A stretch of DNA of 5,816 nucleotides from a virus (lineage: Duplodnaviria; Heunggongvirae; Uroviricota; Caudoviricetes), in IMG/VR virus record IMGVR_UViG_2706794697_000003. One strand, given 5' to 3'. The notes under the pieces are model-generated. The model had not been told where the DNA came from and did no database searches. It saw only the letters and a list, made by a program, of their open reading frames with translations. Made by a program: the position numbers and the translations under genes. This document shows positions 1 through 5,816 of this stretch, piece by piece. Positions within the stretch are counted from its first letter, which is position 1, and every line of letters begins with the position of its first letter.

Positions 1-14
1 TGTCCAATGTGCAT

Positions 15-48
15 AAAAAAATCCGGAAACAAGTGAGCGTTTCCGGAT
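15..48 (-). terminator. Rho-independent terminator downstream of the portal gene
   Basis: Perfect 10-bp inverted repeat atccggaaac (21-30) / gtttccggat (39-48) with an 8-nt loop. On the plus strand it is preceded by an A-run (15-20), so on the minus strand the hairpin is followed by a U-tract. It lies 33 nt after the portal stop codon (82-84). Confidence 0.7.
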
Positions 49-81
49 TCTTACACAGCCACTGGATCGGTCAACTGATCC

Positions 82-1329
82 TTAACTGATCGGCATTACA
101 CCACCGGGACGCGGATTCATATCTTCCAGGTCGCGGCAGTCATTGGAAGAGTAAATTCCCCAGTTGATCCCGGTGGCGTAGGCTTCAAAACGGGACTTCA
201 TATCCCCGCGCAGTAACGCCCCGGCGTTAAATTTGGCGTAATAAACGCCCTGCTTACTTTTTCGTACCAGTCCGGTGTTGATCCGCTGTTCGATGCGGGT
301 CAGATACGGCACCAGTGAATAGTTGATAAATCCCAGCCCCAGCTCTTCGATATTGTTGAAGGTGGCGCGATCGGTGTTCTGCACCATGTGCAACGGCACC
401 CGGAACAGACGACAGATTTCTTCCAGCTGAAACTTGCGGGTTTCCAGGAACTGACTGTCCTCGGCGTTCAGCGCCATCGACTTCCAGTCCAGCCCCATTT
501 CCAGAATCATCGGGCGGTGAGCATTGCCAAGCCCCGTGTGACACTCCTCAAAATCTTTCTTCAGACGCTCGTAAGCATCCGGCGTGAGCTTTTGTTCCGT
601 ACGCAACACACCGGATGTCACCGCACCATTACTAAACAACCTGGCACCGTGCTCCTCGGTTGCCGCTGCCAGTGAAATGGCCTCACGCGCATACGCAATG
701 GGATTCAGCCCGACAAGTCCATCCAGCGTCAGGGTGCGCACATGCCAGATTTCATTCTGGGTCAACACATCCACGGAACCATCCGGAAACGTCACCTGAT
801 AAACCGGCTGCCACTGGCTGTTCAGCTTCGGTTCCACACAGCCCGGATCTATCGGAAGAAGCTCCACCACTTCTCCCAGTGCCTTTACCTTGTAGGCGTA
901 AAAATTCCCCCGTAGACACAGGCAGACAATAACCAGCTCCCAGAATTCCTGCGGTGTCATGTAGCCATTAGGTTTTGCCGAAACCAACTTATGCAGTCGT
1001 TCATCCACCGCCCGTGTTTTCAGGGTACCGCTGATTTTGTAGAGACTGCAGGGCAGCATACCAACAGACTCTGCCAGCACCCTGACGCAAGAATAGACCG
1101 CCGTCAGGCGCATGGCCCGCTGGCTACTGATCCGCTTTCCGGTATAGGTGTCGTATGACAGCCCGATAGCATCAGCAGTTCTGCTGGCGTGGTCACCGGC
1201 ACATCGCTTTTTCGTTGAAATAATCCCGAAAAGAACACTATTTACCTCCGCCGACAGACTGCCGTGTACGGTCGAGATATCGCGCCACCAGCCACGACCA
1301 GAACAGGCACAGCGCCCCGGCAACAACAA
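82..1329 (-). CDS. Phage portal protein (HK97-family-like); start codon uncertain
   Basis: Long minus-strand ORF directly downstream of the terminase large subunit. The segment [23 protein letters not shown] resembles, from memory, the conserved N-terminal region of HK97-type portals. The ORF-track start at 1329 is a TTG with no clear ribosome-binding site and overlaps the 1238-1420 ORF by 92 nt. The first in-frame ATG is at 1113, which would cut off the conserved motif. The true start therefore probably lies between 1113 and 1329 and may be non-canonical. Confidence 0.75.
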
Positions 1330-1420
1330 AACCCGCCGGGGGATAAATCAGCCAGGCACCATACGCCAGCAAAAGCGCACCCAGCACGCCCACCAGAGGC
1401 GCGAGAATCAGCATGATCAT
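1238..1420 (-). CDS. Small hydrophobic protein (60 aa, two predicted transmembrane helices), hypothetical
   Basis: ATG at 1420 with GAGGT 6-7 nt upstream, 11 nt after the terL stop. Codon usage is E. coli-like (CTG, GCG, GTG rich). The product has two hydrophobic stretches and a charged C-terminus ([14 protein letters not shown]). The overlapping portal-frame translation over the same bases looks like out-of-frame junk (rich in C, W, R). Confidence 0.45.
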
Positions 1421-1431
1421 AATTACCTCAG

Positions 1432-3165
1432 TTAAAGCGAGCGGATCCCGTAGGACTCAATGTGGTCAGACAGCGTGTCTTCTTTCTCGTACAGCATGGC
1501 TCTGCCAACCGCCATAATCAGCGCAACTGCACCATCGATTTTGTTTTCCGCCTGCTCTTTGACGGGTTTCACCACATCATCGTTACCCGGCATGTTTTTG
1601 CCGACCACGTTGCCGATACACCAGGTCATGATGGGATTGCCGTCATGATGAAAACGTCCCGATTCAATCGCTGCTTCCAGCTCTTTCATCGGATCGGACA
1701 TATTGGTGAAGTTCTGGACGATAGTGACGGGATTCAGGTCTTCATCAGCAAGGTCATGTGACAACCCGGTCGCCCCGAAGGGGTCGATGGGTGACTCACT
1801 GACCGGGCTGATTTTGTTCGCCGCTTTGGCCTCCTCGAGGATGTAGCGATAATCCACCTCCGCACCATCGGTAACGGTCAGAACGCCCATTTCCACCCAT
1901 TTCTGAAAGCGTTCGGCTGTCCGTCGATCTTCATTTTTCTCGACGCTGTACACCGTGTCATACGGTACCCAGAAACGCGGGGCCACACTGTAGTAATGCG
2001 TTTTACCGTCAATCTCGCGGGTATAAAGTCGCGCCATGCTGTTCATATCCAGCTTACGCGCCAGGTCAAAGGCCAGAATGCACGGCTGCCCCTCGAACTG
2101 CTCAAGGGTCAGTGATTTATCCTCGCAGCTCTGCCAGCTCACCAAGTTGAAATACGCCGAACGCGCCGACACCCAGATATTGAGGTGTTTTGTTTTAAAG
2201 ACGTTTGCCAGACGGGCGTTATTTTTCGCACGCTGCTGCTGACTTAACAAAAATTCGCGATAAACCGACACGCCAATATTTGGATTGGCTTTTTCCAGCA
2301 CCTGCGGGCCGGTCCAGTCGTCACCTTCATCAACGGTATAGATGATCCCGAACAGTTCATCGTTAGGCACCGAGCCGTTGAGCATCTCGATGACTTCCCG
2401 CCGCTTGTCGTAGCACGGCCCCTCAATGTTGTACCCGGCGGTGGTGATGGCCCACATCAGTGGCTGACGTCGCGCCCCCATCCCGGTAAGCATTGTGGTA
2501 TAAAGCGCATCGGTGGCATGCTCGTGATATTCATCAACCACGGCACAGTGGGGTGATGAACCATCACCTGGGTTGCCGATCAGCGGTTCAAACCGCGCGC
2601 CATCCTCCGGACGGTTCATGTTTGAGGCGTTAACCTCAATCCCGAACGCTTCCGTCAGCATGGGTGTGCGTTTACACATCAGTCGCGCCGGGCGAAAGAC
2701 TTCCCACGCCTGTTTCTCTGTCGTGGCACCGGAATACACTTCCGCGCCAAACTCGTTATCACAGGCAAAACAATACAGGGCAACACCGGCAGAGATTGCT
2801 GATTTGCCGTTCTTACGGGGGATTTCGGTGTACACCTCCCGGAAGCGGCGCAACCGGGTGCCTTTATTGACCCAGCCAAACGCACAGCAGATCACAAATA
2901 GCTGCCACGGCTCCAGCGTGATGGGCATCCGTTTGAATGCCCACTCCCCCTTGGTGTGCGGCAACAGCTGAATAAATTTCGCGGCCCGTTCAGCCAGGTC
3001 CTTGTCGAAGCGGTAACGAAACGACTTACTTTTTTCCGCCATCAGGTCATCAAGATGGCGCTGGCAGGCCTGAATCACAAACTGGCAGGCAACAATCTTT
3101 CCGCGCACGACATCCCGGGCATACTGATTTGCAGCATTTACGTTGGGGTAAGATTTCCGGCTCAT
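1432..3165 (-). CDS. terL: Phage terminase large subunit (HK97-like ATPase plus nuclease)
   Basis: 577-aa ORF with a Walker A-like motif PRKNGKS and a Walker B-like motif AVVDEYHE in the N-terminal half, and a C-terminal acidic-residue region consistent with an RNaseH-like nuclease. Its start overlaps the terS stop as ATGA (3162-3165), indicating translational coupling. Confidence 0.9.
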
Positions 3166-3656
3166 GATTCGATAATTTTCAGAAACGGGTTAGTGGCTTT
3201 CTTCTGCCCCGCCAGGCCAATCAGACGCTGGCGGCTGCTGGGGTCGAGTCCGAGCATTGCCCCCGTGCTGCTCATCTCGGACTCCTGTTCTTTTTTGGCG
3301 GTCAGCTCCGGATTTTTGACCCTGCCGCCCATTGCACCGGTGATGGTGTTGCCCTGTATGGCAATATTTTTCACGGCACGTCGCCAGAACTCATAGGCCA
3401 CGCACCACCGCTCAAGTACCGCCAGGTCAGTCACGCACAGCAGGCCCTGACCGCAGAGTTCTTTGGTTGTCAGTTGCCACATGATCGTGGCGAGAGGGAG
3501 ATCTTCTTCAGCGAACCACTCTGGTGGCTCAACACCTTTGATGGGCGTAAAAACAGGTTCATCTTTGTTCAGGGCTCGCTTGCCGGGGTTTCCGGCCAGC
3601 GCCTTGCGCGCCGTTGGCTTGGGGCGACGCCCGGAACGCCCCGCCGTTCCAGCCAT
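3162..3656 (-). CDS. terS: Phage terminase small subunit (P27-family-like)
   Basis: ORF immediately upstream of terL and coupled to it. N-terminus [30 protein letters not shown] is basic, as expected for a DNA-binding small terminase. I place the start at ATG 3656 because AGGAG lies 8 nt upstream. The ORF-track GTG at 3665 sits inside that ribosome-binding site. Confidence 0.8.
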
Positions 3657-3695
3657 ATGCGGCACTCCTGGTTAAATTTCATTTTTCGCGGGTAT

Positions 3696-3755
3696 AAAAA
3701 AACGATGGGGCGGGCAGTCCGGAAGACGTCAGGTCACAGGGATTTGCCCCGCCCC
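3696..3755 (-). other. GC-rich hairpin in the HNH-terS intergenic region; candidate cos region and/or attenuating terminator
   Basis: 8-bp G/C stem ggggcggg (3707-3714) / cccgcccc (3748-3755) around a 33-nt loop that contains a GACGTC palindrome. On the minus strand it is followed by AUCG and then a U7 tract (plus-strand A-run 3696-3702). HK97-type phages place cos between the HNH gene and terS; that is established knowledge, not something the sequence proves here. Confidence 0.3.
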
Positions 3756-3777
3756 TCCCTACAAGTGAGAATAATTA

Positions 3778-4128
3778 TCACCGGATTCGTTCGCGCGCTG
3801 TTTTCGCTTTATGGCAGGGCCAGCACAGACTCTGCAGGTTGCTGTCTGCGTCTGTTCCGCCATGCGCTTTCGGGATGATGTGGTCGACGGTTTTCGCCTC
3901 GCTCACCACACCGACACGCAGACACAACTGACACAGACCTTTATCGCGCTTCAGAATACGGGCACGAATCACCGTCCATTTTGAGCCATAGCCACGCTGG
4001 TGGCGGCTCAGTCCGCGCTGGTGCTGCACCCAGCCTTCACCGCGATGTTTATCGCAGTAACCCGAACTGTCTGTGGTTGTACCTGCACATCCACGCTTAC
4101 GGCAGGCACGTGGGATTAGTGATGGCAT
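3778..4128 (-). CDS. HNH endonuclease (phage packaging-associated)
   Basis: 116-aa ORF with GAGGT 5 nt upstream of its ATG. It has cysteine pairs and the motif DHIIPKAHGGTDADSNLQSLCWPCH, typical of HNH/zinc-finger nucleases. Its position immediately upstream of terS is typical of HK97-like cos phages. Confidence 0.85.
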   Translation of the reverse strand: MPSLIPRACRKRGCAGTTTDSSGYCDKHRGEGWVQHQRGLSRHQRGYGSKWTVIRARILKRDKGLCQLCLRVGVVSEAKTVDHIIPKAHGGTDADSNLQSLCWPCHKAKTARERIR

Positions 4129-4170
4129 AAATACCTCATACCCTGCGAAATGTTTACCACGATAAAAAGG

Positions 4171-4429
4171 CTACTTAATGCACTGAGTGCGGATATACTC
4201 CTGTGCCCCTTCCAGTTGCATCTGCATCGTCATCAGCCGCTCTCTGAGGGTGAAATAATCCCGTTCAGCGGTGTCTGCCAGTCGGGGGCTGGTTGCATTA
4301 TCCACGCCGGAGGCGGTGGTGGCTTCACGCACTGACTGACAGACTGCTTTGATGTGCAACCGACGACGACCAGCGGCAACATCAGCGCGCAGAGTTTCAT
4401 TTTCAGCTTTCGCATCAGCTAACTCCTTC
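4171..4429 (-). CDS. Rz: Rz i-spanin, C-terminal part only (5' end lost in the N-run)
   Basis: Translation KELADAKAENETLRADVAAGRRRLHIKAVCQSVREATTASGVDNATSPRLADTAERDYFTLRERLMTMQMQLEGAQEYIRTQCIK closely matches the C-terminal two-thirds of lambda Rz as I recall it. It carries Rz1 embedded in another frame. The ORF track joins it to the endolysin only because the N-run translates as X. Confidence 0.85.
4233..4415 (-). CDS. Rz1: Rz1 o-spanin (outer-membrane lipoprotein), embedded in Rz
   Basis: 60-aa ORF MRKLKMKLCALMLPLVVVGCTSKQ... with a lipobox (LVVVGC) and a proline-rich stretch (PPPPP). AAGGAG lies 8 nt upstream of the ATG. It sits entirely inside Rz in a different frame, as in lambda. Confidence 0.85.
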   Translation of the reverse strand: MRKLKMKLCALMLPLVVVGCTSKQSVSQCVKPPPPPAWIMQPAPDWQTPLNGIISPSESG

Positions 4430-4679
4430 NNNNNNNNNNNNNNNNNNNNNNNNNNNNNNNNNNNNNNNNNNNNNNNNNNNNNNNNNNNNNNNNNNNNNNN
4501 NNNNNNNNNNNNNNNNNNNNNNNNNNNNNNNNNNNNNNNNNNNNNNNNNNNNNNNNNNNNNNNNNNNNNNNNNNNNNNNNNNNNNNNNNNNNNNNNNNNN
4601 NNNNNNNNNNNNNNNNNNNNNNNNNNNNNNNNNNNNNNNNNNNNNNNNNNNNNNNNNNNNNNNNNNNNNNNNNNNNNNN
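4430..4679. other. 250-nt run of N (assembly gap or masked sequence)
   Basis: Uninterrupted n characters. It covers the 3' end of the endolysin gene and the 5' end of Rz. Confidence 1.
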
Positions 4680-4965
4680 CCGGTATATCGACTTTGATGT
4701 ACGGGTTAATTTGTCTGGCGACAGTGGCAAGGTCTTTATTCAGGAGGGCTTTGCATTCTGCTTCGGTATACGTTTTACCGAGCATGATGTCTTTTCCGGT
4801 GTGTCCGTGACATACAGTCCATACACCAATGATATCTTTGTATGGTATGTAGCTGACACCTTCCAGACCATCGTTACCACCTGGGCCAGTGATTAACACA
4901 GATGCTATAGCAACAGCCCCACCACCAATAGCAGCTGCAACAGCCTTGCGTAATGATGGCGACAT
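4680..4965 (-). CDS. R: SAR endolysin (phage-21 R-like lysozyme), N-terminal 95 aa only (3' end lost in the N-run)
   Basis: N-terminus [30 protein letters not shown] is a Gly/Ala-rich signal-anchor-release segment. It is followed by [25 protein letters not shown], the catalytic region of T4-lysozyme-like muramidases. Its ATG (4965-4963) overlaps the holin stop as TAATG. Confidence 0.85.
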
Positions 4966-5180
4966 TATTCACCTCTCGCAGCCTTACGCTTGTCTTCTCT
5001 TATTTTGAAATACAGATTTGTCAGATAAGTCAGAAGCCCCAGAAGCAGACTTCCCAGCACACCAATCGCAGCCCACTGTGATGGACTGACCTGATCCAAC
5101 CACTGCAAAAACCAGTAGCCGGCACTGCCGGCGGAGGTGCCGTAGGCAATGCCTGTTGATATTTTTTCCATCTGATACAT
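4965..5180 (-). CDS. S: Holin (phage-21 S-like pinholin), two possible starts M1 and M4
   Basis: 71-aa [74 protein letters not shown] with two transmembrane segments and a charged C-terminus. ATG codons at 5180 and 5171 match the dual-start arrangement of lambdoid holins. It is translationally coupled to the endolysin. Confidence 0.9.
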
Positions 5181-5210
5181 ATCCCGCCCCCCGACAGACC
5201 TGTGCTATCG

Positions 5211-5247
5211 GAAAGAAAAAAGGCCATCAGCAAAACTCTGATGGCCT
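5211..5247 (-). terminator. Rho-independent terminator upstream of the holin (tR'-like position)
   Basis: Perfect 10-bp inverted repeat aggccatcag (5221-5230) / ctgatggcct (5238-5247) with a 7-nt loop. On the minus strand it is followed by UUUUUUCUUUC (plus-strand gaaagaaaaaa, 5211-5220). It ends about 30 nt upstream of the holin ATG. Confidence 0.7.
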
Positions 5248-5291
5248 GAATCACCTTTACCAATATTGTATGAAAAAACACGCACGACTAA

Positions 5292-5320
5292 TTGACAATA
5301 ATTTTCATTTCCATTAAAAA
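5292..5320 (+). promoter_or_regulatory. Candidate sigma70 promoter on the plus strand
   Basis: Consensus -35 TTGACA (5292-5297), a 17-nt spacer, then TAAAAA (5315-5320). The -10 is weak because it lacks the conserved final T. It lies about 35 nt upstream of the plus-strand terminator-like hairpin. Confidence 0.25.
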
Positions 5321-5355
5321 AGATCGCGTAGCATTCTTAATTCATGAGGAACTTT

Positions 5356-5422
5356 ACCCGCCAGCAATCTGAGTAGCGAAAGCTGTTCATCCCCAATGTT
5401 TTTGCTGGCGGGTCCTTTTTTC
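5356..5422 (+). terminator. Plus-strand terminator-like structure (12-bp stem, large loop, T-tract)
   Basis: Perfect 12-bp inverted repeat acccgccagcaa (5356-5367) / ttgctggcgggt (5402-5413) followed by CCTTTTTTCT. The 34-nt loop contains a small AGC-GAAA-GCT hairpin. The T-tract follows only on the plus strand. Confidence 0.4.
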
Positions 5423-5724
5423 TACGGTCCTCCTCCCCGGAGGGGGGCATTTCATTATTTTTCTAATCGTTACTGGTGAGAAGGCGGAAGAAAAAGCCAG
5501 TTCTTCGCCCCTAAATAACAGCATGATTCCAGTCCATGCAAAATCTGATTTCCAGCTCACACATACCGAGCACTGTACAAAAAACCGCCAGCCAAGGCAG
5601 TTAAGAGTGTGTTCCCGGGGTTTGCTTAGAATATTTTGTAAGTTGTCCGAAGAGATATTTACAACACCAGAATGATGCATTATCAGTCCCCTGCCAGAGG
5701 TTCACTACGTAACCTGACCGACAA

Positions 5725-5816
5725 TGAAGTGGCACACTGAATTTGGCCACCTGAACAGAGGTGATATGCTCACCTCAGAACAACACAGGTGCTCCAATGA
5801 AAAAAAGAAATTTTAG
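5725..5816 (+). mobile_element. Left end of an IS3-family insertion sequence (IS911-like), partial
   Basis: The element starts with TGAAGTGG, a TG-initiated terminal repeat typical of the IS3 family. A 7-bp stem gaggtga/tcacctc follows, then AGGTG and an ATG at 5798 encoding MKKRNF, which matches the N-terminus of IS911 OrfA as I recall it. The element runs off the window end. Confidence 0.6.
5798..5816 (+). CDS. IS3-family transposase OrfA, first 6 codons only
   Basis: ATG at 5798 with AGGTG 7 nt upstream; translation MKKRNF, then the window ends. Confidence 0.5.

Follow-up and report, generated by a model that had tools for sequence, protein, structure and literature searches.

The window, meaning here the whole 5,816-nt stretch of DNA that was analysed, carries on its minus strand the layout of a phage late operon, as read from the ORF list and Pfam matches. 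The genes upstream of the portal locus are the following.

4965-5180, minus strand: holin gene
4171-4965, minus strand: lysozyme and Rz/Rz1 genes, partly masked by Ns at 4430-4679
3778-4128, minus strand: HNH endonuclease gene
3162-3665, minus strand: small terminase gene
1432-3165, minus strand: TerL gene, intact, 577 aa, with the Pfam domains TerL_ATPase and TerL_nuclease
1238-1420, minus strand: ymfR, a gene for a 60-aa small membrane protein, with its TAG stop at 1240-1238

In the assembly collection, an exact-sequence look-up of the window's TerL protein hit 4305 index blocks, and the contigs fetched through this match were each 99.3-100% identical to the window. Positions 1-4429 were 100% identical to Shigella sonnei Ss046 (CP000038.1), whose genome is credited in PMC5447701 to Yang et al. 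2005, and to several other fetched assemblies. On the strength of this identity, we assign the window to a Shigella sonnei prophage remnant. The assemblies fetched via the identical TerL numbered 10 out of several thousand for S. sonnei and came from different projects, some as complete chromosomes and others as draft contigs; for the nine other than CP000038.1, the species was inferred from the 99.3-100% identity to the window. The order HNH - TerS - TerL - ymfR - portal is the same in the window as in phiP27, SfIV, SfII, SfI, ST64B and the e14-like (ymfR-containing) E. coli prophages, with the synteny TerL-ymfR-portal retained. Over ymfR and the portal, relatives of the phiP27/SfIV type show about 89-94% DNA identity to the window. 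Records of E. coli and of phages label the 60-aa ORF either 'protein YmfR' or 'membrane protein', and its placement relative to the portal start is the same in these relatives.

The features of the portal locus, all on the minus strand, are listed below in the direction of transcription.

1323-1329, minus strand: three TTG codons heading a spurious 415-codon ORF (82-1329); not a start site
1244-1249, minus strand: GGAGGT Shine-Dalgarno sequence within the 3' end of ymfR, 5 nt before the GTG start
1177-1238, minus strand: 5' segment of the portal in the original frame, with the GTG start (1238-1236) and codons 2-21
1176-1177, minus strand: site of a 1-nt deletion, GAGCTGGCGGA in relatives and GAACTGCTGA in the window, with one G of GG gone (CTGGCG to CTGC)
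99-1176, minus strand: body of the predicted portal pseudogene, corresponding to codons 22-380 of the 413 in the ancestral HK97-family portal
1111-1113, minus strand: ATG, internal Met43 of the intact portal and start of a 343-aa 'portal' in several public annotations
1104-1106, minus strand: premature TGA, ending the 44-codon product from the GTG (ORF 1104-1238)
1-98, minus strand: terminal 98 bp of IS4, beginning TAATGCCGATCAG on this strand, with the junction at 98/99

The preliminary description had reported that the portal frame has no canonical start, and its individual observations held when the window was rescanned. Between 1344 and 1101, the TTGs at 1329, 1326 and 1323 are the only ATG, GTG or TTG codons in the portal frame besides ATG 1113, and there is no in-frame ATG or GTG between 1238 and that ATG. 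Initiation at TTG 1329 would give a 92-nt overlap with the 60-aa ORF (1238-1420), and neither the TTGs nor the ATT at 1224, which does lie in the portal frame, have a ribosome-binding site before them. The GGAGGT at 1249-1244 is followed by a GTG at 1238-1236 outside the portal frame. The resemblance to portals does extend beyond 1113 in the upstream direction: positions 1176-1114 (minus strand) encode 21 residues matching residues 22-42 of the phiP27 and SfIV portals. The wording 'no canonical start' is nevertheless misleading, since a canonical GTG with its GGAGGT exists at 1238, which that description had noticed but dismissed as out of frame.

The portal genes of phiP27, SfIV and E. coli A36 are annotated as 1242 nt and 413 aa from the GTG homologous to 1238. 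We scanned IMG/VR with the phiP27 portal and obtained 80 loci with 88-100% protein identity, all of which hold an uninterrupted ORF of exactly 413 codons from the homologous start codon. This codon is GTG in 56 loci (context GGAGGTAAATAGTG) and ATG in 24 (context GGAGGTGAGTAATG), and GGAGGT is kept in all 80 in one or the other context. The window shares with the phiP27/SfIV-type relatives a GGAGGT-N5-GTG start that overlaps the ymfR stop, the GTG and the TAG having one base in common (TAGTG). Gene pairs with such stop/start overlaps (TAGTG, TAATG) occur in phage late operons, and the ancestral ymfR and portal would likewise have overlapped by 1 nt; the overlap, with the ribosome-binding site inside ymfR, is conserved in 80/80 relatives. 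The arrangement suggests that ymfR and portal may have been translationally coupled in the ancestor. Unlike the coupled pairs, the start in the window gives only a 44-aa peptide.

The pattern of substitution agrees with this start. In codons 1-21, five of the six codons that differ between the window and phiP27 are synonymous in the GTG frame, and over the 380 codons of the repaired window portal there are 68 synonymous and 10 nonsynonymous codon differences from phiP27. The mostly synonymous differences indicate that the portal had, until recently, been evolving as a gene coding from the GTG onward. A solved 424-aa portal (PDB 8cez) matches the phiP27 portal (E = 1.5e-53) in an alignment that begins at phiP27 residue 17; portal homology therefore reaches far ahead of Met43, which ATG 1113 encodes. 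That homologous portals might begin at the methionine of 1113 was not borne out, as it is the internal Met43 in every relative. These results identify GTG 1238-1236 as the predicted normal start of the portal gene.

The cause of the interrupted frame lies at the boundary of portal codons 21 and 22. When positions 1440-1050 were aligned with phiP27, SfIV and A36, the mean column identity was 97% and a single indel was present in 392 columns, inside CTGGCG. Translation from GTG 1238 yields 21 authentic codons and 23 out-of-frame codons before the TGA at 1106-1104, while the 359 remaining portal codons (22-380) lie in another frame, -1, from the GTG frame. Putting one G back produced a protein colinear with SfIV and phiP27 over 380 residues. 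The deletion separates the GTG from the portal body and thereby accounts for the apparently missing start, so that the start-less portal frame is the result of a 1-nt deletion rather than a chance pattern. The preliminary description had named as its own refutation that related prophages show a clean ATG or GTG with a single-base difference in the window, and exactly this was seen, both in the alignment and in 80/80 IMG/VR loci.

We then assessed the distribution of the deletion. It was present in 0/80 IMG/VR relatives. In E. coli complete genomes, a query of about 170 nt across the site gave 1345 matching records (query coverage at least 80%), and the best 25 of these 1345 matches each span one extra base; no copy with the deletion or the portal::IS4 junction was found in this collection, which excludes Shigella. 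A degenerate 29-mer scan of species-representative genome contigs did not find the deletion allele either, probably because Shigella is merged into E. coli there. In contrast to these relatives, the 50-nt stretch across the deletion, GCCGGTGACCACGCCAGCAGAACTGCTGATGCTATCGGGCTGTCATACGA, was exact in 10/10 S. sonnei assemblies fetched, including Ss046 CP000038.1 and an assembly (L008) whose identity to the window is only 99.3%. The closest intact portal relative was about 94% identical, and an intact ancestral allele of the exact prophage lineage was not found. As a separate observation, seven differences from the relatives fall within about 45 nt around the deletion (window 1160-1210): besides the deletion itself, codons 11-13 hold four substitutions, and codons 20 and 22 one each. 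All of these substitutions are synonymous except A13V, and the cluster has the look of mosaic variation inherited from phages, not of decay that followed inactivation. One assembly (L009) has a further 1-nt indel in the portal region and no ymfR call.

The portal body is also truncated at its 3' end, which the preliminary description had missed. Window positions 1-98 are a 100% match to IS4 (InsG) in the lambda::IS4 record, in which the target duplication defines the IS4 start at TAATGCC. IS4 sits after portal codon 380 (…NPRPGG), and the last 33 codons (381-413) are replaced by VMPIS and the TAA at 84-82; the junction codon V is made up of G from the portal and TA from IS4, which then supplies M-P-I-S. 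Directly after the portal junction, the S. sonnei loci carry an IS4 transposase gene (PF13006/PF01609). The insertion thus has terminal identity to IS4, an interrupted target abutting it and the transposase gene next to it, as judged at the window-side end. The truncation was present in the fetched assemblies wherever the contig reaches that far. Beyond IS4, the S. sonnei loci continue with raiA-pheL-pheA, or with another IS3-family element or further IS elements. Several assemblies have a shortened IS4 transposase gene with an IS3-family element after it, a sign that IS insertions may be nested.

The portal body retains a clear family signature. It matches Pfam Phage_portal PF04860 with 358.8 bits against a cut-off of 39.1, over profile positions 2-321 of 321, and its DNA identity to the phiP27 and SfIV portals is about 90-94%. 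A single intact 413-codon ORF is lacking, owing to the deletion and to the loss of codons 381-413 to IS4. The head-module synteny is likewise incomplete: TerL and ymfR are present upstream, but the downstream part is replaced by IS4 and the elements beyond it. The prohead protease and major capsid genes, which follow the portal in phiP27/SfIV-type relatives, are absent downstream in the S. sonnei loci. The broken 413-codon ORF makes the locus a pseudogene of the HK97 portal family, not a functional member. Compared with the phiP27/SfIV-type relatives, the window differs by the 1-nt deletion at codon 21/22, by IS4 after codon 380 and by the absence of these protease and capsid genes.

The 415-aa conceptual protein, which the preliminary description had treated as a real unit, has a separate origin. 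In phiP27, A36 and SfIV, a TGA closes the same frame downstream of the TTGs (…STKK*). In the window this TGA is CGA at 1206-1204: a T-to-C change at 1206, which is synonymous in portal codon 11 (AGT to AGC), removes the stop and leaves the frame open by accident to TTG 1329. By this comparison of frames, the 415-codon ORF from TTG 1329 is an artefact, and it illustrates that a synonymous change can accidentally open an alternative frame and create a misleading long ORF. The accidental opening of this frame explains why the public gene calls are inconsistent. Most give 343 aa from ATG 1113, upstream of which no Shine-Dalgarno-like sequence was seen (GCGGATCAGTAGCCAGCGGGCCATG), Ss046 has 414 aa from TTG 1326, and the other portal calls in the S. 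sonnei assemblies (L004-L013) are 336 aa where the contig ends, or none.

Taken together, the locus is almost certainly a frameshifted, IS4-truncated portal pseudogene in a S. sonnei prophage remnant. In an ancestral HK97-like prophage related to phiP27, SfIV and ST64B, the portal would have been initiated at GTG 1238-1236, and the S. sonnei lineage lost one G at 1177/1176. Ribosomes starting at the GTG would translate 21 authentic and 23 out-of-frame codons and halt at the TGA at 1106-1104, and neither an initiation codon nor a ribosome-binding site serves the 359 portal codons that remain in the other frame. IS4 has interrupted the gene after codon 380 as well, removing the last 33 codons, and the portal is thereby inactivated twice over. 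We infer that no functional portal would be made; reinitiation at ATG 1113 or an occasional spontaneous frameshift could give low-level translation of the downstream frame. This is an ordinary dead gene, and the kind of decay is already known. Shigella genomes are known for pseudogenisation by IS elements and by frameshifts, and the remnant resembles that pattern in being flanked and cut by IS elements, with IS4 at the left end of the window and an IS3-family element at the right end, and in having a point frameshift common to all inspected strains, with nothing unusual about it. Biologically, one more inactivation by frameshift and IS in a Shigella prophage remnant is of little weight. The practical value lies in annotation: no public call is right, and the correct entry would be a pseudogene starting at the GTG on the ymfR stop.

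Four options had been offered in the preliminary description, of which the frameshift or pseudogene stands and the non-canonical start, the overprinted pair and the sequencing error do not. A sequencing or assembly error, by which the gene would be intact in the organism and the missing G an artefact of the record, fits with the lost base being one of two adjacent Gs, as short homopolymers are occasional error sites, and with a reading frame that has no lesion other than the deletion and the IS4 cut. However, the identical deletion recurs in all 10 independent assemblies, among them Ss046 and a strain 0.7% divergent, and the same assemblies share the IS4 truncation where the contig extends far enough, which makes an error very unlikely. 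Initiation in the portal frame at a non-canonical or upstream codon (ATT 1224, CTG 1257 or TTG 1329/1326/1323), overprinting ymfR, would yield a full-length portal-like protein; the frame is indeed open from 1329 to 82, and the original Ss046 annotation begins at TTG 1326. Against this, the frame is open only through the change at 1206 and is not conserved in relatives, where the TGA falls between the TTGs and the portal body. Moreover, the residues it encodes upstream of 1176 match no portal, the GTG frame gives the conserved N-terminus, and the TTGs and ATT have no ribosome-binding site, so that we regard this possibility as scarcely credible. An overprinted ymfR/portal pair was rejected, the frame being neither open nor conserved in phiP27, A36 and SfIV. 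A non-canonical ATT or CTG start was rejected as well, since the window and all relatives have a canonical GTG or ATG with GGAGGT where the homologous N-terminus begins; ATT 1224 itself falls inside conserved GTG-frame codons.

The remaining alternatives accept the deletion and assign an expressed product to the broken gene. Programmed -1 ribosomal frameshifting near 1176 would join the GTG N-terminus to the portal body, and a shift at CTG|GCT would give exactly the ancestral protein again. Yet no slippery X XXY YYZ heptamer is present at the site (GAA CTG CTG ATG; 1185-1165), the 80 relatives and phiP27, SfIV and A36 are all single-frame with no conserved recoding signal, and the product would still be minus 33 C-terminal residues and have no capsid genes to work with; we consider such recoding extremely improbable. 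An Rfam search of the whole window at gathering thresholds found no RNA family and no known recoding or regulatory RNA element. It is decidedly unlikely that an N-terminally truncated 343-aa portal fragment is expressed from ATG 1113 and retains some role. Gene callers predict this fragment in most assemblies and it contains nearly the whole Pfam Phage_portal domain, but its start is an internal methionine in every relative and has no Shine-Dalgarno sequence, both of its termini are missing, and the partner head genes are missing from the locus. A useful fragment could be the 44-aa peptide from the RBS-GTG, which is still perfect, or the truncated portal from ATG 1113; possibly, it would be a dominant-negative subunit and poison the portal rings that superinfecting phiP27/SfIV-like phages assemble. 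Every S. sonnei assembly inspected has the lesion, and no extra stop codons occur in the remaining frame. Both the shared lesion and the stop-free frame are explained equally well by recent common ancestry, and we hold it very improbable that the broken locus has been kept because a fragment benefits the host.

Several minor observations concern the upstream part of the window. The start of the small terminase gene is ambiguous between GTG 3665 (167 aa, ORF list) and ATG 3656 (164 aa, most assemblies), and its stop overlaps the TerL start at 3165-3162. The 250 Ns at 4430-4679 mask the lysozyme gene in its 3' part and Rz in its 5' part, so that the ORF list merges the two into one 264-aa ORF containing Xs; in unmasked S. 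sonnei loci, lysozyme and Rz are separate genes of 165 and 154 aa. Within the Rz gene, another frame contains a 60-aa ORF at 4233-4415 (minus strand) whose signal (…LPLVVVGC) resembles that of a lipoprotein. Nesting of Rz1 inside Rz in another frame is the usual arrangement. Upstream of the holin gene, a 97-aa ORF at 5387-5680 (minus strand) was predicted as a gene in one assembly, and no Pfam hit is recorded for it. The left end of an IS3-family element occupies the plus strand from about 5712/5726 to 5816, with an orfA-like start, ATGAAAAAAAGAAATTTTAG, at 5797. Ss046 carries unrelated sequence at this place, which indicates that the window comes from a different S. sonnei strain with an extra IS upstream of the lysis cassette.

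Follow-up and report, generated by a model that had tools for sequence, protein, structure and literature searches.

The small open reading frame between the large terminase gene (terL) and the portal gene of the phage DNA analysed here is almost certainly a genuine protein-coding gene of the YmfR family and part of the late packaging/head module. With regard to function, our best inference, a tentative one, is that YmfR is expressed late and serves the portal/packaging module as a membrane accessory. The DNA, referred to below as the window, is a 5,816-nt stretch of a Caudoviricetes genome (IMG/VR record IMGVR_UViG_2706794697_000003).

Gene order and reading frame of ymfR

The features of the packaging and head region of the window are as follows.

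3778–4128, minus strand: HNH endonuclease gene preceding terS, as in HK97-type packaging modules (Pfam HNH, E 1.6e-16)
3162–3665, minus strand: terS, P27 family (Pfam Terminase_4)
1432–3165, minus strand: terL, immediately upstream of ymfR (Pfam TerL_ATPase and TerL_nuclease)
1425–1429, minus strand: ymfR Shine-Dalgarno sequence GAGGT (read from the sequence)
1238–1420, minus strand: ymfR coding sequence, 60 codons plus TAG (open reading frame listing, sequence, K-12 identity and PHROG 502)
1245–1249, minus strand: portal Shine-Dalgarno sequence GGAGG, within ymfR codons G58-G59 (junction sequences)
1236–1240, minus strand: TAGTG stop/start overlap between ymfR and portal (sequence; the RefSeq portal start is the last base of the ymfR stop)
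98–1238, minus strand: portal pseudogene, PF04860 (Pfam E 3e-107; alignment to the intact portal of relative L001)

The late operon to which ymfR belongs has the order HNH, TerS (P27 type), TerL, YmfR, portal, protease and major capsid protein. A complete lysis cassette, consisting of a P21-type holin (4965–5180), a lysozyme endolysin, Rz and Rz1, occupies positions 4171–5180, and ymfR lies 2.7 kb downstream of it, past terS and terL.

The ymfR frame starts with an ATG at 1420–1418 and ends with a TAG at 1240–1238, specifying a product of 60 amino acids. Because the window contains 66 open reading frames of at least 30 amino acids, the length of this frame is by itself weak evidence for a gene. 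An earlier note on this DNA had proposed that a real small gene with a ribosome-binding site separates terL from the portal gene, and three findings bear this out: the product is identical to YmfR of Escherichia coli K-12 (b1150, in the e14 prophage) at 58 of 60 positions (97%), it matches the PHROG 502 profile, described as 'membrane protein', at E 2.8e-28 over 55 of 58 profile positions, and the gene is preceded by a GAGGT Shine-Dalgarno sequence 4 nt 5' of the ATG and 2 nt past the terL stop codon (TAA, 1434–1432). The terL-ymfR junction including this site is identical in relatives L001, L034 and L006, and a GAGG variant is found in L007–L013.

The intergenic gaps flanking ymfR are 11 nt upstream and −1 nt downstream, and the 1-nt overlap with the portal gene recurs in L001, L005–L013 and most of the distant loci described below. 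The last codons of the small gene carry purine-rich, Shine-Dalgarno-like motifs in 10 close and 8 distant loci. As the glycine codons at this point form the portal Shine-Dalgarno sequence, they account for the invariant C-terminal GG of YmfR, and we dropped the idea of a protein-level function for these residues. On the evidence of its junctions, ymfR is translationally coupled to the portal gene.

The portal gene itself starts with GTG at 1238 and has lost 1 nt near 1176, and its homology ends at about 98–109, where a match to IS4 begins; the same lesions (frameshift and IS4) are present in L016–L019. A frame open from TTG 1329 to position 82 exists in the window, and together with the stop/start overlap and the Shine-Dalgarno sequence in the last codons, through which ymfR translation feeds the portal start, it could be taken to mean that ymfR yields no functional protein and is either a spacer that brings ribosomes to the portal start or a stretch through which the portal is translated from TTG 1329. 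The latter start, which the earlier note had raised as an alternative, is an artefact: the frame has no portal homology upstream of the deletion near 1176 and joins the portal solely because that deletion shifts the portal frame, whereas intact relatives begin the portal at a codon overlapping the ymfR stop.

Conservation likewise speaks against the idea that no protein is made, and against the loss of the frame in relatives that the earlier note had considered. In a six-frame comparison of 12 relatives, the ymfR frame alone stays open and each of the other five is interrupted by stop codons in at least half of them; antisense frames at 1148–1435 and 1264–1416 were dismissed on these grounds. 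Codons 1–47 of ymfR show dN/dS values of 0.11–0.24 at dS 0.7–1.8, and codons 48–60 show values of about 0.4–2.7. Judged by these ratios, the two-helix core is under purifying selection and the C-terminal tail drifts except for its terminal glycine codons. With this protein-level selection, and with a motif conserved across 399 clusters, the sequence data effectively refute the reading that ymfR is a mere spacer, which we consider extremely improbable.

The family comprises 399 representative clusters in a profile search at E ≤ 1e-3. The window protein has the length (~60 amino acids) and the motif that define the family (G11xxG14 ... [SA][YF]GAW[LM][IV]Y.PAG[YF]I..G35), shares GxxG...YGAWxIYxPAGxIxxG with distant members, and alignments of close (A1) and diverse (A2) members match one another in hhalign with a probability of 99.8%. 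One candidate member, L015, proved to be a spurious pattern match to an ABC-transporter fragment, and a Shigella copy (L011) is frameshifted. The gene is already catalogued and is an ordinary annotated hypothetical gene: relatives are annotated in RefSeq as 'protein YmfR', the InterPro family is IPR020297, and matches to ymfR occur in about 1,600 out of 5,426 complete E. coli genomes. Homologues are annotated in phages phiP27, ST64B (near sb3/sb4), SfI, SfII and SfIV, so that plaque-forming phages carrying the 183-nt gene exist (SfI, SfII, SfIV and phiP27). As the earlier note stated, the function cannot be read from the sequence. Sequence searches of Pfam, NCBIfam, PADLOC and PDB with YmfR returned only noise, including PADLOC defence profiles, for which the window protein had no match and two relatives gave noise (E 0.1–0.23), and when the modelled hairpin was compared by Foldseek with BFVD and PDB, the matches were generic helical hairpins, none of them with E below 1. 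Literature searches on ymfR, DUF1056, phrog_502 and small transmembrane proteins near terminase and portal genes turned up lists of e14 deletions, a single transcriptome table and reviews of a general kind, but no experiment on any family member.

Distribution of ymfR and the question of an accessory insertion

In HK97, terL (542–2056) meets the portal gene (2056–3330) with no gene between them, as the earlier note had stated in proposing that the small gene of the window is an accessory insertion. Such a gene would be a moron-type insertion that benefits the lysogen when expressed from the repressed prophage: its product might exclude superinfecting phages in the manner of HK97 gp15, be a toxin-like peptide or bring about lysogenic conversion. 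We consider this quite improbable. Its appeal rests on the absence of the gene from HK97, on the PHROG category of 502 ('moron, auxiliary metabolic gene and host takeover'), on the precedent of gp15 as a small inner-membrane exclusion protein within a structural operon (PMC3594210), and on the presence of intact ymfR in degraded prophages, namely the window and the K-12 e14 element with its terminase and portal pseudogenes. However, an open reading frame of 183 nt is expected to survive in a decaying prophage by chance, and the L011 copy is frameshifted.

We scanned positions 900–1800 for transcription signals of the kind a moron would carry. Patterns of the sigma-70 consensus revealed no promoter-like site, and an intrinsic-terminator consensus found two sites, neither of which flanks ymfR: one at 1182–1201 lies on the opposite strand and the other, at 922–909, is inside the portal gene about 316 nt downstream of ymfR. 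The total GC content of ymfR does exceed that of terL (0.607 vs 0.545), which favours the moron reading, but GC3 is typical of its neighbours (0.672 vs 0.651 for terL, with 40% of terL windows as high or higher), and the excess in codon positions 1 and 2 thus reflects amino-acid composition. Tight translational coupling on both sides and the lack of any PADLOC match also count against a moron, as does expression: ymfR rises together with other e14 genes (log2 4.5) on treatment with LP-600, which the authors report to induce the SOS response as well (PMC10012262), a rise unexpected for constitutive expression from a repressed prophage.

The position of the gene is conserved over great distances. 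It lies between TerL and portal in L001, L005–L012 and all eight distant loci, which come from Marinobacter, Nitrobacter, Gilliamella and metagenomes. Relative to the window, the YmfR core in the distant loci is 31–59% identical, TerL 21–79% and portal 34–43%, with TerL and portal both at 21–43% in seven of the eight. A Terminase_4 match is recorded at the place of terS in six (L096, L097, L100, L103, L104 and L105), an HNH gene lies upstream of terS/terL in five (L096, L098, L103, L104 and L105, the matches in L098 and L104 being weak), HNH is recorded in L097 as well but not in L100, and the adjoining protease is of either the S78 or the S49 type. Among 74 sampled relatives with HK97-type portals, terL abuts portal in 44, and the YmfR family is present in two and absent from 72. 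A neighbour-joining tree places the 15 portals of gene-bearing loci in one deep clade, within which presence appears near-constant rather than patchy, the single loss being that in L179. In L105, TerL is 79% identical to that of the window, the small protein 40% and the portal 37%; since portal and YmfR are both divergent while TerL is close, ymfR travels with the portal side of the junction. A candidate terL mosaic, L013, was rejected, as its terL is merely deleted.

Taken from these alignments and gene orders, YmfR is kept in position across a large HK97-like clade in phages of Proteobacteria. The suggestion of an accessory insertion in the earlier note is not supported, in view of the occupied slot in all eight distant loci, the portal coupling, the terL-like GC3 and the scan of the flanks, and by its sequence features ymfR does not look like a recent moron-type insertion. 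It is better described as a member of the HNH-terminase-portal module that is conserved over deep divergence and translationally coupled to the portal gene.

Predicted architecture of YmfR

The product of ymfR has two hydrophobic stretches and a GRAVY of 1.16, and an AlphaFold2 model places helices at residues 2–25 and 27–57 with a mean pLDDT of 73, in keeping with the small two-helix membrane protein that had been proposed for the window. The following segments are predicted.

1346–1417, minus strand: transmembrane helix 1, residues 2–25 (hydropathy, AlphaFold2, column conservation in 48 diverse members)
1337–1345, minus strand: short periplasmic turn, Y26-P27-P28 (AlphaFold2 helix break at residue 26)
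1283–1336, minus strand: transmembrane helix 2, residues 29–46 (hydropathy, AlphaFold2)
1241–1282, minus strand: cytoplasmic C-terminal tail, residues 47–60 (fast-evolving; basic R47 beside the membrane)

Modelled in this way, YmfR is a helical hairpin, nearly all of it membrane-embedded. Across 48 diverse members, G11, G14, S/A19, Y20, G21, A22 and W23 of helix 1 are conserved family-wide. The turn, which is the centre of the family motif YGAWxIYxPAG, is almost uncharged and retains Y26 in 30 of 48 members and P28 in 39. Helix 2 bears a small residue at every fourth position (G30, A34, C38, S42 and A46), the fractions of small residues in the same members being 1.00, 0.81, 0.50, 1.00 and 1.00, respectively, and G35 is invariant. 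A basic residue at position 47 (R or K) is kept in 41 of 48, and the N-terminal extensions of family members contain 41 K+R against 2 D+E. YmfR would insert into the inner membrane with both termini in the cytoplasm (N-in/C-in) and would act by packing its helices against another copy of itself or against a membrane partner. Candidate contact surfaces are the small-residue stripes G11/G14/G21 and G30-A34-C38-S42-A46, together with the aromatic/proline turn (Y20, W23, Y26 and P28).

In a variant of this topology, compatible with any of the functions considered here, helix 1 would act as a signal peptide and be cleaved off ahead of A22, S/A19 and G21 supplying the small residues at −3 and −1. 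Cleavage would leave a mature peptide of ~39 residues that crosses the membrane once, N-terminus out and C-terminus in. Small residues occupy position 19 in 94% and position 21 in 100% of diverse members, residues 5–18 form a hydrophobic stretch of 14, and the N-terminal extensions are basic, all of which favours such a peptide. Nonetheless, G11 and G14 within its hydrophobic core are 92–100% conserved family-wide, which is unexpected for a disposable peptide, and E. coli YmfR lacks a positively charged N-terminal region, and we regard cleavage as improbable.

Candidate functions of YmfR

We propose that YmfR would be produced solely upon transcription of the late operon, in lytic growth or on induction, and, tentatively, that it would serve the genes to which it is coupled by tethering or organising the nascent portal or the packaging machinery at the membrane. 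Several observations favour this role in the portal/packaging module: the fixed slot between TerL and portal in eight of eight distant loci, the stop/start overlap and embedded portal Shine-Dalgarno sequence in a gene with no match for a promoter or terminator of its own, the confinement of gene-carrying portals to one deep clade together with the linkage to the portal side in L105, and the rise of ymfR with other e14 genes in the SOS-reporting study (PMC10012262). A protein of the same architecture but unrelated sequence, DUF1056, fills the same slot in other phages, and in T4 a membrane protein in contact with the portal takes part in head initiation (PMC3185693).

Other results do not sit easily with a portal/packaging role. 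YmfR has almost no cytoplasmic exposure and its exposed tail is its least conserved part, which makes a specific contact with portal or terminase awkward. Co-variation of YmfR with portal (rho 0.25, p 0.12) or terL (p 0.30), assessed from pairwise identities with a Mantel test, was not significant, 60 residues giving a noisy signal. No N-terminal feature of the portal was specific to ymfR loci, as portals share the motif MxxFSxLF whether or not ymfR accompanies them, and association of proheads with the membrane has been demonstrated for T4 only (PMC3185693). Moreover, the basic assembly pathway does not need YmfR, since terL abuts portal in HK97 and in 44 of the 74 relatives; in our reading, YmfR would improve head assembly or packaging and not be essential to HK97-type assembly in general.

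An alternative that we consider only slightly less likely is that YmfR is a late membrane effector unrelated to head assembly, a hairpin that oligomerises or binds a conserved component of the host inner membrane during lytic growth. It might alter membrane properties such as the proton-motive force or the timing of lysis, affect how DNA of other phages enters, or act on a process in the envelope, and the site next to the portal would be that of an old, stable passenger. The conserved part of YmfR is indeed within the membrane and the periplasmic turn rather than the cytoplasm. Stripes of the small-xxx-small type are typical of oligomerising or pore-forming membrane peptides, and YmfR has such stripes. 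The gene is dispensable in HK97 and many relatives, its late region also carries a lysis cassette a short way upstream (in the window, L096, L103 and L105), and the terL-portal junction of other lineages takes unrelated cargo, such as toxin-antitoxin-like pairs. Against an effector of this kind, a fixed and coupled position over very deep divergence is unusual for genes of lysis, exclusion or host takeover, and no holin, toxin or defence profile matched YmfR. The window already has a full holin/endolysin/Rz/Rz1 set, and the lysis genes beside YmfR differ, with a P21-type holin, lysozyme and Rz/Rz1 in the window, Phage_holin_3_5 in L103 and lysozyme plus DUF2570 in L105, making a single shared lysis partner unlikely. 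Finally, expression confined to the late phase offers little rationale for superinfection exclusion.

Comparison with known systems

YmfR of K-12 has the same length as that of the window and occupies the same slot, lying between a terminase remnant (aaaE/ymfN) and a portal remnant (beeE); the two proteins show no substantial difference, the window copy having R53/Q54 where K-12 has Q53/S54. The surrounding damage also differs, since the window has an intact terL and a portal broken by a frameshift and IS4, whereas K-12 has e14 deletions instead.

Like YmfR, lambda gpW is encoded by a small gene of ~60–70 codons between the large terminase and the portal, and YmfR homologues are entered in some phage records of GenBank as 'head-tail joining protein W'. 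Lambda gpW is a soluble head-completion protein. We rejected the identification of YmfR as gpW, as YmfR has no Pfam match, is predicted to be membrane-embedded and has the hydropathy given above; annotation as protein W, or as a moron, is a positional guess. HK97 gp15 resembles YmfR in being a small inner-membrane protein encoded in an HK97-type morphogenetic operon, but it forms an independent transcription unit with deviant GC, active in the prophage and patchily distributed among relatives (PMC3594210). In contrast, ymfR has no matching transcription signals of its own, a typical GC3 and a deeply conserved position. Class II holins and the pinholin S21 share with YmfR a small size, two transmembrane helices, a predicted N-in/C-in topology, a charged C-terminus and stripes of small residues. 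Membership in this group was also rejected: ymfR is outside the lysis cassette, matches no holin family and lies in a window that already has a P21-type holin.

A parallel in position is DUF1056 (PF06341), whose members, such as orf59c of Streptococcus phage Sfi21 and ORF4 of Lactococcus phage BK5-T, have 59–69 amino acids, two hydrophobic segments and a basic N-terminus. As with YmfR, the gene separates terL from portal in an HK97-like head module, near or overlapping the portal start, an arrangement seen in Sfi21, BK5-T and Javan385, and members have likewise been given wrong names on account of their position ('head-tail joining', 'capsid and scaffold'). Unlike YmfR, they belong to phages of Gram-positive hosts and lack the YGAWxIYxPAG motif. 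Homology between the two was rejected (hhalign probability 0.4%), and the Pfam model of DUF1056 did not match YmfR or seven diverse members, whereas Sfi21 orf59c matches it at E 7e-10. The likeness is thus one of analogy, not membership. That an unrelated protein of the same architecture fills the same slot in Gram-positive phages points to a membrane function linked to this position.

If YmfR tethers the portal or the packaging machinery, the functional precedent would be T4 gp40/gp20, in which a membrane-bound head-initiation factor contacts the portal. Association of proheads with the membrane has, according to a review, not been demonstrated for phages other than T4 (PMC3185693), and a tethering role for YmfR would extend this T4-only paradigm to HK97-like phages. 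We speculate, while regarding it as unlikely, that YmfR hairpins in phages of Proteobacteria and DUF1056 in phages of Streptococcus and Lactococcus may both be inner-membrane anchors or nucleators of the portal ring or packaging motor, in which case a whole class of HK97-like phages would, like T4, begin assembling heads or package their DNA at the cytoplasmic membrane.

A catalogued prophage gene lies between terL and the portal gene

All genes of the window lie on the minus strand, and the 60-codon ORF occupies the junction between the large terminase gene and the portal gene.

Features of the window
4965-5180, minus strand: P21-type holin S (PF04971, Pfam)
4680-4965, minus strand: lysozyme (PF00959, Pfam)
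4174-4428, minus strand: Rz (PF03245, Pfam)
4233-4415, minus strand: Rz1 lipoprotein, embedded in the Rz region
4128-3778, minus strand: HNH endonuclease
3665-3162, minus strand: P27-family small terminase (terS)
3165-1432, minus strand: large terminase (terL)
1420-1238, minus strand: ymfR, 60-codon ORF
Downstream of ymfR, minus strand: Phage_portal gene

The ORF listing and the sequence bear out the location and length reported in the earlier note: ymfR starts at ATG 1420, preceded by GAGGT at 1429-1425 directly after the terL stop (1434-1432), and ends at TAG 1240-1238, so that it begins 11 nt after terL and overlaps the portal gene by 1 nt. The encoded protein is identical at 58 of 60 residues to E. 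coli K-12 YmfR (b1150), encoded in the cryptic prophage e14 with the terminase remnant aaaE/ymfN on one side and the portal remnant beeE on the other, and it matches PHROG 502 'membrane protein' (E 2.8e-28); searches of Pfam, NCBIfam, PADLOC and the PDB returned no significant match. The ORF is thus an already catalogued gene. The surrounding 461 bases match 1,599 of 5,426 complete E. coli genomes (1,162 at >=80% coverage), and among the matches listed the E. coli records annotate the locus as 'protein YmfR'. Homologues in the isolated phages phiP27, ST64B, SfI, SfII and SfIV are variously labelled 'membrane protein', 'hypothetical' or 'head-tail joining protein W', the last by position only. 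Sequences sharing 94-97% identity with the E. coli-type protein of the window also occur in a MAG assigned to 'Bacillota bacterium' (L003) and in the 1,764-bp 'Enterococcus phage Efm 3-10' (H28), Gram-positive labels that probably reflect contamination or misbinning in public records.

Elsewhere in the window, a complete phage-21-type lysis cassette spans 4171-5180. Its lysozyme, Rz and Rz1 region (4965-4171) is interrupted by a masked run of 250 N at 4430-4679, because of which lysozyme and Rz appear artificially fused as a single 264-aa ORF. The HNH gene directly upstream of the P27-family terS is arranged as in HK97 gp74-type packaging. Upstream of the holin, 5181-5816 is AT-richer (GC 0.44) with ORFs that look unconserved, including a 97-aa ORF at 5387-5680 without a Pfam match.

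ymfR encodes a real protein

Several lines of evidence establish ymfR as a real protein-coding gene. Across 12 loci its frame is the only one always open, answering the earlier note's question of whether relatives conserve it; in relatives, stops interrupt the five others, among them those of the antisense ORFs seen in the window. When the E. coli type was compared with the Mangrovibacter or Citrobacter copies, codons 1-47 gave dN/dS of 0.11-0.24 at dS of 0.7-1.8 (Nei-Gojobori), while codons 48-60 evolve almost neutrally. Finally, an exhaustive profile search recovered 399 representative clusters at E <= 1e-3, mostly ~50-70 aa among the matches listed, that share the motifs G11xxG14, [SA][YF]GAW[LM][IV]Y.PAG[YF]I..G35 and WS...AR, and alignments of close and distant members match each other with 99.8% probability (hhalign). 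The C-terminal GG[EDK] is apparently invariant; its codons spell the portal Shine-Dalgarno sequence (GGAGG or GGGG) 7-8 nt before the portal start, and distant members likewise finish in purine-rich codons. This apparent invariance is best explained by dual coding with the portal ribosome-binding site.

The earlier note had also raised translation of the portal from TTG 1329 through ymfR. In intact relatives, however, the portal start (GTG or ATG) overlaps the last base of the small-gene stop (TAGTG, TAATG, TGATG), as annotated by RefSeq, and by tblastn portal residue 1 falls at this point in the relative loci L001 and L005-L013. The window's portal gene starts at GTG 1238, and alignment to L001 revealed a 1-nt deletion near 1176, after ~21 codons, which shifts the portal into the frame of a long ORF (82-1329, 415 aa). 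Upstream of 1176 this ORF has no portal homology and is therefore a frameshift by-product. That ymfR is a mere coupling spacer or an N-terminal extension of the portal is effectively excluded.

Portal homology ends at ~98-109, where the gene is truncated by the end of an IS4 element (its last ~108 bases, window positions 1-108); this end is 97-98% identical to IS4 copies among the matches listed, and >2,500 E. coli records match it. The same portal lesions, together with a small protein of 100% identity, recur in four IMG/VR contigs (L016-L019); the portal gene is therefore a pseudogene fixed in a decaying prophage and not the product of a sequencing error. In a Shigella flexneri SFBU0723 locus (L011, 3994-4182) it is ymfR that is frameshifted, in its 5' half, between terL and portal genes that align over their whole length (98-99% identity), a counter-example to preferential preservation of ymfR.

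YmfR is a predicted membrane hairpin

A helical hairpin is predicted both from hydropathy (GRAVY 1.16) and by an AlphaFold2 model (helices 2-25 and 27-57, broken at Y26; pLDDT 73). The N-terminal extensions of diverse members are basic (41 K+R against 2 D+E), the turn is uncharged and R/K47 comes after helix 2. Both ends are therefore predicted to be cytoplasmic (N-in/C-in), and the turn on the periplasmic side, YPP(AG), to be very small. Conservation falls on small residues (G11, G14, S/A19, G21, A22, A29, G30, A/G34, G35, S/A42, A/S46), including a stripe at every fourth position along helix 2, on an aromatic belt near the predicted periplasmic face (Y20, W23, Y26, F/Y31) and on P28. This pattern would suggest tight packing of helices against each other within the membrane. 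Helix 1 could alternatively be a cleavable signal peptide, since small side chains occupy -3 and -1 ahead of A22; the near-invariance of G11 and G14 speaks against this.

YmfR mostly follows one deep portal lineage

We compared the loci of eight distant family members, which come from Marinobacter, Nitrobacter, Gilliamella and several metagenomes. The synteny that the earlier note wished to see compared holds in all eight: the small gene separates TerL (PF03354/PF20441) from Phage_portal (PF04860), with an S78 or S49 protease downstream (8/8), a Phage_capsid gene wherever the locus reaches far enough (7/8) and, in most, HNH (5/8) and Terminase_4 (5-6/8) upstream. Stop/start overlaps of the small gene with terL, portal or both are usual. 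Compared with the window, TerL is 21-43% identical (79% in the mosaic L105), the portal 34-43%, and the small protein 31-59% over best local matches of 35-57 residues; mean full-length identities over deep pairs are 0.37 for the small protein, 0.30 for TerL and 0.35 for the portal. In L105, a Gilliamella-type contig with a mosaic module at 2283-5441, TerL retains 79% identity to the window's, against 40% for the small membrane protein and 37% for the portal. The small gene, divergent like the portal and unlike terL, therefore travels with the portal side, and the mosaic implies a recombination joint at the terL/small-gene boundary.

As the earlier note stated, HK97 has no such gene, terL and portal abutting, and YmfR is dispensable for HK97-type assembly as such. 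We sampled 74 viral loci of 80 that had been chosen for their similarity to an alignment with the HK97 portal at its head. The terL-portal gap is <=40 nt in 44 and exceeds 120 nt in 24, where the inserts hold other things, including toxin-antitoxin-like pairs; a YmfR-family ORF occurs in only 2 (L171, L180). Paired ~100-aa ORFs resembling antitoxin/toxin modules lie at the junction in L128 (1922-2547), L144 (1078-1703) and L176 (2174-2795), so that the junction also serves other HK97-like lineages as a site where cargo inserts. A rough neighbour-joining tree groups 15 gene-carrying portals in one deep clade with a single gene-less exception (L179) and places the other two gene-carrying portals elsewhere. 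The picture suggested by these comparisons is of an ancient component, passed on mainly by vertical descent within one large portal lineage.

In its transcription signals, base composition and packing against its neighbours, ymfR does not look like a moron as defined in PMC3594210. A consensus scan of 900-1800 for sigma-70 and intrinsic-terminator patterns found no promoter-like sites around ymfR, and neither of two terminator-like sites flanks it, one being on the opposite strand and the other ~316 nt downstream within the portal gene. GC3 is 0.67 against 0.65 in terL, the higher total GC of ymfR being restricted to codon positions 1 and 2. The earlier note was right about a predicted membrane protein that HK97 lacks, but wrong to read it as an accessory insertion, given the lack of any flanking promoter or terminator match, typical GC3, tight packing and deep positional conservation. 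A prophage-expressed moron or exclusion factor, a reading in line with the earlier note, is improbable, and less likely than either role weighed below.

Possible roles and a parallel in Gram-positive phages

In the papers found, ymfR figures only in lists of e14 deletions and in one transcriptome (PMC10012262), where it is up with other e14 genes in a study that also reports SOS induction. Because of its deep positional conservation, portal coupling, predicted late-operon expression and the DUF1056 parallel, we tentatively favour a role tied to the neighbouring machinery, possibly one in which YmfR would anchor or organise the nascent portal or packaging at the membrane. A T4 membrane factor contacting the portal is the sole precedent (PMC3185693). 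Against such a tether, the predicted topology exposes a short, variable tail to the cytoplasm, HK97 does without the gene, and the small protein shows no significant co-variation with the portal. The main rival, only slightly less likely, is a late membrane effector with no part in assembly, one that would affect PMF, lysis timing or DNA entry or act on an envelope target. Conservation inside the membrane agrees with it; the fixed gene position and the variety of lysis genes accompanying the family do not. YmfR is of modest interest as a conserved, cheaply testable gene in a well-studied module.

Small proteins of the Pfam family DUF1056 offer a comparison.

DUF1056 genes of Gram-positive phages
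L102, 2424-2603: Streptococcus phage Sfi21 orf59c
L188, 2479-2688: Lactococcus phage BK5-T ORF4
L189, 2583-2774: Streptococcus phage Javan385 gene 22

These proteins, which are labelled 'head-tail joining' or 'capsid and scaffold' on no evidence, have a basic N-terminus and resemble YmfR in size (59-69 aa), in their two hydrophobic segments and in the slot that their genes occupy between terL and portal. The BK5-T protein, ORF4, even terminates in ...KKGGD, and its gene overlaps the start of the portal. A Pfam search and hhalign detected no sequence relationship between the two families. Either they are homologues diverged beyond recognition or proteins of one kind have come to occupy the slot on two occasions, and on either reading the parallel would suggest that the position between terL and portal matters.

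What the first reader, a model, noticed from the sequence alone, without database searches (positions are those of the whole stretch)
5292..5422. Possible plus-strand small RNA unit antisense to the late-operon leader
A consensus -35 (TTGACA) with a 17-nt spacer and a weak -10 is followed about 35 nt downstream by a 12-bp GC-rich stem-loop with a T-tract, on the strand opposite to every phage gene here. This could specify a roughly 95-nt RNA antisense to the leader upstream of the holin, comparable in layout to known phage antisense RNAs such as lambda oop or P22 sar. I do not recognise it as a described element. The weak -10 and large loop make this speculative.
Basis: inference. Interest (0 to 1): 0.5.

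Follow-up and report, generated by a model that had tools for sequence, protein, structure and literature searches.

The report
Prophage small-RNA gene beside the holin
The flagged stretch is most likely a real but undescribed small regulatory RNA gene of a lambda-like prophage, one more member of a known group of prophage small RNAs that sit next to the lysis genes and point the opposite way.

Summary
TTGACA is at 5292-5297, followed by a 17-nt spacer and TAAAAA. A perfect 12-bp stem (5356-5367 / 5402-5413) with a 34-nt loop follows, then T6 (5416-5421). All are on the strand opposite the holin (4965-5180, minus).

The unit occurs in 1427 of 5426 complete E. coli genomes and in Shigella. It survives in prophage remnants that have lost the holin, on ColV-type plasmids next to iss and in an ST131 island. 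Promoter and hairpin are islands of conservation, whereas the 5' part of the predicted RNA varies.

The promoter block ATTGACAATAAT lies at the same place and orientation upstream of the holin in E. coli O157 Sakai Sp3 and EPEC E2348/69 PP4. There it precedes EcOnc32, which was seen on a Northern blot, is very abundant on Hfq, depends on Hfq and forms RIL-seq chimeras with core mRNAs. The window carries a different transcribed body ("A-type"). That body matches no Rfam family, no Pas sRNA, PapR, AgvB or AsxR.

Best reading: a roughly 95-nt, probably Hfq-binding, trans-acting sRNA expressed in the lysogen. It is a new member of a known kind. A cis-antisense role like oop or sar is possible but unsupported. 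No expression data exist for this variant.

The parts
5291..5302 (+). Conserved promoter block ATTGACAATAAT, which contains the -35 hexamer TTGACA (5292-5297).
   Evidence: It is the only TTGACA in the window. It is invariant in the alignment with E2348/69 PP4, Sakai Sp3 and IHE3034. It is also shared with the Sakai Sp5 'B-type' unit.
5315..5320 (+). -10-like hexamer TAAAAA, 17 nt after the -35.
   Evidence: Read from the sequence. The 17-nt spacing to TAAAAA is kept in all A-type and B-type variants. The hexamer fails the scanner's rule for a T at position 6. PasA has a comparable TCAGAA at 17 nt, and its reported 5' end lies 7 nt after that hexamer.
5327..5421 (+). Predicted sRNA of about 95 nt. 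The 5' end is inferred to within about 2 nt; the 3' end is in the T-tract.
   Evidence: The boundaries are inferred from the promoter and terminator geometry. The fold has z = -3.6 to -3.8. No Rfam family matches at E<=10.
5327..5355 (+). AU-rich 5' region that varies between lineages; a candidate seed region.
   Evidence: Within 5321-5355, 14 of 35 columns vary among BLAST-ascertained lineages, as many as in the flanks.
5356..5413 (+). Terminator hairpin with a perfect 12-bp stem and a 34-nt loop.
   Evidence: Arms confirmed. One of 24 stem columns varies, against 33% of flank columns (Fisher p = 2e-5 for hairpin plus tail versus flanks). Variants seen: one A-to-G change that gives G.U (L108) and one G-to-A change that gives A.C (ColV plasmid type).
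5370..5389 (+). Inner 8-bp hairpin UGAGUAGC-GAAA-GCUGUUCA inside the terminator loop.
   Evidence: Present in the minimum-free-energy and centroid structures of all variants folded. No covariation. One variant (L040) breaks its two basal pairs.
5416..5421 (+). T6 tract, the intrinsic-terminator tail and a likely Hfq 3' binding site.
   Evidence: Read from the sequence. One of 12 tail columns (5414-5425) varies. On the minus strand the hairpin is followed by AAAGTTCC, so it terminates plus-strand transcription only.
5221..5247 (-). Context: intrinsic terminator on the late strand just upstream of the holin. It is not part of the sRNA.
   Evidence: Found. It is conserved in position in Sp3 and PP4. 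It carries stem-breaking changes in remnants that lack the holin.
4965..5180 (-). Context: class II (S21-like) holin gene. Its start codon lies 112 nt from the -35 of the divergent sRNA promoter.
   Evidence: The ORF is listed. Relatives annotate it as a class II holin.

Best explanation
The stretch is an autonomous small-RNA gene of a lambdoid prophage. It lies in the region between the Q-dependent late promoter and the lysis cassette where accessory DNA ('morons') is commonly inserted, and it points away from the holin.

Inferred steps:
1. In the lysogen, sigma-70 RNA polymerase starts at about 5327 from the promoter ATTGACAATAAT-N12-TAAAAA.
2. Transcription stops at the intrinsic terminator (5356-5413 plus U6), giving an RNA of about 95 nt.
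3. The RNA has a variable, AU-rich 5' part and a highly conserved 3' hairpin with a U-tail, the usual layout of Hfq-binding sRNAs.
4. It most likely binds Hfq and base-pairs in trans with host or accessory mRNAs. Which ones is unknown and probably depends on the lineage.

Shown here: the sequence features, their conservation, their wide distribution, and promoter and position homology to a validated sRNA gene.
Inferred: transcription of this variant, Hfq binding and trans action.
For: 1. Anatomy. The window has a consensus -35, a 17-nt spacer, an A-rich -10, a perfect 12-bp GC-rich stem and T6, all on the plus strand. The fold z-score is -3.8.

2. Distribution and retention. The unit is present in 1427 of 5426 complete E. 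coli genomes and in Shigella flexneri. It is retained with promoter and stem intact in remnants where the holin and lysozyme are deleted, next to iss on ColV-type plasmids and in an ST131 island.

3. Conservation pattern. Among BLAST-ascertained lineages, hairpin plus tail vary at 6 of 70 columns against 71 of 214 in the flanks (p = 2e-5). The promoter varies at 5 of 29 columns, and 14 of 35 columns vary in 5321-5355, which holds the RNA's 5' part.

4. Promoter and position homology to a validated sRNA.
- In Sakai Sp3 and E2348/69 PP4, the holin start, the late-strand terminator and the ATTGACAATAAT block align collinearly with the window. A different body follows, ending in a CGCCAGC...GCTGGC stem plus a T-run.
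- That RNA is EcOnc32. It has an Hfq CRAC peak, the second-highest peak area of the rows read in the table, a Northern band of about 112 nt and a Rho-independent terminator. Its probe is the reverse complement of that body apart from one missing C.
- In EPEC the same RNA is counted under 'CDS' E2348C_1013. Its RNA-seq baseMean is 2064 against 5.4 for the adjacent holin. It falls by log2 2.9 in the hfq deletion strain (padj 1e-23).
- In RIL-seq it is always the second RNA of the chimera. Partners include the nlpD-E2348C_3010 intergenic region (537 chimeras), the entC 5'UTR (263) and the dnaK 5'UTR (28).

5. A third body. A 'B-type' unit in Sakai Sp5 shares 22-24 of 29 core-promoter positions and a CCGCCAGCG...CGCTGGCGG stem plus T7.

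6. Same class. PasA and PasC (EcOnc51/52) have the same layout and orientation beside the holin or esterase gene, a TTGACA -35 and a weak -10 17 nt downstream. The reported 5' end of PasA fits that promoter.
Against: - There are no expression data for this variant.
- The -10 lacks the highly conserved final T and fails the scanner's rule. The promoter-like pattern alone is at chance level.
- The stem hardly varies, so there is no covariation support. The commonest plasmid variant has an A.C mismatch in the stem.
- A covariance model of PasA/PasC scores the window unit only 8.9 bits, E = 8.4, no better than generic terminators.
- BLAST finds no similarity to the Pas, AgvB or AsxR loci.
- The unit is absent from all 50,697 sequenced phage records.
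- Conservation in the IMG/VR loci is biased, because they were retrieved with patterns from the stem, loop or promoter. Only the BLAST-ascertained set is unbiased.
- Hfq binding and trans action rest on analogy alone.
Confidence: 0.62

Rival explanations
1. The plus-strand RNA is a cis-antisense regulator of the late operon. It would pair with read-through late transcripts 147-241 nt upstream of the holin start and trigger their cleavage, or its convergent promoter would interfere with leaky late transcription. Either way it would help keep the holin silent in the lysogen.
For: - The RNA is perfectly complementary to the late-strand leader.
- In intact prophages the unit always lies directly upstream of the class II holin.
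- It sits next to a late-strand terminator that already insulates the holin.
- This role is compatible with an additional trans role.
Against: - No ORF or ribosome-binding site lies opposite the RNA. The 63-codon ORF that PGAP annotates there in some genomes is broken in the window and runs through both hairpins.
- The RNA is transcribed away from the holin and does not overlap its translation start.
- The unit stays intact, with better conservation than the late-strand terminator, in remnants with no holin left.
- The validated relatives EcOnc32 and PasA form Hfq chimeras with unlinked core mRNAs.
Confidence: 0.15
2. Only the hairpin is functional. It would be a plus-strand terminator that stops antisense transcription coming from plus-strand accessory genes such as bor/iss, or a relic of a lost accessory gene. 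The TTGACA would be inactive or a decayed promoter, so no discrete sRNA is made.
For: - The -10 is poor and the promoter pattern is at chance level.
- Plus-strand genes (iss and a hypothetical gene) exist to the left in relatives.
- The hairpin is the best-conserved part.
Against: - The core promoter block is conserved across A-, B- and C-type units whose transcribed bodies and upstream flanks are unrelated.
- In the C-type that block precedes one of the most abundant Hfq-bound RNAs of EHEC and EPEC.
- The 17-nt spacing from the -35 to the -10 is kept in all variants.
Confidence: 0.12
3. The unit encodes or senses a 10-codon peptide (ATG 5344 to TAG 5376, MRNFTRQQSE). Translation of this ORF through the 5' arm of the terminator would control read-through, as in leader-peptide attenuation.
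For: - The ORF's start and stop are preserved in all A-type variants.
- The stem-breaking G-to-A change of the plasmid type is synonymous (CAG to CAA).
- The stop codon lies in the terminator loop.
Against: - There is no Shine-Dalgarno sequence upstream of the ATG.
- No plus-strand gene lies downstream to be regulated. In the intact relative, minus-strand tRNA genes follow.
- B- and C-type units have no equivalent ORF.
- With so few substitutions, preservation of a 33-nt frame is expected by chance.
Confidence: 0.03
4. A promoter-like hexamer and an inverted repeat lie together by chance in non-coding filler DNA.
For: The promoter pattern alone is not significant. There are no direct expression data.
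Against: - The fold z-score is -3.8.
- Promoter and hairpin form an island of conservation.
- The unit is present in 26% of complete E. coli genomes and is retained in remnants.
- Its promoter is homologous to that of a validated sRNA gene.
Confidence: 0.03

Closest known systems
EcOnc32 (Tree et al. 2014, Table S2; E. coli O157 Sakai prophage Sp3). The same RNA in EPEC E2348/69 PP4 is counted under 'CDS' E2348C_1013 in Pearl Mizrahi et al. 2021.
   Same: - It has the same position and orientation: directly upstream of a class II holin, divergent from it, just beyond the late-strand terminator.
- It shares the invariant promoter block ATTGACAATAAT, about 100-112 nt from the holin start.
- Its terminator stem begins with CGCCAGC at a similar distance (67 versus 78 nt from the -35) and is followed by a T6 tail.
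   Different: - The transcribed body shows no detectable similarity.
- The -10 differs (TAAAAA versus TATAGA or ATAGAA).
- The window's terminator has a 34-nt structured loop rather than an 18-nt loop.
- EcOnc32 has experimental support (Hfq CRAC, Northern blot, Hfq dependence, RIL-seq partners). The window variant has none.
PasA and PasC (EcOnc51/52) prophage sRNAs (Pearl Mizrahi et al. 2021; Zhu, Shabalina and Storz 2026 preprint).
   Same: - They lie antisense to the late operon in the region upstream of the holin. In E2348/69, PasA lies between the esterase gene and the holin; PasC's terminator abuts the esterase gene, with an IS element following in that strain.
- They have a TTGACA -35, a 17-nt spacer and a weak A-rich -10.
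- They are about 80-85 nt long and end in a GCCAGC-type terminator stem plus a U-tract.
- The proposed PasA seed, GCCAGCACCU, lies in the 5' arm of the terminator. The window has CCGCCAGCAAUC there.
   Different: - There is no BLAST similarity.
- The Pas covariance model scores the window 8.9 bits, E = 8.4.
- The promoter spacer, the body and the loop all differ.
- The published BLAST criteria for Pas variants (28-nt word, more than 75% coverage) would not retrieve this unit.
AgvB and AsxR anti-sRNAs (Rfam RF02702 and RF02703; Tree et al. 2014).
   Same: - They lie in the same accessory-gene insertion region of lambdoid prophages, antisense to the late operon.
- They combine a variable 5' part with a conserved 3' terminator part.
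- They are convergent with a late-strand STnc100-type sRNA. In IHE3034 an STnc100 copy is convergent with the A-type unit, about 250 nt away.
   Different: - The window gives no Rfam match even at E<=10, although both families are found in the Sakai control loci.
- AgvB and AsxR are 51-60 nt long and share a 42-nt 3' region that is absent here.
- The 5' part has no CA-rich GcvB-target motif.
Lambda oop RNA and P22 sar RNA (cis-antisense phage RNAs).
   Same: Each is a short RNA with its own promoter and intrinsic terminator, transcribed against a phage operon.
   Different: oop overlaps the 3' end of cII and sar overlaps the ant ribosome-binding site (established knowledge, not tested here). 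The window RNA overlaps only untranslated leader, and it persists where the downstream gene has been deleted.

Membership tests
Holin-proximal divergent sRNA genes of lambdoid prophages (EcOnc32 type) | Located directly upstream of the class II holin, on the opposite strand, just beyond the late-strand terminator. | tested here: met
   The window, E2348/69 PP4 and Sakai Sp3 align collinearly. The -35 lies 112 nt from the holin start in the window and 101 nt in PP4.
Holin-proximal divergent sRNA genes of lambdoid prophages (EcOnc32 type) | Shared promoter block ATTGACAATAAT with an A/T-rich -10 16-17 nt downstream. | tested here: met
   The block is invariant in alignment A3. The window and the B-type unit share 22-24 of 29 core-promoter positions.
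Holin-proximal divergent sRNA genes of lambdoid prophages (EcOnc32 type) | Sequence homology of the transcribed RNA body to EcOnc32. | tested here: not met
   The bodies do not align apart from the CGCCAGC stem start and the T-tail. The window therefore carries a different RNA behind a homologous promoter.
Holin-proximal divergent sRNA genes of lambdoid prophages (EcOnc32 type) | A discrete, abundant, Hfq-bound and Hfq-dependent transcript. | not testable with these tools
   This is shown for EcOnc32 / E2348C_1013 only. No transcript data are available for the window variant.
PasA/PasC sRNA family | Sequence and structure similarity to PasA/PasC. | tested here: not met
   Model R1, built from PasA, PasC, the tandem copy and EcOnc52, gives 8.9 bits and E = 8.4 for window 5329-5423. 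The unrelated minus-strand terminator scores 11.1 bits. BLAST gives no hit.
PasA/PasC sRNA family | Antisense to the late operon near the holin or esterase gene, with its own TTGACA promoter and a GCCAGC-stem terminator. | tested here: met
   Searches compared.
AgvB (RF02702) and AsxR (RF02703) | Match to the Rfam covariance model, including the conserved 3' region of about 42 nt. | tested here: not met
   No match at E<=1 over the window or at E<=10 over 5150-5816. The positive controls were found in Sakai Sp5 and Sp10.
STnc100/PasD, Esr41 and all other Rfam 15 families | Match to the covariance model. | tested here: not met
   Searches give no match. STnc100 is detected in control loci.
PapR (UPEC) / EcOnc08, 21 and 42 | Sequence identity to the PapR gene as defined by its published cloning and probe primers. 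| tested here: not met
   The PapR primers match the EcOnc08/21 locus of Sakai Sp4. They do not match the window.
Cis-antisense phage RNAs (oop, sar) | The RNA overlaps the coding region or ribosome-binding site of a specific target gene on the opposite strand. | tested here: not met
   No conserved ORF or ribosome-binding site lies opposite 5327-5421. The holin start is 147 nt away and is not overlapped.
Intrinsic (Rho-independent) terminator | A GC-rich stem directly followed by a U-tract on the transcribed strand. | tested here: met
   A 12-bp stem with 8 G-C pairs is followed by CC and T6 on the plus strand only. The loop is unusually long at 34 nt but is partly paired.
Sigma-70 promoter | -35 and -10 hexamers close to consensus at 16-18 nt spacing. 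| tested here: inconclusive
   The -35 matches 6 of 6 and the spacer is 17 nt. The -10 matches 4 of 6 and lacks the final T, so the scanner does not call the site. The pattern occurs by chance in 17% of shuffles. Support comes from conservation and from the homologous promoter position upstream of the EcOnc32 body.

The most novel reading that the evidence does not exclude
The units beside the holin form a modular cassette system. A conserved strong promoter and a GCCAGC-type terminator scaffold stay fixed next to the lysis genes, while the RNA body between them is exchanged by recombination (A-, B- and C-types, PasA, PasC). This would give each prophage lineage its own Hfq-dependent regulator. 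On this reading the A-type RNA is kept by selection on ColV virulence plasmids (next to iss), in ST131 and in Shigella because it regulates host fitness or virulence genes. It would then be an unrecognised sRNA of extraintestinal pathogenic E. coli present in about a quarter of sequenced E. coli.
Probability: 0.3. Interest if true: 0.6.

Novelty: new member of a known kind. Interest (0 to 1): 0.45.

Why it matters
Prophage-encoded Hfq sRNAs such as AgvB, AsxR, PasA-D, PapR and EcOnc32 rewire host gene expression in pathogenic E. coli. Most catalogues come from EHEC and EPEC.

This unit is a candidate for a further such RNA, and its carriers differ from those. It is present in about 26% of complete E. 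coli genomes, including ST131, strains IHE3034, APEC O18 and APEC O78, and Shigella. It also lies on ColV-type virulence plasmids next to iss, where the surrounding phage genes have decayed but the unit is intact.

It also shows that one promoter module beside the holin precedes unrelated RNA bodies in different prophages. That pattern could be used to find more sRNA genes from sequence alone.

As a practical point, some genome annotations place hypothetical proteins over these RNA genes (E2348C_1013, ECs_0817, WP_000502162.1).

Tried and rejected
1. Rfam. The whole window at E<=1 and 5150-5816 at E<=10 gave nothing for the plus-strand unit, only weak generic matches on the minus-strand terminator. 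Controls worked.

2. nmpC/lc porin promoter or IpeX idea. The K-12 DLP12 nmpC-essD intergenic region shares nothing with the window beyond the holin coding sequence.

3. PapR. I suspected it because the ST131 copy lies 2.2 kb from papI. The PapR primers define the EcOnc08/21-type RNA instead.

4. PasB. It lies between tail genes and is unrelated.

5. PasA/PasC membership by covariance model was not significant.

6. Sequenced phage records (INPHARED collection). No record carries the unit.

7. Covariation. The stem is nearly invariant, so no test was possible. The two single changes point to opposite strands: G.U on the plus strand in L108, and G.U on the minus strand in the plasmid type.

8. 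A minus-strand promoter-like site at 5482-5454 and a TACAAT at 5269-5264 are not conserved in relatives. I dropped them as evidence for a convergent late-strand sRNA.

9. The 63-codon hypothetical ORF on the late strand is broken in the window.

10. UTI89 lacks the prophage at the IHE3034 locus, so the published UTI89 Hfq co-immunoprecipitation data probably cannot be used.

11. Literature searches for the sequence itself and for 'EcOnc32' found no paper text.

12. Two stem-pattern hits in IMG/VR (L032, L047) were unrelated coding sequence.

Full report
**Setting.** The window is the late region of a lambdoid prophage, read on the minus strand. In order it holds:
- portal (82-1329);
- large terminase (1432-3165);
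- small terminase (3162-3665);
- HNH endonuclease (3778-4128);
- Rz and Rz1;
- a lysozyme gene masked by Ns (4430-4679);
- a 71-codon class II holin (4965-5180) (relatives' annotation).

An IS3-family element begins at 5725. In the nearly identical but uninterrupted prophage of E. coli CFSAN029787, the DNA beyond that point carries four tRNA genes, a DNA methyltransferase gene and Q. The finding therefore lies between the Q-dependent late promoter and the lysis genes. Tree et al. 2014 (PMC4104026) describe this stretch as an insertion site for accessory DNA ('morons') that carries convergent sRNA genes.

**The observation.**
- TTGACA is at 5292-5297 and is the only copy in the window.
- A 17-nt spacer is followed by TAAAAA at 5315-5320.
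- A perfect 12-bp inverted repeat starts 35 nt later: ACCCGCCAGCAA (5356-5367) and TTGCTGGCGGGT (5402-5413), with 34 nt between the arms.
- CC and T6 (5416-5421) follow.
- As RNA, the plus strand folds with z = -3.8, and no shuffle folds as well.
- The large loop contains an 8-bp hairpin capped by GAAA (5370-5389).
- On the minus strand no U-tract follows the hairpin, so it can terminate plus-strand transcription only.

The promoter-like site is not significant on its own. It fails the scanner's -10 rule, and the pattern arises in 17% of shuffles.

**Distribution.**
- The 146-nt unit is found in 1427 of 5426 complete E. coli genomes at 88-100% identity: 912 chromosomal and 642 plasmid places.
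- It is in Shigella flexneri and in dozens of IMG/VR prophage contigs.
- It is in none of 50,697 sequenced phage records.
- In intact prophages it lies directly upstream of the holin.
- On ColV-type plasmids it lies beside iss, and in ST131 it lies in an island near pap. In both places the holin and lysozyme are deleted and only an Rz fragment remains, yet promoter and hairpin are intact.

**Conservation.** Some loci were retrieved with patterns taken from the stem, loop or promoter. I therefore measured conservation only on six sequences found by BLAST. Variable columns were:

| Segment | Variable columns |
|---|---|
| Holin leader | 26 of 40 |
| Late-strand terminator | 6 of 27 |
| Spacer | 11 of 44 |
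| Promoter | 5 of 29 |
| 5' part of the RNA | 14 of 35 |
| Stem arms | 1 of 24 |
| Loop | 4 of 34 |
| U-tail | 1 of 12 |
| Next 45 nt downstream | 25 of 45 |

Hairpin plus tail differ from the flanks with p = 2e-5.
- Tree et al. describe the same split, a variable 5' part and a constant 3' part, for their abundant prophage sRNAs.
- There is no covariation because the stem hardly changes.
- One variant has G.U on the plus strand (L108).
- The plasmid type has an A.C mismatch, which leaves 8 GC-rich base pairs next to the U-tract.

**Known RNAs ruled out.**
- Rfam 15 gives nothing for the plus-strand unit at E<=10. AsxR, AgvB and STnc100 are recovered in control loci from Sakai.
- PapR looked likely because the ST131 copy lies near papI. 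Its published primers define the EcOnc08/21-type RNA instead.
- PasB is a tail-region RNA.
- PasA and PasC share layout, orientation, a TTGACA -35, a weak -10 and a GCCAGC-type terminator stem. However, BLAST finds no similarity, and a covariance model of that family scores the window only 8.9 bits (E = 8.4), below a generic terminator nearby.
- The K-12 nmpC-essD region is unrelated.
- No searched paper contains the sequence.

**The decisive comparison: a related unit in Sakai Sp5.** A scan of fetched loci for GCCAGC-stem terminators turned up a unit in the Stx2 prophage Sp5 of Sakai (L065, 6702 to 6585, minus strand). Its core promoter shares 22-24 of 29 positions with the window: TTGACAATAA, seven unrelated bases, then TTTTCATTAAAAA. 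Its body is unrelated, and it ends in CCGCCAGCG...CGCTGGCGG plus T7.

**The decisive comparison: EcOnc32.** In E2348/69 prophage PP4 and Sakai Sp3, the region upstream of the class II holin aligns module by module with the window. The modules are the holin start, the late-strand terminator, a spacer, the invariant block ATTGACAATAAT, a different body, a stem beginning CGCCAGC, and T6.

That body is EcOnc32 of Tree et al.
- The published Northern probe is its reverse complement apart from one missing C.
- The Hfq CRAC peak (901574-901662, minus strand) covers the transcript predicted from the promoter and terminator.
- It has the second-highest peak area of the rows read in the table, a band of about 112 nt and a Rho-independent terminator.

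In EPEC the same RNA is hidden under a 'CDS', E2348C_1013.
- Its RNA-seq baseMean is 2064, against 5.4 for the neighbouring holin.
- It falls by log2 2.9 without Hfq (padj 1e-23).
- In RIL-seq it is always the second RNA of the chimera, at 1060613-1060672 on the minus strand.
- Its partners include the nlpD-E2348C_3010 intergenic region (537 chimeras), the entC 5'UTR (263) and the dnaK 5'UTR (28).
- About 808,000 other reads are assigned to it, far more than to PasA or PasC. The column labels are inferred from the table legend.

The promoter module of the window therefore precedes, in a sister prophage, one of the most abundant Hfq-bound RNAs known in pathogenic E. coli.

**Mechanism.** My best reading is an autonomous sRNA gene.
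- It would be transcribed in the lysogen from about 5327 and terminated at the U6 tract. The RNA would be about 95 nt long, with a variable AU-rich 5' part and a conserved terminator hairpin.
- I infer Hfq binding from the U-tail after a strong stem and from the behaviour of EcOnc32, PasA and PasC.
- I infer trans action from the same relatives and from retention of the unit where no holin is left.
- Targets are unknown.
- Two candidate seeds exist. One is the variable 5' part. The other, by analogy with the PasA seed GCCAGCACCU, is the 5' stem arm CCGCCAGCAAUC.

A cis-antisense effect on leaky late transcripts cannot be excluded but has no specific support. Nothing codes opposite the RNA, and the RNA does not reach the holin start. 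A terminator-only reading conflicts with conservation of the promoter across unrelated bodies. A 10-codon ORF (5344-5376) is preserved in all A-type copies. It has no Shine-Dalgarno sequence, no downstream gene and no counterpart in the other types.

**Novelty and verdict.**
- The kind is known: sRNA genes at this insertion site in lambdoid prophages, antisense to the late operon.
- The particular promoter module precedes a validated but uncharacterised RNA, EcOnc32, which appears in no paper text.
- As far as I could find, the window's transcribed body is undescribed and is not in Rfam.
- It is a new member of a known kind. Interest is moderate, and rests mainly on its wide distribution in extraintestinal pathogenic E. 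coli, on ColV plasmids and in Shigella, and on the modular promoter/body pattern.
- The main weakness is that no expression data exist for this variant.

Noticed in passing
window 5221-5247 (minus strand), T-run 5211-5220: A textbook intrinsic terminator (perfect 10-bp stem, 7-nt loop, T6) lies on the late strand about 40 nt upstream of the holin start. It is conserved in position in Sp3 and PP4. It acquires stem-breaking changes in remnants that have lost the holin. It probably insulates the lysis genes from all but Q-modified polymerase.
   Followed up: partly
L065 (Sakai Sp5, Stx2 prophage) 6702 to 6585, minus strand: A 'B-type' unit has the same core promoter as the window, a different body of about 85 nt with a 5' GAAA-capped hairpin and a U-rich stretch, and a CCGCCAGCG...CGCTGGCGG terminator plus T7. 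It lies just after the esterase gene and is common in IMG/VR prophages. It is not in the EcOnc table. It is another candidate undescribed sRNA.
   Followed up: partly
L111 (E2348/69 PP4) 4301-4699 and L113 (Sakai Sp3) 2267-2665, minus strand: The annotated 132-codon 'hypothetical protein' (E2348C_1013 / ECs_0817) starts inside EcOnc32, and the sRNA's terminator lies within it. It is also antisense to PasD1/EcOnc13. It is probably not a real gene, and expression and RIL-seq counts assigned to it belong to the sRNA.
   Followed up: partly
L002 (IHE3034) 5494-5682, minus strand: A full STnc100 copy (Rfam, 114.5 bits) lies on the late strand about 250 nt from the A-type unit and is convergent with it. 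This mirrors the STnc100/AsxR and STnc100/AgvB pairs in Sakai. The window lineage lacks it; tRNA genes follow there instead, and in the window itself an IS element.
   Followed up: no
window 5344-5376 (plus strand): A 10-codon ORF (MRNFTRQQSE) runs from the 5' region into the terminator loop. Its start and stop are preserved in every A-type variant, and the stem-breaking G-to-A change of the plasmid type is synonymous. It has no Shine-Dalgarno sequence, so this is probably coincidence.
   Followed up: partly
window 5427-5448 (plus strand): A second GC-rich hairpin (GTCCTCCTCCCCGGAGGGGGGC) followed by T-rich sequence lies right after the terminator. The region is highly variable between lineages (25 of 45 columns), so it is unlikely to be functional.
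   Followed up: partly
window 5725-5816: The left end of an IS3-family element is inserted here, with an orfA-like ATG at 5797. From memory it resembles IS911. Uninterrupted relatives have about 136 nt and then tRNA-Gly, -Thr, -Arg and -Ile. The same IS end occurs elsewhere in Shigella flexneri contigs at 100% identity.
   Followed up: partly
window 4430-4679: A run of 250 Ns masks the middle of the lysozyme gene, between the holin and Rz.
   Followed up: no
L003 (E2348/69 PP2) 3035 to 2770, minus strand: The PasA locus holds two tandem promoter-terminator units. PasA is followed by a second unit nearly identical to Sakai EcOnc52 and similar to PasC. This explains the reported 236-nt minor PasA form.
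   Followed up: no
L006 and L010 (ColV-type plasmids) about 3001-3141; L007 and L008 (ST131) about 3001-3135: The A-type unit persists next to iss on about 640 plasmid records and near papI in ST131. In both places it is flanked by an Rz fragment and IS elements. In one plasmid (pCE20-122k) an IS1 has cut the hairpin.
   Followed up: partly
L009 (E. coli EC19) 2919-3110, minus strand: PGAP annotates a 63-codon hypothetical protein (WP_000502162.1) that runs through both the late-strand terminator and the sRNA promoter. The frame is broken in the window, so the annotation is probably spurious.
   Followed up: yes
Tree et al. 2014 Table S2 coordinates versus NC_002695.2: The published Sakai coordinates match the current RefSeq record at 0.90 and 1.18 Mb. 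They are shifted by about 135-140 nt at 1.27 and 1.94 Mb, as shown by the Rfam positions of AsxR and AgvB. Direct coordinate look-ups there land off target.
   Followed up: yes

Follow-up and report, generated by a model that had tools for sequence, protein, structure and literature searches.

An IS911 end upstream of the lysis genes of a defective lambdoid prophage remnant marks a probable rearrangement junction

INTRODUCTION

When an insertion sequence (IS) lies upstream of the lysis genes of a lambdoid prophage, did it land on the Q activator or the late promoter, and was the insertion itself what disconnected the late genes? In phage lambda, S is preceded by the late promoter pR' at a distance of a few hundred bp. 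We addressed this question for a 5,816-bp stretch of DNA from a virus of the Caudoviricetes (IMG/VR record IMGVR_UViG_2706794697_000003), the whole of which we refer to as the window. A first-pass annotation, made from the sequence alone, placed an IS3-family element at positions 5725 to 5816, about 545 bp upstream of the holin gene and where Q or the late promoter would be expected. It proposed that the insertion had separated the late operon from its activator or promoter and left a cryptic prophage.

RESULTS

The window ends in the left end of IS911

Positions 5725 to 5816 aligned with the IS911 elements annotated in Shigella phages Sf6 and SfII over 92 of 92 identical bases (E = 6e-39), which confirms the proposed IS3-family element and specifies it as IS911, a textbook member of the family that counts Shigella among its usual hosts. 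The left inverted repeat (IRL) begins at position 5725 on the + strand (TGAAGTGGCACACTGAATTTGGCCACC...) and opens with the terminal 5'-TG of the IS3 family (TGAAGTGGCACAC...). Comparison of both ends of one IS911 copy (L013) revealed a GGCCACC core and flanking positions common to IRL and the right inverted repeat (IRR), in an otherwise imperfect match. The orfA leader follows IRL, and orfA itself starts at 5798 to 5816 on the + strand (ATG AAA AAA AGA AAT TTT AG, encoding MKKRNF), with six codons in the window before the element runs past its end. The orfA gene points away from the phage late operon, which occupies the - strand, and is antisense to it.

Sibling IS911 copies at the same junction were 1,249 bp long and 99.2 to 100% identical to the reference element. 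The element was complete at 1,249 bp in L024, L025, and L039 to L044, and 1,242 bp of it could be read in L013. In L013 and L040, OrfA was complete (100 amino acids; PF01527), OrfB contained rve and rve_3 domains, and an AAAAAAG motif, of the A6G kind at which IS911 joins orfA (HTH) and orfB (DDE/rve) by a programmed -1 frameshift, was present at the orfA/orfB overlap, with fused 389-amino-acid products annotated. The 92-base terminus of the window represents the left end of IS911, an element common in Shigella, and the interval between it and the holin ATG at 5180 (positions 5181 to 5724) measures 544 bp, essentially the spacing first estimated.

The prophage is defective regardless of IS911

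All phage genes of the window are on the - strand. At the end of the window opposite IS911, positions 1 to 98 are 100% identical to the terminal 98 bp of an element annotated as "IS4-like element IS4 family transposase," and an IS4 transposase gene adjoins in sibling genomes. The window is bounded by IS ends on both sides, with 98 bp of IS4 and 92 bp of IS911; the contig ends in these two elements, and the assembly therefore breaks there.

The IS4 end cuts the portal gene, which is a pseudogene (positions 82 to 1238) in which the last 33 of 413 codons are replaced by IS4 and roughly 25 codons at the start are in a different frame. A tblastn search with the intact L012 portal protein found homology ending at position 100, close to the IS4 boundary at 98/99. 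The portal sequence is split between ORFs at 82 to 1329 and 1104 to 1238, with the true N terminus in the latter, and siblings have only a 343-amino-acid product called. A 60-amino-acid ORF on the - strand is listed between the portal gene and the large terminase gene (1432 to 3165), followed by genes for the small terminase (3162 to 3665) and an HNH endonuclease (3778 to 4128). The Rz/Rz1 and lysozyme genes occupy 4171 to 4965 and include a run of 250 masked bases (N; 4430 to 4679) over the lysozyme/Rz overlap, such that ORFs listed across the run are artifacts of the mask. The holin gene (4965 to 5180) is apparently intact and encodes a class II (P21-type) holin (PF04971; E = 1.5e-35).

The holin opens with MYQMEK, in which a second Met codon follows the first by three codons, an arrangement like that of the dual-start P21 holin, and the N terminus of the lysozyme (4468 to 4965) is rich in Gly and Ala, suggesting a signal-anchor-release (SAR) endolysin. 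From these sequence features, holin and lysozyme probably constitute a pinholin/SAR-endolysin pair.

In siblings, the region beyond the portal gene contains IS elements and chromosomal genes and is without head and tail genes. The portal lesion, together with the lack of head and tail genes, makes the prophage nonviable. It is cryptic, as had been proposed, but its defectiveness is overdetermined and does not depend on IS911.

IS911 abuts an untranslated late leader with predicted terminators

Positions 5181 to 5724 (- strand) constitute a truncated, untranslated late-operon leader that represents the stretch from a tRNA cluster to the holin gene, with one half of the IS911 target still joined to holin. 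This leader is 99.0 to 99.7% identical to three uninterrupted loci (L001, L002, and L003), in which the sequence runs "...gaccgacaa/tgcaccattctgg" (with the slash marking the IS911 site) for a further 135 bp before reaching tRNA-Gly/Thr/Arg/Ile. The match to these relatives ends exactly at 5724 to 5726, with the TG common to both by chance.

Uninterrupted relatives were of two types, which have the same empty site (...GACCGACAA/TGCACCATTCTGG). Type A comprises L003 and other S. sonnei chromosomes, including L007 (CP022457.1; S. sonnei 2015C-3566), and is 100% identical to the window over 1 to 4429 and 99.7% identical over 4680 to 5726. Upstream of the site, type A has 135 bp of leader and then tRNAs CAT (annotated as Ile), Arg-TCT, Thr-TGT, and Gly-TCC. 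Type B, represented by E. coli FDAARGOS_944 (L002) and a metagenome contig (L038), shares this leader and these tRNAs with type A but then continues into a DUF1133-type Q.

The earlier reading that positions 5250 to 5724 hold no convincing coding sequence was borne out, with no match to Pfam or PHROGs for any ORF in this interval. Likewise, no Q antiterminator gene was found within or next to the interval when ORFs were searched against these collections. The sole long ORF (5387 to 5680; - strand; 97 amino acids) is only sporadically annotated in siblings, and a two-base difference between types A and B within 5678 to 5683 shifts the ATG of this 97- or 98-amino-acid ORF by one codon (MIHH... 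versus MHH...). An "MMHH" protein was rejected as a third allele, being the same DNA for which one annotation pipeline uses an ATA start. In an 87%-identical E. coli relative, a 63-amino-acid ORF is annotated at a different place in the leader. The 97-amino-acid leader ORF is probably not a gene.

Searches for transcription signals in the leader yielded no Q-like ORF and a single weak promoter-like site (9 of 12 positions, with 1.2 such sites expected by chance). No promoter-like site directed out of IS911 toward holin was found on the - strand between 5600 and 5816, and the leader had no Rfam match at an E value of ≤1. A Q/pR' module is absent from 5250 to 5724. In contrast, terminator-like sites were abundant, with 7 in 4900 to 5816 versus 0.9 expected. 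The strongest is a predicted intrinsic terminator at 5221 to 5247 (- strand), with a 10-bp stem followed by TTTTTTCTTTC about 40 nucleotides upstream of the holin ATG (-18.8 kcal/mol; z = -4.1), and it is conserved in L003 and L013. A second, weaker terminator-like hairpin with a T run lies at 5583 to 5602 (- strand; -11.1 kcal/mol; z = -1.9). The late genes behind this leader thus appear to be shielded by predicted terminators that would need antitermination.

The + strand, which is antisense to late transcription, has a strong predicted hairpin at positions 5356 to 5423, with a 12-bp outer stem (-28.8 kcal/mol; z = -4.4) followed by UCCUUUUUU, with a second GC-rich hairpin at 5427 to 5448. 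The 5356-to-5423 hairpin has no Rfam match, and its predicted fold looks like the terminator of a rightward transcript.

The window probably joins two paralogous remnants

Three leader bases distinguish the two types: type A has G/A/C at positions 5572, 5678, and 5681 (L003 and L007), and type B has A/C/T (L002, L025, L040, and L042). The window carries the type B allele (5572 A, 5678 C, and 5681 T), which is the one accompanied by IS911 in complete genomes. Two markers in the holin gene (4992 G and 5019 T) instead match type A. Overall, the window follows type A over 4747 to 5019 and type B over 5572 to 5681, indicating an allele switch somewhere within the identical stretch from 5020 to 5571. 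The possibility that the three leader bases are polymorphisms private to an IS-bearing lineage was rejected, as they are the normal type B allele also in L002 and L038.

S. sonnei 2015C-3566 (CP022457.1) holds both copies. Its type A copy (L007) has the late genes of the window with an uninterrupted leader. Its type B copy (L040) has the order lysozyme, IS2, holin, ISEc20, leader, and IS911 and is 100% identical to the window over 5187 to 5816. In the complete genome, the two remnants are in inverted orientation about 2.7 Mb apart, and the exact repeat between type A and type B markers is 385 to 550 bp long. The hybrid of the window was found again in independent draft contigs L046, L065, and L066 (~5.78 kb each), which equal window positions 100 to 5723 and recur in at least 18 samples. 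A protein matching the hybrid was found on 5- to 10-kb contigs in 23 blocks of the collection. The hybrid allele pattern was not found in IMG/VR, versus three matches for the parental pattern, and type A late genes beside this IS911 were seen in short-read drafts only and in no complete genome read.

The window is probably a real recombinant of two remnants and less likely an artifact of assembly. An artifact would mean that the contig crossed the shared exact repeat and took the type B exit. The source genome would then have type A late genes followed by an uninterrupted leader, the tRNAs, an ant module, and Q, with no IS upstream of this holin, and its type B copy would be ISEc20, leader, and IS911. 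Such an error is consistent with the ends of the window, which lie 92 to 98 bp inside IS elements as expected of a draft contig, with the identity of the two copies from 5187 (or 5020) to 5571/5677, and with the standard arrangement found in every complete genome read. In addition, scaffolds L022 and L023 show assemblers splitting the repeat arbitrarily, and some drafts end before the discriminating bases, such as L047 at 5656. However, contigs equal to window positions 100 to 5723 recur across the samples noted above, in assemblies whose other contigs break off some tens of bp before reaching an IS end. These recurrent contigs carry the type A markers together with 5678 C and 5681 T; had there been a fork at 5572 or 5678, they would have broken off, as L047 does. 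Furthermore, we saw no matching contigs in which an A/C/T leader was reached from the Q side of type A. We therefore consider an assembly artifact unlikely, while giving it more weight than any of the other alternatives discussed below.

One apparent sign of a fork in the leader did not hold. Five draft contigs ended exactly at 5680, but an exact-sequence lookup had selected those ending there, and partial ORFs are cut at many positions from 5614 to 5680. The ends of draft contigs L014 to L018 and L047 to L050 are scattered 1 to 110 bp short of the IS911 boundary, with the cut ORFs filed as "partial" proteins.

IS911 marks a probable rearrangement junction

The left junction of the window was found in identical form at eight or more fully read loci, of which six belong to genomes proven distinct, and in many draft assemblies. 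Its carriers include four IMG/VR contigs, draft contig L013, and seven chromosome-scale S. sonnei assemblies. The presence of the identical junction in independent contigs (L013, L022 to L025, and L039 to L044) indicates that it is not a one-off error. We did not find the left junction in GTDB species representatives, JGI metagenomes, or complete E. coli genomes.

A simple IS911 insertion is flanked by a 3-bp (rarely 4-bp) direct target duplication. In the window, CAA at 5722 to 5724 adjoins IRL and would be one copy of a 3-bp duplication after a simple insertion. At the eight loci in which the right end of the same IS911 copy could be read, CAA was never repeated at that end, and CAA followed by tgcacc never occurred. 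The right flank instead began with GGT, CCC, or CGC. GGT belongs to the interior of IS600 (L025, L039, L040, L041, L043, and L044), CCC belongs to the interior of tRNA-Ile (L042), and CGC begins an unrelated sequence (L024). Beyond IS911, L042 is collinear with L002 except for the absence of L002 positions 9546 to 9919, a gap of 374 bp relative to type B that comprises the remaining leader and three tRNA genes. In S. sonnei, the genes beyond the IS600 fragment are DUF1391, a cI-like repressor gene, cro, ydaT, ydaV, DUF977, and QueH, and these early genes are inverted relative to both an intact type B prophage and the lysis genes. In L025 and L044, the early-gene run closes with a further IS600 copy, and neither Q nor a tRNA is within reach.

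The lack of a target duplication indicates that this IS911 copy took part in a later rearrangement and leaves its identity as IS911 unaffected. The first-pass annotation had suggested looking for the right end of the element and its target duplication; the right ends were indeed readable in siblings, but none of the three kinds of flank contained a duplication. IS911 is a rearrangement junction rather than a simple insertion.

If IS911 were a simple, self-contained insertion in the window, the remaining leader, tRNAs, and Q would lie directly beyond it, and late expression would be little affected because Q-modified polymerase reads through terminators and IS elements. The clean IRL end at a site known in its empty form fits this view. 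So does the IS911 of phage Sf6, which is likewise antisense within an antiterminated operon of a viable phage and whose removal leaves the timing of late transcripts unchanged. However, searches of both strands of the genome and viral collections did not find the expected right junction (IRR, 2 to 5 nucleotides, and TGCACCATTCTGG), and the eight loci with the same left junction have other right flanks without duplication of CAA. The right flanks of the four IMG/VR contigs with the left junction do not match either. Moreover, the leader of the window is 100% identical to that of the S. sonnei copies with IS600 on the far side. We accordingly rejected simple insertion, which we regard as improbable for the window.

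IS elements recur between Q and the lysis genes

Other IS elements were found in the interval between Q and the lysis genes. At a site equivalent to window position 5187, about 6 bp upstream of the holin ATG, L013 to L015, L025, L039 to L041, and L044 carry an IS110-family ISEc20-like element with a 398-amino-acid transposase, which leaves a 538-bp leader fragment flanked by two IS elements. IS2 occupies the holin/lysozyme boundary with a 5-bp overlap, and IS600 lies next to the tRNAs. A Shigella-like chromosome (L031; CP026827.1; positions 4686 to 4777 and 5455 to 6216) has an independent IS911 in the same antisense orientation ~0.68 kb further upstream, beyond the tRNA cluster, and two more IS911 copies flank its lysis genes. 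In E. coli LR-51 (L021; 14589 to 16271), an IS911-like element of the ISEc52 family lies ~2.5 kb upstream of essD and abuts a lambda-exonuclease gene that is truncated and encoded on the other strand, another IS-marked loss of the Q region.

Rather than neutral decay, these repeated hits could reflect selection in Shigella to uncouple an intact holin and endolysin from Q, in which case IS elements would act as insulators of a potentially lethal lysis module. We think that this is quite improbable, more so than simple insertion.

Q and pR' lie well upstream of the IS911 site

In type A, Q is a 128-amino-acid protein of family PF06530, and its stop codon is followed after 5 bp by a promoter-like sequence (TTGACC-18-TATATT). 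In L003, this pR'-like promoter (6565 to 6594) is followed by an isrK sequence (6601 to 6677) that contains a terminator (6656 to 6672). Such an arrangement, a promoter directly after Q with a short terminated leader RNA, is present in L003 and absent from the window. Past the tRNAs, type A has an ORF6N antirepressor gene and matches to sRNA-Xcc1, C4, c4-a1b1, and full-length isrK (77.5 bits). The L003 segment from 6565 to 7604, which lies outside the window, resembles the antQ-isrK-anrP module of Gifsy-1 and the c4/ant module of P1, here in a Shigella prophage remnant.

The empty site in L003 is 1,680 bp beyond the Q stop codon and 1,640 nucleotides downstream of the isrK/pR' start, and in type B (L002), the Q stop codon is 634 bp from the site. 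The IS911 site is in the transcribed late leader, 135 bp downstream of the four-tRNA cluster and well downstream of pR', and not where Q or the late promoter sits, as the first-pass annotation had expected. That IS911 landed in or replaced the Q/pR' region itself, as might be supposed from the position of lambda pR' a few hundred bp upstream of S and from the lack of anything Q-like in 5250 to 5724, is barely credible given that both uninterrupted types place the site downstream of the four tRNAs (and in type A also downstream of the isrK/C4/antirepressor module), with Q ending 634 or 1,680 bp beyond the site and the pR'-like promoter and isrK terminator directly after Q.

DISCUSSION

How the lysis genes were separated from Q

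In all genomes in which the far side of IS911 was readable, the lysis genes are without an intact unit of Q, pR', tRNAs, and leader. The lysis genes are cut off from Q and pR' by rearrangement, through deletion or inversion, and not by the polarity of an insertion. The first-pass proposal of a separation between the late operon and its activator or promoter therefore stands, with IS-mediated deletion or inversion rather than the insertion itself as its cause.

We favor, as a reasonably probable account, a model in which a type B leader with a full-length IS911 is an old rearrangement junction that was joined to type A late genes by exchange. The host of this lambdoid prophage remnant would be Shigella, most likely S. 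sonnei. In this model, a type B prophage with a DUF1133-type Q would first have received IS911 in its leader, at ...GACCGACAA/TGCACC..., 135 bp downstream of the tRNAs. Later events at the right end of IS911 would then have replaced the other half of the target. In one lineage, an adjacent deletion of 374 bp may have taken three tRNA genes, and in S. sonnei, a junction to the interior of IS600 may have formed, beyond which the early region lies inverted. As a consequence, transcription from pR' under Q would no longer enter the leader and lysis genes, and the leader terminators would stop polymerase not modified by Q. Finally, the type B leader with IS911 would have been joined to the type A genes (HNH endonuclease, small and large terminases, and the portal gene truncated by IS4), most likely by homologous exchange in the several-hundred-bp stretch common to both remnants. 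We infer this order of insertion, deletion, inversion, and exchange from present-day arrangements, and the region beyond IS911 in the genome of the window itself is likewise modeled on that of its siblings.

In the S. sonnei genomes, where the early region beyond IS911 is inverted, the lysis genes that follow this leader no longer lie downstream of any Q or pR'. The holin, endolysin, Rz, and terminase genes would be transcriptionally stranded, since no promoter-like site leads out of IRL and the leader terminators are predicted to stop unmodified polymerase.

For annotation, these genes are best treated as a stranded fragment without an activator and should not be scored as an inducible prophage. 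Because one Shigella genome may contain two near-identical remnants, short-read contigs from this region may be recombinant or chimeric, and extending the window from a sibling genome can give the wrong neighbor. Beyond annotation, the significance of the locus is small.

Comparison with known systems

The IS911 in the nin region of Sf6 (AF547987) is the same element, to which the 92 bp of the window are 100% identical. In both cases, the transposase gene is antisense to phage transcription inside an operon that depends on antitermination. Deletion of the Sf6 element resulted in faster lysis with unchanged timing of late transcripts. Since Sf6 is viable with an antisense IS911 upstream of Q, IS911 by itself need not block late expression. 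The Sf6 element is a simple insertion with a 3-bp duplication (GTT/GTT) that disrupts ninG upstream of Q in a viable phage. In contrast, the IS911 of the window lies downstream of Q in the late leader, lacks a duplication at its locus, and sits in a dead prophage at the breakpoint of a deletion or inversion.

The DLP12 prophage of E. coli K-12 (quuD ... essD-rrrD-rzpD) has the same family of lysis cassette, and RefSeq calls close relatives of the window genes essD, rrrD, and rzpD. DLP12 also resembles type A in its small Q of PF06530 and in a variable "moron" interval between Q and holin. This interval carries IS5 in nmpC in DLP12. Thus, the cargo between Q and holin is a porin gene in DLP12 versus tRNAs and an antirepressor module here, and the IS elements differ. 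Unlike in DLP12, the IS element here is also the breakpoint at which the cassette lost its Q.

Gifsy-1 of Salmonella contains an antQ-isrK-orf45-anrP locus (PMC4825925). The type A sibling has a similar series directly after Q, consisting of a pR'-like promoter, matches to isrK and to the C4 and c4-a1b1 RNAs, and an ORF6N antirepressor gene. This module is outside the window, and if our favored model is correct, it would no longer be connected to these lysis genes.

Lastly, IS1, IS2, IS4, IS600, and IS911 have been described as expanding and strain variable in Shigella, in a study that also lists ISEc20 in S. sonnei 53G (PMC7373316). Four of the elements found here (IS2, IS4, IS600, and IS911) belong to that set of five. 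The locus analyzed here is likewise a mosaic that varies by strain, with IS4 in the portal gene, IS911 in the leader, and IS600, IS2, and ISEc20 in siblings. The decay affects the regulatory leader of a prophage rather than a chromosomal gene, which is no difference in kind. The locus is an ordinary, already known form of IS-driven prophage decay that does not depart from established biology.
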